In this document: positions 1 to 64,000 of the stretch, piece by piece | Layout: every line of letters starts with the position of its first letter | How positions within the stretch are numbered: position 1 is the stretch's first letter | Source: Candidatus Eiseniibacteriota bacterium | GTDB taxonomy: Bacteria > Eisenbacteria > RBG-16-71-46 | Assembly (NCBI GenBank): GCA_963717935.1 | Contig: CAVQXP010000004.1 | Span: forward strand, 1,504,001 to 1,568,000 | DNA length: 64,000 nt | Reading direction: 5' to 3' | Translations under genes and position numbers: made by a program | The notes under the pieces: generated by a model | What the model was told of the DNA's origin: nothing | The model's database searches: none | The model's input: only the letters and a program-made list of their open reading frames with translations

Positions 1-1
1 G

Positions 2-880
2 GCGGCGCCCGGACGGCGCGTCGTGGTGTGCTCGGCGCAAGCGCACTCCTCGGTCGAGAAGGCCTGCCGCATGGCGGAGCTCGAGCTGCGCATGGTCCCC
101 GTGGACGCGGCGTACCGCATGCGAGCGGACGCGCTCGACCTCGCGGGGGCGTGCGCGGTGGTCGCGACGGTCGGCACCACCTCCACGACCTCGGTGGATC
201 CGGTCCCCGCGATCGCGGACGCGTGCGGGCGCGCCGGCGTGTGGCTGCACGTGGACGCGGCCTACGCGGGCTCGGCCATGGTCTGCCCGGAGTTCCGCTG
301 GGCCTTCGCCGGGGTGGACCGCGCCGACTCGCTGGTGGTGAACGCGCACAAGTGGCTCTTCACGCCCATGGACTGCTCGTGCTTCTGGAGCCGCAGGCCG
401 GAGGCGCTGCGGCACGCCTTCAGTCTGGTGCCCGAGTACCTGCGGACGACCGACACCGCCGAAGTGAACCTGATGGATTACAGCCCCGTCCTCGGCCGCC
501 GCTTCCGCGCGCTCAAGCTCTGGGCGGTGCTGCGCTGTCACGGGCGCGAGGGATTGCAGGCGCTCATCCGCGAGCACGTGCGGCTCGCCGCGCTCTTCGA
601 GGGCTGGGTGCGCGCGACGGCCGGTTGGGAGGTCTGCGCCCCGCGGCCCTTCTCGGTGGTCTGCTTCCGGCGTGAGGGCAGCGACGAGGAGAACGCCGCC
701 CTGCTCGAGCGCGTGAACCGCACCGGCGAGGTCTTCCTCTCCGCCACGAAGCTCGAGGGGCGCACGGTGCTGCGGCTGGCGATCGGCAACGCCCGCACCA
801 CCGAGGCGGACGTGCAGCGGGCCTGGGAGGTGCTCCTGCGGGAGTCGGGGGAGGGCCCCGGCCCCGAGGGACGGCCCTGA
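2..880 (+). CDS. PLP-dependent group II (aromatic-L-amino-acid-type) decarboxylase, 5' end outside window
   Basis: Motifs QAHSSVEKA, VATVGTT, WLHVDAAYAG, NAHKWLF (PLP lysine), GRRFRALKLW; frame is open from the window start. Confidence 0.9.
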   Translation, partial: AAPGRRVVVCSAQAHSSVEKACRMAELELRMVPVDAAYRMRADALDLAGACAVVATVGTTSTTSVDPVPAIADACGRAGVWLHVDAAYAGSAMVCPEFRWAFAGVDRADSLVVNAHKWLFTPMDCSCFWSRRPEALRHAFSLVPEYLRTTDTAEVNLMDYSPVLGRRFRALKLWAVLRCHGREGLQALIREHVRLAALFEGWVRATAGWEVCAPRPFSVVCFRREGSDEENAALLERVNRTGEVFLSATKLEGRTVLRLAIGNARTTEADVQRAWEVLLRESGEGPGPEGRP

Positions 881-906
881 GGGGGGCCGGCCCCGTGTCC
901 ACGTGG

Positions 907-1461
907 CTACGACGCCGCGCTGCTGTGGTCGTGGACCACGCGCCAGCCCGCGTCAGGGAACCAGCGCAGCCAGAGCGTGAACAACCCGTGCGGCTCGCCG
1001 TCCTTCAGCTTCAGGCTCCACCCGCCGCGCACCAGCGCCTGGCCCCGTGCCGCAACCGTCACGTCGTGCAGGTCGAAGACGAGCGTGCCCATCTCGTGTC
1101 CTTCGGACTGGTAGCGCCTGCGGTAGCGGTCGAGGGTCACCTGCCAGCCGTGGGAGAGGTTCCCGCCCGAGTAGAAGGTGAGCGAATCCGACTTCCAGTA
1201 GCCCTTCATGAAACCTTCGAGGTCGCCGCGGTTCCAGGCGGCCACCTGCGCATCGAGCAGGCGCCGCACGGCCGCCGGGTCCTGGTCCTCGGGGACCACG
1301 CACATCGTCGGGGCCAGGGGCGGCGGCACGGGCGCCACCAGGGCGCGCAGGAGGGAGTCGCTCGGGCTGGCGCTTCCGGCCGCCCGCAGCGGCCCGGCCG
1401 GGGCCGCTGCCAGGGCGAGGACGACGAGGACGAGCGGGGCCAGGCGCGATCGATCGGGCAT
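907..1461 (-). CDS. Secreted NTF2-like/DUF4440 (SnoaL-like) protein
   Basis: Signal peptide; AWNRGDLEGFMKGYW...GLFTLWLR...WRVVHDHSS typical of the family. Confidence 0.8.
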   Translation of the reverse strand: MPDRSRLAPLVLVVLALAAAPAGPLRAAGSASPSDSLLRALVAPVPPPLAPTMCVVPEDQDPAAVRRLLDAQVAAWNRGDLEGFMKGYWKSDSLTFYSGGNLSHGWQVTLDRYRRRYQSEGHEMGTLVFDLHDVTVAARGQALVRGGWSLKLKDGEPHGLFTLWLRWFPDAGWRVVHDHSSAAS

Positions 1462-1729
1462 CGGTCATTCCTCCAGGGTCCGTGAGGGTGCCCGGAATGT
1501 GCGCCCGGCGCGGCCCCGTGGCAAGCGGCGGGAGGCCTTGACTCGCGCGGGAGCGGCGGGTTCTCATCCGCGCTGCTCCCGGCGCCCGGGAGGCGCCCGC
1601 GACGCCAGTCATTTCGCGCCCGTCGTGCAGGACCGCGTCATCCACACCGAGATGCGCCTGCGCGTGGAGCGCCTGCTCCCGGCCGAGCTGATGAGCCGCC
1701 CGCCCGGCGTCTCGCACGAAAGGTCCGAC

Positions 1730-2830
1730 ATGAACGGCCGCCCGCCGCTCCCCGCCTCCGCCACGCTCTTCGAGCCCCTCGCGCTGCGCTCCGTGACGCT
1801 GCGCAACCGCATCGTGCTCTCGCCCATGGCCCAGTACTCCGCCGAGGATGGCATGGCGAACGACTGGCACTTCGTCCACTACGCCAGCCGCGCCGCAGGT
1901 GGACTGGGCGCCGTCGTCGTCGAGGTGACGGCCGTCTCTCCCGAGGGGCGCATCTGCCCGGGGGAGCTGGGCCTGTGGAAGGACGAGCAGGTCGCCCCGC
2001 TCGCTCGTCTCGCCGCCCTGATCGCGGCGCAGGACGCGGTACCGGGCATCCAGATCGGGCATGCCGGGCGCAAGGCCTGCATGGCGCGACCGTGGGAGGG
2101 GGGTGGCGCCGTGCCGCTCGACCGGGGTGGTTGGATCCCACTCGGGCCCGGGACGGAGCCGTTCGGCCCGGCGTACCCCACGCCCCGCGCCCTGACACCC
2201 GCGGACCTCGAGGCCGTGCCCGGGGCCTTCGCTGCTGCGGCGCGGCGCGCGCACCGTGCCGGCTTCCGGCTGCTCGAGATCCACGCCGCGCACGGCTACC
2301 TCCTGCACCAGTTCCTCTCGCCGCTCGTGAACCGGCGCACCGACGGCTACGGTGGCCGGTTCGAGAGCCGCGCGCGCCTGGCGCTCGAGGTCACGCGCGC
2401 CGTGCGCGCCGCGTGGCCCGCGGACCTGCCGCTGTGGTCTCGCATCTCGGCGACCGACTGGGCAGCGGGGGGCTGGGACGTGGACGAGGCGGTGCGGCTC
2501 GCAGGCCTGCTGCAGGACGAAGGCGTGGACCTCGTGGACTCCTCGAGCGGCGGGGTCGTGGCGCACCAGCGGGTCCCCGCGGCGCCCGGGTTCCAGGTCC
2601 CCTTCGCCGAGCGCATCCGGCGCGAGGCGCGCGTGCGCACCGGCGCGGTGGGGCTGATCACCGAGCCCGCGCAGGCCGATGCCGTCCTGCGCGCGGGGCA
2701 GGCGGACGTCGTGCTGCTCGGCCGCGTGATGCTGCGCGATCCCTATTGGCCGCTGCACGCCGCACAAGCCCTGGGCGTCGAGGGGCCGTGGCCGGTGCAG
2801 TACCTCAGGGGGGCTCCCGAAAGGGCGTGA
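1730..2830 (+). CDS. NADH:flavin oxidoreductase, old yellow enzyme family (NamA/YqjM-like)
   Basis: LRNRIVLSPMAQYS, QIGHAGRKA, EIHAAHGYLLHQFLSP, NRRTDGYGG, RDPYWPLHAA; start taken at ATG 1730. Confidence 0.92.
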   Translation: MNGRPPLPASATLFEPLALRSVTLRNRIVLSPMAQYSAEDGMANDWHFVHYASRAAGGLGAVVVEVTAVSPEGRICPGELGLWKDEQVAPLARLAALIAAQDAVPGIQIGHAGRKACMARPWEGGGAVPLDRGGWIPLGPGTEPFGPAYPTPRALTPADLEAVPGAFAAAARRAHRAGFRLLEIHAAHGYLLHQFLSPLVNRRTDGYGGRFESRARLALEVTRAVRAAWPADLPLWSRISATDWAAGGWDVDEAVRLAGLLQDEGVDLVDSSSGGVVAHQRVPAAPGFQVPFAERIRREARVRTGAVGLITEPAQADAVLRAGQADVVLLGRVMLRDPYWPLHAAQALGVEGPWPVQYLRGAPERA

Positions 2831-3058
2831 CGCGCTCGCGTCACGCCCCGGGGGCGTCGCGGACCCCGCGGGAGTGGCGGGCGTGGACCGCCGGCGTGGC
2901 CGCCGGCTGGAACCGGGCGGGTCGGCGGAACGACGTGCCCGGGTGAGGACCCGTTGCGGAGGCCGCTCCGGGCGCGTAGGCTGCCGGCTCGGGGTCGCAG
3001 CTGTGGTTCGGGTGGGCGCGGCCTGACGTGCGCGTCACCCCTCTCGCGAGGAGACGCA

Positions 3059-4624
3059 ATGCCCGATCGCTCTCGTGAGGATCCGTGCAGCGGGGAGGAA
3101 CTGGCTGCGCAGCGCGCGTTCCTGCGCCAGGTCATCGACCTGAACCCCTCCTTCATCTTCGCCAAGGACCGCGCGGGCCGCTTCACGCTCGTGAACCAGG
3201 CCGTGGCGGACAACTACGGCACCACGGTGGAGGCCCTGATCGGGAAGACCGACGCCGACTTCAATCCCGACCCCGAGGAGGTCGAGCACTTCCGGCGCGA
3301 CGACCTCGAGGTGATGGACACGCAGCGCGAGAAGATCGTCCCCGAGGAGATCATCACCGACGCCTCCGGCCGGCAGCGCCATCTGCACACCATCAAGCGG
3401 CCGATCGTCGGCCCGGACGGGACGGCGAACCAGATGCTGGGCGTGGCCACCGACATCACGGCGCGCAAGCGGCTGGAGGAGCAGCTCGCGCAGGCCCAGA
3501 AGATGGAGGCCGTCGGCCGCCTGGCGGGCGGCGTGGCCCACGACTTCAACAACCTGCTCACGGTCATCCTCGGTTCGGTCGAACTGCTGCTCGACGGGCT
3601 GGAGCCGGGGCATCCCGTGCAGCCCAACGCCGAGGAGATCCGCAGGGCCGCCGAGCGCGCGGCGATGCTGACCCGGCAACTGCTCGCCTTCAGCCGCAAG
3701 CAGGTCCTCCTGCCCGTCGTGCTGGACCTCGACCGCGTCGTCCTGGACGGCACCCGCATGCTGCGCCACCTGATCGGCGAGGACATCGAGCTGATCACCC
3801 TCATCGAGGCGTCCGGTGCGAGCGTGAAGGCCGACCCGACCCAGCTCACCCAGGTGATCCTCAACCTGGCGATCAACGCCCGCGACGCGATGCCCCACGG
3901 CGGCACCCTCACCGTGCGCACCACCACCACCTCGTTCGACGAGGCTTACGCGGCCACGCACCCTGGCGTCGCGCCAGGGGACTACGTGACGATCGCGGTG
4001 ACCGACACCGGGCACGGGATCGCCCCCGAGGTGCTCCCGCACATCTTCGAGCCGTTCTTCACCACCAAGCCCGCGGGGCTCGGCACCGGGCTCGGCCTGG
4101 CGACCTCGTACGGGATCGTCGAGCAGAGCGGCGGCCACATCATGCTGGAGAGCGAGCCGGGCCGCGGGACGACGTTCTTCGTTCATCTGCCCCGGGTGGG
4201 GGACGCGGCCGGGGAGCCGGGTTCGCGGACCGCCGGGTCGCGCGGTGGCCAGGAGACCATCCTGCTCGTGGAGGACGACGAGATGGTCCGCATCGTCGCC
4301 TCGATCAGCCTGCGGGCGAAGGGCTACCAGGTGATCGAGGCCGCGAACGGGCAGGAGGCCCTGGCCCTGGCCGCGGCGCACAGCGGCCCCATCCATCTGC
4401 TCGTCACCGACGTGATCATGCCGCAGTTGGGGGGGATGGAGCTGGCCGCGCGCCTGGCGCACACGCGCCCGGACACCCGGGTGCTCTACACCTCCGGGTA
4501 CACCCATGATCCGGTGGTGCTCCAGGGTGCCAGCGGGGCCGAGAGCGCCTTCCTGCCCAAGCCCTACGTGGGGGAGATGCTCGCGCGCCGGGTCCGCGAG
4601 TTGCTGGAGAATCCCGCCCGGTAG
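3059..4624 (+). CDS. Cytoplasmic PAS hybrid sensor histidine kinase/response regulator (CckA-like architecture)
   Basis: PAS/PAC (IFAKDRAGRFTLVN...GVATDITARK), H-box GGVAHDFNN, N-box NLAINARDAM, FEPFFTTK, GTGLGL, C-terminal receiver (LLVEDD, TDVIMP, FLPKP). Confidence 0.93.
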   Translation: MPDRSREDPCSGEELAAQRAFLRQVIDLNPSFIFAKDRAGRFTLVNQAVADNYGTTVEALIGKTDADFNPDPEEVEHFRRDDLEVMDTQREKIVPEEIITDASGRQRHLHTIKRPIVGPDGTANQMLGVATDITARKRLEEQLAQAQKMEAVGRLAGGVAHDFNNLLTVILGSVELLLDGLEPGHPVQPNAEEIRRAAERAAMLTRQLLAFSRKQVLLPVVLDLDRVVLDGTRMLRHLIGEDIELITLIEASGASVKADPTQLTQVILNLAINARDAMPHGGTLTVRTTTTSFDEAYAATHPGVAPGDYVTIAVTDTGHGIAPEVLPHIFEPFFTTKPAGLGTGLGLATSYGIVEQSGGHIMLESEPGRGTTFFVHLPRVGDAAGEPGSRTAGSRGGQETILLVEDDEMVRIVASISLRAKGYQVIEAANGQEALALAAAHSGPIHLLVTDVIMPQLGGMELAARLAHTRPDTRVLYTSGYTHDPVVLQGASGAESAFLPKPYVGEMLARRVRELLENPAR

Positions 4625-4727
4625 GATGGGCCCGCCGGATCCACCGCCACCTCCCGGCCCTCCAGCTCATCCAAAGATCTCTGAGTCTGCTCGCAGTCCG
4701 TCCGGGCCGCTCCGGAGGAGACCCGTG

Positions 4728-5417
4728 ATGCCCCGTCCACTTCCGCTCGCGAGCCGCAGGGGCGCGGGCGCCGCGTCCGCGCTGGTCCTCATCCTCCTGC
4801 TCGGCCTCCCGGGCCCATCGCGGCCGGCGGCGGCGGCCGCGACCCCCCTCAAAGGACGGAGAGCCATGACCGAGCACCGTACCGAGACCGCGACCCTCGC
4901 CGGCGGCTGCTTCTGGTGTCTCGAAGCCGTGTTCGAGCGGTTGAAGGGCGTCGAGCGCGTCGTGTCGGGATATTCGGGCGGCAGTGTGGCCGGTCCCACC
5001 TACGAGCAGGTCTCGACCGGCGCGACGGGCCACGCCGAGTGCGTGCAGGTCACGTTCGACCCCGCGGTGCTCCCGTACCGCGATCTGCTCCGCATCTTCT
5101 TCGCCTTCCACGATCCGACGACGCCGAATCGCCAGGGCCCCGACGTGGGCACGCAGTACCGCTCGGCCGTCTTCTGGCGCGACCCCGGGCAGCAGGCCAC
5201 CGCCGGGCAGGTGATCGCGGAACTCGCGAGGAGCGGGGCCTTCGATGCGCCCATCGTGACCGAGGTCGTCCCCTTCACGGTCTTCTACCCCGCCGAGGGC
5301 CACCACCAGGGCTACTACGACCGGAATCAGGCCCAGCCCTACTGCCGCGTCGTGATCTCTCCCAAGGTGGCGAAGCTGAGGAAGCTCTACGCGGACCGGC
5401 TCAAGGCGCCGAAGTGA
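4728..5417 (+). CDS. msrA: Peptide-methionine (S)-S-oxide reductase with possible N-terminal signal peptide (alternative start 4866)
   Basis: GGCFWC active site, TGHAE, HDPTT, RQGPDVGTQYRS, FYPAEGHHQGYY, PYC. Confidence 0.95.
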   Translation: MPRPLPLASRRGAGAASALVLILLLGLPGPSRPAAAAATPLKGRRAMTEHRTETATLAGGCFWCLEAVFERLKGVERVVSGYSGGSVAGPTYEQVSTGATGHAECVQVTFDPAVLPYRDLLRIFFAFHDPTTPNRQGPDVGTQYRSAVFWRDPGQQATAGQVIAELARSGAFDAPIVTEVVPFTVFYPAEGHHQGYYDRNQAQPYCRVVISPKVAKLRKLYADRLKAPK

Positions 5418-5500
5418 GGGGACTCCGGAGTCCGGCGCCGCGCTCGGGCGGGCGAAGTCGCCCCGGGCGCGCTCGGACTGGCCGGGCCGGGCCGACCCAC

Positions 5501-5535
5501 GGAGGGCCGGGGGGCTGTCCGCCCCCCGGCCCTTC
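5501..5535. terminator. GC-rich hairpin between convergent msrA and helicase genes
   Basis: GGAGGGCCGGGGGGC-tgtcc-GCCCCCCGGCCCTTC, 15-bp stem with one G-U pair. Confidence 0.6.
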
Positions 5536-5575
5536 ACGCTCCAGCACGATCTTCCGGGTACGACCAGGGCAAGAC

Positions 5576-6910
5576 CTACATCTTGCGACGGCTGCGTCGG
5601 TCGCCGGCGTTGATCTTCTTGCGCCGGCCATGGTCGGCCCCATCCGTTGCTCCGCTCACGACCCGCGCGGCCGGGATGCGAACGGACGACGCCCCGCCCC
5701 GGTGCGGCCCTGAAGAGCGGCCGGTGCCGTGGGTGCGCGAGGTGTGCGAGTGCCCGCCTCGATCGGACGGCTCCACCACCGACCGACGCTTGTAATCGAA
5801 GCCATCGAGGGTCACGCGTGGCACCCGGATGCCGAGGAAGTGCTCGATCGCGGCCACCTCCTCGTGCTCCTCGGGGCTCGCCAGCGTGAACGCGTCGCCC
5901 GTGGCGTCCATGCGCCCGGTGCGACCGATGCGGTGGACGTAGTCCTCGGGCGTGCGGGGCACGTCGTAGTTGATGACGTGCGTGATGTCGTCCACGTCGA
6001 TGCCGCGCGAGGCGATGTCGGTGGCGACCAGCACCCCGACCCGGCCGCGCTTGAAGTCGCTGAGAGCCCGCTCGCGCTGGCCCTGGCTGCGGTCGCCGTG
6101 GATGACCGCCACGTCGCGGCCACGATTGCGCAACTGACGCGTCAACCGGTCGGCGCCGTGCTTGGTGCGAGTGAAGACGAGCACGCTGTGCTCCGGCGAG
6201 CGGCTCAGGATCTCCTCCAGCAGCGCCGGCTTGAGGTGCCGCGGCACGGGATAGAACGCCTGCTCGATGCCGGCGGCGGGGCGCGAGGGCGGCGCCAGGT
6301 CGAGCCGCTTCGGGTTGCGGAGCGCGTCCTTGGCCACGCGGTTGAGTTCCGGCGGCATGGTGGCGGAGAACATCAGCGTCTGCCGGTCCCTGGGCAGGAG
6401 CGCCAGGATGCGCTGGAGGTCGGGCGCGAAGCCCATGTCCACCATGCGGTCGGCCTCGTCCAGGACGAGCACCTCGACCTCCTCGAGGCTCACGCTGTGC
6501 CGTCCGTGCAGATCGAGGAGCCTGCCGGGGGTGGCGACCAGGAGCTCCACGCCCTCACGGCGCAGCAGGCGTTCCTGGGGGCCGATGGGCACGCCGCCGT
6601 AGACGGCGCCGACCCGCACCCCGGTGAAGCGCGCGTAGTCGCGCCCGCAGGCATCGACCTGCGCGGCCAGTTCGCGGGTTGGGACGAGCACCAGCGCGCG
6701 CAGCGCGCGGGGCCCTTCGAGCAGACGCACCAGGATGGGGAGCAGGAACGCGGCGGTCTTGCCGCTGCCGGTCTGTGCGGCGGCGACCAGGTCGTGTCCG
6801 GGAAGGATCAGGGGGATGGCCCGACGCTGGATCGGGGTGGGCTCGGCGTACCCGGCAGCGCGCACGCTCCGGGTGATGGGCTCAGGCAGCCCCAGTGATG
6901 CGAAAGGCAT
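5576..6910 (-). CDS. rhlE: DEAD-box ATP-dependent RNA helicase (RhlE-like)
   Basis: Q motif PTPIQ, AQTGSGKT, PTRELA, TPGRLLD, DEADRM, SAT, HRIGRTGR; basic C-terminal tail; AAGGAG RBS. Confidence 0.92.
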   Translation of the reverse strand: MPFASLGLPEPITRSVRAAGYAEPTPIQRRAIPLILPGHDLVAAAQTGSGKTAAFLLPILVRLLEGPRALRALVLVPTRELAAQVDACGRDYARFTGVRVGAVYGGVPIGPQERLLRREGVELLVATPGRLLDLHGRHSVSLEEVEVLVLDEADRMVDMGFAPDLQRILALLPRDRQTLMFSATMPPELNRVAKDALRNPKRLDLAPPSRPAAGIEQAFYPVPRHLKPALLEEILSRSPEHSVLVFTRTKHGADRLTRQLRNRGRDVAVIHGDRSQGQRERALSDFKRGRVGVLVATDIASRGIDVDDITHVINYDVPRTPEDYVHRIGRTGRMDATGDAFTLASPEEHEEVAAIEHFLGIRVPRVTLDGFDYKRRSVVEPSDRGGHSHTSRTHGTGRSSGPHRGGASSVRIPAARVVSGATDGADHGRRKKINAGDRRSRRKM

Positions 6911-7016
6911 TCGGTCTCCTTGAAGCGGTGGTGAAACGAGTGTCTACGAGACGGTGCGTCACGCGCGGCCCGTCGCTGAGCACTCGATGGCTCCAAGCGG
7001 GCCTGATGGCGGGCGA

Positions 7017-7148
7017 ATCACGCCGGGGGGCGGACGGCCACGGTGGCCGGGCCCTCGAAGCAGGGGGGTGGGCTATAAGCAAAAACCGCCAAGAGATGTC
7101 CTTGGCGGAATCGAACGCTGACAGCACATCCACAAGCAACCCAAGACG
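7017..7148 (-). promoter_or_regulatory. Conserved structured 5' leader of the helicase gene (paralog of the csp leader at 61649-61781), containing a terminator-like hairpin
   Basis: Aligns by eye with 61649-61781; hairpin CCGCCAAGG-acatc-TCTTGGCGG followed by TTTTT; second hairpin CGGCCA-ccg-TGGCCG. Confidence 0.8.
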
Positions 7149-7153
7149 AAGGC

Positions 7154-7182
7154 AGTATCGGCACTCCGGTGGCGAAACGCAA
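7154..7182 (-). promoter_or_regulatory. Putative sigma70 promoter for the helicase leader
   Basis: TTGCGT-N17-GATACT on the minus strand, homologous to the csp promoter. Confidence 0.6.
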
Positions 7183-7548
7183 GCGACATCGACGCGAGGC
7201 CCGTAACGTGTTGGGGGGGCACGCTGCCGCCCCCCAGGCCGGCAGACTGGCAATCCCCGTGGCAACCGGGCAAGATGGGGCCCATGGCCCATCGGGCTGT
7301 GCGGAGGCGGTTCCGGTCCGGCGGGCGATGTCGAGGGAGCGTGCTTCTCGGGTCTCGGACTTGCCGGGCGCATCCGGCCGCTGGTCCGCCCGGCGACCCC
7401 CTGATGGAGAGGAGTCTCCCGTGCCGCTGAACAGAGCAGCGATCGCCGCGATCCTTTGGGTCCAGGCCGGCCACGGGTGCCCGGGTGTGGGCGAGTCCCG
7501 CCTGCCCGGGCCGGGCGAGCCGGTGCAGGTCGAGAGCGGTTGCGCGCG

Positions 7549-8484
7549 ATGAAGACGAACCTCAGGGACCGCTCGGTGCTGCCGCGCTACGCCTGGCTCT
7601 CGATCGCCGCGGCGGTCGTGACCATCGCTCTGAAGGCCGGCGCCTACTTCCTCACGGGGTCGGTCGGCCTGCTCTCCGACGCGCTCGAGTCCTTCGTCAA
7701 TCTCGCCGGGGCGATCATGGCGCTGACCATGCTGACCATCGCCAGCCGGCCGGCCGACGAGGACCACCCCTACGGCCACAGCAAGGCGGAGTACTTCTCC
7801 AGCGGGGTCGAGGGCTCGCTCATCATGGTCGCCGCCATCGGCATCGCCGTGGCGGCGGTCGAGCGGCTCCTCCATCCGAGGATCCTGGAGCAGGTCGGTC
7901 TCGGGCTGGGTATCTCGGTCATCGCCTCACTCGTGAACCTGGGAGTCGCGCTGGTCCTGCTGCGGGCCTCGAAGCACTACGACTCGATCACGCTCAAGGC
8001 CAACGCGCAGCACCTGCTGACCGACGTCTGGACCTCGGTCGGCGTGGTGGTCGGCGTGGGCGCCGTGGCGCTGACCGGCTGGCAGTGGCTCGATCCGGGG
8101 GTGGCGCTGCTGGTGGCCGCCAACATCGTCTGGACGGGCGTGCGGATCGTCCGCGACTCGGTGCTCGGGTTGATGGACACCGCCATGGTGCCCGAGGAGC
8201 AGGCCGCCGTTCAGGCCGCGCTGCAGCCCCACCTGCGGGACGGCGTGCAGTCCCACGCGTTGCTCACGCGTAAGGCGGGCGCGCAGCGCTTCGTCTCCCT
8301 GCACGTGCTCGTGCCGGGCGCCTGGACGGTCCAGCAAGGCCACGACCTGGTGGAGCGTATCGAGGCCGACATCCGCCAGGCGGTCCGCAACGTCACGGTG
8401 CTGACGCACCTGGAGTCGCTCGACGACCCCGCGTCCTGGGACGACGTGACCCTGGACCGCTCCGGCGGGCCCGCGGCGAAGTAG
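7549..8484 (+). CDS. Cation diffusion facilitator family transporter (FieF-like)
   Basis: [36 protein letters not shown], cytoplasmic dimerisation domain with H..V...H and THLE. Confidence 0.92.
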
Positions 8485-8701
8485 CCGGAAGGCCCGCGGC
8501 TCCACGCCGCCGGTGGAAGGACCCCGCGGCTCGCGACCGCCCCGCGGCCGGACGACGTCACCTGGCCGGTGATGCGCCTCCGGCGCGGACAGGCGGTGGG
8601 GAGGCCTGGAGCTCCCGTCTTTGCCCCCCCGGGTCTCCGACGCCGCCCCCGGCCCCGCCGCCGGCCGCTGGGTGGTCCCACCCGAACCCTCTCATTTTGC
8701 A

Positions 8702-8730
8702 CTCAAGGTTTGCAGAATGCAGGCCGATAC
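8702..8730 (+). promoter_or_regulatory. Putative sigma28 (FliA/WhiG)-like promoter upstream of the polysaccharide operon
   Basis: CTCAAG-N15-GCCGATAC; near-identical motif at 46317-46346. Confidence 0.5.
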
Positions 8731-8873
8731 CCCCCCTGCGTGAGGGTTCTTTAGCCCAGCGCAGCAGTCGCCTGCGTACGGAACGTTCGGCACGCGTCAG
8801 AGCCAGGGACCCACAGCGGCGCACCGCCTTGATCCGCGGCACCTCGGTCCCGCGGAACCGGAGGATCCAGGTC

Positions 8874-11192
8874 TTGAGACCCATCGATTCGTGCCTGCTT
8901 CGCAGGTTCGCGGCGATCGCCATGCTGACGTTGGTGGCTTTCGGATCTTCGCTGCCCGTTCCGCGTGCGGCTCTGGCCTCGGAGCGCAGCCCGGAGGAGT
9001 TGCGGCGCCTGGCGCAGCAACTCGGCTACACGCCCGAGCAGTTGCGCGCGGCGGCCCAGTCGCAGGAGGCGGCCGGCGCGGTCCCGAAGAGCGCGCCCAC
9101 GGTGTCCGCCTCGGCGGCGGCGCAGGCGCTCGCGCCGGAGACGTCGAGGCCCGACGCGCGCGGTCCGGCGCCCGCCCCGGCCACGCCGAACGACGCGCAG
9201 CCCTTCGGCTACGAGGTCTTCCGCTACGCGCCCACCACGTTCGAGCCGCTGGCCTACGGTCCGGTCGACCAGGACTACCCGATCGGCCCGGGCGACGAGC
9301 TGGTCCTCACCATGTGGGGCGACGCCCAGCTCGCGCTCACCGCGACAGTGAACCGCGAGGGCGCGATCGTCCTGCCGGACGTGGGGACGATCCCGGTCAA
9401 CGGGCTCACGTTGGAGGGGGCGCGCTCGCGCATCCGCGCGGTGCTGGCCCGCAGCTACGCCGGTCTGCGCGCGACCGGACCGGGCGCGACGCTCTCGCTC
9501 GATCTCTCGCTCGGCAAGCTGCGCTCGATCCAGGTGTTCCTGCTCGGCGAGGTGGTCAAGCCGGGCGGCTACACCGTGAGTTCGGTGTCGCGGGTGATCA
9601 ATGCGCTGTACGTGGCGGGCGGCGCGACTCGCCCCGGGTCGCTGCGTGACGTGCGCGTGATCCGCAACGGACAGGTCGCCGCGAGCGTGGACCTCTACCG
9701 GCTGCTGCTCACGGGCGACGCCGGGGACGAGACCCGGCTGCAGAACGGCGACGTCATCTTCGTGCCGCCGGTCGGGCGGCGGGTGAAGGTGAGCGGCCCG
9801 CTGCGTCGCAACGGGCTCTTCGAGCTGAAGGACGGCGAGGAACTGAGCGCGCTGCTGCGGATGGCGGGCGGCCCGCGGGCCGACGCCGACCTGTCACGCG
9901 CCCAGATCAATCGCGTGATGCCGCCGGAGCTGCGCGACAGCCTGCCGGGGCAGGACCGTCTTGCCCTCGACGTCTCGCTCGCGGCGGTGGCGGCGGGGCC
10001 CGGCGGCGACGTGCCGTTGTGCGACGCCGACGAACTGGTCGCGTACTCGATCGGGCAGGAGCGGCGCAACACCGTCACGATCTCGGGCTCGAGCGTGCTC
10101 AAGCCGGGCGTCTACGAGTACCAGCCGGGCCTGCGGCTGCGCGAGTTGGTGGCGCTGGCGGGCGGGCTCAAGCCGGAGGTCTTCCTGGGCCGCGCGCAGG
10201 TGACGCGCACCGCCGCCGACCGCACCCGCTCGGTGCTCCGCGTCGACCTGACGCGCGCGCTCGCGGGCGATCCCCGGGACGACCTGGCGCTCGAGCCGCT
10301 CGACGAGCTCGGCGTGCTCTCGAAGTGGGACGTCGAGGAGCGCGGGCGCGTCCGCATCGATGGCCTGGTGCGTCACCCGGGCGAGTACGAGTACCTCGAG
10401 GGCATGACGCTCGCCGACCTCGTGTTCCAGGCGGGCGGTCTGACGGACGACGCCCTGGCCCTGTCGGCCGAGCTCGCGCGGGTGGTCCTGCGGGCGCAGG
10501 GCCTGGAGATCGCGGACACGCTGCGGGTGCCGCTCGAGCGCACGCTCACGGCCGACTCGCGGGCCTCGGCGTTCGCGCTCGAGCGCTGGGACGCCGTGTT
10601 CGTGCGCCGCGACCCGGAGTACCGCGAGCAGGTGTTCGTGAGCGTGGACGGTGAAGTCCGGTTCCCGGGGCGCTATGCACTCACGCGCCGGGACGAGCGC
10701 GTCGCCGACCTGGTGAAGCGCGCGGGCGGCCTCACCGAGCTCGCCTACGCGCCGGGTGCCAGCTTCTCGCGCACCGGCGCCGACCGCCTCGCGATCGACC
10801 TGCCCGCGGTGCTGCGCGACCCGCGCAGTCCCTCGAACCTGGTACTGGAGGCCAGCGACGTGCTCCGGGTGCCGCGCTTCGCGCCGACCGTGACGATCGA
10901 GGGCGCGGTGTTCAACCCGGTGACCGCGCTCTACCGCGCAGGCGCGGGGGTGGGCTACTACGTCACCCAGGCCAACGGCTTCCGCCGGGACGCGGACAAG
11001 CGCCGCACGGTGGTGATCCAGGCGAACGGGAGTGTGCAGAAGGGCGGCACGCCGGGCCCGGGCAGCCGCGTGCTGGTGCCGGCGAGACCGGCCTCGGAGC
11101 AGAAGGACCACCTCAAGGACATCGTGAGCGTGATGGGCATCCTCGCGAGCGCCGCGACCACCGTCTACCTCGTCCACCAGGGTGCGAAGTGA
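8874..11192 (+). CDS. Polysaccharide export protein (OPX/Wza family) with multiple SLBB domains (OtnA/KpsD-like)
   Basis: PFGY.VF, DYPIGPGDEL, VNREGAI.LP, repeated GEV.PG.Y / L..AGG units, C-terminal amphipathic helix; TTG start after GGAGGA (alternative ATG 8922). Confidence 0.88.
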   Translation: MRPIDSCLLRRFAAIAMLTLVAFGSSLPVPRAALASERSPEELRRLAQQLGYTPEQLRAAAQSQEAAGAVPKSAPTVSASAAAQALAPETSRPDARGPAPAPATPNDAQPFGYEVFRYAPTTFEPLAYGPVDQDYPIGPGDELVLTMWGDAQLALTATVNREGAIVLPDVGTIPVNGLTLEGARSRIRAVLARSYAGLRATGPGATLSLDLSLGKLRSIQVFLLGEVVKPGGYTVSSVSRVINALYVAGGATRPGSLRDVRVIRNGQVAASVDLYRLLLTGDAGDETRLQNGDVIFVPPVGRRVKVSGPLRRNGLFELKDGEELSALLRMAGGPRADADLSRAQINRVMPPELRDSLPGQDRLALDVSLAAVAAGPGGDVPLCDADELVAYSIGQERRNTVTISGSSVLKPGVYEYQPGLRLRELVALAGGLKPEVFLGRAQVTRTAADRTRSVLRVDLTRALAGDPRDDLALEPLDELGVLSKWDVEERGRVRIDGLVRHPGEYEYLEGMTLADLVFQAGGLTDDALALSAELARVVLRAQGLEIADTLRVPLERTLTADSRASAFALERWDAVFVRRDPEYREQVFVSVDGEVRFPGRYALTRRDERVADLVKRAGGLTELAYAPGASFSRTGADRLAIDLPAVLRDPRSPSNLVLEASDVLRVPRFAPTVTIEGAVFNPVTALYRAGAGVGYYVTQANGFRRDADKRRTVVIQANGSVQKGGTPGPGSRVLVPARPASEQKDHLKDIVSVMGILASAATTVYLVHQGAK

Positions 11193-12202
11193 GCGCGGCG
11201 CCCGAGACCGCGCCGGCCGTCCGCGGGCGTGTGCTGCTCGAGCCCGACGAGACGCCCGGCGCCGGGTTCGACTGGCGCGCCGCCCTGGCGCGGCTCTGGT
11301 CGCGGCGCCGGCGGCTGGCCGCGCTGGCGGCCGGCGGGGCCGTGGTGGCGTTCGCGCTCTCCTTCCTGCTGCCGCCGGTGTACGAAGCGAGCGTGACCCT
11401 GATGGAGGCGCAGAGCAGCAGCCTGGGCTCGGTGTCGCCCCAGCTCGGCATGCTGGAGGAGCAGTACGCCCTGCGCCTCGGCGCCCGCACGAGCGGGGTC
11501 AGCACCTACCCCGAGATCGTGCGCAGCCGCCAGTTGCTCACCCGCGTGCTCGAGCAGCGTTTCCCGACCGCGCGCCATCGCACGGTGCGGCTGCTGGACC
11601 GGCTGACCCGCCCCGCCCCGGCGGCCCGGCGCCTCGACCTCGGGGTGCGCCGGCTGCGGCGGCGGGTGGACCCGGCGCTCGACCGGCGCACCGGCATCCT
11701 CACCGTGCGCGTGAGCCTCGACGATCCGGTCCTCGCCGCGGGCGTCGCGACCGCGGCGTGCGCGGCGCTCCAGGACATCGTGGTGCACTCGATGAACACC
11801 CAGGCCGGTGCCAACCGCCGCTTCATCGAGGCGCGCGTGGCGGAGGCCCGGCGCGACCTGGCCCGGGCCGAGGACGCCCTGCGCGCGTTCCGCGAGAACA
11901 ACCTGCGCGGCAGTTCGCCGCGCCTGCTCACCGGGGAGGCGCGCCTGGTGCGCGAGATGCGCACCCAGGAGGAGATCATGCTCACTCTCACGCGCCAGTA
12001 CGAGATCGCGCGCGTGGAGGAACAGAAGAACGTGCCGGTCATCAACGTGCTGGACCCCGCCGTGCCGCCGGCCTTCCGCAGCGCGCCGCGGCGCAGCCTC
12101 CTGGCCGCGCTCGGACTGCTGCTCGCCCTGGCGTGCGGTGCCGCCTGGGTGCTGGCTCGGGAGCCCGCGCTCGCCAGGGCCGTGACCGGTGTGCGCGACT
12201 GA
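11189..12202 (+). CDS. Polysaccharide co-polymerase / chain-length determinant (Wzz/GNVR-type, no kinase domain)
   Basis: N-terminal TM helix, PPVYEA, coiled coil, VLDPAVPP..SAPRR before the C-terminal TM helix. Confidence 0.85.
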   Translation: MSAAPETAPAVRGRVLLEPDETPGAGFDWRAALARLWSRRRRLAALAAGGAVVAFALSFLLPPVYEASVTLMEAQSSSLGSVSPQLGMLEEQYALRLGARTSGVSTYPEIVRSRQLLTRVLEQRFPTARHRTVRLLDRLTRPAPAARRLDLGVRRLRRRVDPALDRRTGILTVRVSLDDPVLAAGVATAACAALQDIVVHSMNTQAGANRRFIEARVAEARRDLARAEDALRAFRENNLRGSSPRLLTGEARLVREMRTQEEIMLTLTRQYEIARVEEQKNVPVINVLDPAVPPAFRSAPRRSLLAALGLLLALACGAAWVLAREPALARAVTGVRD

Positions 12203-13745
12203 GGCCGGCCCCGCGCTCGCCGAACGCGACGCCGCGGGGCGCTCGACTCGACGAGCGGGCACGGCTGCGGCCGTTCGCCTCCCCGACGCGGGGGCCGTCT
12301 CGGAGCCCGCGGGTGTCGGCCATGCGCGCGCCCGGCTCTCGGGCCACCTGGCCTGGAACCTCGGCGCCGACCTGGCCGCGCGGGGGGCTTCGCTGTGGCT
12401 GGCGTTCTTCTGCGCCCGCTTGCTGGGCGTCGCGGGATTCGGGCGCTTCAGCTTCGCCCTGGCCGCCGCGCAGTACGCCTGGCTCGTCGGCGACGCGGCC
12501 CTCAACGGCGGCTACGCGACGCGCGAGACCGCGCGCGACCGGGGTGCCACGCCGGGGCAGGCCGGGCTGTTCTGGAGCGCGCGCCTGGCCGCGGCGCTGG
12601 CCCTCACCGCGCTCTACCTGACGGTCGTCCTGTTCGTCCCCGGTGAGCCCGCGACCCGCCGGGCACTCGCTGCGGCGGCGATCTTCTTCCTGGCCTACGC
12701 CGCGTTCCCGGACTGGGCGCTGCGGGGCCTGGAGGACTTCCGCGGGCTCGCGCTGGGCAACGCCGTCTACGCCGTGAGCCTCATCGCCGCTACCCTGGTG
12801 CTGCTCCCGGCGCACCCGGACCCCGCGCTGGCGGTGGGGTTGTGGGGCGGGTGCTTCGCCCTCGCGGCACTGGCCACGCTGCCGCGCCTGACGCGCCGGG
12901 GCCTGCTGAGCCTGCGGCTGGCGTTCTCGGTGATGGCGTGGCGGCCCCATGTCCGGCGCTCGTCCATGTTCTCGCTGGGCTCGGTCGCCGCGATCGGCTA
13001 CACGCAGCTGCCCATCCTGCTCGCGGGTGTGCTGACCGGGCCGCAGGAGGTGGGGCTGTTCTCGGCCGGGTTCCGCCTGCTGCTGGCGTTCATCGGCGCG
13101 CTCATGATCCTGTGGTGGCCGCTGATGCCGGTGCTGACGCGCGAGCAACCGGGTTCCCCGGTGTTCCGCGAGGTGCTCGGCAGCTCGGCGGCGCTGGTGC
13201 TGGCGCTCAGCGTGCCGGTCGCGCTCGCGTTCACGCGTTTCCCCGCCGAGGTACTGGCCGCGCTCTTCGGCCGCGGCTACGTCGCGGGTGCGGCGGCGCT
13301 GGCGATCGGCGCGTGGGTGCTGCCCCTGTACGCGCTCACCGGCCTGCTCGAGCAGACCAGCCTCGCGCTCGGCCGTGAGCGCCTGCGCGCGAGGGTGGCG
13401 TGGACGACCCTTGGCGCGATGGGCGCGCTGGCGCTCCTGCTCGTCCCGCGCCTGGGCGCGGTGGGGGCGGCGTTGACCTCGGTGGCCGGCTTCGCGCTGG
13501 CGCTGGCGTTGTACGCAGCGCGGCTGCGCCGGCACGTCCAGCTCGGCGACGTGTTCCGCCCGCTGGTGCGCGTCGGCGCGGCCGGCAGCGCGCTCGCCCT
13601 GTTCTGGTTCGCCGCGCCGCGCCTGGCGCCGCTGCCCGTCTGGGTCTGGCTCGCGGCGGGCGCGGCGCTCTACGTTCCGCTCGCGCTCGGTCTCGGGTTG
13701 CTGCGGCTCGCGCCCGGGCTGACGTGGCCGCGGAGACCGCGATGA
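12189..13745 (+). CDS. wzx: Oligosaccharide flippase (Wzx family)
   Basis: ARLLG...FG.FSFA, many TM helices, VGLFSAGFR, LVPRLGAVGAA; start uncertain. Confidence 0.82.
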   Translation: MCATEAGPALAERDAAGRSTRRAGTAAAVRLPDAGAVSEPAGVGHARARLSGHLAWNLGADLAARGASLWLAFFCARLLGVAGFGRFSFALAAAQYAWLVGDAALNGGYATRETARDRGATPGQAGLFWSARLAAALALTALYLTVVLFVPGEPATRRALAAAAIFFLAYAAFPDWALRGLEDFRGLALGNAVYAVSLIAATLVLLPAHPDPALAVGLWGGCFALAALATLPRLTRRGLLSLRLAFSVMAWRPHVRRSSMFSLGSVAAIGYTQLPILLAGVLTGPQEVGLFSAGFRLLLAFIGALMILWWPLMPVLTREQPGSPVFREVLGSSAALVLALSVPVALAFTRFPAEVLAALFGRGYVAGAAALAIGAWVLPLYALTGLLEQTSLALGRERLRARVAWTTLGAMGALALLLVPRLGAVGAALTSVAGFALALALYAARLRRHVQLGDVFRPLVRVGAAGSALALFWFAAPRLAPLPVWVWLAAGAALYVPLALGLGLLRLAPGLTWPRRPR

Positions 13746-14836
13746 CCCGCCGGGCGCCGGAGCGGCGCGAGGCGGGCCGCGTGGTCCTGCAGCGGATCCC
13801 CCGCGGTCCGCTCCCGGAGCACCCGTTCGTTTCGGTCCTCGTGGCCGTGCGCGACGAGGAGCGCCACATCGCCCGGGCGTTGGAGGCCGTGTGCCGGCAG
13901 TCCTACCCGCGCGCCGCCGTCGAGATCCTGGTGGTGGACGGAGAGTCGGACGACCGCACCCGCGAGGTCGTCGCGGGTCTGGCCTTGCGGGACCCGCGCG
14001 TGCGCCTGCTCCACAATCCCCTGCGCCGCGTCGCCGGCGGACTCAACGTCGGACTGCGCGCCGCGCGCGGCGCCGTGATCGTGCGGGTGGACGGCCACTG
14101 CGTGATCCCGCCGGACTACGTCGCCGCCTGCGTGCGGAGGCTCCGCGCCGGCGAGGCGGACTGTACGGGCGGCCCGGTGCGCGCGGAGGGCGAGACGACC
14201 ATGGGGCGCGCCATCGCGCGGGCCATGAGCACGCCGTTCGGCGTGGGCGGGGCCGCCTTCCGCTGGGCGGACGCCGTGCGCGAGGTGGACCACTTGCCGT
14301 TCGGGGCGTGGCGACGCGAGGTGTTCGAGGTCATCGGCCCCTTCGACGAGACGCTGGTGCGCAACCAGGACGACGAGTTGAGCGATCGGCTGCGCCGGCA
14401 CGGCGGCCGCATCGTCATGGATCCCGCCATCCCGGTGCGCTACTTCAGCCGCACCCGCCTGGCCGGGCTGTGGCGGCAGTATCTCGGGTATGGCTTCTGG
14501 AAGGTGCGGGTCATCCGCAACCGCGGTGGCTGGCCCGCTTCGCCCCGCCACCTCGTCCCGGCGGTCTTCGTGTGCGCGGTGCTCGGCTCGCTCCTGGCCG
14601 CGGCGGGGACGCGTCACTGGCTGCTGCTGGCCGGCGTGCTGGGGCCCTACGCGCTGTTCCTGCTGGTCGCGACCGTGCAGTCCCTCGCCTCGCTCCGCGA
14701 CCGCGCGGCACTGCTCGTGCCGGGCGCGCTGGCGGCGATGCACGTGGCCTACGGCGTCGGGTTCCTCCTGGCGCTCGCCCGGCCGCCGAAGCCGGCGCCC
14801 TCCGCGACGCCATCGTCCGAGCGGCGGGCCGCATGA
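13742..14836 (+). CDS. GT2 glycosyltransferase (ExoA-like)
   Basis: VSVLVAVRDEE, VVDGESDD, VRVDGH, RNQDDE, RQY.GYG. Confidence 0.9.
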   Translation: MTRRAPERREAGRVVLQRIPRGPLPEHPFVSVLVAVRDEERHIARALEAVCRQSYPRAAVEILVVDGESDDRTREVVAGLALRDPRVRLLHNPLRRVAGGLNVGLRAARGAVIVRVDGHCVIPPDYVAACVRRLRAGEADCTGGPVRAEGETTMGRAIARAMSTPFGVGGAAFRWADAVREVDHLPFGAWRREVFEVIGPFDETLVRNQDDELSDRLRRHGGRIVMDPAIPVRYFSRTRLAGLWRQYLGYGFWKVRVIRNRGGWPASPRHLVPAVFVCAVLGSLLAAAGTRHWLLLAGVLGPYALFLLVATVQSLASLRDRAALLVPGALAAMHVAYGVGFLLALARPPKPAPSATPSSERRAA

Positions 14837-16305
14837 GCGTCGCGACCCTGCGCCCGGCACTCGCGCCGGCCCCGGCGCTGGCCTCGTATCCCCTGCGCGT
14901 CCTGGCGGTCGTGGTGTGGGCGGCGATCGCCCTGGCGCTCGCCCCCTGGGCGACGGACGCGTTCGTCTGGTGGAGCGGCGCGGGGCTGGCGCTGGTCGCG
15001 CTGTGGCCGTTCGCGCGCGCCCGGCGGCGCGGCCTGGACCCGGGCGACGCCCTGTGGTGCTTCCTGCTCTACTTCGTGCTCGCCATGCTGCTGCGGGGGG
15101 TCGGAGTCCTCACCTTCGTGGACAGCCCGTACCTGCGCGTGCTCGGCGATCCGCAGTCGGCGTCCTACCGCCAGTGGGCGGGATGGATGTTCTTCTACTC
15201 CGCCCTCGGCCTCGCCGCCCTGAACGCCGCCTACCACGCGCCCTCCGCGCGTCGCCGGGCCCTCGCCTGGCTCGAGCGCAGCGCGCTGCTGCGGGCGCCC
15301 TGGCGTGAGTCGCGCATCGTGCCCGTGGGCCTGGCGTTGCTCGGGATCGGCGCGATCGGCGCGATGCTGCGCCTGCACTCGCTCGGCGGATTCGCGAGCG
15401 CCGCGGCCGATCCGCTCGCCGCCAACCAGGGCGCGCTCGGGTACTTCTGGCAGATCGCGCTCACCGAGTTCGCGGTCGTGGGCTTCCACGTGCTCGTGAT
15501 CGGCGCGATGCTCCGCGGGGACCGGCGTCTGCCGTGGATCTGGCTCGGCCTCGGCCTTCTCCTGAGCGCGCCCCTCTACCTGATCAGCAGCTCCAAGGCA
15601 CTCCTCATCCGAGTGCTCTTCACTCCCATGCTGTTCTGGCACTTCCTGCGCAGGCCCCTGCGCCTGGGACACGTGTTCGGCTTCTTCGCCGGGTTCGTGC
15701 TGCTGTTCCCGCTGTTCTATGCCTACCGATCGCTCGGCATCGAGGGGCTCGACGGCGTGGGGCTCTATTTCGAGACCACCGATGCGCCGTGGCTCAAGTT
15801 CTACAACCGCGCCTACGACGCGGACAGCTTCATGCGCGTGCTGCATGCGACCGGCCAGGGCCTGGTGCCGCTCCAGTGGGGCCACAGCCTGCAGGACCTG
15901 TTCTTCTTCTTCATCCCGCGTGCGCTGTGGGCGGCGAAGCCGGAGAGCTTCGGCCTCGGCTTCGGCACGCTCTACATGCCGGAGGTCGAATGGGGGGGGT
16001 TGATGACGTACATGTCCCCGTCCCTGCCGGGCGAGCTGTTCCTCAACTTCCACGTGCCCGGCCTGCTGGCCGGCTTCCTCCTGCTCGGGTGGGGCCTGCG
16101 CGCGGCCGTCACACTGGCGCGCCGCGGGGGGCCGGGCGCGGTGCTGCTCTACGGCTACTTCTTCCTGGCGGCCGTGCACCTGGTCGAGGGTTCGATCGCC
16201 GCCCAGATCGAGTTCTTCCTCACCAGCGCCGTCCCGGCGCTCATCGCATTGTTGCTGTTGCGTGGGCGCTGCGCGCCCGGCGCACCCTCCAGGGAGTCCG
16301 CATGA
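14833..16305 (+). CDS. Polysaccharide polymerase (Wzy-like) integral membrane protein
   Basis: Multiple TM helices, periplasmic loop, FFIPRALW..KP and PGELFLNF motifs; operon context. Confidence 0.72.
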   Translation: MSVATLRPALAPAPALASYPLRVLAVVVWAAIALALAPWATDAFVWWSGAGLALVALWPFARARRRGLDPGDALWCFLLYFVLAMLLRGVGVLTFVDSPYLRVLGDPQSASYRQWAGWMFFYSALGLAALNAAYHAPSARRRALAWLERSALLRAPWRESRIVPVGLALLGIGAIGAMLRLHSLGGFASAAADPLAANQGALGYFWQIALTEFAVVGFHVLVIGAMLRGDRRLPWIWLGLGLLLSAPLYLISSSKALLIRVLFTPMLFWHFLRRPLRLGHVFGFFAGFVLLFPLFYAYRSLGIEGLDGVGLYFETTDAPWLKFYNRAYDADSFMRVLHATGQGLVPLQWGHSLQDLFFFFIPRALWAAKPESFGLGFGTLYMPEVEWGGLMTYMSPSLPGELFLNFHVPGLLAGFLLLGWGLRAAVTLARRGGPGAVLLYGYFFLAAVHLVEGSIAAQIEFFLTSAVPALIALLLLRGRCAPGAPSRESA

Positions 16306-17441
16306 CCGTCTCCGTGCAGCCCGGGCCCGCGGGGGCCACGCCGGCCGAGCCTTCGCGCATCCCGCCCCGGCGGATCCTGTTCGTCGGGCCGCTGGTGGAG
16401 GGCAGCACGACGCTCCAGCGCTGCCGGACGTTGCGGCGGCTGGGCCACGAAGTGCTCGCCGTGGACGAGTTGCCCGCGCCGTGGTCGAGGGTGGCGCTGA
16501 CGCTCCCGTACCGGGCGTTCCACCGGTTCGGCGGACCCCACGACCTCGCGGGCGTGAACCGCCAGATGCGTGCCGTGGACGCCGGTTTCGCGCCGCACCT
16601 GGTGTGGATCGAGAAGGGACTCGCCGTCGAGGCGGCGACCCTGCGCGCGCTCCGGGAGCGCTGGCCGCGGACCGTGATGCTCAACTACTCGGGGGACGAC
16701 ATGTTCAACCCGCGCAACCAGTCCCGGCGCTGGCGCGCGGGCCTGCGGCTCTACGACCTGCACGTCACCACCAAGCGTCACAACGTGCCCGAGCTTTGGG
16801 ATGCCGGTGCGCGTGACGTCTTCCACGTGGACAAGGCGTTCGACCCGCTGGCGCACCGGCCGATGCCCGTGACCCCGGAGGTCCGCGCGCGTCTCGGCGG
16901 CGACGTCGGCTTCGTCGGTTGGCCCGAGGCCAAACGGGCGGCCTCGATGCTCCACCTCGCCCGCCGCGGCGTGCCGGTGCGGATCTGGGGGCCCTGGGGG
17001 CGCTTGCGCTGGTCCCATCCCAACCTGCGCGTCGAGGGCCGGCCGCTGTGGAGCGACGATTACGCCAGCGCCCTGTCCGCCTTCCGTATCAACCTGTGCT
17101 TCCTGCGCAAGGTGAATCGCGACCGCCACACCACCCGCAGCGTCGAGATCCCGGCGTGTGGCGGATTCATGCTGGCCGAGCGCACCGAGGAGCATCGCGC
17201 GTTGTTCGAGGAGGACCGCGAGGCCGTGTATTTCTCGTCCGACGACGAGTTGCTCGAGAAGGTCCGCTGGTACCTGGCGCACGAAGACGAACGGGCGCGC
17301 ATCGCCGAGGCCGGCCGGCGACGCTGCTGGACCGGCGGCTACACCTACGAGCGGCGTCTCGAGGACGTCCTGGCCTACGTCGCAGTGCGCGACGGGGGAC
17401 CGGCGGGCGCGGTGGACCTGTCGTGCGCGGCGGAGGCCTGA
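16302..17441 (+). CDS. Glycosyltransferase (CgeB-like GT-B)
   Basis: DVGFVG, INLCFL...DRHTTRSVEIPACGGFMLAERTEEH. Confidence 0.85.
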   Translation: MTVSVQPGPAGATPAEPSRIPPRRILFVGPLVEGSTTLQRCRTLRRLGHEVLAVDELPAPWSRVALTLPYRAFHRFGGPHDLAGVNRQMRAVDAGFAPHLVWIEKGLAVEAATLRALRERWPRTVMLNYSGDDMFNPRNQSRRWRAGLRLYDLHVTTKRHNVPELWDAGARDVFHVDKAFDPLAHRPMPVTPEVRARLGGDVGFVGWPEAKRAASMLHLARRGVPVRIWGPWGRLRWSHPNLRVEGRPLWSDDYASALSAFRINLCFLRKVNRDRHTTRSVEIPACGGFMLAERTEEHRALFEEDREAVYFSSDDELLEKVRWYLAHEDERARIAEAGRRRCWTGGYTYERRLEDVLAYVAVRDGGPAGAVDLSCAAEA

Positions 17442-17443
17442 CC

Positions 17444-18586
17444 ATGGCGCGCATCACGTACTTCTACCGCGAGATGTCCGAGTACATCCAGATCGACCTC
17501 GATCTGCTGCGCGAGCGCCACGACCTCACGGTCATCGAGTGCCGCTCGCGCTGGCCGCGGCCGCTGCGGCTGCTGCGGCTCGTTCGCTCGAGCGACATCG
17601 TGATGTCGTGGTTCGCGAGCTGGCACTCGCTGTTGCCGGCGCTGGCCTGCCGCCTGCTGGGCAAGCCCATGCTCGTGACGGCCGGCGGCTACGACACCGC
17701 CACGGGGACGGAGAGCGGCTATGGCGCCGCCCGCGGGTGGTTCAAGCGCCTGGTCACGCGGCTCACGATGCGGCTCGCGACGCGGCTGGTCGTGGTCTCG
17801 CAGTTCGCGCGGCGCGAGGCGCTGGCGGCCGGGGCCGACCTGGCCAAGCTCGTGGTCGTCCCGCACGGCCTGGAGCCCGCCCGCTACCTGGACCCGGGTG
17901 TGGCGCGCGAGGAGCTGGCGGTCACGGTGGGGGGCGTCAATACGAGCAACCTCACGCGCAAGGGGCTGGAGTCCTTCGTGCGGGCCGCCGCGCGGCTGCC
18001 GCAGCTGCGGTTCGTCGTGGTCGGCGCCTGGATGGACGGTGCCATCGACCGGCTCCGCGGGATCGCGACCCCCAACGTCACGTTCACCGGCCGCGTCTCG
18101 CACGAGGAGAAGGTCGCCTGGCTGTGGCGCGCGCGCATCGCGGTGCAGGCGTCGCGGCACGAGGCCTTCGGCCTCTCGCTGGCCGAGAGCATGCTCTGCG
18201 GTGCGGTCCCGGTCGTCACCGATGCGGGGGCGCTGCCGGAGGTTGTGGGCGACACGGGCGTCATCGTCGCCTCGCAGGACCCGGACGATCTCGCCGACGG
18301 CATCCGCAGGGCGCTCGGGCTCGGCCCGCACGCCGGCCAACGGGCCCAGGACCGCGTGCGGTCGCGCTTCACGATCGACCAGCGCCGGGCCCTGCTGCAC
18401 GACGTGGTCGGGCAGCAGGGCTCCGGCAGGGAGCCGAGCGCGGCAGGCGCGGGTCCTGCGGCGCGGCTCCCGGAGTCGCGGGGGCGGCCCGACCCCGCTC
18501 GCGTCGACGCGCGCAGCAGCGGAGCGCCGGGAACCAGGATCCGTCCGTCGAGGGAAGGAGGTCGTCATGTCAAGTCTCGCCTGTGA
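17444..18586 (+). CDS. GT4 family glycosyltransferase
   Basis: VVVSQF, VPHG, RKG, EAFGLSLAESMLCG.VPVV...GALPEVV. Confidence 0.9.
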   Translation: MARITYFYREMSEYIQIDLDLLRERHDLTVIECRSRWPRPLRLLRLVRSSDIVMSWFASWHSLLPALACRLLGKPMLVTAGGYDTATGTESGYGAARGWFKRLVTRLTMRLATRLVVVSQFARREALAAGADLAKLVVVPHGLEPARYLDPGVAREELAVTVGGVNTSNLTRKGLESFVRAAARLPQLRFVVVGAWMDGAIDRLRGIATPNVTFTGRVSHEEKVAWLWRARIAVQASRHEAFGLSLAESMLCGAVPVVTDAGALPEVVGDTGVIVASQDPDDLADGIRRALGLGPHAGQRAQDRVRSRFTIDQRRALLHDVVGQQGSGREPSAAGAGPAARLPESRGRPDPARVDARSSGAPGTRIRPSREGGRHVKSRL

Positions 18587-19820
18587 AGGAGGCCAGCCGG
18601 TCCGCCCGGACTACCTCGTCTTCGGCCGGCCGTTGATCGGCGAGGAAGAGATCGCCGAGATGGTGGACACGCTGCGCTCGGGCTGGATCGGGTTCGGCCC
18701 CAAGTGCCTGCGTTTCGAGGAGGCCTTCGCGCGCTACGTGGACGCGGACTACGCGGTGTCGGTGAACTCGGCCACGGCGGCCCTGCACCTCGCCCTGCTC
18801 GCGGCCGGCATCGGCCCCGGCGACGAGGTGATCACGACCCCGCTGACGTTCGTCGCCACGGCGAACGTCATCACCCACGTGGGCGCGATCCCGGTCTTCG
18901 TGGACGTGGACCCCGACACCCAGAACCTCGCTCCGGACCTGGTCGAACGAGCGGTCACGCGCCGCACCCGGGCCCTGATGCCGGTGCACATGGCGGGCTG
19001 GCCCTGCGAGATGGACGCGCTCGGCGCCCTCGCCGCGCGCCACGGGCTGACCGTGATCGAGGACGCCGCGCACGCGGCGGAGACCTGGTACCGCGGCAGC
19101 AAGGTCGGCTCGATCAGCCGTTTCACGGCCTTCAGCTTCTACGCCACGAAGAACCTCACCACCGGCGAGGGCGGGATGCTCACCACCGATGACGCGACCG
19201 TCATCGAGCGGCTGCGCGCGCTCCGGCTCCACGGTCTCGACAAGGACGCGTGGAAACGCTATTCCCCGGGCGGGTTCATGCCCTACCAGGCGCTCGAGCC
19301 CGGCTACAAGTACAACATGACCGACATGCAGGCCTCCCTCGGGCTGCACCAGCTCGCGCGGCTCGAACACTCGCTGGCGGCCCGGGAGCGGCTCTGGGCG
19401 ATCTACGACCAGGCCTTCGCCGAGGTCCCCGGGGTGCGGGTCCGTCCCCGGCTGGAGACCCTGGGCAGCCGCCACGCCCGGCATCTCTACACGCTCGAGC
19501 TCGACCTGCCGAACCTCGAGTGCGACCGGGGCCGCTTCATCAGCGCCCTGTCCGCCGAGAACATCGGCAGCGGCATCCACTTCGTGCCCGTGCACCTGCA
19601 TCAGCACTACCGCGACACCTACGGCACCCGGCGCGGCGACCACCCCCAGGCCGAGCGCATCGGCGACGCCACGCTCTCGCTCCCGCTCTCGGCGGCGATG
19701 AGCGAGGACGATGCGCGGGACGTGATCGCCGCGGTCACCAAGGTGGCGCGCCACTACGTCCGCCCGGCCGTGCACGCGGTCACCTGGGAGGCAGCCGAGG
19801 AGCTGCGCGAGGCCGCATGA
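18567..19820 (+). CDS. DegT/DnrJ/EryC1/StrS family sugar aminotransferase
   Basis: NSATAALHLAL, GDEVIT, IEDAAHA, FSFYATKNLTTGEGG, GYKYNMTD, LSLPL. Confidence 0.95.
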   Translation: MSSLACEGGQPVRPDYLVFGRPLIGEEEIAEMVDTLRSGWIGFGPKCLRFEEAFARYVDADYAVSVNSATAALHLALLAAGIGPGDEVITTPLTFVATANVITHVGAIPVFVDVDPDTQNLAPDLVERAVTRRTRALMPVHMAGWPCEMDALGALAARHGLTVIEDAAHAAETWYRGSKVGSISRFTAFSFYATKNLTTGEGGMLTTDDATVIERLRALRLHGLDKDAWKRYSPGGFMPYQALEPGYKYNMTDMQASLGLHQLARLEHSLAARERLWAIYDQAFAEVPGVRVRPRLETLGSRHARHLYTLELDLPNLECDRGRFISALSAENIGSGIHFVPVHLHQHYRDTYGTRRGDHPQAERIGDATLSLPLSAAMSEDDARDVIAAVTKVARHYVRPAVHAVTWEAAEELREAA

Positions 19821-20569
19821 GCCCGGACCGGGCCGGCGCGTGCGAGGCCGTGGCCGAGGACGCCCTCGGCCGCGTCGCGGGCGTGGACGTCGCCCCGCTT
19901 CCGCGAGCGCCGGCGCTGGCGCCCGGACGCGCGGCCGTGGGCCGCTACACGCCGGCCGGCGAGCTGGTGAAGGCCGTGAGCGATCGCGTGCTGGCGGCGC
20001 TCGGGCTGGTCCTCATCAGTCCGCTGCTCGCCCTGCTCGCCCTCGCGGTCCGGCTCGACTCGCCGGGGCCCGCCCTGTTCCGCCAGCCCCGGGTCGGCCG
20101 CGGCGGCCGGCGGTTCACCTTCTGGAAGTTCCGCGGCATGTACGTGGACGCCCGCGCACGCTTCCCGGAGCTCTACGACTACTCGTACTCGCAGACGGAG
20201 ATCCAGGAGCTGCGCTTCCACCCAGACCAGGACCCGCGCGTCACCCGGGTCGGGCGGTTCGTGCGGCGCACCAGCCTGGACGAGCTGCCCAACCTGATCA
20301 ACGTGGTGCTCGGCGACATGAGCCTGGTGGGCCCGCGGCCGGAGATCCCCGAGCTGCTGCCGTACTACGGGGACGCGGCGGCGGAGATCCTGAGCGTGCG
20401 GCCCGGCATCACGTCGCTCGCGAAGCTGGTCGGACGGGACGACCTCACCTTCGAGGAGACGCTCGCGCTCGACCGGCGCTACCTCCGCGAGCGCTCGCTG
20501 GCCCTGGACTTCCGGCTGCTGTTCGGCACCGCCCGGATGGTCCTGACCGGCCGTAGCGTGGGACACTGA
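19817..20569 (+). CDS. Initiating sugar-phosphate transferase (bacterial sugar transferase family)
   Basis: [51 protein letters not shown]. Confidence 0.95.
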
Positions 20570-20676
20570 CCCGCGACGCGAAGACCCTGCGGATGGCGCG
20601 GCGGGCCAGACCGTCCCCGGCGATCGCCCGGAGCGCTGGCGGGGCCGAGACCGGCACAGACAGACGAGGAGGAAGC

Positions 20677-21360
20677 GTGGGACTTCGGGAAGACGTCGTA
20701 GGCTGGGACGTGGTGAACTGGTCCCGGGCGCTGGACTACTGGGAATCCAGGCTCGACCTCGATCCTGCCGGCCGTCGCGCATTGGAGCTTGGCTGCGGTG
20801 ACAACGGCGGCTTGTCGCTCTGGCTGGCGACGAAGGGCTACAGGGTCCTCTGCTCGGGATACCAGGGCGTCGAGGAGGCGGCTAGGGCCGCCCACAGAGC
20901 CTGCCGCGTCGAGAACCTGATCGATTACGAGACCATCGACGCGTGCGCGATCCCGTTTCGCGAGACCTTCGACCTGATCTGCTACAAGTCCGTCCTCGGT
21001 GGCATCGTGCGAGATGGTCCTCTGCAGGTCGGGCGCGACGTGATCGCCCAGGTCCTGCAGGCGCTGAAGCCGGGTGGCAAGCTGCTGTTCGCGGAGAACC
21101 TGACCTCCTCCAGGCTCCATCATGCCCTGCGGCAGAGGTGCGGCGCTGGGAGAAACCGTTGGAGATACTTCACCATCGAAGAACTGGTCGAGCTGCACGC
21201 GGGCTTCACCTCCTTCGAGTACGCGACCTTTGGATTCACGGGTTGTCTGGGACGCACCGAGAGGCAACGGAGACTGTTGGGCCGTCTCGACAGTCGTCTG
21301 CTCGATAGGGTGGTCCCGGAGAGATGGCACTACATCATGGCGGCCATCGCCACGAAGTAG
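20677..21360 (+). CDS. Class I SAM-dependent methyltransferase
   Basis: ALELGCG, IPF.ETFDLI, LKPGGKLLF; GTG start after GGAGG. Confidence 0.82.
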   Translation: MGLREDVVGWDVVNWSRALDYWESRLDLDPAGRRALELGCGDNGGLSLWLATKGYRVLCSGYQGVEEAARAAHRACRVENLIDYETIDACAIPFRETFDLICYKSVLGGIVRDGPLQVGRDVIAQVLQALKPGGKLLFAENLTSSRLHHALRQRCGAGRNRWRYFTIEELVELHAGFTSFEYATFGFTGCLGRTERQRRLLGRLDSRLLDRVVPERWHYIMAAIATK

Positions 21361-21434
21361 GGCATCGCGTCGCCTGCGGAGCTGATCAGGCGCGGCGCCA
21401 TCTCCTTCGAGGGGACACTCGCGCTCGACGGCGG

Positions 21435-22973
21435 CTACCAGCGCACGCGACAGCGCGTGGCGCCGAAGAAGCCGCTCGCGTCGCCGCCCTCCACGTGACC
21501 GGGTGCGCGTACGCGCGCATCGCCGGCGGTGAGGCCGAGCGTCAGGCCCGCGGCCGGCGACCAGTCGACCGAGGCCGCGATGCGCGCGTCCTGTTCGACC
21601 ACGCCGGAGAGCGCCAGCGGCGGCACCGGGCTGCCGGGGACGTGGAAGTCGCCCAGCACGGCCTCACCCCGGCGCGCCAGCGCGCCCTCGAGGGTGAAGG
21701 TCCAGTTCGCGTCCCGGTCCCACGCCAGCTGGCCGAAGAACTGCTCGGCATCGGGGCCGAGTGGATAGCCCGTCGGCAGGCCGTGGAAGACGAAGTCGTG
21801 GTGATGGTACGACGAGTAGGTGTAGCGGTAGACGCGCGAGTACTCGCCGCGCGCGCTCAGCGCGCCTCCGCCCTGCCGCCAGCGGGTGTGGACCCCGGTC
21901 TGCCAGGCGATCGAGAGCGGACGCTTCTCCGAGCTGAAGCTGATGTCGTCCACCGCGATCTCGCCATAGAGGCGCGCGCCGGGGCGCGCCCGCCACGTGA
22001 CGTCCGCGGTCCACATGACGTTGTTCTTGAAGGTCCCCTCGAGCGAGTCGGTGGGCAGGTCCGATGACTTGATCAGCCGCCTCTCGATCAGGCTGTAGGG
22101 GATCGTCGGCAGCAGGTAGAGCGGCGCGTTCGCGACGCCGTCGAAGCGCACGAGCTCGGAGAGCGCCAGGTCCAGGCTCGCGCCCGGCCGCACTTCGATC
22201 CGGTGTCCGGCGAGATAGGTCTCCGCCACCGGGTCGAGCGAGGCAAGGAACCACTCGAGCTGCAGCCGCCGGAGGAGCCGGGTGCGGAACTCGACGAAGT
22301 CGAACGCCTGCGCGCCGTCGGAGAGGCCCACGCCGCCCGTCACTCCCGGGCCCCAGCGCAGCCACGAATGCCCGAGCGTCACGGTCCCGAGCGGACCCTG
22401 GGCGCGCAGGTAGGCGCGGTCGAAGTAGGGGTTGACCTGGACGCCTTCGATGAGTCCGAAGTGCCGGCTGTCGACCGGATTGCCGTGCGGGCCCGGCGAC
22501 TTCGTCCCGGCGAACACGTCGGTGAACAGCAGCACGCTGCGGCCGAGCATCGCGGAAACCTGGACGCCCCCGCGGAAGTCACGCACGACGGAGTGACGGG
22601 CCCGGTCCTCCGCGAAGTCCGCGCGCAGGTAGGGCGAGACCTCGAGCGAGCCCTGGTCGTCCCGGACGTGGAGCATGGACTGACAGCCGCCGGGCCCCGG
22701 GGCGAGCTCGCGGCGCAGCCGGGCGACCGCCGGGTCGTCCTCCGCCTGGGGCGCGAGCGCGACGATCTCCTGCAGGAACGCGGCGAGGTCCGCACGGGTC
22801 CACGGGCGCGTCGCGTGGAACGCCGCACCGAGTCCATACGAAACCGCCACGTCCTCGAGGTCGCGGACGGTGCGCGACTCGACGGGGATCTCCTCGAGCC
22901 CGTGATATGCCGCGTGCGCCGGGAGGGCCGCGGCGAACAGCGCGACCGCGAGGGCCAGCAGGGACAACCGCAT
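21435..22973 (-). CDS. Capsule assembly Wzi-family outer-membrane beta-barrel protein
   Basis: Signal peptide, RPW.R helix region, RAY, LRWGPG..G...LSD, YLAGHR.E, YGE...DD, GYPLGPDA, C-terminal W. Confidence 0.72.
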   Translation of the reverse strand: MRLSLLALAVALFAAALPAHAAYHGLEEIPVESRTVRDLEDVAVSYGLGAAFHATRPWTRADLAAFLQEIVALAPQAEDDPAVARLRRELAPGPGGCQSMLHVRDDQGSLEVSPYLRADFAEDRARHSVVRDFRGGVQVSAMLGRSVLLFTDVFAGTKSPGPHGNPVDSRHFGLIEGVQVNPYFDRAYLRAQGPLGTVTLGHSWLRWGPGVTGGVGLSDGAQAFDFVEFRTRLLRRLQLEWFLASLDPVAETYLAGHRIEVRPGASLDLALSELVRFDGVANAPLYLLPTIPYSLIERRLIKSSDLPTDSLEGTFKNNVMWTADVTWRARPGARLYGEIAVDDISFSSEKRPLSIAWQTGVHTRWRQGGGALSARGEYSRVYRYTYSSYHHHDFVFHGLPTGYPLGPDAEQFFGQLAWDRDANWTFTLEGALARRGEAVLGDFHVPGSPVPPLALSGVVEQDARIAASVDWSPAAGLTLGLTAGDARVRAPGHVEGGDASGFFGATRCRVRW

Positions 22974-23073
22974 GGCGCGAACCATACGCGAACGACGGGG
23001 CCGCCGCCACAGCAGAGAGATGGCGCGATGCCCCCGCCGGGGGGGGCGATGGGGAGCGCGCCGCGCGGCCAGG

Positions 23074-24030
23074 CTAGATCACGATGGCGAAGGAGCCGTA
23101 TTCGTGGCTGTCGGGGTGCTCGCGGAACTCGCCGGTGGTGTACGAGAACGTGTAGCGGAAGCCGACGCTGCGCCAGCGGCTCGCGACGCCGAGCTGGGCC
23201 TCGCCCACGATGGGGACCCGCGTGACGTGCAGGCTCGGCCCGAACGTGCTGCCATCGAGGAAGAGGTTGCGCGCGACGGCGCGGCCCTCGGCGCGGGCGA
23301 AGACGTACAGGTCGAAGCGGCTGCGGGCGGAACCGGCCGCGGCGTTGCGCCACGGCCCGAAGTCGTCGGGGAGCGGCAGCCCGAGGCGCACGGTCCCGCC
23401 GGCGCCGGCCTCGGTGTGCACGTTGCCGAGCGTCACCCCCGCGTGCGGGACGAAGTCGGCATGCCGCCGGTAGCCCCACGGCCGGAGGCGCTCCTGGTAG
23501 GAGACGACGATCCCCGGCTCGCCGCGCAGCTGGTAGCGCCAGCCCTGCGGTGCGCGGACGCCGAGTTGGTGGTGCCACCAGCGCTGCACGTCCTCGGCGT
23601 ACGAAGCGGAGCCCGTGGTGCCGACCTGGAGCTCGAGGCTGCGCATCCGCCGCGCGTCGCGGCACGAGAGGGTGCCACCGGCGTAGAGCCATCCGGCATA
23701 CGGGCGGTCGCCGAGGACCAGCCCGCGCGCCGAGAGCGCGTCGGGCGTGTAGATCTCCTGCCCGAGCGAGAGTCCGAACTGACGCTCTGCCCCGCGCGCT
23801 GCGAACCCGGGCAGCCGGTCCGCGAGCCAGCGCGCTGGCGCGGGCAGCGCGTCGGGGGCACCGAAGAGATTCACGCGCATGCCCTGCGTGTAGTTCCGGT
23901 CGGTGGTCGCCGCTCCCGGGACGAAGCCGTCGGTGTCGTTGTCCCAATGGGTCTGCACTTCGGCGCCGGCGGGATCGAGCGGCAGACTGACCAGGGCGAG
24001 CAGGAGGGCGAGGCGAAGGTAGTGGCTCAT
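23074..24030 (-). CDS. Lipid A deacylase LpxR family (DUF2219) outer-membrane protein
   Basis: DND...DRNYTQG, GQEIYTP, DRPYAGWLY, Q..WH...GW.YQL, LGNV, N.FLDG. Confidence 0.85.
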   Translation of the reverse strand: MSHYLRLALLLALVSLPLDPAGAEVQTHWDNDTDGFVPGAATTDRNYTQGMRVNLFGAPDALPAPARWLADRLPGFAARGAERQFGLSLGQEIYTPDALSARGLVLGDRPYAGWLYAGGTLSCRDARRMRSLELQVGTTGSASYAEDVQRWWHHQLGVRAPQGWRYQLRGEPGIVVSYQERLRPWGYRRHADFVPHAGVTLGNVHTEAGAGGTVRLGLPLPDDFGPWRNAAAGSARSRFDLYVFARAEGRAVARNLFLDGSTFGPSLHVTRVPIVGEAQLGVASRWRSVGFRYTFSYTTGEFREHPDSHEYGSFAIVI

Positions 24031-24608
24031 GGCGTCCTGTGGTGCGGGTCCAGGTGTCCGCGCCGCGCTTTGGCGCGCCGCGGTGGGTCGTTTTCTGCTC
24101 ATTCCGATGTCATTGTCCGGCTTGGAGTTGCAGAGATACAAGAGACTTCACGTGAAGTGCGTCACCACCCACCGGCTGGGGCAGACGGCGCAGGGCCGCG
24201 AAGACGTGGAAGTACCGGCGCCGCGGCGGAATCGCCCCGCGCGGTGGGCTGGACGCCACGCGAGAGGGCGAGAAATGACCCGTCGCGGGGACCGTTGGGT
24301 CCGCTTGGAAGCTGCCCCCGCCCGGGCGCTCTGGCCGTAGGGCGCGGGAATGGCGACGTGCCGGAGGCCACCAGGTGGTGGCCCAGGTTCGGTGTCGCCG
24401 GGAACCTGAAAGTGCCGCTCGCGGTGCGCCGCGCTCGCAGCTCTCGCCGTCTTTCCGCTGCTCCGTGTCCCCCGCGGATTCGTGCCCTGTTGGAGCGAGG
24501 CGGCCCGGATGAGGTAGCATCCTCCCCGACGTGACACTGGCCGGGGCGTGTGAGCCCCCGCCGCTCCCTTCCTTGGAACCATCCTCCAGCCCAGAGCCGA
24601 GCCCTCCC

Positions 24609-26009
24609 ATGACTCCCGACACGCCTCCCATCGAGCCCACTCTGCCCTCCGATCCTGAAGAAGATGCCGCGGCCTCGGCCGAGTTCGCCCGGGCGCTCGA
24701 TGAATTCGAGCAGAGCAAGCGTTCCGCCGCGGTGGCGGCGCGTGCCGCAGCCGAGATCACCGTGGGCATGAAGGTGAAGGGCAAGGTCGTCTCGGTGGGC
24801 GAGGAACACACGCTCCTCGACTTCGGCGGCCGCAGCGAGGCCGTGGCCGAGACCCGGCACTTCCGCGCGGAGGACGGCACCCCGAGTGTCCAGCCCGGCG
24901 ACCTGATCGAGCTGTTCGTGGTGGAAGCCGGCGACCAGGTCGTGCTCGCGCCCTCGATCCGTGCCGACGCCCATGCGGTGCTGCGGCAGATGCGCGAGGC
25001 GCACGCGGCGGGCGTGCCCGTGAGCGGGCGCGTCACGGGCCTCAACTCCGGCGGGCTCGAGGTGGACCTGAGCGGCGAGCGCGCCTTCTGCCCGCTCTCG
25101 CACATCGAGTCCAGCTTCTGCGCCGACCCGTCGGTCTACGTCGGGCGCACGCTCGAGTTCCTCGTGACCTCGGTCGGCGACACGAAGGGCAGCGTGGTGC
25201 TCTCGCGCCGGCAGTTGCTGCGCCGGGGCGAGGAGGAGCAGGCGAAGAAGCTGGTGGCCTCGCTCAAGCCCGGCGACGAGCTGGATGGCACGGTGGCGCG
25301 GCTCGAGGCCTTCGGCGCGTTCGTGGACCTCGGCGGCGTGGACGGGCTGGTGCACGTCTCGGAGATCCGGCACGAGCGTGTCGGGCACCCCAGAGAGGTG
25401 CTGTGCCAGGGCGAGAAGGTGCACGTCAAGGTACTCCGCCTGGATACCGGCAAGGACGGCAGGCAACGGATCGCGCTCTCCATCAAGGCGACCGCGCCGG
25501 ACCCCTGGACCGGGATCGAGTCGCGCTACAGCGCCGGGATGCGCGTGATGGGCGTAGTCGCGCGGCTCACCGACTTCGGGGCGTTCGTCACGCTGGAGCC
25601 CGGCATCGACGGACTGGTGCATGTCTCCGAGGCCGCGCCCCAGCGCATCGCGCATGTGAAGGAAGTGCTGGCCGCCGGACAGACCATCGAGGCGGTGGTA
25701 CTGGGCGTGGACCCGGAGAAGAAGCGCGTCTCGCTCTCGATCAAGCGGACCGTCGAGGATTCGGCGCCGCCGGCCCCGGAGCGGACCCGCGAGCGGGCAC
25801 CGGAGCGGTCTCGTGAGCGGACTTCGGAGCGGCCCCGTGAGCGGGGCGCGTCCGCGCGCCCGTCCCAGTCCCGCGGGGCGCCGCAGGTGCAGCAGTTCCC
25901 GCCGCCGGCGCAACCCGGGGCGGAGCCGGAGTTGACCACGATGGCGCTCGCGCTGCGCGCGGCGATGGAGCGGGCGAAGCAGAAGCAGGAGGGCGGCGGC
26001 CGCTCGTAG
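24609..26009 (+). CDS. S1 RNA-binding domain protein (ribosomal protein S1 paralog)
   Basis: Four S1-like repeats (FGAFVDLGGVDGLVHVSEI; FGAFVTLEPGIDGLVHVSE; RIALSIK) and a low-complexity C-terminal tail. Confidence 0.85.
   Translation: MTPDTPPIEPTLPSDPEEDAAASAEFARALDEFEQSKRSAAVAARAAAEITVGMKVKGKVVSVGEEHTLLDFGGRSEAVAETRHFRAEDGTPSVQPGDLIELFVVEAGDQVVLAPSIRADAHAVLRQMREAHAAGVPVSGRVTGLNSGGLEVDLSGERAFCPLSHIESSFCADPSVYVGRTLEFLVTSVGDTKGSVVLSRRQLLRRGEEEQAKKLVASLKPGDELDGTVARLEAFGAFVDLGGVDGLVHVSEIRHERVGHPREVLCQGEKVHVKVLRLDTGKDGRQRIALSIKATAPDPWTGIESRYSAGMRVMGVVARLTDFGAFVTLEPGIDGLVHVSEAAPQRIAHVKEVLAAGQTIEAVVLGVDPEKKRVSLSIKRTVEDSAPPAPERTRERAPERSRERTSERPRERGASARPSQSRGAPQVQQFPPPAQPGAEPELTTMALALRAAMERAKQKQEGGGRS
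25779..25844 (+). repeat. Coding tandem repeat, GAGCGG every 12 nt x6 (ERxx repeats)
   Basis: GAGCGG at 25779, 25791, 25803, 25815, 25827, 25839. Confidence 0.85.
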
Positions 26010-26258
26010 AGGGCCGGCAGCCGCAATCCCGCGGCTCCGCTCGTCGAGCGTCGCATGCCACGCCGTCCCGCGGCCCGGCAGCCTCGTCTTGGCCTTCGTG
26101 CCGTGCTGCCCATCCTCACGGTGGGGAGCCAGGCGGCAGGCGCCGGGCCTGCGTGCGAATCGGCCCCGACTCTGCGATGATGCGGCGTCCAGAGGTCCGG
26201 TGAAACGATCGGGGCTGGCGCCCACCGTCGGCGGGCGAGCCCGGGAGGGGAGTACCAC

Positions 26259-26480
26259 ATGGCAGGGAACAAGAGACCCTCATTCCTCAAGCGGCAGAAG
26301 GAGCAGGCACGCCTCGCCCGCGCGTCCGAGAAGCGCGAAGCGCGGCGGGTGAAGAAGCACTCCAGGGGTATGGTGATCGAGGAGCTCGAAGCACCCGATT
26401 CGCTCGAAGCGCCCGACTCGCTCGAAGCGCCCGATTCGCCCGAAGAAGTCACGGAAGAGAACGGAGAGACCGCGCGCTGA
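26259..26480 (+). CDS. Small hypothetical protein, basic N-terminus and acidic C-terminus
   Basis: GGGGAG RBS; 73 aa, starting MAGNKRPSFLKRQKEQARLARASEKREARR. Confidence 0.7.
   Translation: MAGNKRPSFLKRQKEQARLARASEKREARRVKKHSRGMVIEELEAPDSLEAPDSLEAPDSPEEVTEENGETAR
26385..26438 (+). repeat. 18-bp tandem repeat x3 encoding LEAPDS
   Basis: CTCGAAGC(A/G)CCCGA(T/C)TCG three times. Confidence 0.95.
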
Positions 26481-26542
26481 GCGGCCCCCGGGCCCCTCGC
26501 CGTCCCGCACCTCGGAATCACATCTCCAAGGAGGTCGTACCC

Positions 26543-28651
26543 ATGCGTATCTGGCTCGCCCTTGCCCTCGTCGCCCTGACCGCGCCGCCGGTCCGCGCCC
26601 AGTCGCCGGCAACGGACCCGTTGCCGGCGAATCCGCTGCTGTCCGAATGGAACACGCCTTTCGGCGTGCCACCGTTCAGCGAGATCAAGCCCGAGCACTA
26701 CCTGCCCGCCTTCAAGGTGGCCATGGCGCAGCAGATCGCCGAGGTCGAGGCCATCGCGAAGAGCCCGGCGGCGCCCACCTTCGCGAACACCATCGAGGCC
26801 CTCGAGGCTTCCGGCGGGCTGCTGGACAAGGTGGACGGGGTCTTCGGCAACCTCACCTCGGTCGAGACCAACGACGAGATGCAGGCGATCGACCGCGAGG
26901 TCTCGCCCATGCTGGCCGCGCACCAGGACGACATCCAGCTCAACGCGGCGCTCTTCCAGCGCGTCAATGCGGTGTGGGACTCGCGCGCGAAGCTCGAGCT
27001 CGCGCCCGACCAGGTCACGCTGCTCGAGGAGACCTGGAAGAGCTTCGTGCGCGGCGGGGCGCTGCTCCCGAAGGAGCAGCAGGAGCGCTTCCGCGCGATC
27101 AACGCGGAACTGGCCGGCCTCGAGGTCAAGTTCGGCGACGATGTCCTCAAGCAGACCAACTCGTACCGGCTCGTCATCGACGCGCCGGCCGATCTGGCGG
27201 GGCTCCCCGAGCGGGTCGTGGCGGGCGCGGCCGATGTCGCGAAGCAGGCCGGGCTCGAGGGCAAGTGGGTCTTCACCCTGCAGTCGCCGAGCATCTGGCC
27301 GTTCCTGCAGTACGCCGAGAATCGCGAGTTGCGCCGGCAGATCTTCGAGGCCTACATCAGCCGCTGCGACCACGGTGACGAGTTCGACAACAAGACGACG
27401 CTGGCCCGCACCGCTGCGCTGCGCGCCGAGCGGGCACAGTTGCTCGGCTACAAGACCCACGCCGACTTCGTCCTCGACCGGAACATGGCCAAGACGCCGG
27501 CCGGGGTCTACGGTCTGCTCGACCGGCTGTGGGGCCCCGCCAAGGCGGTCGCGGGCAGGGAGGCCGCGGACCTGCAGGCGGCCATCCGGGCCGACGGGAA
27601 GGACTTCACGCTCGAGCCGTGGGACTGGTGGTACTACACGGAGAAGGTGCGCATGGCGCGTTTCGACCTGGACGAGCAGGCGGTGCGCCCGTACTTCGAG
27701 CTGGACCGCGTGCGCGAGGGCGCCTTCTACGTGGCCAACCGGCTCTTCGGGGTCAGCTTCACGCCGTTGCCGGACCTCCCGGTGTACAACCCCGAGGTCA
27801 AGGCCTACGAGGTGAAGGACGCCGATGGCTCGCACCTGGCCGTCTACTACGTGGACTATCACCCGCGGGCCAGCAAGCGCGGCGGAGCCTGGTCGAACGA
27901 GTACCGCGGCACCTGGATCCGCGACGGCAAGTCGGTCCGCCCGGTCGTCGTCAACTGCGGCAACTTCTCGCGCCCGGCCGGCGATGCGCCCGCGCTGCTC
28001 TCGCTCGACGAGGTGGAGACCCTCTATCACGAGCTGGGGCACGGCCTGAACGCCATCCTTTCGAAGATACGCTACAACAGCCAGGGCAACGTGCCGCGCG
28101 ACTTCGTCGAGCTGTGCTCGCAGATCATGGAGAACTGGGCGACCGAGCCCGAGGTGCTCAAGGTCTATGCGAAGCACTACCAGACCGGCGAGGTCATCCC
28201 CGTCGAGCTGGTGAACAAGCTGAAGCAGGCCGGCAAGTTCAACCAGGGGTTCGTGACCGTCGAGTACCTGGCGGCCTCCTACCTGGACATGGACTGGCAC
28301 ACCCTGACCGAGCCGAAGGAGCAGGATGTCCTGGCGTTCGAGGACGCTTCGATGACGAAGATCGGGATGCCGAAGGAGATCGTGACCCGCTACCGCAGCC
28401 CCTACTTCCGGCACATCTTCTCGGGTGGCTACTCGTCTGGCTACTACTCCTACATCTGGTCCGAGGTGCTCTCTGCCGACGCCTTCAAGGCGTTCGAGGA
28501 GAAGGGCCTGTTCGACGGGGCCACGGCGCGCTCGTTCCGCACCAACATCATGGAGCGAGGGGCCAGCGAGGAGCCCATGACCCTGTACCGGCGCTTCCGC
28601 GGCCGGGAGCCCGCGGTCGAGCCCCTGCTGGAGAAGCGCGGGCTCAAGTAG
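26543..28651 (+). CDS. dcp: M3 family metallopeptidase (peptidyl-dipeptidase Dcp-like), exported
   Basis: Signal peptide; NPLL, PPFS.I, KRGGAW, HELGH zinc motif, DFVE..SQ.MENW, HIF.GGYS.GYYSY.WSEVL. Confidence 0.92.
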   Translation: MRIWLALALVALTAPPVRAQSPATDPLPANPLLSEWNTPFGVPPFSEIKPEHYLPAFKVAMAQQIAEVEAIAKSPAAPTFANTIEALEASGGLLDKVDGVFGNLTSVETNDEMQAIDREVSPMLAAHQDDIQLNAALFQRVNAVWDSRAKLELAPDQVTLLEETWKSFVRGGALLPKEQQERFRAINAELAGLEVKFGDDVLKQTNSYRLVIDAPADLAGLPERVVAGAADVAKQAGLEGKWVFTLQSPSIWPFLQYAENRELRRQIFEAYISRCDHGDEFDNKTTLARTAALRAERAQLLGYKTHADFVLDRNMAKTPAGVYGLLDRLWGPAKAVAGREAADLQAAIRADGKDFTLEPWDWWYYTEKVRMARFDLDEQAVRPYFELDRVREGAFYVANRLFGVSFTPLPDLPVYNPEVKAYEVKDADGSHLAVYYVDYHPRASKRGGAWSNEYRGTWIRDGKSVRPVVVNCGNFSRPAGDAPALLSLDEVETLYHELGHGLNAILSKIRYNSQGNVPRDFVELCSQIMENWATEPEVLKVYAKHYQTGEVIPVELVNKLKQAGKFNQGFVTVEYLAASYLDMDWHTLTEPKEQDVLAFEDASMTKIGMPKEIVTRYRSPYFRHIFSGGYSSGYYSYIWSEVLSADAFKAFEEKGLFDGATARSFRTNIMERGASEEPMTLYRRFRGREPAVEPLLEKRGLK

Positions 28652-28781
28652 CGGGGAAGGGCGGAGAACGCGGCGGGGGCGGACGAATCCGGGTGGCCCC
28701 CGCCAGCATCTCATAGGAGTCGAACGGCCGCCGCTGGCCCGGTGGTCGCATGCCCACGTCTTCCCCCAGGGAGGAGGGCCG

Positions 28782-31035
28782 ATGTCCCTCGAGATCGCGC
28801 GGACGCTCTACGCGAGCATGCCCGGCCGCTTCGCGGAGGCTCGGAAGCGCTTCGGACGCCCCCTCACCTTCACCGAGAAGATCCTGGTGGCCCACGCGGA
28901 CGATTTCGCCGCGCAGGACTGGAGCCGGGGCCACGCCATGCTGGCCCTGCGTCCCGACCGGGTCGCCATGCAGGACGCCACCGCCCAGATGGCGCTGCTG
29001 CAGTTCATGCAATCGGGACGCGAGCGCGTGGCCGTCCCCAGCACGATCCACTGCGACCACCTGATCCGCGCCCGCACGGGCGCGGCGGAGGATCTGTCCA
29101 GGGCGCTGGGCGAGAACCGCGAGGTCTACGCGTTCCTCTCGTCGGCGGCGCGCAAGTACGGCATCGGGTTCTGGAAGCCCGGTGCGGGGATCATCCACCA
29201 GGTGGTGCTCGAGAACTACGCCTTCCCCGGCGGTCTGATGATCGGGACCGATTCGCACACCCCCAACGGCGGTGGTCTCGGCATGCTCGCGGTCGGGGTG
29301 GGCGGCGCCGACGCCGGCGAGGTCATGGCCGGCCTCGCCTGGGAGGTGCTCGCCCCGAAGCTCATCGGCGTGCGGCTGCGCGGCCGGCTCTCGGGGTGGA
29401 CCTCGCCCAAGGACGTCATCCTGCGGCTCTGCGGCCTGCTCACGGTCAGGGGCGGGACCAACCAGGTGCTCGAGTTCTTCGGCGAGGGCGCGGCCTCGAT
29501 CTCCTGCACCGGCAAGGCGACGATCACGAACATGGGCGCCGAACTGGGGGCCACGGGCTCGGTCTTTCCCTTCGACGGGAGGATGGAGTCGTACCTGCGG
29601 CAGACCGGGCGTGCCGGCCTCGCCGACCTCGCCGCTGCGAACCGCGCCCTGCTCGGTCCCGACCCCGAGGTCCTCGACGCCCCCGAGCGCTTCTACGACG
29701 AGATCGTGGACGTGGACCTCTCGGCGCTGGAGGCCCAGATCGTGGGTCCGCACACGCCGGACCTGACGCGGCCGGTGTCGCGCATGGGCGCCGACGCGAA
29801 GGAGCACGGCTATCCGGTCGAGTTGCGCGCGGCGCTCATCGGGTCGTGCACCAACTCCTCGTACGAGGACATGAGCCGCGCCGCGGCCGTGGCGCGGCAG
29901 GGGCTTGCCGCCGGGCTCCGGGCACGCATCCCGCTCTACATCACGCCCGGCTCGACCCGGATCTACGACACCGTCGAGCGCGACGGCATGCTCGACACCT
30001 TCCGCCAGATGGGGGCGACCGTGCTGGCCAACGCCTGCGGCCCCTGCATCGGGCAGTGGAGCCGCGCCGACGCCGTGCCCGGGCGCGTGGATTCGATCGT
30101 CTCGTCGTTCAACCGCAACTTCCCCGGGCGCAACGACGGGATGGCCGAGACCATGTCGTTCCTCGCCAGTCCCGAGATCGTCACCGCCCTGGCCTTCGCC
30201 GGTCGCCTTGACTTCGACCCGCTGAACGGCGCGCTCGAGACCGCGAGCGGGGCGCCGCTGCGCTTCTCCGCGCCACGGGGCGAGGAGCACCCCCCGCGCG
30301 GCTTCGCCGAGGGCGACGAGGGCTATGTCCCGCCCGCGGCCGTGGGCGAGAGCGTCGAGATCGAGCTCGCACCCGACAGCGAGCGCATCCGGCGGCTCGA
30401 GGCCTTCCCCCGCTGGGACGGGAAGGACTTCCGGGACCTCCCGGTCCTGATCAAGACGCAGGGCAAGACCACGACCGACCACATCTCGCCGGCGGGGGCG
30501 TGGCTGCGCTACCGCGGCCACCTCGACCGGATCAGCGACAACGTGTTCCTCGGTGCGACCAACGCCTTCGCGAGCGAACGGGGCCGGGGGACCGACGTCC
30601 TTGCCGGGGAGTCGGGTCTCGGCATCGCCGAGATCGCCCGGCGCTACAAGGCACAGGGGCTGGGCTCGGTGGTCATCGGCGACGAGAACTACGGCGAGGG
30701 CAGCAGCCGCGAGCACGCGGCCATGTCCCCGCGCCACCTCGGCGTGAAGGTGGTCATCGCGCGCTCCTTCGCGCGCATCCACGAGACCAACCTCAAGAAG
30801 CAGGGCATCCTCCCGCTGGTCTTCGCCGACGCGGCCGACTGGGAGCGGATCGAGCGCGACGACCGCGTCAGCGTCATCGGCCTGGCGGCATCTGGCTCCC
30901 GGGCGGCCCGTCCGCGTCGCGATCGTGAAGCCCGATGGCCGCAATCTCGAGTTCGAGACCCGGCACAGCCTCACCGCACGGCAGATCGACTGGTTCAGAG
31001 CCGGCTCGGCCCTGAACGCGCTCCAGCATGGTTGA
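28782..31035 (+). CDS. Aconitate hydratase (mitochondrial-type), one frameshift near 30890
   Basis: RPDRVAMQDATAQMA, IHCDHLI, DSHT, IGSCTNSSYED, ACGPCIGQW, FNRNF, NYGEGSSREHAA; C-terminus LAPGRPV...WFRAGSALN lies in a shifted frame ending at TGA 31033-31035. Confidence 0.92.
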
Positions 31036-31053
31036 GAAAGGCCGGGACCCCCC

Positions 31054-32343
31054 ATGACGACCTTCGAGAAGCTGAAGCCTCCGGTGAACGGCGAGCGCAT
31101 CACCCTGGAGGCCGACGGCAGGCTGCGCGTTCCCGACCGGCCCGTGCTCCTCTTCATCGAGGGCGACGGCACCGGCCCCGACCTCTGGCGCGCCGCGGTG
31201 CGCGTCCTCGACGCGGCCGTCGAGCGGGCCTACGGTGGCCGGCGCCGGATCGAGTGGTTCGAGGTCTACGCGGGGGAGAAGTCGAACCAGGTCTACGGGC
31301 CCGGCACCTGGCTGCCCGAGGAGACGCTCGCGGCGTTCCGCGAGTACCGCGTGGGCATCAAGGGCCCGCTCACCACGCCCGTCGGGGGCGGCATCCGCAG
31401 CATCAACGTCGCGCTGCGCCAGCAGCTCGACCTCTATGTCTGCCTGCGACCGGTGCGCTGGTACCGCGGCGTGCCCTCGCCCGTGCGCAAGCCGCAGAAC
31501 GTGGACATGGTGATCTTCCGCGAGAACACCGAGGACATCTACGCCGGCATCGAGTGGGAGGCGGGCACCCCCGAGGTCGCGAAGGTCGTCGAGTTCCTGG
31601 TGCGGCAGATGGGCGTGAAGCAGATCCGCTTCCCCGGGACCTCGAGCATCGGGATCAAGCCCGTGAGCGAGGAGGGCACGAAGCGCCTGGTGCGCGCCGC
31701 CCTGCGCTGGGCGCTTGCCCACGGCCGCCGGAGCCTGACGCTCGTCCACAAGGGCAACATCATGAAGTTCACCGAGGGCGGCTTCCGCAGGTGGGGTTAC
31801 GAGGTCGCGAAGGCCGAGTTCGGCGCGCAGACCGTGTCCTGGGAGGAGTGCGGCGGGGACCCGCCGGCCGGGAAGCTCCTCGTCAAGGACGCCATCGCCG
31901 ACAGCTTCCTGCAGCAGATCCTGACGCGCCCGGCCGAGTACGACGTGGTCGCCACCACGAACCTGAACGGTGACTACATCTCGGACGCGCTCGCGGCCCA
32001 GGTCGGCGGGCTCGGGATCGCGCCGGGGGCGAACCTCAACTACGACACCGGCCACGCGGTCTTCGAAGCGACCCACGGCACCGCCCCCAGGTACACGGGG
32101 CAGGACAAGGTGAACCCCGGGTCGCTCATCCTTTCCGGGGTGATGATGCTGGACTACCTCGGCTGGAGCGAGGCCGCGCGGCTGATCGAGTCGGGCCTCG
32201 AGCGGGCGATCGAGGCCGGCACCGTGACCTACGACCTCGCGCGGCTCATGCGCGAGGAGCGGCGCGCGGAAGTGCGCGAGGTGCGTTGTTCCGAGTTCGC
32301 GACGGAGATCATCAACCGCTTCGACGGCCCGGTGCGGGCGTGA
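31054..32343 (+). CDS. icd: NADP-dependent isocitrate dehydrogenase
   Basis: [56 protein letters not shown]. Confidence 0.97.
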
Positions 32344-32363
32344 AGGACGGGAGGCGAGACGCC

Positions 32364-33651
<1,288 letters not shown>

Positions 33652-33667
33652 CGGGGGAGGAGACGGA

Positions 33668-33695
33668 ACGGGGCCCCGCTCGCGCGGGGCCCCGT
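33668..33695. terminator. Bidirectional terminator-like hairpin between gltA and tldE
   Basis: ACGGGGCCCCGC-tcgc-GCGGGGCCCCGT, perfect 12-bp stem. Confidence 0.7.
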
Positions 33696-33730
33696 CGTTC
33701 GCTGCGGGCCGGATGCCGGTGTCGCCGGTC

Positions 33731-35072
33731 CTAGCCCTGCTTGCCGCCCACCGTGATCTCGGCGAACTTGATGGTCGGCGCCGAGATCCGGTCGCGCATC
33801 TCGAGGTCGTTGCCCACCATCTCGACGTTCTGCAGCAGCGTGCCGAGGTTGGCGGAGATGGTGATCTCGGACACCGGGAAGGCGAGTGCGCCCTTCTCGA
33901 TCCACAGGCCGAACGCGCCCACCGAGATGTCCCCGGTCGTCGGCTCCTGCCCCAGCCCGAGGAAGCGCGTGAGGTAGAGGCCCTTGTCCACCGACTTGAT
34001 GATGTCCTCCGGGCTGGACGTGCCCGCCGCCCAGTAGAGGTTGTTGGGGCCGCCCGCGTTGCCCGTCGAGGCGCTGCTTGAGCTTGCTTGCCCCAGTAGG
34101 TGTCGAGCAGGTAGCTCTTCAGCACGCCCTTCTCGATGACCTCGATCCGGCGGCAGGGCACGCCCTCGCCGTCGAACGGGACCGTCGCCGCGCCCGCCGA
34201 CCAGCAGGCCGTCGTCCACGATGTTGACCCGCTCGTTGCCGACCTTCGTGCCCGAGCTTGTCGGCCAGGAACGACTGCCGGCGCGCGATGCTGATGCCGC
34301 TCAGGCACTGCGCCAGGAAGCCGAGCAGCCAGGCGCCCATCTGCGGGTCGAACACCACGGGCACGTTCTGGGTCTCGACCGTGCGCCCGCCGAGCAGCCG
34401 CACCATGCGCTCCACGGCGATCTTCCCGAGCTCCTCCGGCGGCTTCAGGTCGGCCAGCTGGGTCGAGGAGTCGCCCCAGTAGTCCTCGAACAGGTTGGTG
34501 CCCTCGCCGCCCTGGAAGCCGCCGCCGCAGTTGATGAGGCTGCGACGGTAGGAGCCGGCGAAGCCCTTCGAGTTCGCCAGCGTCACGTTCCAGTTGAACG
34601 AGTTGCAGCTGGCGCCCATGGACTTCTTGATCCGCGGGTCCTTGAGGCCGACCGCCTCGAGCCGCCTTGGCGACGGCGATGCGCTTCTCGACGGTCACCT
34701 CGGTCACCGCCGGATCGAAGATCTTGAGCTCCTCGACCTTCGCCTGGATCGGCTCCGCCTCGGGCAGTCCTCCGAACGGGTCCTGGCCCGCCAGCCGGGC
34801 CCGTGCGATGGCGTTGTCCACCAGCCGCTCGAGGGTCTCGGTGGCGAAGTCCGAGGACGACGCGCTGGCGGCCTTGCCGTCCACGAAGACGCGCAGGTTG
34901 AGGTTCTTGAACACGGACTCGGTGAGCCGGTCGATGTTCTGGTCGAGGACGTTGACGCGGGACTCCAGCGCCCTCCTGGATGGTCACCTCGACCTCGGAG
35001 GCGCCCTTGCTGCGTGCCGTACGCCACCAGGCTCTGGGCCAGCCCCATCCGATCGTTGGTCTTCGCGCTCAT
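33731..35072 (-). CDS. pmbA: TldE/PmbA family protein, broken by about 6 frameshifts (probably sequencing errors)
   Basis: Fragments across frames: LNLRVF.DG, LANSKGF, VPVVFDP, PFDGEG, GVLKSYL, TGNA, TGD.S.GA.G..IE.G, TISANL. Confidence 0.8.
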
Positions 35073-36602
35073 GACCGGCCTCCCACCGTCATCTGGCGGA
35101 TCTTGAAGGTCGGCGTGCCCGCGGTGACCGGCGCGCCCTGGCCGTCCTTGCCGCAGGTGCCCAGGAAGAACGCCAGGTCGTTGCCGATCATCTCCACCTC
35201 CTTGAGGATCTGGACGTTGGTGCCGATCAGCGTGGCGTTCTTCACCGGGTGCGTGAGCTTGCCGTCCTCGATGGCGTAGCCGAGGTTGACGGAGAAGGTG
35301 AACTTGCCCGTGTTCTCGACCATCCCGCCCGCGTAGCTCTCGGCGTAGAAGCCCTTCTTGACCGACTTGATGATGTCCTCGGGGCTCGCGTCGCCCGGGC
35401 GCGAGCACGGTGTTGTTCATGCGCGGGATCGGCATGTTGTCGAAGCGCTGGCGCCGTCCGTGTCCGTTGGGCTTCATCTTCAGGATCCGCGCGGAGAGCC
35501 GGTCGTGCAGGTAGCCGACCAGCCTGCCGTTCTCGATCAGCATGACCTTGCCGGTGGGCGTGCCCTCGTCGTCGACGTTGAGGCTGCCGCGGTAGTGGGG
35601 GATGGTGGCGTCGTCGTAGATGGTGACGCTCGGGTCGCGCCACCATCTGGCCCAGCTTGTCCCACATGATCGAGGTCTTCTGCCAGTTGCCGTCGGCCTC
35701 GAGCGGGTGCCCCACGGCCTCGTGGACCATGACGCCCGAGTTGAAGTTGCCCAGCACCACCGGCCACTCGCCCGGCGCCGGGTCCTCGGCCGCGAGCAGG
35801 ATGATCGCCTCCTTGGCCGCCCGCTCGCCGATCTCCTTCGGGGTCGTGCCCGCGGTCCGGTAGAAGGCCATCCCGACGCGGCCCCCCGCGTTGCCCCGGC
35901 CGGAGACGCGCTTGCCGTCGTCCTCGGCGGTCGCGGACGCGACGCAGCCGCACCTGCGGCCGCGCGTCGGACACCATCAGCCCGTCGCTGTTGACGATGG
36001 TCACGCACTGCAGCGAGTCGGCGAGGTTCGCCACCACCTTGGTGATGCGCGGGTCGTGCCCCTTGGCCGCCTGGTAGGCCTCCTTGACCAGCGTGATCCG
36101 GTCTCCCAGCGGGGCGTCGGCGAACGGGCTCGTCATCATGTAGACCTGCCGGCCCGGCTGGACCGGCTTGATCGCCGCCGCGCGGACCTTGGCCCCGGAC
36201 GAGGCGATGGCCGCCGCCGTGAGCGCCGCGCGCTGCATCGTCTCGGGCGAGAGGTCCGAGGTGTAGGCGAAGCCGGTCTGCTTGCCGTTCAGCACCCGGA
36301 TCCCCACGCCCAGCGCGACGTCCTCGGCTGGACTCGCGGATGATGTCGTCCTCCATCACCACGTTGTTGCTCAGCGTGTACTCGAAGAAGAGCTCGGCGA
36401 AGTCGCCGCCCTTGGACAGGGCCGCCTCGAGCACCTTCTTCATGACCTCCTTCGTGACGCCGAACCGGCTCGCGAACAACTCCTCGCCCGGCTTGAGGAT
36501 CATCCCGGCGAACAGCTGGTCGTAGAACAGGCTCGAGAGCACGACGGCCCCGGCTCCGGCCCCGGCGAGCTTGAGGAACTTCCGTCGTTCGATCGGTTTC
36601 AT
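35069..36602 (-). CDS. tldD: TldD family metalloprotease with twin-arginine signal, about 4 frameshifts
   Basis: ERRKFLK Tat motif; GGDFAELFFE, GIRVL..G.GFAY, HEAVGHPLEAD, DDEG, PRMNNT, GTCGKDGQ. Confidence 0.88.
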
Positions 36603-36923
36603 CCGTTGTTCCCTCCCCAGGAGAGCGTGGCGCATGGCGGCAGGAGTGCCGCCGATCCGGCGAGTTGAGGCGGCATCATACGCGAGCGGACGTGAGCGCC
36701 CGGGAATGCCGGACGACGGAAGCGGGAATCAGCGTGACGAGCGGGGAGAGAGCGGCCGCACACGCACGCCGGTCGTGCCCACGCTTGGCAACGCCGTGAC
36801 ACCGGCGCGCGCCCGCGGCCATCGGAAGGTGATGGGCACGAGCGGAGCCTGCGCGGAGTCCCGCGTCGGATCGGGATACCCGGCGTGCCCGTTCCCCGTG
36901 CCGGAGTGAAAGCGACCGTTCCC

Positions 36924-37796
36924 ATGACCGACGCCAGAGCCGTCCTCGAGATCTCCGGGCCGCTCTCGACCCACTGGGTCGGGAACGGCTTCCCCGTGCG
37001 CACGCTGTTCTCGCCGCAGGCTCAGGGACAGGGCCGCAGCCCGTTCCTGCTGCTGGACTACGCGGGTCCGCGCGACTTCGAGCCCACCACGGCGCGGCGC
37101 GGGGTGGAAGAGCATCCTCACCGCGGTTTCGAGACGGTGACCCTCGTCTACCGGGGCGAGCTCGAGCATCGCGACTCGGCCGGCCACCAGGGCCGGCTCG
37201 GCCCCGGGGACGTGCAGTGGATGACCGCCGCCTCGGGCGTGGTGCACGAGGAACTGCACGAGCGCGAGTTCGCCCGGCGTGGCGGCACCTTCGAGGCGGT
37301 GCAGCTCTGGGTGAACCTGCCCGCGGCGCACAAGCTCTCGCCGCCCCGCTATCAGGAGTTGCCCGCCGCGCGGATCCCCGTCGTCACCCTGCCCGGTGGC
37401 GCGTACGTGCGCGTCATCGCCGGCGATTGCGGGGGCATCGAAGGCGTGGCGCACACCGTGACTCCCCTCAACGTGTGGGACGTGCGGGTCGCGGCCGGCA
37501 GGCGGGCGGACCTGGAGATCCCGGCGGGGCACAACGCGATCGTGGCCTTGCTCCGGGGTGAAGTGGCCGTCGAGGGCAAGGGAACCCTGGCCGGGCCACA
37601 GGCCGTGCTGCTGGGCCGAGACGGAGACCGCGTCGTGCTCGAGGCGAAGAGCGATGCGGGCCTGCTCCTGCTGACCGGCGAGCCCCTGGACGAGCCGATC
37701 GTGAGCCACGGGCCGTTCGTCATGAACACCGACGCGGAGATCCGGCAGGCGTTCGACGACTACCGCAGCGGCCGGATGGGGCGCCTGGCCGGCTGA
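36924..37796 (+). CDS. Pirin family protein
   Basis: PFLLLD, HPHRGFETVT, HRDS, QWMTA.SGV.HEE, QLWVNLP, GPFVMN. Confidence 0.95.
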   Translation: MTDARAVLEISGPLSTHWVGNGFPVRTLFSPQAQGQGRSPFLLLDYAGPRDFEPTTARRGVEEHPHRGFETVTLVYRGELEHRDSAGHQGRLGPGDVQWMTAASGVVHEELHEREFARRGGTFEAVQLWVNLPAAHKLSPPRYQELPAARIPVVTLPGGAYVRVIAGDCGGIEGVAHTVTPLNVWDVRVAAGRRADLEIPAGHNAIVALLRGEVAVEGKGTLAGPQAVLLGRDGDRVVLEAKSDAGLLLLTGEPLDEPIVSHGPFVMNTDAEIRQAFDDYRSGRMGRLAG

Positions 37797-37833
37797 ACGG
37801 GACAGCGCCCGGGCCCGGCGCGGCGGCGGGGGC

Positions 37834-39063
37834 TCAGCCGAAGAACAGGTAGCAGACGAGGATCGCCGCCACCACGCCCGCCGCGTCAGCCGCGAGGCCG
37901 CAGCCCAGGGCGTGGCGCGTCCGCTTCACCCCGACCGACCCGAAGTAGACGGCGAGGACGTAGAAGGTGGTCTCGGTGCTGCCCTGGATCACGCACACCA
38001 GGCGGCCCGCGAACGAGTCGGGACCGAGCGCCTTCATGGTCTCGACCATCAGGCCGCGCGCACCGCTGCCCGAGAGCGGCTTGATCAGCGCGGTCGGCAG
38101 GGCGTCCACCCAGCGGGTGTCGAGCGCGAGCGCGCTTGCGCCCGCGCGCAGGCTGCCGAGCAGCGCGTCGAGGGCGCCGCTGGCGCGCAGCACCCCCACC
38201 GCCACGAGGATCGCGACCAGGTAGGGCACGATCCCGATCGCGACCTGGAAGCCCTCCTTCGCGCCCTCGACGAAGGTCTCGTACAGCGGCACCCTGCGGC
38301 GGGCACCCGCGGCCAGGAACAGCACGACCACGGCCAGCAGCAACGCGTTCGCGAGCAGGCCCGACTGCCGGCCGACGGCCGCGGCGTCGAGCCGGGCGAA
38401 GTACCACACCAGCCCGCCCACCGCGGCGGTGAGCAGGCCGAGCCAGCCCACCACCGCGCGGTTCCAGAGGTTCAGCCGCTGCACCGCCGCCGTGACCAGC
38501 AGGCCGCACATCGTGCTGCAGTAGGTGGCGATCAGGATCGGCACGAAGACGTCGGTCGGGTCGGCCGCGCCGAGCTGGGCGCGGAACGTGAAGACCGTCA
38601 TCGGCAGCACCGTCACCGACGACGCGTTGATCACCATGAAGAGGATCATCTCGTCGGTGGCACGGTCGGGCTCGCGGTTGAGCGTCTGCAGCTCGCGCAT
38701 CGCCTTGAGGCCCAGCGGTGTGGCGGCGTTGTCGAGGCCGAGCGCGTTGGCCGACAGGTTCATCACGATCGCGCCGGCGGCGGGATGCCCGTCGGGGAGG
38801 CCGGGGAAGAGGCGCCGGAACAGCGGCCGGAACGCGCGCGCGATCCCCTCGACCACGCCGCCGCGCTCACCGATCCGCATCAGGCCGAGCCACAGGCTCA
38901 TCACGCCCGTGAGCCCGAGCGCGATCTCGAAGCCGGTCTTGGCGGAGTCGAACAGGGCGCCGACGACTTCGCGGAAGACATCCGGCCGGCCGAATACCAC
39001 CGCCTGCACCACGGCGGCGGCGAACGCGACGACGAAGAAGGCGGCCCAGATCCAGTTGAGCAT
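37834..39063 (-). CDS. SpmA/SpmB fusion (nucleoside recognition Gate domain) membrane protein
   Basis: LWLGLMRIGE, AN.LGLDNAATPLGLKAM, FVEGAKEGF, KPLSGSGA, GSTETTFYV.AVYFGSVG. Confidence 0.9.
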   Translation of the reverse strand: MLNWIWAAFFVVAFAAAVVQAVVFGRPDVFREVVGALFDSAKTGFEIALGLTGVMSLWLGLMRIGERGGVVEGIARAFRPLFRRLFPGLPDGHPAAGAIVMNLSANALGLDNAATPLGLKAMRELQTLNREPDRATDEMILFMVINASSVTVLPMTVFTFRAQLGAADPTDVFVPILIATYCSTMCGLLVTAAVQRLNLWNRAVVGWLGLLTAAVGGLVWYFARLDAAAVGRQSGLLANALLLAVVVLFLAAGARRRVPLYETFVEGAKEGFQVAIGIVPYLVAILVAVGVLRASGALDALLGSLRAGASALALDTRWVDALPTALIKPLSGSGARGLMVETMKALGPDSFAGRLVCVIQGSTETTFYVLAVYFGSVGVKRTRHALGCGLAADAAGVVAAILVCYLFFG

Positions 39064-39159
39064 GGGCGGCAGCATAAGCGAAGCCGGGGCCGCGGTCATG
39101 CACGCGTTGCCCGGCGCCGGGGCGGGGCGCGGTCCAGGGCGTCCGCCGGGGCCGGAGCG

Positions 39160-39188
39160 GGGCGAGCAGAGGCACCATGCGCTCGCCC
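39160..39188. repeat. Dispersed REP-like hairpin core (copy 2 at 58688-58716, opposite orientation)
   Basis: GGGCGAGCAGAGGCACCATGCGCTCGCCC is the exact reverse complement of 58688-58716. Confidence 0.85.
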
Positions 39189-39278
39189 CCGGCGGAAGCT
39201 GCTTCAGCGCCCGTGTTCGTCGCTACGCGAACGCCCCCGGGTCTCCCCGGGGGCGTCTCTCTCCGGCGATGCCCCGGC

Positions 39279-40181
39279 TCAGGCCCGTGCGCCCGCCTTC
39301 GCGACCGCCTCGACGGCGGGCTTGAGCGTGTCGATCGCGAACTGCCGCAGGGTGGTCGGCGTCGTGGTCTCGGGGTTCCGTGGCTCCGCCTGCTGGAACA
39401 CGCCGCTGCCCATCGCGTCGTACATCTCGACGTAGGAGTCGGCCACATAGGCCGGCAGCCCGCCGCCGAGCATGGCCTGCTTCGCCTGCTCCCCGGTGAC
39501 CTGCACGAAGCGGAGCGGCCGGCCCAGCGCTTCGCCGAGGATCTGCGCAGTCTGCTCGTAACTCAGATCCGCGGGCCCGTGAAGCCCCAGGATGCGCTGC
39601 CCGGTCCAGGTGCCGTCGCCCAGGAGCGCGATCGCCCGCATCGCGATGTCGCGCGTCGCGATCTGCGGGAAGCGCACGTCGCCCGCGATCGGGGCGAAGA
39701 TCGCGCCCATCGTGGCGATGCTGGCGACGCTGGCCAGGTGGTTCTCCATGAAGAACGTCGGCCGCAGGATGACCAGGTCGGCGAACCCGGCCTGGAACTC
39801 CCGCTCGACCTGGTGAAGCGACGAGATCGGGCCCACCCCGGTGGGCACCTGCGCGCTGATGCTGGAGAGCACCACCGCGCGCTTCACGCCGTTCCCGCGG
39901 GCGGTCGCGACGGCGAGCCTGGCGAGGTCCTGGTTCCAGCGCTGGTAGTCGGGGTTCGCCAGTCCCGGCGTGACCCAGAAGAGGGTATCCACTCCCCGGG
40001 TGGCCCGGTCCAGGGTGGCGGGGTCATCCAGGTCGCCCTGGACCACGGGGGCCCGGGTGCCCAGGCCGTCCAGCTTCTCGGGATGGCGCGAGATCAGGTT
40101 GAGGTCCAGCCCGGCGTCGAGCAGGTGCCGGGTGACGAGACGGCCGATCTTGCCCGTGGGCGTATTGACGAGGATGCGCAT
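39279..40181 (-). CDS. NmrA-like NAD(P)-binding atypical SDR protein
   Basis: MRILV.TPTGKIG, GDLDD, VVLSS, LRPTFFMEN, IATRDIA. Confidence 0.85.
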   Translation of the reverse strand: MRILVNTPTGKIGRLVTRHLLDAGLDLNLISRHPEKLDGLGTRAPVVQGDLDDPATLDRATRGVDTLFWVTPGLANPDYQRWNQDLARLAVATARGNGVKRAVVLSSISAQVPTGVGPISSLHQVEREFQAGFADLVILRPTFFMENHLASVASIATMGAIFAPIAGDVRFPQIATRDIAMRAIALLGDGTWTGQRILGLHGPADLSYEQTAQILGEALGRPLRFVQVTGEQAKQAMLGGGLPAYVADSYVEMYDAMGSGVFQQAEPRNPETTTPTTLRQFAIDTLKPAVEAVAKAGARA

Positions 40182-40501
40182 CAGCAGGCTCCCGTGGAGG
40201 TATGGGGTCGGGTGGGAAGCTCGCGCGGAGGTTCGATCCGGCCACCCGGGCAGGGCCGGCGGCCGGACCGGTCCAGCGATGCATACTGAGATGCGCCAGG
40301 CTGCGGAGCGATCTTCGTGCACCGGCGGAACTGCGGGTGGAGGGCCGGCCCGGGCGGCCATCGCGCCCTGGGTCACGTGCGGCCGCGGGCGCCCGGGCAC
40401 GCGCACGCGCACGTTGCGCCACTCCGGGGCCGACGTGCTAGGTTTCGAGCCGCGAGCCGCGGCTCCTGGCACGTGATCCATCTCGGAGGCCTCGACGTCC
40501 C

Positions 40502-41689
40502 GTGAAGTACGCCATCGTTCTGCCCGACGGAGCCGCCGACGAACCGCTCGCGCAGCTGGGCGGGAGGACCCCGCTGGAGGCCGCCCGCATCCCGCACATG
40601 GACCGGGTCGCGGAGCAGGGCAGGCTCGGCCGCTACGTGACGATCCCGGAGGGCTTCACGCCCGCGACCGACGTGGGGACGCTGTCGGTCCTGGGGTACG
40701 ACCCGCAGGTCTACTACTCGGGGCGCGCGCCCATCGAGGCGGCGGCGAAGGGGCTGTCGGCCCGTCCGGACCAGATGATCTTCCGTTGCAACTTCGTGGC
40801 CATCCAGGACGGGCTCATGAAGGACAACACGGCCGGCCATATCGCCCAGACCGAGGCCGACGCGCTCATCGCCGGCCTGCAGCGGGAGCTGGCGGACGAG
40901 GGCTGCGAGTTCCACGCCGGGGTGACCTACCGGAACCTCATGCTCCTTGCGGATGCCGCGGATCTCCGGCTGCGCTGTGCCCCGCCCCACGACATCATCG
41001 ACCAGCCGGTCCCGGGGCATCTGCCGGCGGGCGAGGGGAGCGCCCGGGTCACGCGGATCATGGAGCGGGCGCGCGCCGTGATCGCCGCCCACGACGTGAA
41101 TCGCAGTCGGCGTGAGCAGGGACGCGATCCCGTCACCGACATCTGGCTCTGGGGCCAGGGCCGGCCGGCGCGCCTGGAGACCTTCGCCTCGCGCTTCGGA
41201 CCCCGGGCGGCCGTGATCACGGGCGTGGACATCCTGCGCGGCATGGCCCGCCTGATGGGCATGGAGATCCTCGAGGTGCCGGGCGCGACGGGCTACATCG
41301 ACACCGACTACGCGGGCAAGGGCCGGGCGGCCGTGCGCGCGCTCGACGAGTTCGACCTGGTCATCGTCCACGTCGAAGCGGCCGACGAATCCGCGCACAT
41401 GGGCGACGCCGGGGAGAAGGTCCGCGCGCTCGAGCGGATGGACCAGGCGATCGTGGGGCCGCTCCTCGAGAAGTTGGCCCGGAGCCCGGCGTGGCGCGTG
41501 CTCGTCGCCGTGGACCACCCGACCCTGACCACGACGCGGGGGCATTCGGCCATCCCGCCGCTGTTCGCCTACGCGGGCACCGGCATCGAGGCCGTGGAGC
41601 GGGCTCCGTTCACGGAGACGGCGGCTGAACGGGGCGGCTACTGGGTCATGCCCGGCCACCGGCTCATGGAGGTCTTCCTGCGGGGCTGA
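40502..41689 (+). CDS. ApgM-type cofactor-independent phosphoglycerate mutase family protein (subfamily also proposed as homoserine kinase)
   Basis: DGAADEP, TPLEAA..P.MD, GYDP...SGRAPIEAA, FRCN, PPHDI, WLWGQG, HVEA.DE..H, DHPT. Confidence 0.85.
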   Translation: MKYAIVLPDGAADEPLAQLGGRTPLEAARIPHMDRVAEQGRLGRYVTIPEGFTPATDVGTLSVLGYDPQVYYSGRAPIEAAAKGLSARPDQMIFRCNFVAIQDGLMKDNTAGHIAQTEADALIAGLQRELADEGCEFHAGVTYRNLMLLADAADLRLRCAPPHDIIDQPVPGHLPAGEGSARVTRIMERARAVIAAHDVNRSRREQGRDPVTDIWLWGQGRPARLETFASRFGPRAAVITGVDILRGMARLMGMEILEVPGATGYIDTDYAGKGRAAVRALDEFDLVIVHVEAADESAHMGDAGEKVRALERMDQAIVGPLLEKLARSPAWRVLVAVDHPTLTTTRGHSAIPPLFAYAGTGIEAVERAPFTETAAERGGYWVMPGHRLMEVFLRG

Positions 41690-41754
41690 GCCGGCCCTTG
41701 TCGGCCGGGGCCGCGGATGCGACCGGGGCCGGGGAGCGTCGTCTCCCCGGCCCC
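41690..41754. repeat. Left copy of diverged direct repeat (two hairpins) flanking the pilus cassette
   Basis: 41690-41745 matches 46452-46507 at 46/56 nt without gaps, last 22 nt identical. Confidence 0.85.
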
Positions 41755-41760
41755 CCCGGA

Positions 41761-44091
41761 TCAGAACTTCAGCTGCTGGATCGGGCGCGAGACGTGGAAC
41801 GTCACGCTCCTGTCCGCGCCCGCAGCTCCGACGAGCCCGACCGTGAGGACTCCCTGCTCCACGCGGTAGCCGAAAGGAAGGCTCTCCAGCGCCACGCGCA
41901 GCTCGTATTCGCCGGTGGGCAGCGGTCCGAAGCGGAAGTTCCCCGTTTCGTCGGTGTAGGTGAAGCTCCCCCCGTCGATCAGGATCTCCGCGCCGGAGAC
42001 CCCCGAACCGTCCCGATCGTCCACCACCCGCCCCTGGATCCATCCCACGTTCCGCGTGAGCGGGAGCGCCAGTTCGAGGAGATCGTCCTGCACGACCTCG
42101 ATCTCGAGCGGCCCGATCCCGTCGATCGAGAACTGGGTCGGGACGGAGGCCGGCAGGATCCGGATGACGTGCTTCCCGGCGTGCACGAGGGCGTGGAAGA
42201 CGCCGTCGGCGTCGGTCACGAGCGGCTGGCTGGCGTTCCCGTCCACCGAGACCTCGACCCCGGCGATCCCCGGCTCGCCCTGCTGCCAGCGCCCGTCCCC
42301 GTCGCCGTCCTCGAACACGCGGCCTCTCAGGATGAGGCGCTCCGGCACCGTGGGATCCAGGTGCGGGACGGCGGTCCTACTGGTGCGGCCGGTGGAGTGG
42401 GCCACGCTGAACGTCACGGTGTGGAGGAGCCCCGTCGACGAGTTGCTGAGCCCGTAGCGCGCGACCAGGAAGAGGCGCGGGTTCGGCTGCATGACGGCCT
42501 CGACCCTGCCGATGGTCTGCGTCAGGCGCGGCAGGCCCGGACTCGTCCCGTCGCGCGTCACGCCGAACTGACCGGAGAGCGTCACCAGCGGCCGGGGAAG
42601 CCTCAGCCCCGTGAAGTCCACGAACGACTCCACGCGCGCACCGTAGGGCTCCTGCCAGGCGATCCGATGCTGGAGCGAGAGTGTCCCGGAGGACCCCACG
42701 CGCAGGCCGAGGCTCCCGGAGAGGTAGTCCCGGGCACTGCGACCGCGGTGATCGATCCGGCTCCACTCGAGCGTGGAGTTCCGGCCGGGCCCCAGCTGCT
42801 GCGAGACCGACGCCGTGCTCGTCGCCACCCACTCGCAGAACAGATCCCCTTCGCGGTGCCTGAGCTCGTGGGACGCCGAGAGGCCGGTCCCCGCGCCCGC
42901 GGTCCGCCACGCGAGCCTGCCTCCGACCTGGTTCCCGTGGGCCCGGTACTCGGTCAGGCCCCCCTCCATTCGTCCACGGTCCACGAGCACCGGATTCGTC
43001 CAGCGGCCCGCCCAGCCCGTGAGCGCGACCCGCCGGGGAGCGCGCCAGGTGAGGTTCATGTCCTCCGTCAGGCCCGGGACCGGCTGCAGGGCGCCCAGGT
43101 AGCCGAGCGCGCGTGGCTTCCCCCGGGTGGCCTGAAGATGCGCGCCCATGCTCAGTCCGCGCAGTTCGCTCTGTGCGCTCACCTCTCCCGCGAGCCCTTG
43201 CACGGTGCCGCCGGTGGAGGAGAAGGCCCGCGTCGCGAAGACGTCTCCCAGGAGGTCCACACGCCTGTCCTTCACCACGGGCACGCCGAAGGAGAGGCCC
43301 GCGCCCTGCGCGCTCCGGAACCTGTCCGAGACGCCTGCGGTGGAGGGGCCGCTGCCGGTCAGGCCATAGAGGAGACCCTGCAGGCGTGGGCCCCGCGGCC
43401 GCTCCACGCGCCAGAACCCGGCGCCGAAGCGCCGTGCGAAGGCGCCGTTCTCGAACGCGGTGTAGCTCACGGGCAGGTTGCCGGCGAGCCCGCCGGCGCG
43501 CCAGGCGAGCGACCTGCCGTCGCCCCCGCGATGCCGTTCGATCAGGAGGCCGCGGGCGCTGGTGCCGTTGGCGCCGGGGGACCCCGCGGGCAACAGGGCG
43601 TCACCGGCGTCCGCCTGCCAGCCCCTCTTCGATGTGAACCCGAGCCGCCGCCGCAGGAGGTAGCTGCGCCCGTCGTAGCTCATCAGCTCGCTCTGCAGCT
43701 CGAGCCTCCCCCCGGGGAGACAGTCGAGGAGATCCAGCCGGAAACGCTCCCGGCTGGTCGCAGTCCCTTCGCGCGGGTTGCTCCCCTCCTGGGAGAATTC
43801 CCCGTTGACCTGGTCCCAGGGCAGCGACTGTTCCCAGGGCCTCTGCCCGGGATCGGCGAGGGAGCGCTGCGCGGACGGGGACAGGGTCTCGCTGTCCTTC
43901 CGCGCGGCGACGAGTGGCCTGGCCAGCGGGAACTCGGCCCGGGGGACGCGTCGCAGCTCGAAGGACGACGGGGCGGCAGGCCGGATGGCGTCGGAGGCCG
44001 TGGTGTCGGCGGGACCCGCCCCGGCGACCGAGCAGGCCGCCAGGAACACGAGCGGCATCACGCTCCCTGCGACCCGGCTGGCTCCTGGCAT
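41761..44091 (-). CDS. Putative non-canonical usher-like outer-membrane protein with C-terminal SdrD-B/carboxypeptidase-regulatory-like domains
   Basis: Signal or lipobox-like N-terminus (LAAC); amphipathic beta-strand-like middle; GRVFEDGDGDGRWQQGEPGIAGVEV...TDADG.F and second GRVVDD...TDETGNFRF..LP.GEY domains; ends in F; last gene of the operon. Confidence 0.6.
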   Translation of the reverse strand: MPGASRVAGSVMPLVFLAACSVAGAGPADTTASDAIRPAAPSSFELRRVPRAEFPLARPLVAARKDSETLSPSAQRSLADPGQRPWEQSLPWDQVNGEFSQEGSNPREGTATSRERFRLDLLDCLPGGRLELQSELMSYDGRSYLLRRRLGFTSKRGWQADAGDALLPAGSPGANGTSARGLLIERHRGGDGRSLAWRAGGLAGNLPVSYTAFENGAFARRFGAGFWRVERPRGPRLQGLLYGLTGSGPSTAGVSDRFRSAQGAGLSFGVPVVKDRRVDLLGDVFATRAFSSTGGTVQGLAGEVSAQSELRGLSMGAHLQATRGKPRALGYLGALQPVPGLTEDMNLTWRAPRRVALTGWAGRWTNPVLVDRGRMEGGLTEYRAHGNQVGGRLAWRTAGAGTGLSASHELRHREGDLFCEWVATSTASVSQQLGPGRNSTLEWSRIDHRGRSARDYLSGSLGLRVGSSGTLSLQHRIAWQEPYGARVESFVDFTGLRLPRPLVTLSGQFGVTRDGTSPGLPRLTQTIGRVEAVMQPNPRLFLVARYGLSNSSTGLLHTVTFSVAHSTGRTSRTAVPHLDPTVPERLILRGRVFEDGDGDGRWQQGEPGIAGVEVSVDGNASQPLVTDADGVFHALVHAGKHVIRILPASVPTQFSIDGIGPLEIEVVQDDLLELALPLTRNVGWIQGRVVDDRDGSGVSGAEILIDGGSFTYTDETGNFRFGPLPTGEYELRVALESLPFGYRVEQGVLTVGLVGAAGADRSVTFHVSRPIQQLKF

Positions 44092-44112
44092 GGTCACGTC
44101 CGCCCGCTCCGG

Positions 44113-44958
44113 CTACCGCGCTGCCTTCGTACGAGACGCCCCGGCCTCGGCCGGGACCGCCACGTCGAACTCCTTGATGCCCTGGAGCAGCGACTCCTCG
44201 CCGCTGTCCACCGTGAGCAGCAGCCGATAGGGACCGGCGCCGGTCGGATGCCACGGACAGCGGTACACGGTCTCGCTCCCGGGCAGGCAGACGCGATAGG
44301 GCAGCTCCTGCTGGAACAGGACCGTCCCGGTCGAATCCGTCACCTGGAACCAGCCCGTGGGGTAGAAGTAGACGTTCCCGCGGTTGGCGACCTGCGCCAC
44401 GAGGTCCAGCGTGTCGCGGTAAGCGCCCGGCTGGACGGCCATCTCCGTGATCGTGCCCGCGCGCGATTCCGTGCCCGCGGCGGTGAGGTAGACCGTGGTC
44501 CCCATGCGCACGCGCGTCCCGAGTCCCAGCTTCGCGCGGCGCATCTCCGCCTGCCCTTCGAAGAAGATGATGGTCCAGTAGGACCCGCGCGCGGTGTCGG
44601 GCAGTGTCGCCGTCACGCGCACGACCCGCGTCCCGTGGGGGGGGATGGTGAAGTCCGGCAGGTCCGTGCGGGCCCAGGCCGACGCGGAGCGTGGCTGCGA
44701 CCCCCGCGGCAGGAGATCCACGCCGCCGTCGGGGGTCGTGGCCCAGTCCTCCACGGTCGTCACGACGCGCACCGGCTCGTCGCCGTTGTTGTAGACCTCC
44801 ACGGCCTCGGTCCGGGATTCGCCCGGCGCCAGCGTGAGCCGGAGCTTCATGGGCGCGACCGCCATGGCGAGGTTGCCCCAGGCGGGTGTCGTGGCGAGGA
44901 GCAGGAGCCCCATGATGGCGAGAGCGAGGCCAGCGGTCCTCCAGTTCGAGGTTCTCAT
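44113..44958 (-). CDS. Periplasmic pilus-assembly chaperone-like protein (PapD-N/DUF916-like)
   Basis: Signal peptide; V.P.KL.L...PGE....V.V.NNGDEP; FTIPP.G...VRV; GSYW.IIFFE; second domain N.GN. Confidence 0.7.
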   Translation of the reverse strand: MRTSNWRTAGLALAIMGLLLLATTPAWGNLAMAVAPMKLRLTLAPGESRTEAVEVYNNGDEPVRVVTTVEDWATTPDGGVDLLPRGSQPRSASAWARTDLPDFTIPPHGTRVVRVTATLPDTARGSYWTIIFFEGQAEMRRAKLGLGTRVRMGTTVYLTAAGTESRAGTITEMAVQPGAYRDTLDLVAQVANRGNVYFYPTGWFQVTDSTGTVLFQQELPYRVCLPGSETVYRCPWHPTGAGPYRLLLTVDSGEESLLQGIKEFDVAVPAEAGASRTKAAR

Positions 44959-45488
44959 TGTTCCACCACCGTGTAGATGAGGGTGTTGGTGTAGTTCGTG
45001 GGGCCGGCTGATCCGGCGTCGGAGTAGTCCCACAGGTTGATGATCTTGATATTGGTGTCCACCTGACGGCTCACGCCGTTCCCGCCCCCCGCCCACAGGG
45101 CCTGGTTCGAGGAGGTGATGGGCGTGTATGTGGCGATGAGGCTCCCCACCGTCGGGCAGCGGATCAGGAGGTGGGACATGTCGATGGACGGGCTCCCGGC
45201 GCTGCAGCTGACGAAGAGGATGAGCCCCGCCCTGGCCGGCGTGTTGACCCGCACGCAGATCCCGCCCGTCGGGGCCAGCGATTCCACGAAGCCCGCTTCG
45301 TAGTCGTTCTGCGTGGGAGTGAGCGAGAGGCTGTTCGTGAGGACCTGGATGCTCGTCGCGGCGCGCGCGACCGGAGTCAGCGGCAGGACGAGGAACAGGA
45401 CCGGGAGCGCGCAGACGAGCACGCGCCGGCTTGACGCCCGCCGGTCGGCGGGCGTCGGGGGCCTGGCGGTCACTCCGGTTACTTCCAT
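44955..45488 (-). CDS. Secreted pilin-like subunit 2 (paralog of 45705-46241); start uncertain (45488/45512/45608)
   Basis: Signal peptide ending VARA; shares LTP.Q..Y..G.V, GSP.I...LL, QALW/QDLW, NLW.YSD, YTNTL.YTVV.Q with subunit 1. Confidence 0.68.
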   Translation of the reverse strand: MEVTGVTARPPTPADRRASSRRVLVCALPVLFLVLPLTPVARAATSIQVLTNSLSLTPTQNDYEAGFVESLAPTGGICVRVNTPARAGLILFVSCSAGSPSIDMSHLLIRCPTVGSLIATYTPITSSNQALWAGGGNGVSRQVDTNIKIINLWDYSDAGSAGPTNYTNTLIYTVVEQ

Positions 45489-45660
45489 CGCGGCTTTCTC
45501 ACGGACTTCCATTTCCGGTGGTGAGGGGGCACCGCCGCGCTCCAGGATTCGAGCCCCATCCCGACCCTCGGCGGTCGGAATGGCCTGGAGAGGGGTTCGG
45601 ACTTCCATCCGTCAGGCCCGCTCGTCCGGCCTGGAGGGTCGGCGATCGAGACAGGCGGAC

Positions 45661-45685
45661 CGGGGGCGCCCCGAGGGCGCCCTCG
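45661..45685 (-). terminator. Stem-loop downstream of the major pilin-like gene
   Basis: GGGCGCCC-cga-GGGCGCCC inverted repeat 20 nt after the stop codon; no clear U-tract. Confidence 0.45.
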
Positions 45686-45704
45686 TTGTCCGGGTCATCT
45701 CCGA

Positions 45705-46241
45705 CTACTGGACCACGACCGTGTAGGTCAGCGTGTTGGTGTACGCCGTCGTTCCGGCGCCGTCCGGATCCGAGTAAGCCCAAAGGTTCTGCACCCGGAT
45801 GTCGGTCTGGATCGTGGTGTAAGCGGGCGATGTCGTGGTCGTGGACCAGAGGTCCTGGTCGGTGGCGGTGATCGCGGTGAAGCTGCTCTGCGTCGTGCCC
45901 GATCCGCCGGCGGCCGTCTGCGTCTTGAAGAGCAGGTCGGCCAGCGCGATCTCCGGCGAGCCGTCGGCGCACTTCACCTTCGTGATCGCGCCGGTGGAGC
46001 TGTTGGTCCGGATCCGGACGTCGATGCCGGCAGCACCCAGCGCGTCGACGTATCCGAGGTCGTAGTTGGTCTGGTTGGGCGTGAGCGTGATGCTGGGGTC
46101 CAGCACTTCGATCTGGACGGTGGCGCCAGCCTGGAGGATGACGTCAGAGGTGCCCGACGTGGCCGCGAACGCCGGGCTGCTGGCCCCCAGGGCCAGGACG
46201 GCGACCGGCACAAGGAACGCGAGAATCCTGGAACGCTGCAT
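45705..46241 (-). CDS. Secreted major pilin-like subunit
   Basis: GGGAGG RBS; Sec signal ending AFA; Thr/Ala/Gly-rich ~150-aa mature domain; terminal beta-strand YTNTLTYTVVVQ resembling fimbrial/WxL C-termini; first gene of the operon. Confidence 0.72.
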   Translation of the reverse strand: MQRSRILAFLVPVAVLALGASSPAFAATSGTSDVILQAGATVQIEVLDPSITLTPNQTNYDLGYVDALGAAGIDVRIRTNSSTGAITKVKCADGSPEIALADLLFKTQTAAGGSGTTQSSFTAITATDQDLWSTTTTSPAYTTIQTDIRVQNLWAYSDPDGAGTTAYTNTLTYTVVVQ

Positions 46242-46316
46242 ATCCAACCCTCCCAAGGCTTATCCCTGCCACGATTCGCATGAGCGGTGCGGTGCAAGAT
46301 GTCGGCAGTAAATCTC

Positions 46317-46346
46317 GTATCGGCTGGGCTCGGTTGGCGGCTTGAG
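46317..46346 (-). promoter_or_regulatory. Putative sigma28-like promoter of the pilus operon
   Basis: CTCAAG-N16-GCCGATAC on the minus strand. Confidence 0.5.
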
Positions 46347-46451
46347 GGAAAACTTTCCGGATGGCGGGGGAAGAGGGGGGGCCGGATTGGCGCGGCCGGT
46401 CCGGGGTAAGTCCCGGCGGCGAGGCCAGATGAGGGTGCTCGCCGGGCCCCG

Positions 46452-46521
46452 GCCGGTCCTTGCCGACCGGCGCCCAGGACGTGGGCGGGGCCGGGGAGCG
46501 TCGTCTCGGCCCCCCGGCCCC
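46452..46521. repeat. Right copy of diverged direct repeat flanking the pilus cassette
   Basis: See 41690-41745; includes hairpin CGGGGCCGGGG...CCCCGGCCCCG. Confidence 0.85.
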
Positions 46522-46538
46522 GCAGGTTCCCTGTCGCG

Positions 46539-47963
46539 CTACTTCTTCCGGGCTCCGAGCAGGGCCTGGTCGAGGTCCGCGATGACGTCGTCCGGATGCT
46601 CGGCCCCGACGCAGAGACGGATCAGGTTCGGCGGGATGCCGGCGAGCTTCCGACCTTCCTCGCCCTGCTGTTGATGGGTCGAGATCGCGGGGATCGTGGC
46701 GACGCTCTTGATCCTCCCCAGGTCGGTCGCGCGCCAGATCCGCTCCAGGCCGTCGAAGACCTTCCGCGCCGTCCCGGCTCCGCCCTTCACGCAGAACGAC
46801 ATCAGGTGCCCGTAGCGGTTGACGGGCTTCCCGTAGAGGTCGTCGTGCTCGGCGTCCACCAGCCACAGGTACCGGCTGGCCAGCTCGTGCAGCGGGTGGT
46901 TCGGCAGGCCGAGATACTCGACGCGCTCGACCATCGGGTGGCGCTCGAGCCACTCCGACACCTTCATCGTGCTGCGGCTCATCAGGTCGATCTTCGAGCG
47001 CAGCGTGCGCATGTCGTTGAGCGTCATGACCGCCTGCAGGGGGTGCAGGTTCGGGCCGTAGTCCCGGTTCGGCAGGTACTTGATGTAGAGCGCGAAATCG
47101 TCCCGCAACGCGTCGATCGGGATGTTCGTCACGAGCCCCTTGCGCGCGATGACGGCGCCGCAGATCCCGAATCCGCTCGAGGACAGGGTCTTGGAGGCGG
47201 ACTGCACGACGATGTCCGCACCGTGGCGGATCGGGCGGAGCAGGGCCGGCGTGGCGACCGTGCTGTCGACGATCAGCGGCAGCCCGTGCGAGTGGGCGAG
47301 GTCCGCCACGGCCTGGATGTCGAAGAAGCCCTGCTGCGGGTTGCTCGGCAGTTCGCCGTAGAGGAAGCGCGTGTTCTTGTCGATCTTCGATGCCCACTCG
47401 TCCAGGCTGGTCGGGTCCTGGATCCAGCGGCACTCGATGTCGCGCTCCTGCTGCAGGCGGACATTGAACTGCTGGAAGGTGCCACCGTAACACTGCGCGG
47501 TGGCGAGGAAGTTGCGGGGCTCGTAGACGTCGTGCCGGGTGTGCATGAGGAACGGCTGGACGGCCGTCATGATCGCCGCCATCCCCGAGGAGGTCGAGCA
47601 GCAGGAGGTCTCCCCGTCGAACCCGTAGCCCTCGAGCAGGGCCAGCACCCACTCGTAGTAGTAGGTGGAGGGGTTCGCGATCCTCGAATAGCACCAGGTC
47701 GGGATCAGGTAGGCCAGCGCCGCCGCCATCTCGTCGGAATCGCGGTAGGCCTGCGAGGTCGACATGAAGATCGGCTCGATGATCGAGCCCTGGTAGTCCT
47801 CGATCGCGTCCTGGACCGAGTAGAGGCCGTGGACCGCGATCGTGTCGAACCTCCATTTCTTCACGACGTCGCGGATGTACCCGGCGCGCCGGGCGAGATA
47901 CTCGTTGTTCCGGTCGATGTAGCGCTGCATCCCCGGTGTGATCTCGACATCTCGGTCGGCCAT
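46539..47963 (-). CDS. Cys/Met metabolism PLP-dependent enzyme (homoserine-ester sulfhydrylase/cystathionine gamma-synthase family)
   Basis: EPIFMSTS, YSRIANP, SSGMAAI, YGGT, E.PSNP, VDSTVATP, QSASKTL (PLP lysine), LIRLCVGAE...D...DL.QAL. Confidence 0.88.
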   Translation of the reverse strand: MADRDVEITPGMQRYIDRNNEYLARRAGYIRDVVKKWRFDTIAVHGLYSVQDAIEDYQGSIIEPIFMSTSQAYRDSDEMAAALAYLIPTWCYSRIANPSTYYYEWVLALLEGYGFDGETSCCSTSSGMAAIMTAVQPFLMHTRHDVYEPRNFLATAQCYGGTFQQFNVRLQQERDIECRWIQDPTSLDEWASKIDKNTRFLYGELPSNPQQGFFDIQAVADLAHSHGLPLIVDSTVATPALLRPIRHGADIVVQSASKTLSSSGFGICGAVIARKGLVTNIPIDALRDDFALYIKYLPNRDYGPNLHPLQAVMTLNDMRTLRSKIDLMSRSTMKVSEWLERHPMVERVEYLGLPNHPLHELASRYLWLVDAEHDDLYGKPVNRYGHLMSFCVKGGAGTARKVFDGLERIWRATDLGRIKSVATIPAISTHQQQGEEGRKLAGIPPNLIRLCVGAEHPDDVIADLDQALLGARKK

Positions 47964-48088
47964 GGAGCACCTCCGGCGAGGATTCTTGGAGTGGACGCGA
48001 GAGCGTGTAAGATACCGCAGCTGGTCAGGCGCGACGAAGCGATTCCCCGACCGGCGTGACGGGGCCCGCCCCGGGGAGAGCGGCAGAG

Positions 48089-49465
48089 ATGACCAGCGAA
48101 CCGATCCGCTTCACCAGTACCAACCGGAGCGTTCCACCGACCGACCTGCGCGGTGCGCTGTTGCAGGGACAGGCGGCCGACCGGGGCCTGTTCATGCCCG
48201 TGACGGTCCCGCCCCTGAGCCCGGACGACCTCGCGTCGCTGGTCGGGAAGTCCTATGCGGAGATCGCGTGGTCCGTCCTGCGGCGTTTCACGGCCGGGAT
48301 GCTCGACGATGCGAAGCTGCGGGCCCTGTGCGCGGACGCCTACGACTACGACGTCCCGCTCGAGCGGGTCGAGGGGCGCCGCTGGCTGATGCGCCTCGAC
48401 CAGGGGCCGACCGCCTCGTTCAAGGACTTCGCGGCCCGGATGATGGCTCGCTGGATGGGGGCCTTCCTGGCGGAGGACCGTGACGAGCTGGTCATCCTGA
48501 CCGCCACCTCGGGCGACACGGGCAGCGCGGTGGCCCACGCCTACCATGGGGTGGACCGCGTCCAGAGCGTCGTGCTGTTCCCGGTGGCGGAGGTCTCCGG
48601 CCGGCAGCGCCGGCAGATGACGACCCTGGGCGGCAACGTCACGGCCTTCGCCGTGGACGGCAAGTTCGACGACTGCCAGGCGATGGTCAAGCGCGCCTTC
48701 GCGGATCCCGACCTGGCCGGCCTGCGGCTGAGCAGCGCCAACTCGATCAACGTCGGGCGGCTGCTCCCGCAGTCCGTCTACTACGTCTACGCCTACGTCC
48801 GGCTCGCCGACGTGGGGGCCCGCGAGCCGATCGTCTTCTCGGTCCCCTCGGGGAACTTCGGCGACCTGATGGGCGCGGTGCTCGCGACCCGCATGGGCCT
48901 GCCCATCTCGCGGGTCGTCATCGCGACGAACGCGAACGACGAGGTCCCCTGCTTCTTCGCCACCGGCCGCTACGAGAAGATCGTCCCGTCCCGCGTGTGC
49001 ATCTCGAACGCCATGAACGTCGGGCACCCTTCGAACCTCGCCCGCCTGGTGGACGCCTACGGCGGCTGGATGGACGAGACCGGCGCGTTCCGCGAGCCGC
49101 CCGACCTGGCCCGGCTCCGGCGCGACTTCTACGCCGTGAGCATCTCCGACGACGAGACCCGCGCGACGATCCGCGACGCCTGGCGGCGGCACGCGACCCT
49201 GCTGGAACCGCACGGGGCGGTCGGCTGGGCGGGATTGCAGCGCTTCCTGGCGGAGCCCGGCGCGCCGGCCGATCCTCTGGCCGTCTCGATCGAGACCGCG
49301 CACCCGGCCAAGTTCCCCGAGGAGATCCAGGCGCTGCTCGGGCTCGACCCCGTCCTGCCGCCGAGCCTGGCGGGGATCGAGTCGAAGCCCGAGCAGTACG
49401 GACACCTGACCACCGAATACTCGCCGTTCCGGGATTTCCTGAAGGAGCGATTCCTCAGGGCCTGA
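48089..49465 (+). CDS. thrC: Threonine synthase
   Basis: G.A.DRGLFMP, GPTASFKDF, ATSGDTGSA, SSANSIN.GRL, VPSGNFG, SNAM.VG.PSN, EPH.AV, TAHPAKF. Confidence 0.95.
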   Translation: MTSEPIRFTSTNRSVPPTDLRGALLQGQAADRGLFMPVTVPPLSPDDLASLVGKSYAEIAWSVLRRFTAGMLDDAKLRALCADAYDYDVPLERVEGRRWLMRLDQGPTASFKDFAARMMARWMGAFLAEDRDELVILTATSGDTGSAVAHAYHGVDRVQSVVLFPVAEVSGRQRRQMTTLGGNVTAFAVDGKFDDCQAMVKRAFADPDLAGLRLSSANSINVGRLLPQSVYYVYAYVRLADVGAREPIVFSVPSGNFGDLMGAVLATRMGLPISRVVIATNANDEVPCFFATGRYEKIVPSRVCISNAMNVGHPSNLARLVDAYGGWMDETGAFREPPDLARLRRDFYAVSISDDETRATIRDAWRRHATLLEPHGAVGWAGLQRFLAEPGAPADPLAVSIETAHPAKFPEEIQALLGLDPVLPPSLAGIESKPEQYGHLTTEYSPFRDFLKERFLRA

Positions 49466-49518
49466 GGCGGGAGACACCGGGCGCGGCCGCGCCGCCTGCC
49501 CATCGCGAAGGAGCATGC

Positions 49519-50760
49519 ATGTCCGTCATCCAGCCGTTCCGGGCCTACCGGCCGCGCCCCGATCAGGCCCGCGAGGTCGCGAGCTTCCCCTACGACGTGC
49601 TCTCCTCCGCCGAGGCGCGCGAGCTGGCGCGCGGGAACCCCGTCTCCTTCCTGCACGTCTGCAAGCCGGAGATCGACCTCGACCCGGCGATCGACGTGCA
49701 CGACGACCGCGTCTACGCGCAGGGGCGCGAGAACCTCCGCCGGCTCATCGCCGACGGGGTGCTCGTGCGGGACGCGAGCCCCTGCCTCTACGTCTACCAG
49801 CAGCGCATGGGGGACCACGTCCAGGCGGGCCTCGTCGCGCTGTGCAGCGTGCGTGAGTACGAGCAGGACCTCATCAAGAGGCACGAGCACACGCGCCCGG
49901 ACAAGGAGGACGACCGGACCCGCCACGTCACGGAGGCCAACGCGAACGCCGAGCCGGTCTTCCTGGCCTACCGGGCCCGCAAGGAGATCGACCGGATCGT
50001 GGACGCCGTGCGCGCCCGCCCGGCCGCCTGCGACTTCGTCGCCACCGACGGCATCGGGCACGCGCTCTGGGTCATCTCCGACCCCGCGGAGGTCGCGGCC
50101 CTCGTGAAGCTCTTCGCCGGCCTCCCCGCGCTGTACGTGGCCGACGGCCACCACCGCACCGCCGCGGCCGCGCGCCACGGCAGGCAGATGCGCGACCGGC
50201 ACCCGGGCGGCCGCGGGGACGAGCCGTACGAGTCCTTCATGGCCGTGGTCTTCCCGCACGACCAGCTCAAGATCCTCGACTACAACCGCGTCGTGAAGGA
50301 CCTGAACGGCCTGAGCGCCGATCAGTTCCTCGCGAAGGTCGCGGAGCGCTTCGTCGTCGGGCCGGGGCAGGCGGTCACGCCCGCCACGCCGCACGGCTTC
50401 GGGATGTTCCTCGGCGGGAAGTGGCACCGGCTCGAGGCGCGCCCCGGGACGTACCCGGCCGACGACCCCATCGGGGGGCTCGATGTCTCGATCCTGCAGG
50501 ACAACCTGCTCGCGCCCGTGCTCGGCATCACCGACCCGCGCAAGGACACGCGCATCGACTTCGTCGGCGGCATCCGCGGCCTGGGCGAGCTGGAGAAGCG
50601 CTGCCGGGAGGGCTGGGCGGTCGCCTTCGCGCTCCATCCCACTTCGCTCGACGAGCTCATGCGGGTCGCCGACTCCGGGGTGGTCATGCCGCCCAAGTCC
50701 ACCTGGTTCGAGCCCAAGCTGCGCAGCGGGCTGACCGTGAACCTGCTCGACGAGGCCTGA
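49519..50760 (+). CDS. DUF1015 family protein
   Basis: I.PFRAYRP, PYDV, IKRHE.T, YVADGHHR, YNRVV, MPPKSTWFEPKLRSGL. Confidence 0.9.
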   Translation: MSVIQPFRAYRPRPDQAREVASFPYDVLSSAEARELARGNPVSFLHVCKPEIDLDPAIDVHDDRVYAQGRENLRRLIADGVLVRDASPCLYVYQQRMGDHVQAGLVALCSVREYEQDLIKRHEHTRPDKEDDRTRHVTEANANAEPVFLAYRARKEIDRIVDAVRARPAACDFVATDGIGHALWVISDPAEVAALVKLFAGLPALYVADGHHRTAAAARHGRQMRDRHPGGRGDEPYESFMAVVFPHDQLKILDYNRVVKDLNGLSADQFLAKVAERFVVGPGQAVTPATPHGFGMFLGGKWHRLEARPGTYPADDPIGGLDVSILQDNLLAPVLGITDPRKDTRIDFVGGIRGLGELEKRCREGWAVAFALHPTSLDELMRVADSGVVMPPKSTWFEPKLRSGLTVNLLDEA

Positions 50761-50765
50761 GGGCG

Positions 50766-50826
50766 TTCACAAACCCTTCACACAAGCCCTCCGCGGATTG
50801 ACGCCTCTGCAGGGCCTGTCTACACT
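50766..50826 (+). promoter_or_regulatory. sigma70 promoter with upstream 11-bp-period direct repeat
   Basis: TTCACA-N5-TTCACA (50766-50782); TTGACG-N17-TACACT (50798-50826). Confidence 0.65.
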
Positions 50827-50890
50827 TGCTTGCCCTTGAAGAAAGGTAAGGCCGGTGGCGACGTCTGCGTTCGCGGGAGGGAGCAGGGTG

Positions 50891-51235
50891 ATGATCGGGT
50901 TGCGCTCCATCCGGCTCATCACGCTCGTGCTCACCGTCGTGTGCTGTGCGACGGCGGCGCTGGTGATGTCCGAGCTCCGGACGGATTCGCCTTCCGCCGC
51001 TCATCACGACGGCGGCCAGTGCCCCGATTCCGGTCCGGACGGCGCCCCCTGTGAGGCCGGTTGCGCGTGCGTCTGCTGCCCCGGGCAGATCCCGGTCTCC
51101 CTGCCGCACGAGACCGGCATGGAGTCCGGCACCCTGCCGGTGTGCCGCCACCCCGGGCTGCCACTCCACGAACTCCAGCCGGACGATCACATTCAAAGCA
51201 TCTTCCATCCACCGCGGCGCCTCACTCCAGCCTAG
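50891..51235 (+). CDS. Small Cys/His-rich leader protein (DUF2946/CzcI-like) heading the metal efflux operon
   Basis: N-terminal hydrophobic segment, HH...C...CEAGCACVCC, C-terminal IFHPPR. Confidence 0.65.
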   Translation: MIGLRSIRLITLVLTVVCCATAALVMSELRTDSPSAAHHDGGQCPDSGPDGAPCEAGCACVCCPGQIPVSLPHETGMESGTLPVCRHPGLPLHELQPDDHIQSIFHPPRRLTPA

Positions 51236-51329
51236 GGAGCGGTGTCGGACGCGCTCAGTCGCGTCCGCGCCAGAGGCGTAGTCGGGCATCCCCCGAGGGT
51301 TGCCCCATCGCGAAAGCAGGTGGATGCAG

Positions 51330-52637
51330 ATGCGATCGTCCGTTGCCAGGACGGTCTCGGCGACGAGACTGGGCCTGGCTCTCCAGACCGTTCTTGCCCT
51401 TCACGTCATCGCCGCCACTCCGGCGCGCGCGGCGCCGCCGTCCCTGCCGTCGCAGGTGAGCATCACCGCGGACACTCTCAGGCTCGGCTGGCCGGACATC
51501 GTCCGCCTGGCCGGCCAGCATCCCGCTCTTTCCGTGGGGCGCTGGGGCGTGGCCGCTGCGCTGGGTGCGGCCGACGCGGCCGGGACGCCGCCGAACCCGA
51601 CGCTCGACGCCACCCTCACCCGCGGTGAGACCCCCGAGCGTCTTCGGGAGCGGCCCGAATGGGACCTTGGGCTCACCCTCCCGCTGGGCTGGATCGCGCA
51701 ACGCCACCACCTCGTGCGCGCCGCGAGCGCGCAGGTGGACGCCAGCCGGGAAGAGGCGAGGGCGATCCGGCGGGATGTCCTGCTGGAACTCCGCGCGATC
51801 TTCTGGAACCTCGCCTACGAGCAGGTCCGCGTGGCCGCGCTCGACACCCTGCACGGCCAGACCGCAGAACTCGCGCGGCGGGTCTCCAGGCGTGTCGAGC
51901 AGGGCGAGGCCCGGCCGGCCGAGGTGACCCGCGTCGAGATCGAGCTGGAGAAGGTCGCGATCGAACTCGATGCGAGCCGGATCGCGCTGGGCGCCCGCCG
52001 GGACCAGTTGAAGCTGTGGATCAGCGGCGACGGTGGCCGGGAAGTGGTGGTCGAGGCGGAACTCGCGAACCTCCCTGAGGTTCCCGGCCTGGACGCGGCG
52101 CTGGCCACCGCCCGTTCGAGTCACCCCGGGCTCGGGGCGGCGCGCGCGCGGGTGCGGGCGCTCGCCGCGGAGGCCGGCGCCGAACGGATGGCGCGGGTCC
52201 CGGGCATCGAGCTCAGGGGGTTCACGGCCCGAGAACTCGAGCGCCGTACCTGGGGCGGCGGGATCGCCCTCGGTCTGCCGCTCTGGGACTGGAACTCCGG
52301 ACGGATCGCGCGAGCCGGGGCCCAGCTCGAAGCCGGCAGGAAGCGGATCGAGTGGGAGACGCGGCAGACCGAATCGGCGGTCATCGAGGCGCAGGCTGCG
52401 TGCCTGACCGCGACCCGCACCGTGGAACGCTACCGGGACCGGATCCTCCCGCGTGCCGAGTCCGCGGCCGCGATCATGGAGAAGACCTACCGGCTCGGCG
52501 AGGCGGGCCTGCTCGAGCTGATCGACGCCCGGCGCGTGCTGGTGGAGACGCGCCTGCGCTACCTCGCGACACTCGTCCAGGCCCAGTTGGACTGCAGCCA
52601 TCTCAGCGCCCTTACCGGGCAGGAGGACACCCCGTGA
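51330..52637 (+). CDS. TolC-family outer-membrane efflux protein (CzcC-like)
   Basis: Signal peptide, PNP.L, LPLWDWN.G.I..A, Y.LGE..LLEL.DA.R. Confidence 0.88.
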   Translation: MRSSVARTVSATRLGLALQTVLALHVIAATPARAAPPSLPSQVSITADTLRLGWPDIVRLAGQHPALSVGRWGVAAALGAADAAGTPPNPTLDATLTRGETPERLRERPEWDLGLTLPLGWIAQRHHLVRAASAQVDASREEARAIRRDVLLELRAIFWNLAYEQVRVAALDTLHGQTAELARRVSRRVEQGEARPAEVTRVEIELEKVAIELDASRIALGARRDQLKLWISGDGGREVVVEAELANLPEVPGLDAALATARSSHPGLGAARARVRALAAEAGAERMARVPGIELRGFTARELERRTWGGGIALGLPLWDWNSGRIARAGAQLEAGRKRIEWETRQTESAVIEAQAACLTATRTVERYRDRILPRAESAAAIMEKTYRLGEAGLLELIDARRVLVETRLRYLATLVQAQLDCSHLSALTGQEDTP

Positions 52638-53971
52638 AGAGGACGACCCGCGCCGCGCTCTCCATCGCCGCGCTCCTCATGGTCCTGTCCGCCGCGTCGT
52701 GCGGCGGACCCGTCGCCAGCGCGGCCCGGAAGGCCGCGCCCCCCGGGGAGGCCCCGGCTGGCCGCCCCGCCACGTCGGGGGAGAAGGACGAGCGGCCGGA
52801 GATGTCGGATCTCGACCGTCCGCTCGAGGAGTTGTTCGCCATGACCTGTGAACACCAGCGGAAGACCTTCGAGTGCGCAGAATGCCGCTACGAGACGGGG
52901 GTCGTGCACGCGCCGGCGGGGCTCTTCGCCGGCGGGCTCCTCAAGACGCAGAAGGCCGTCCGGGAGCGGATCGCGATCCCGCTGCAATTGACGGGCGAGG
53001 TGCGCTTCGACGAGCGGAGGGTCACGCATCTGAGCACCCAGGCCGAGGGGATCGTCCGCGGGGTCCACGTCGCGCTCGGGGACCGGGTGAGCCGTGGGCA
53101 GGCCCTGATCGAGATCGAGAGTACGGCGGTGGGCGAAGCCGAGGGCGCCTGCCTGGAGACGCAGGCGGTGCTGCGGCTCACCCGGCGCAACCACGAGCGG
53201 GCGCTCGAGCTGCGCAGCGAGGGGATCTCGTCGGAGAAGGAATATCTCCAGGCCCGCCAGGAGCTCGAAACCGCGGAGATCCACGCGGAGTCCGCGCTGG
53301 GTGCGCTGATCCGCCTCGGCATGCCCGTGGCCGATGCGCGGAAACTGAGCCCGGCGTCCGCTCGCGGCCGCCTGACGCTGTACGCTCCGGCAAACGGCAC
53401 GGTGCTCTTCCTGCACGCGGTCCCGGGAGAGGTCGTCCGGACCGAGGAGTCCCTGGCGACCATCGGCGACAACGCCAGCGTGTGGGTGTGGGCCGATCTC
53501 TACGAGCGGGACATCGCCCGATTCGCCCGAAAGCAAATCGAACAGCGGATGGCGGCGACGGTGACCGTCAAGGCCTACCCTGGCGAGGAGTTCCGCGGCA
53601 CCGTGGACTTCGTCAGCCCGGTCATGGACGAAGCCTCGCGCACCGTCCGGCTGCGCATCGTGGCGACGAACCCGGGCGGGCGCCTGTTCGCGGGGATGTT
53701 CGCCGACGTGAAGGTCTACCTGCCCGGCGAGGAGGAAGCGCTGGCGTTGCCCCGGAACGCCGTGCTGGAGGACGAGGGTCGCTCCTTCGTCTTCATCCAC
53801 CACCACGGCGACTACTACGTGCGCCGTCCGGTCGAACCCGGGCGGTCCTGGGGCGACCGGGTCGAAGTGCTCCGGGGGCTCGAGGGCGGTGAAACGGTGG
53901 TCGCCGACGGCTCGTTCCTCCTGAAGTCCGACGTCCTGCGCTCGAAGATGGGCGCGGGCTGCGCCGACTGA
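52634..53971 (+). CDS. RND efflux periplasmic adaptor (CzcB/CusB-like) with Cys-rich N-terminal module
   Basis: GIV..V...LGD.V..GQ.L, AP..G.V, VWV.ADLYE, SRTV..R, RRPV..G, GL..GE.VV..G. Confidence 0.92.
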   Translation: MKRTTRAALSIAALLMVLSAASCGGPVASAARKAAPPGEAPAGRPATSGEKDERPEMSDLDRPLEELFAMTCEHQRKTFECAECRYETGVVHAPAGLFAGGLLKTQKAVRERIAIPLQLTGEVRFDERRVTHLSTQAEGIVRGVHVALGDRVSRGQALIEIESTAVGEAEGACLETQAVLRLTRRNHERALELRSEGISSEKEYLQARQELETAEIHAESALGALIRLGMPVADARKLSPASARGRLTLYAPANGTVLFLHAVPGEVVRTEESLATIGDNASVWVWADLYERDIARFARKQIEQRMAATVTVKAYPGEEFRGTVDFVSPVMDEASRTVRLRIVATNPGGRLFAGMFADVKVYLPGEEEALALPRNAVLEDEGRSFVFIHHHGDYYVRRPVEPGRSWGDRVEVLRGLEGGETVVADGSFLLKSDVLRSKMGAGCAD

Positions 53972-53981
53972 GGGAGGCGCC

Positions 53982-56900
53982 GTGCGACTCGTGACCTTGT
54001 TGCTGCACAACCGGTTCGTCGTCCTGCTGGCGACTGGGTTCCTGGTCCTCGCCGGTGTCGTTGCCTGGATGCGTCTGCCCATCGACGCCTTCCCGGACGT
54101 CACCAACACCCAGGTGATGATCCTGAGCAAGGCCGCAGGGCTCGCCGCGCTCGACGTCGAGCAGCAGGTGAGCTACCCGATCGAACAGGTGATGCGGGGC
54201 CTGCCCCGGGTGACGCAGGTCCGCTCGATCTCCAAGGCCGGGTTGTCCCAGGTGGTCATCATCTTCGAGGACGGTGCGGACACGTACTGGACCCGCCAGG
54301 TCGTCTTCGAGCGTCTGGCCTTGGCCCGGAATCAGCTTCCGCCGGGGGTGGAGCCGGAGCTCGGCCCGCTCAGCACCGGTCTGGGCGAGGTCTTCCAGTA
54401 CACGCTGGAGGGCGAGGGGCAGACCCCCATGGAGCTGCGCACCATCCAGGACTGGCTGGTCGCGCCGCTGCTCAAGCCGATCGAGGGCGTGAACGAGGTC
54501 AACAGCTTCGGCGGGCAGGTCAAGCAGTACCAGGTGCTGCTCGCCCCCGAGCGGCTGCTCCAGTACGGCCTGACGGCCCGCGAAGTGGTCGAGGCGGTCG
54601 AGCGCAGCAATGCCAACGCGGGCGGCGGCGTGCTCGTGCGCGACTGGGAGCAGGTCTACCTGCGCGGCGTGGGGCTGCTCCGGGACATCCCGGACATCGA
54701 ACGGATCGTGCTCAAGTCCGTGAACGGCTCACCCGTGTACCTGCGGGACGTGGCCGAGGTCGTCATCGGCGCGGAGCCGCGCCAGGGCGCAGTGAGCCGT
54801 GACGGCAGGGGCGAGGTGGTGGCCGGCATGATCATCATGCTCAAGGGCGCGAACTCGCAGGACGTGGTCGGCCGGGTCAAGGAGGCGGTGGGCCGGATCC
54901 AGGGCACGCTCCCCCCGGGGTCCGCATCAACGTGTTCTACGACCGCACCTCCCTCATCGAAGCCTGTATCGCGACCGTGCTCGACGCGCTCCTCGCGGGC
55001 GGGATCTTCGTCATCCTCGTGCTGTTCCTGTTCGTGGCCGAGCTGCGCACCGCGCTGATCGTCGTCTTCTCCCTGCCGCTCACCTTCCTCATCAGCTTCA
55101 TCGTCATGCGCATGGCGGGGCTTTCCTCCAACCTGATGAGCCTGGGCGGCCTGGCCTTCTCGGTCGGGATGGTGGTGGACGCCTCCATCGTCGTCGTGGA
55201 GAACGTCCGCCGCCACCTCGCGGACCGGGGCCGGTTGGACACGAAGCGGGTGATCGTCACCGGGGCGGTGGCCGAGGTGGCGCGCCCGGTCGCCTTCTCG
55301 GTGCTCATCGTCGCGATCATCCTCGTGCCACTGTTCACGCTGCAGAGCGTCGAGGGCAAGATGTTCGTGCCGCTCGCGCTGACGCTGCTGATCGCGCTGC
55401 TGGTCTCGCTCGGGGTGGCGTTCACGGTGGTGCCCGTGCTCGCCGACCTCGCGCTCCAGCACGTGCCCGAGCGGGAATTCGGCTTCATCCGCCGCCTCCA
55501 CGAGGGATATCTGCGGCTCCTCGCCTGGGCGCTGCGGCACCGCGCCCGGACCCTGGGGATCGCGGGAACCCTGCTGGCCGGCTCCCTGGCGCTCGTTCCG
55601 TTCCTCGGCACCGAGTTCATGCCGCCGCTCGACGAGGGCTCCATCGCGGTGAACGTGGTGCGCCTGCCGAACGCTTCGCTGGACGGCTCGGTCAAGGTCG
55701 CCGCCTTTCTGGAGCAGCGGTTGCTCAAGTTCCCCGAGGTGCAGACCGTGGTCAGCAAGACCGGCCGGGCCGAGATCTCCGAGGACCCCATGGGCCCGGA
55801 GCAGACCGACCTCCTCATCATGCTCAAGCCGCGCAGGAAGTGGGGCGCCGGCCGCAGTAAGACCGAGCTGGTCGAAGCCATCCAGAAGGACCTTGGCGAG
55901 ATCCCCGGCCTGCGCTACTCCTTCTCCCAGCCCATCGCGCTGCGGGTCAACGAGCTCATCTCGGGGGTGAAGAGCGACCTGGCCGTGAAGATCTTCGGGC
56001 CCGATCTCGACGTGCTCAAGCGCTTCGCCGACCGCAGCGCCGCCGAGATGCAGGGTGTGCGCGGCGCCCGCGACGTCAAGGTCGAACAGGTCTCCGGGAT
56101 GAGCCAGCTCGACGTGGTGATCGACCGGGAGGCCGCGGCACGCCACGGCATCAGCATCGGCACCGTCAACGATGTCATCGAGACGGCCGTCGCGGGCCGG
56201 AAGGCGACCACGCTCATCGAGGGGCAGCGGCGCTTCGCGGTGGTCGTGCGGTTTCCGGAGGAGGCGCGCCGGGACATCCCCGGGATCGAACGACTGCTCG
56301 TTCCCGCGCCCGGGGGCGAGCGCGTCCCGCTGGCGCAGATCGCGCGGTTCCGGATGGTCGAGGCGCCGGCCCAGGTGAGCCGCGAGAACGGCATGCGCCG
56401 GGTCGTGGTCGAGGCCAACGTGCGGGGTCGGGACCTCGGGAGCTTTGCCCGGGACGTGCAGGCCAGGATCACCCCGCTCGCGAGGCAGCTGCCACCGGGG
56501 TACTTCATCGGCTATGGCGGGCAGTTCGAGAATCAGCAGCGCGCCATGCGGCAACTCCTGATCGTGGTGCCGATCGCCCTGCTCCTCATCATGGTCCTGC
56601 TGTACCTGGCGCTGGGCTCGATCTCGAGCTCGCTCCTTGTGCTGCTGAACCTCCCGTTCGCGCTCGTGGGGGGCGTGATCGCGGTGGTCGCATTCCGGAT
56701 GCCGCTCTCGGTCTCGGCCGCGGTGGCCTTCATCGTGCTGCTGGGGGTCGCGGTGCAGAACGGAGTGGTGCTGGTCGCCTTCTTCCGGCAGCTCCGCGAG
56801 CGCGGCGAGAGCGTCGCGGACACCATCACGCGGGGTTGCGACGTGCGGTTCAGGCCGCTGCTCATGACCGCGCTGACGAGCTTCATCGGGCACTTGCCGA

Positions 56901-57052
56901 TGCTCTTCGCGACCGGTTCGGGAGCGGACATCCAGAAGCCGCTCGCGGTGGTGGTGATGGGCGGGCTGGTGACGAGTACGCTGCTCACCCTGGTGGTGCT
57001 TCCGGTGATCTATGGCTGGATCGAGGGCCGGCGAGCGGGCGCGCAGGGCTGA
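53982..57052 (+). CDS. CusA/CzcA family heavy-metal RND transporter, one frameshift in a C/G homopolymer run near 54911-54920
   Basis: LPIDAFPDVT, GP.STGLGE, GMVVDAS.V.VEN, EFMP.LDEG, GVAVQNGV, R.RP.LMTA; ORFs 53982-55058 and 54932-57052 join if one G is restored. Confidence 0.93.
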
Positions 57053-57064
57053 CCAGCAAGCGCG

Positions 57065-57097
57065 CGGGCCCGGCCGCCGTGCAGGTGGCCGGGCCCG
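57065..57097. terminator. Hairpin between convergent czcA-like and fumarase genes
   Basis: CGGGCCCGGCCGCC-gtgca-GGTGGCCGGGCCCG. Confidence 0.6.
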
Positions 57098-57112
57098 TCG
57101 CTCGCGTCGCGG

Positions 57113-57691
57113 CTACGCCTTCAGCAGCTCCTCGTAGACCTTCTTCGACTCCGCGCGCACCTGGTCGTGGATGCTGTTGCCATGCGAGTCCATGGTGACG
57201 ATCACCGGGAAGTCCTCCACCCGGGTGACCCAGAAGGCCTCGGGGGTGCCGAACTCCTCGAGCTTGTGGACCGCGACGACCTCCTTGACCGACTGGGCGA
57301 TCGAGGTGCCGCAGCCGCCCACCGCGTGGAAGTAGACCGCGCCGAACCTGCGGCACGCCTCCAGGGTGGCCGCGCCCATGCCGCCCTTGCCGATCACGCC
57401 GCGCACCGTGTAGCTCTCGATCACCTTCGCCTGGTAGGGCTCCTCGCGCGCGCTGGTCGTGGGACCCGCGGCGACGAACGACCAGCGGTCGCCTTGCTTC
57501 TTCACCACCGGGCCGCAGTGGTAGATGACGCCCCCGCGCAGCAGGTCGTCGAGGAAGCGCGGCCGCTCCTCCACCATCAGCTTGTGCCCGGCGTCGCGGG
57601 CGGTGACGACGATCCCGGTGAGGAGCACCGTGTCGCCCACCTTGAGTTCGCGGATCTTCGCCTCGGGGATCGGGATCTCAAGCCGGATCAT
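57113..57691 (-). CDS. Class I Fe-S fumarate hydratase, beta (C-terminal) subunit
   Basis: LKVGD.V.L.G...TARD.GH, YHCGP, GPTTS.R, IGKGG, D.HGNS. Confidence 0.9.
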   Translation of the reverse strand: MIRLEIPIPEAKIRELKVGDTVLLTGIVVTARDAGHKLMVEERPRFLDDLLRGGVIYHCGPVVKKQGDRWSFVAAGPTTSAREEPYQAKVIESYTVRGVIGKGGMGAATLEACRRFGAVYFHAVGGCGTSIAQSVKEVVAVHKLEEFGTPEAFWVTRVEDFPVIVTMDSHGNSIHDQVRAESKKVYEELLKA

Positions 57692-58556
57692 ACGTAGCCT
57701 CCCCGTTCTTCAGCGTCATCTCCTTGCGCCGGCAGGCCCAGCACATGTAGGAGATGGCGACGTAGAAAGTGGCCGGATGGCGGTGCTGCCAGCCCGCGAA
57801 GACGCCGAGCACCGTCGTCTTCCCGCCGAAGCCCATCGGCCCGATGCCGAGCCGGTTGAGGTCGGCGTGCAGCTCCTTCTCGAACGCGTCGAGCGCCGGG
57901 TCCTCGTTGACCGAGCCGAGCCGGCGGAAGAACTGCTCCTTCGACAGCAGGTAGGAGGTCGAGCGGTCCCCGCCGATCCCCACGCCGATCACGCCCGGGG
58001 CGCAGCCCATCCCCTGGGCCTTGTAGACCGCGTCGAGCACGCACTTGCGGATGCCCTTGAGGTCGCGGCCCGCGCCCAGCGCCGAGTCCGGCAGCTTGTA
58101 CTGCGTCCCCACGTTCTCGCTGCCGCCGCCCTTGAGCATCAGCTTCACGCGGACCTCGTCCTTCTCCCACGCCTTGAAGGTCACGTAAGGGGCGTTCAGG
58201 CCGACGTTCGTGCCGGTGTTCTTCCCGGTGAGCGGGTTCACCGCGTTCGGCCGCAGCAGGACGTCCTTCGTCGCCTTCTCCGCAGCCTGCTCGATCGCCC
58301 TGCGGAAGGCGATCGTGTCCAGCCCGACCGGGTGATGGACGTAGAAGATCATCGAGCCGGTGTCCTGGCAGATCGGCGTGACGTTGCGGCGCGCCATCGC
58401 GACGTTGTCGAGGATCGCGCCGAAGGTGTTCGCCGCCGTGGTCCCCGGCGGCTCCTTCCCCTGCGCCTCCCGCAGGGCGGCCTCCACGTCCGAGGGCAGC
58501 TCGGTCGAGGCGCTCCGGATCAACGTGTACAGCTGCTGGACGAGTCTCTCGCTCAC
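57678..58556 (-). CDS. Class I Fe-S fumarate hydratase, alpha subunit
   Basis: PICQDTG, LRPN.V, KGGGSEN, C.PG.IGVGIGG, LGIGPMG.GG.TT, CWACR. Confidence 0.9.
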   Translation of the reverse strand: MSERLVQQLYTLIRSASTELPSDVEAALREAQGKEPPGTTAANTFGAILDNVAMARRNVTPICQDTGSMIFYVHHPVGLDTIAFRRAIEQAAEKATKDVLLRPNAVNPLTGKNTGTNVGLNAPYVTFKAWEKDEVRVKLMLKGGGSENVGTQYKLPDSALGAGRDLKGIRKCVLDAVYKAQGMGCAPGVIGVGIGGDRSTSYLLSKEQFFRRLGSVNEDPALDAFEKELHADLNRLGIGPMGFGGKTTVLGVFAGWQHRHPATFYVAISYMCWACRRKEMTLKNGEATYDPA

Positions 58557-58666
58557 GAGGCCTCCTGGATGAGGACACATGCGACACGCCGGAGGATTCT
58601 AGGAGCGGGGGAGCGGGGTCGCAAACGCAGCGGTTCGCGGTGGCCCGCCACGTGGGCGCTGAGGAA

Positions 58667-58737
58667 GCGGGGTGCGGGGATGGCGGTGGGCGAGCGCATG
58701 GTGCCTCTGCTCGCCCACCGCCATCCCCGCACCCCGC
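58667..58737. repeat. Perfect 29-bp inverted repeat with a 13-nt loop (REP/MITE-like element)
   Basis: Arms 58667-58695 and 58709-58737; core shared with 39160-39188. Confidence 0.9.
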
Positions 58738-58906
58738 GCCGTGTTGCGCGCCAGCTCCCGCGCTGCGCGCCGTCGCGCTCCAGCCCCCGCGCCCCGTGGC
58801 CGGCGCCGCACGGCTGCGGCCGGGCGTACGGCGACGGGCTCCGCGAGCGAGCGCGGCCACGGGCCCGCGAGCGGGCTCGACAGGAGCGCTTTTCCCGCGC
58901 GTCTGC

Positions 58907-58936
58907 TTGACGGCGACCGGCGCCGCGGGGTTCAAT
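58907..58936 (+). promoter_or_regulatory. Putative sigma70 promoter of the trp leader
   Basis: TTGACG-N18-TTCAAT. Confidence 0.45.
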
Positions 58937-59001
58937 CATGTCACGAGTTCGGGCGGCATCGGCCGCCCGACCCGCACCGGATCGAAAGGAAGCCGACGTC
59001 C

Positions 59002-59082
59002 ATGTTCCGCATCTCCCGCAACCGATGGTGGTGGTGCTCGCGCCAGAGCAGCGGGAGGAGTGTGGGGGCGTGCATCACCTGA
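59002..59082 (+). CDS. trpL: Tryptophan attenuator leader peptide MFRISRNRWWWCSRQSSGRSVGACIT
   Basis: AAAGGAAG RBS, three tandem TGG codons, upstream of a terminator and trpB2. Confidence 0.88.
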   Translation: MFRISRNRWWWCSRQSSGRSVGACIT

Positions 59083-59108
59083 TCCGGACCTGACACACTC
59101 CATCTCCA

Positions 59109-59144
59109 CCCGTTGCAGACGTCCTGCGGCGGGTTTTTCGTTTT
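59109..59144 (+). terminator. Attenuator terminator of the trpB2 leader
   Basis: CCCGTTGCAG-acgtc-CTGCGGCGGG followed by TTTTTCGTTTT. Confidence 0.88.
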
Positions 59145-59208
59145 CCCGCCCGGGCCGAAGAGCGATCGAAGCCACGTCGAGCTCACGCACCCCACGCGAG
59201 GAGGACCC

Positions 59209-60563
59209 ATGAGCCGGACCAAGATCCCCTGGACGAACGCGACATGCCGCGCCAGTGGTACAACATCCAGGCCGACCTGCCGAAGCCGCTGCCGCCCGTG
59301 CTGCACCCCGGGACCCGGCAGCCCATCGGCCCCGGCGACCTGGCGCCCCTCTTCCCGATGGGACTGATCCTGCAGGAGGTCAGCCAGGAGCGGTACGTGG
59401 ACATCCCGGACGAGGTGCTGGACATCTACCGCATCTGGCGCCCCACGCCGCTGGTGCGCGCCCGCCGTCTCGAGAAGGCGCTCGGCACCCCCGCGCACAT
59501 CTACTACAAGTGGGAGGGCGTGAGCCCCGCCGGGAGCCACAAGCCCAACACCGCGGTGCCGCAGGCCTACTACAACAAGGTCGAGGGCGTGAAGCGCCTC
59601 ACCACCGAGACCGGCGCCGGGCAGTGGGGCAGCGCGCTCGCGTTCGCCTGCAGCCTGTTCGAGATGGAGTGCAAGGTCTACATGGTGCGCGTGAGCTACG
59701 ACCAGAAGCCCTACCGCCGGCTGCTCATGGAGGCCTGGGGAGCGTCCTGCATCTCGAGCCCGAGCGAGCAGACCGGCGTCGGCCGGGCCATCCTGGCGCA
59801 CGAGCCCGATTCGGCCGGCTCGCTGGGGATCGCCATCAGCGAGGCGGTCGAGGAGGCCGGCTCGCGCGCGGATACCAACTACTCGCTGGGCAGCGTGCTG
59901 AATCACGTCATGCTGCACCAGACCGTCATCGGCCTCGAGACCCAGCGGCAGCTCGAGCTGGCGGGCGAGTACCCCGACGTGGTCATCGGCTGCGTCGGCG
60001 GCGGCTCGAACTTCGCCGGGCTGGCGCTGCCGTTCGTGCGGGACAAGATCACCGCGGGGAAGCAGACGCGCATCGTGGCGGTGGAGCCGGCCGCCTGCCC
60101 GAGCCTGACCCGGGGACTCTACCGGTACGACTTCGGCGACTCGGCCGGCCTGACCCCGCTGCTGAAGATGCACACGCTGGGGCACGATTTCATGCCGCCG
60201 CCGATCCACGCCGGCGGACTGCGCTATCACGGCATGGCTCCCATCCTCTGCCACCTGTACGACCTCGGCCTGATCGAAGCGGAGGCCCACCAGCAGACCG
60301 CGGTGTTCCAGTCGGCGGTGCTCTTCGCGCGCACCGAGGGACACCTGCCGGCGCCGGAGACGGCGCACGCCATCCACGCGGCGGTCGAGGAGGCGCGGCG
60401 CTGCCGGGAACGCGGCGAGGCGAAGACCATCGTGTTCGGCGCCAGCGGCCACGGGCACTTCGACCTGGTCTCGTACCAGAAGTACTTCGCCGGGGAGCTC
60501 ACCGATCACGAGTACCCGGAGGAGCTGATCCGCGAGGCCCAGGCTTCGCTGCCGGTGGTCTGA
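59209..60563 (+). CDS. trpB2: TrpB2-type (stand-alone) tryptophan synthase beta subunit; probable 1-nt deletion near 59227
   Basis: [74 protein letters not shown] at 59209 is out of frame by one base at a C run. Confidence 0.92.
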
Positions 60564-60604
60564 GATACCGAGGAGGAGGTCGGCGGACCCGGGCGACGGG
60601 TCTC

Positions 60605-61507
60605 TCATCCCAGGTACGCGCCCAGCCCGCCGCGCAGCGCGAGCGCGAGTGACAGCGCCAGCGCCAGCGCGCAGAGGGCCCCGAGCACCTGGACCGCGAG
60701 GCCGGGCCGCGGGCCGCCGAGGCGCGCGCTCAGCGGGACCACCGCGCCGATCGCCGCGCCGCTGACCAGACCTGCGGCGTGGGCGACGTTGTCCGTCCCG
60801 AGCCGCGTGAAGCCCGACACCAGACCCTGCCCGAGCAGGAAGAGGAGTGCCGCGCCGAGCGCCCGGGCACGCCCGGGGGCGAGCCGGTGACGCAGGCGGA
60901 ACGCGCCGACGAGCAGGGCTCCCCCGAGCGCGAAGATCGCGCCCGAGGCGCCGACGCTCAGGCTCAGCCCCGGGCCGTGCTGAGAGGCCCGCCACAGCAG
61001 GCTGCCCAGCGAGGCCGCGGTGCCGCCGAGCGCGAACACGATCCAGAAGGCCCAGCGCGTGAAGATGCGCTCGACCGCCGGGCCGAAGATCAGCATGCTC
61101 GTGGCGTTGAAGAAGACGTGTGCGGCCCCCGCGTGCACGAACGTCGAGGCCAGCAGCCGCCAGGCGGTGTCGAGCGGCGTGAGTCCGGTGGCGTTCGCGC
61201 CCCAGAGAAGATAGGCGGTCGTGTCGCCGATCTCGTGCCGGGCCGCCAGCAGGGCGAAGATCGCGGCCCACGCGAACAGATGCAGGCCGGTGCCCCAGGG
61301 AGGCACGTCGCCCACGGCCGACCACAACTCGACCGGCGGCAGCTCATCCGGGTCGGGGGGCAGGAAGCCCGCGCTCTCGAATCCGGCAGACCCGTACCCG
61401 GCGGGCTCGAGGGGATCACGGGGATCGGTCTCCACGCGGCGCACTCTGCGCCCAGGCGCGGAGGCGGGCAAGCCGGGCGCAGGTCGCGCCCGTGGCGCCT
61501 GATTCAC
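60605..61507 (-). CDS. Rhomboid family intramembrane serine protease
   Basis: WRLL...F.H....H..FN, VGASGAIF, AH..G...G. Confidence 0.88.
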   Translation of the reverse strand: MNQAPRARPAPGLPASAPGRRVRRVETDPRDPLEPAGYGSAGFESAGFLPPDPDELPPVELWSAVGDVPPWGTGLHLFAWAAIFALLAARHEIGDTTAYLLWGANATGLTPLDTAWRLLASTFVHAGAAHVFFNATSMLIFGPAVERIFTRWAFWIVFALGGTAASLGSLLWRASQHGPGLSLSVGASGAIFALGGALLVGAFRLRHRLAPGRARALGAALLFLLGQGLVSGFTRLGTDNVAHAAGLVSGAAIGAVVPLSARLGGPRPGLAVQVLGALCALALALSLALALRGGLGAYLG

Positions 61508-61614
61508 CGAGGAGGGGGGCGCATGTGGTGGCCGTGAGGGTGGGGGGCGTGCGAGCTAAGATGTTGTGCGGCAGGTAGGTAGGCCTGCAACCCGCCTGCC
61601 GGACCACGTTCTGG

Positions 61615-61643
61615 TTGCCTTCCGGCACCGCATGGCGCATAGT
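61615..61643 (+). promoter_or_regulatory. Putative sigma70 promoter of csp
   Basis: TTGCCT-N17-CATAGT; homologous to 7154-7182. Confidence 0.65.
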
Positions 61644-61648
61644 CACCG

Positions 61649-61781
61649 CGTCTTCGGTTGATTGGGATGTGGGTCAGACGTTTCGATTCCGCCAGGGACA
61701 AAAACCCTGGCGTTTCTGTTAGCCCGCGTCCCGTCATCTGGAGTACCGGTCACTGTGACCGGCCGTCGCCGCCACGTGAAT
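61649..61781 (+). promoter_or_regulatory. Conserved structured 5' leader of csp (paralog of the helicase leader)
   Basis: Hairpin CGCCAGGG-acaaaaa-CCCTGGCG followed by TTTCTGTT; hairpin CCGGTCA-ctg-TGACCGG; aligns with 7017-7148 minus strand. Confidence 0.8.
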
Positions 61782-61828
61782 GGGCGGCAAAGAACAGGGT
61801 CCTCGGACCCGGCATCAAGGAGTTTCAA

Positions 61829-62029
61829 GTGGCTCGTGGCACGGTGAAGTGGTTCAACGAAGCGAAGGGGTTCGGATTCATCTCCCAGGAGGGTGGCGAG
61901 GACGTGTTCGTGCACTTCTCGGCCATCAGCGGCGACGGTTTCAAGACGCTCGCCGAGGGTGAGGCGCTGGAGTTCGACGTCACGCGGGGCCCGAAGGGCC
62001 TGCAGGCGGCGAACGTCCGCAAAGTCTAG
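61829..62029 (+). CDS. Cold-shock protein (CspA family)
   Basis: GTVKWFN..KGFGFI (RNP1), DVFVHFSAI (RNP2), GPKG.QA.NV; GTG start after AAGGAG. Confidence 0.97.
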
Positions 62030-62057
62030 TCCGCTCCGGGTACCACTTCACGCCAGC

Positions 62058-62085
62058 GAGGCGGCGTCCGTCAGGACGCCGCCTC
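62058..62085 (+). terminator. Hairpin downstream of csp
   Basis: GAGGCGGCGTCC-gtca-GGACGCCGCCTC, perfect 12-bp stem. Confidence 0.6.
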
Positions 62086-62216
62086 AGGCGTTTCAGGGCC
62101 GGGAGCCCGGCCTGCGCCTTTCGGCGCCTTCGTCGTGTTATTCTGGCGGACGCCTTCGGCGCGCAACACGTGAAACGAGCGAAAGCCGCGGACCAGGAAC
62201 CGACCCGGAGCCGACG

Positions 62217-63374
62217 ATGAGCGAGCGACTGAGCGCCACCGATTTGATCGCGCTGATCCGACGTGTGTTCCGCCCCACCGCAGACGACGTGCGCCTCGGG
62301 ATCCTGGTGGATCTGCCCGATGGCCGCGTCGCCGACCGTCCGGAGTGGAAGGAGCGGCGACGGATGGCCGCCGACTGGGCTGGCCAGTTGCAGCAGCACC
62401 GTGACCAGCTCGGGCTCGACGTGAGCCTCGTGCTCTACCGCAACGTGGGGATGGGCAATGCGGACCTCCCGGCCCAGGTGTGGATCGGCTCGCCCACGGC
62501 CGTCCCCGACACGGCGGATGCGCTCGAGCCGGCCGCGGCCGTGCCCCTGGAACAGGTGCTGGGCAGCCACTCCCTGCTGCTGGCCCCGACCGAGTTCTCC
62601 GCCACCGCGCCGCTCAAGCTGCTGGCGAGGACGCACCGCTTCCGCGCGGCGACCATGCCCGGGTTCACGGCCGAGATGATCCCGGCCCTGCGGCTGGACT
62701 ACGGCGAGGTCCGGCGCCGGGTGGCGATCATGAAGACGTTGCTGGACCGCGCGACGCGGGCGACGATCGCCTTCGAAGTGGACGGCCGGGACGCGCACAC
62801 GCTGGTGCTCGACCTGCGGCACCGTCAGGCGCACGCCTCGGACGGGATCCTCGAGACGCCGGGCATCGCGGGGAACCTCCCCTCGGGCGAGGCCTACATC
62901 GTCCCCTACGAAGGTGAGCTGCCCGGGGTGCCCAGCGAGTCGGCGGGACGACTGCCGGTGCAGTTCGGTGCGGACGTGGTGGTCTTCGAGATCGAAGCGA
63001 ACCAGGCCGTGCGCGTGACGGGCGAGGGCAAGGCCGCTGCGGAGCAGGCGGCGTGGCTCGCCGCCGAGCCGGCGTACGGCAACCTGGCCGAGCTGGGGCT
63101 CGGGGTGCTGGCCGACCTCGGGGTCCAGCCCACGGGGGAGATCCTGCTGGACGAGAAGCTGGGGTTGCACGTCGCCTTCGGACGCAGCGACCACTTCGGT
63201 GGCCAGGTGGGCGCGGCGCGGTTCTCGAAGCCGGAGGCCGTCGTGCACATCGATCGCATCTACCTGCCGGGCCTGCAGCCGCGCATCGTCCCGCGCGCGG
63301 TCGACCTGCTCGACGAGGACGGCCGCACGGTCGCGCTGATGCGCGACGGCGTGTACGCGCCCGGGTTGCTCTGA
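62217..63374 (+). CDS. Aminopeptidase T/M29-like metallopeptidase family protein
   Basis: GNLPSGEAYIVP, AELGLG, LLDEK.G.HVAFG, HID motifs. Confidence 0.65.
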   Translation: MSERLSATDLIALIRRVFRPTADDVRLGILVDLPDGRVADRPEWKERRRMAADWAGQLQQHRDQLGLDVSLVLYRNVGMGNADLPAQVWIGSPTAVPDTADALEPAAAVPLEQVLGSHSLLLAPTEFSATAPLKLLARTHRFRAATMPGFTAEMIPALRLDYGEVRRRVAIMKTLLDRATRATIAFEVDGRDAHTLVLDLRHRQAHASDGILETPGIAGNLPSGEAYIVPYEGELPGVPSESAGRLPVQFGADVVVFEIEANQAVRVTGEGKAAAEQAAWLAAEPAYGNLAELGLGVLADLGVQPTGEILLDEKLGLHVAFGRSDHFGGQVGAARFSKPEAVVHIDRIYLPGLQPRIVPRAVDLLDEDGRTVALMRDGVYAPGLL

Positions 63375-63405
63375 GCCGGGCACAAACGGCGTGAGGGTCG
63401 CTGGC

Positions 63406-64000
63406 ATGAAGTTCTCGAGGCGCTGGCTGGTCGTGGCGGGGGTCGTGTTCATCGTCGTCGTGTCGTGGCGGATCCTGGCGCCCGGCCCCCGCGGGATCGA
63501 GGTCGAGGCCGCCGTCGTCGCGCGCGGTCCGGTCGAGGACGCGGTCACGAACAGCCAGGCGGGCACGGTGAGGTCCCGCCAGCGCTCGCGCCTGGGCGCG
63601 GCGGCCGCGGGCCGCGTCACCGCCATCCTGCGGCGCGAGGGCGCGCGCGTGAGCCGGGGCGAGCTGCTCGTCCAGATCGACGACCTCACGGCGCGCGGCC
63701 AGCTCGAGGTCGCGCGCCGTGACGTCGCCGCGGCGAGGGCGGGCCTGGCGTCGGCCCAGGCCGCGGCCACGCTCGCGCGGAGCGAATTCGAGCGCGCGAG
63801 CCGGCTGTTCCGCGACCGGCTCACCTCCCAGGAGACGATGGACCAGTCGCGTTCGCGCGACCAGTCGGCCGTCGCCGGGCTCGAGGGCGCCCAGGCCCAG
63901 CTCGACCGGGCCCAGGCGGCCCTCCAGCTGACCACGGACGCCTTCGCCACCCTGCGGGTCGTCGCCCCGTTCAACGGCGTGGTCACCCAGCGCTTCGTCG
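63406..64000 (+). CDS. Efflux periplasmic adaptor subunit (HlyD/MacA-like), truncated by the window end; absent from the ORF track
   Basis: MKFSRRWLVVAG..., GRVTAIL.REG.RV.RGELL..ID lipoyl half-motif, helical hairpin, V.APFNGVVT. Confidence 0.85.
   Translation, partial: MKFSRRWLVVAGVVFIVVVSWRILAPGPRGIEVEAAVVARGPVEDAVTNSQAGTVRSRQRSRLGAAAAGRVTAILRREGARVSRGELLVQIDDLTARGQLEVARRDVAAARAGLASAQAAATLARSEFERASRLFRDRLTSQETMDQSRSRDQSAVAGLEGAQAQLDRAQAALQLTTDAFATLRVVAPFNGVVTQRFV

Follow-up and report, generated by a model that had tools for sequence, protein, structure and literature searches.

A candidate attenuator leader shared by cold-shock and RNA helicase genes in Candidatus Eisenbacteria

Why should a DEAD-box RNA helicase gene and a cold-shock protein (csp) gene, located on opposite strands of the same 64,000-nt stretch of DNA (the window), be preceded by almost the same leader? 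The similarity was first pointed out in a sequence-only reading of the window, which took the two leaders for copies of an undescribed RNA kept under structural selection. Indeed, the same order of elements recurs on the minus strand before the helicase gene and on the plus strand before the csp gene, and blastn aligns the two leaders with 76% identity over 88 nt (E = 7e-7 against the 3.0-Mb genome). The other leader-length blastn matches in the genome (74-86% identity) are found only upstream of further csp genes; those at C4:1616417 (86% to the csp leader) and C4:1239328 (74%) lie outside the window and precede further 66-aa csp genes. We consider it fairly probable that this lineage-specific 5' leader is a transcription attenuator of a small cold-adaptation regulon, which consists of csp and DEAD-box helicase genes and, in relatives, also of a gene for a membrane enzyme of the FA-hydroxylase family. 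Since the shared leader has an early stop signal that can be masked by a competing fold, it probably switches these genes on and off together.

The helicase leader comprises the following elements:

7182-6911, minus strand: helicase leader, whole
7154..7182, minus strand: promoter with -35 TTGCGT (7182..7177), a 17-nt spacer and -10 GATACT (7159..7154), called from the sequence and from motifs at fixed distance in 65 anchored homologs; below the strict sigma-70 threshold
7137..7147, minus strand: 5' box GUCUUGGGU(UG), predicted RNA positions +1..+11 and 5' strand of the proposed antiterminator P1
7113..7131, minus strand: small hairpin P2, GGAUGU (7131..7126) with GCGUUC (7118..7113), from pairing and two-sided changes in 146 distinct sequences
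7081..7108, minus strand: intrinsic terminator with a 9-bp stem CCGCCAAGG/UCUUGGCGG, loop ACAUC and U-tract 7085..7081, from the terminator scan, the family-wide hairpin and U-tract, and covariation
7035..7049, minus strand: hairpin 2, CGGCCA-CCG-UGGCCG, from the sequence, RNAalifold and 91.5% pairing family-wide
7012..7024, minus strand: hairpin 3-like element GGCG-UGAUU-CGCC, its loop akin to the CGUGAAU of the csp leaders, read from the sequence
5576..6921, minus strand: Shine-Dalgarno AAGGAG (6921..6916) and coding sequence (ATG at 6910, to 5576), from the open reading frame list and Pfam

The csp leader is built in the same way:

61615-61828, plus strand: csp leader, whole
61615..61643, plus strand: promoter with -35 TTGCCT, a 17-nt spacer and -10 CATAGT (61638..61643), called from the sequence and conserved spacing
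61650..61660, plus strand: 5' box GUCUUCGGU(UG), from the sequence and homolog conservation
61665..61683, plus strand: P2 hairpin, GGAUGU with ACGUUU, from the sequence and pairing counts
61689..61720, plus strand: intrinsic terminator, CGCCAGGG-ACAAAAA-CCCUGGCG (61690..61712) followed by UUUCUGUU, from the terminator scan, the family-wide hairpin and covariation
61746..61810, plus strand: hairpins 2 (61746..61762), 3 (GCCGCC..GGCGGC, 61768..61788) and 4 (GGGUC-CUCG-GACCC, 61797..61810), from the fold and compensated stem variation across 74 csp leaders
61817..62029, plus strand: Shine-Dalgarno AAGGAG (61817..61822) and coding sequence (GTG at 61829, 66 aa), Pfam CSD E = 1e-28

The helicase reading frame encodes 444 aa (Pfam DEAD E = 8e-49, Helicase_C E = 3.5e-34), and the closest public records that encode this helicase are metagenome-assembled genomes of Candidatus Eisenbacteria. 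Both leaders end, as had been noticed, in the same ribosome-binding-site sequence, TCAAGGAG, ahead of the start codons at 6910 (ATG) and 61829 (GTG). The leaders are about 180-240 nt long.

The promoters proposed in the sequence-only reading (TTGCGT/GATACT and TTGCCT/CATAGT, with CGTCTT starting 5 nt past the -10 motif) are present at both loci, where the box itself lies 6 nt past the -10. A sigma-70 scan with a threshold of 9 out of 12 matches to the E. coli consensus found no promoter in either leader, each of them scoring 7/12. As both promoters stay under that threshold, the promoter call is based on conservation. More specifically, the motifs CTTGC (-36..-32) and xATAxT (-12..-7), 17 nt apart, keep a fixed spacing to the box in 65 box-anchored homologs, the -10 motif ending 6 nt before the G of the box. 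The box reads GTCTTGGGT as DNA at the helicase locus (7147..7139, minus strand) and GTCTTCGGT at the csp locus (61650..61658, plus strand), and GUCUUCGGU is found exactly in 57 of 79 homologs. Because the promoter motifs precede it at fixed spacing, the box is predicted to form the first 9 nt of the transcript, and transcription would start at or next to GUCUUCGGU.

Hairpin 1, with its U-tract, is an intrinsic terminator. A terminator scan listed both copies (7108..7081 and 61690..61720), and each combines a GC-rich stem-loop with a run of U: as DNA, CCGCCAAGG-ACATC-TCTTGGCGG (7108..7086) is followed by TTTTT in the helicase leader, and CGCCAGGG-ACAAAAA-CCCTGGCG (61690..61712) by TTTCTGTT in the csp leader. 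At the helicase locus the hairpin is not the 3' terminator of another gene, since the upstream neighbour, a cation efflux gene (7456..8484), is transcribed divergently. The terminator lies some 40-65 nt into the RNA, between promoter and start codon and on the same strand as the regulated gene. The attenuator architecture proposed at the outset thus extends to nearly all copies: when the local 36 nt are folded, 77/79 copies give a hairpin of 7-11 bp with the conserved CCGCC arm as the minimum-energy structure, and in 68 of these 77 at least six of the nine following nucleotides are U. An alignment of 147 copies made with MAFFT, and fitted to no structure, contains 146 distinct sequences, in which the nine pairs of the terminator are formed in 92.0% of the cells. 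One of these pairs varies between GC (67), AU (45) and GU (14), another between GC (136) and AU (6). Next to the terminator, and compatible with it, stands the small hairpin P2, in which GGAUGU pairs with RCGUUC (81.0% of the cells in the 146 distinct sequences; five of the six pairs change on both sides). Taken together, terminator and P2 show 11 two-sided pair changes, compared with 7.4 in shuffles (4 of 500 shuffles reach 11), and sliding the partners lowers the pairing to 49.3% of the cells or less. The terminator is under both purifying and compensatory selection, and the compensatory changes that had been seen between the two leaders belong to a family-wide covariation.

The 5' box is complementary to the terminator. 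In the four copies of the own genome, RNAalifold pairs the box, GUCUU.GGU.G, with C.CCG.CCAGGGAC, that is, with the 5' arm of the terminator and the first bases of its loop (7108..7098 at the helicase locus, 61689..61699 at the csp locus). This putative helix P1 encloses P2, which can form in the P1 state and the terminator state alike. P1 pairs in 86.1% of the cells of the 147-sequence alignment, and P1 and P2 together in 84.2%, whereas sliding the 3' partners leaves no more than 51.4% paired. Moreover, P1 pairs the box with an A and a C of the terminator loop that the terminator fold itself leaves unpaired (57 and 61 of 77 copies) but that are conserved nonetheless (65 and 64 of 79). The G/A variation in the arm always stands opposite a U of the box, which can pair with either (UG 79, UA 52). 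The two-sided pair changes in P1 (9) do not exceed those in shuffles (7.5, with 92 of 500 shuffles reaching 9), because both strands of P1 are so conserved; the outermost pair is unpaired in 70/146 sequences, and four copies with a GACUUCGGU variant of the box carry no compensating change in the P1 partner. The box can pair as an antiterminator strand, as judged from conservation and complementarity with little covariation.

The energetics of the two states were compared by enforcing each of them. The terminator is on average about 10 kcal/mol more stable than P1 at 5, 15, 25, 37 and 45 C (the gap being 10.7 kcal/mol at the lowest and 9.8 at the highest of these temperatures), and the P1 state wins in 4, 2, 0, 0 and 0 of the 79 copies at these temperatures. 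An equilibrium thermometer, which we also considered, is unsupported by an energy gap that is nearly flat from 5 to 45 C. Since the gap hardly varies with temperature, any thermosensing must be kinetic, to which folding energies are blind. In the nascent RNA that still lacks the 3' arm of the terminator, seven or more of the ten P1 pairs are present in the minimum-energy fold in 46/79 copies. As modelled, an early, metastable P1 followed by a terminator as ground state is the pattern of a kinetically controlled attenuator.

What we infer from this architecture is a switch that works by regulated premature termination, and its signals and direction are proposed as follows. Transcription would begin at or next to the box, and the emerging box would pair with CCGCCAG(G/A)GAC to form P1, with P2 enclosed. 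The partner stretch would double as 5' arm and loop of the terminator, so that, once the 3' arm is made, the more stable terminator would displace P1 and transcription would stop at the U-tract, after about 65-75 nt of RNA. In the cold, the G-U-rich and metastable P1 would live longer, the polymerase would read through and the genes would be on, whereas warmth would favour the refolding into the terminator and the genes would be off. In addition, Csp that has accumulated, acting as an RNA chaperone or bound to the single-stranded box, would favour the terminator as well, which would provide shut-off and a negative feedback. In calling this a cold-shock regulon, as was done from the start, we go by the identity of the genes, from which a response to temperature or to Csp is inferred.

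The direction of any Csp effect is suggested by analogy, and three likenesses make us favour a leader that is on in the cold and off with Csp. The first is the box itself: B. subtilis CspB prefers 5'-GTCTTTG/T-3' (excerpt of PMC1904285), and the box matches this preference at 6/7 positions. The second is taken from the Rho switches of E. coli, where, according to an excerpt of PMC12360218 (citing Delaleau 2024), restructuring of the cspA/B/G leaders in the cold blocks Rho-dependent premature termination and Csp restores it; the logic proposed here, in which cold blocks termination and Csp restores it, would be the same. The third comes from S. aureus, where CspA promotes the OFF fold of the cspB and cspC thermoswitch leaders and possibly binds a U-rich loop (excerpt of PMC8034633).

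The same attenuator may work with the opposite logic, which we regard as unlikely. The terminator would then be the default, Csp or the helicase would melt it or hold its arms single-stranded, and read-through would rise with Csp, giving a positive feed-forward induction in which the 5' box serves as loading site. Such a logic would suit the advantage of the terminator over P1 of about 10 kcal/mol at every temperature tried, the weak covariation of P1, and the antitermination at intrinsic terminators that proteins of the E. coli CspA family reportedly bring about (Bae et al. 2000). The resemblance of the box to the binding preference of CspB would suit it too. However, it would amount to pure positive feedback without shut-off, and it would leave unexplained why the terminator-loop bases that pair with the box are conserved if P1 is irrelevant. 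In the excerpts of PMC12360218 (E. coli) and PMC8034633 (S. aureus), moreover, Csp represses the leaders of its paralogs.

A bolder reading seems to us possible though doubtful. The leader would be a dedicated sensor of free Csp, i.e. of the RNA-chaperone capacity of the cell, with the box at the 5' end as a specific high-affinity Csp site, the occupancy of which would decide, in the roughly 1 second before the U-tract, whether the antiterminator survives. In that case, copies of a single 75-nt module ahead of the csp, helicase and lipid-modifying genes would be enough to define the whole cold-shock regulon of this uncultivated phylum, and no protein transcription factor would be involved.

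In principle, the proposed attenuator resembles several known systems. In classical attenuators, such as the T-box, trp and pyr leaders, antiterminator and terminator exclude each other and have one strand in common. The present leader is like them in that the terminator is the more stable structure and the antiterminator would form earlier, during transcription, but here there is no ligand-binding domain, tRNA-binding platform or conserved leader peptide, and the 5' strand of the antiterminator would be the very 5' end of the RNA. The E. coli cold box, which Jiang in 1996, Bae in 1997 and Fang in 1998 are said to have placed at the 5' end of cspA-family and csdA/deaD mRNAs and connected to Csp-dependent attenuation, is likewise a short conserved box at the 5' extreme of both csp and DEAD-box helicase transcripts; in the own genome the same 5'-proximal element stands on the transcripts of four csp genes and the helicase gene. 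The mechanism of the cold box is described as pausing or repressor titration, whereas here the box complements the arm of a terminator. The Rfam cspA model, which presumably spans the cold-box part of the leader, does not match the present box.

The Rho switches of E. coli and Salmonella (cspA, cspB, cspG, deaD) have in common with the present leaders that transcription terminates prematurely in the leader and that both csp and DEAD-box helicase genes are concerned, as far as can be read in an excerpt of PMC12360218; the E. coli deaD leader is listed there as cold-antiterminated, its exact mechanism being left undetermined in that source. In contrast to the Rut site of those switches, the leaders described here have a canonical intrinsic terminator (GC stem and U-tract) with a competing 5' strand. 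They also differ by the lack of a sequence relation (no Rfam cspA match), by a shorter leader (about 180-240 nt) and by the lineage, Candidatus Eisenbacteria. Alternative folds of csp leaders are known as well from the cspA thermoregulator (RF01766) and from the S. aureus cspB/cspC thermoswitches, where binding of Csp to a U-rich single-stranded motif leads to the OFF state (excerpt of PMC8034633). Those thermoswitches, by the same excerpt, act on the access to the ribosome-binding site, whereas here the terminator lies some 110-170 nt upstream of that site, and no covariance-model match was obtained.

The claim that the RNA is undescribed held up in the searches made. Searched with the whole window, Rfam 15 yielded nothing at gathering score, and on both leaders at E <= 10 just chance-level viral and microRNA models, none of them on the motif; RF01766 was not among them. 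Literature searches returned no paper in which Eisenbacteria and cold shock both occur and no description of the motif, and the article of Naville and Gautheret 2010 (PMC2965389) contains no occurrence of cold, csp or helicase. Within the scope of these sequence comparisons, the motif is confirmed as an uncatalogued RNA leader common to helicase and csp genes, real rather than due to chance. Because csp and helicase genes with a common leader box are already known in E. coli, the novelty is in the motif and the mechanism, not in the principle. What is new is the motif, the use of intrinsic termination together with an antiterminator strand at the 5' terminus, a regulon that includes a lipid-modifying enzyme, and the lineage.

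The genes behind the module reveal a clear functional association. A covariance model made from the four good copies of the own genome (R1) finds exactly five sites in that genome, in front of four csp genes and the helicase gene. Two additional csp paralogs carry the full module; the fourth csp gene, near C4:2117700, has kept hairpins 2-4, but its 5' module is degraded and its U-tract lost. In the own genome and 40 relatives, R1 yields 81 sites at E <= 0.01, of which 79, from 30 relatives and the own genome, were analysed (two from genome G026 were dropped). The first downstream gene is a csp gene at 74 of these 79 sites (2 of the 74 assignments being on contigs that end after 23-27 codons) and a DEAD-box helicase gene at 4 (own genome, G004, G011 and G033). 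At the remaining site, in G017, the module is followed by a 205-aa gene and then by the helicase gene. Pfam FA_hydroxylase is found in two tested orthologs of the 205-aa gene, with E = 9e-7, just below the curated cut-off, in one and with E = 9e-8, above the cut-off, in the other. Genes of this family stand behind the module in several records, either alone, after csp or before the helicase gene; the own genome has no homolog.

A second model, R2, is restricted to the attenuator, from box to U-tract. In the relatives it adds 13 sites: 7 before csp genes, 1 before a helicase gene (G030), 1 at a contig end and 4 weak ones. A wider regulon was considered and rejected, as R2 gave no further gene class, and the matches L168, L171, L173 and L174 (E 2e-5 to 1e-2), which have neither box nor promoter, look like ordinary terminators. 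As validation we took all 60 R2 matches from genomes used for neither model. A csp gene comes first in 56/60 (once followed by an FA-hydroxylase gene, once by a helicase gene) and an FA-hydroxylase gene in 3/60, two of them followed by a helicase gene. The sequence-only reading had proposed a bias towards gene function rather than a scattered repeat, and covariance models as the means to check it: R1 and R2 find the module in the own genome and in relatives with a bias to csp, helicase and FA-hydroxylase genes, and all 79 model matches and 59/60 of those outside the models are upstream of the expected genes. Modelling and validation sets combined, 138/139 sites are directly upstream of a csp, DEAD-box helicase or FA-hydroxylase-family gene in the same orientation. 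Helicase-linked copies are present in six of the searched genomes (directly in the own genome, G004, G011, G033 and G030, and via the FA-hydroxylase gene in G017) and in further records. Of 50 loci with a helicase homolog, only 11 have the module within the DNA fetched (at most 1.2 kb upstream), so that control of the helicase by the module is patchy.

With R1 at E <= 0.01 the module is found in 31/41 genomes, the own genome and its 40 relatives, namely in 22/24 of family f1, 1/3 of f2, 7/10 of f3 and 0/3 of three other families. In an even sample of 151 Candidatus Eisenbacteria genomes across the phylum, R1 at E <= 0.001 finds it in 56 genomes, and R2 at E <= 1e-6 in 57, mainly of one order: 45/59 in f1, 6/6 in f3, 1/3 in f2, 4/32 in f10 and 0/50 in 13 other families. 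The genome tallies include the unpublished G026, which enters no other claim, and absence applies to the genomes searched, many of which are incomplete.

The unit from promoter to terminator might also be read as the gene of a small RNA of about 70 nt, which titrates Csp or acts by base pairing, with incidental read-through into the gene behind it. Every copy does have its own promoter and a good terminator, and the one orphan in the validation set, L233, is followed by no gene of the csp, helicase or FA-hydroxylase classes and points towards a convergent radC-like gene. Yet 138 out of 139 sites are placed in front of the three gene classes, no other promoter is evident from the terminator to the gene, the leader hairpins 3' of the terminator are conserved, and the fourth csp copy of the own genome keeps its gene despite the lost U-tract, all of which makes a small-RNA gene very improbable.

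The leader hairpins downstream of the terminator are conserved as well. Hairpin 2 was confirmed as originally seen (CGGCCA/TGGCCG at 7049..7035, CGGTCA/TGACCG within 61746..61762); in an alignment of 79 sequences fitted to the model it is paired in 91.5% of the cells, and its middle pair occurs as UA (55), CG (13) and UG (10), in agreement with the structural selection that had been postulated for this hairpin and the terminator. The similarity between the two leaders even extends beyond what had been noted, to a third hairpin with a CGUGAWU loop (7024..7012 and 61768..61788). A duplicated promoter and leader without regulated termination, in which hairpin 1 is a 5' stabilising stem or pause site and the downstream hairpins control translation or mRNA stability in the manner of cspA, would agree with csp leaders elsewhere that act on translation or stability (excerpt of PMC8034633) and with the three more conserved hairpins before the ribosome-binding site in the csp leaders here, but it is most unlikely, as a stabilising stem needs no U-tract, yet in 68/77 copies the stem is directly followed by 9 nt with six or more U, and in the helicase leaders the 5' module and hairpins 2-3 are present but the hairpin proximal to the ribosome-binding site is not.

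Candidatus Eisenbacteria are known here from metagenome-assembled genomes alone. In this lineage, a compact unit of 75 nt (promoter, box and terminator) would unite the genes for RNA chaperones, an RNA helicase and a membrane-lipid enzyme in a common regulon. This suggests that termination in the leader of cold-shock genes is a general principle, carried out with Rho in E. coli and with an intrinsic terminator elsewhere. The module is a candidate for a new Rfam family and could mark cold-response genes in the annotation of these genomes.

Some minor observations concern the transcripts and other elements of the leaders. The RNA libraries found consist of contigs only and contain about 0.2 or less of the sampled words. 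The RNA contigs on 61500-62100 (85% likeness) represent mostly the conserved csp coding part from other organisms, and 61500-61646 is covered by no RNA run in these contig libraries. Contigs of run X3 cover the csp leader from bin 61647 on, although starts, ends and strand are not readable from contigs and DNA is possibly present. A 91-nt X3 contig (61682-61774, 10 differences, 2 gaps) spans the terminator; such contigs were not counted as evidence.

Attenuation via a leader peptide was rejected for lack of a conserved short reading frame: the frames that start at the AUG of GGAUGU (52/79 leaders located) run from 2 codons to open-ended, and the same leader nucleotides are read in differing frames in different copies. 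A tRNA-like element was discarded too, as ARAGORN reports none in 6800-7400 despite the T-loop-like GUUCGAUUCC. Finally, a putative repeat of the box beside the ribosome-binding site, the GUCUUCGG-like letters in 26/74 csp leaders, turned out to be a covarying tetraloop hairpin (UUCG, CUCG, GCAA).

The linkage of the module (promoter, 5' box, small hairpin with GGAUGU and intrinsic terminator) is not confined to csp and DEAD-box helicase genes. In several genera it is also linked to an FA_hydroxylase gene (Pfam PF04116), which encodes a membrane protein of 205 aa that contains histidine boxes. The following fetched loci carry this gene:

L083:416-1033; L122:419-1036, 205-aa FA_hydroxylase gene
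L085, L058, L063/L128, L031, L089, L192, L197, L204, L227, the same gene, further loci

The position of the gene, either between the module and the helicase gene or 3' of csp, suggests that the protein is a cold-regulated lipid-modifying enzyme. A homolog is absent from the own genome. In some relatives csp genes are found in tandem, a few hundred bases apart, and a complete promoter-attenuator module precedes each of them:

G024:C31, ~32.0, 35.2 and 41.2 kb, three module copies
G019:C8, 351445 and 351995, two module copies
G011:C198, 540 and 1193, two module copies

Two further copies are incomplete or lack a linked gene:

C4:2117726-2117799 (locus L008:1547-1621), minus, degraded module of the fourth csp paralog of the own genome, outside the window
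G107:C156:47109-47177, minus, orphan module copy L233

In the leader of the fourth csp paralog the ribosome-binding site is retained, as are hairpins 2-4, located downstream of the terminator. The 5' module of this leader has decayed: the box reads CCTGCCTTGGTCA and the sequence 3' of the first hairpin is ACTTGTGTGT, without a U-tract (E = 0.007 with the covariance model built on four good own-genome copies, E = 4e-7 with the attenuator-only model). This paralog may be a csp copy that escaped from attenuation. L233 comprises a promoter, the box, GGAUGUG and a terminator, but is not followed by any csp, helicase or FA-hydroxylase gene; a convergent radC-like gene lies ahead of it, and the copy is directed into the 3' end of that gene. 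Possible identities of this copy are a relic, a gene for a small RNA and an antisense transcript.

Within the window, the following additional elements were observed:

7206-7235, minus, GGGGGG-11 nt-CCCCCC hairpin 5' of the helicase promoter, within the divergent intergenic region
7109-7118 (minus) and 61680-61690 (plus), conserved GUUCGAUUCC, immediately 5' of the terminator arm
7012-7024 (minus, helicase leader) and 61768-61788 (plus, csp leader), hairpin 3 with a CGUGAWU loop

The first of these matched a viral frameshift model only at chance level (E = 1.3). GUUCGAUUCC resembles a tRNA T-loop; a tRNA was rejected, as ARAGORN reported none there and the flanking bases form no T-stem. The sequence of hairpin 2 is nearly invariant (CCGGUCA..UGACCGG), as would be the pattern of a protein or RNase site. 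Hairpin 3, common to the csp and helicase leaders, lies outside the stretch that was aligned in the sequence-only reading.
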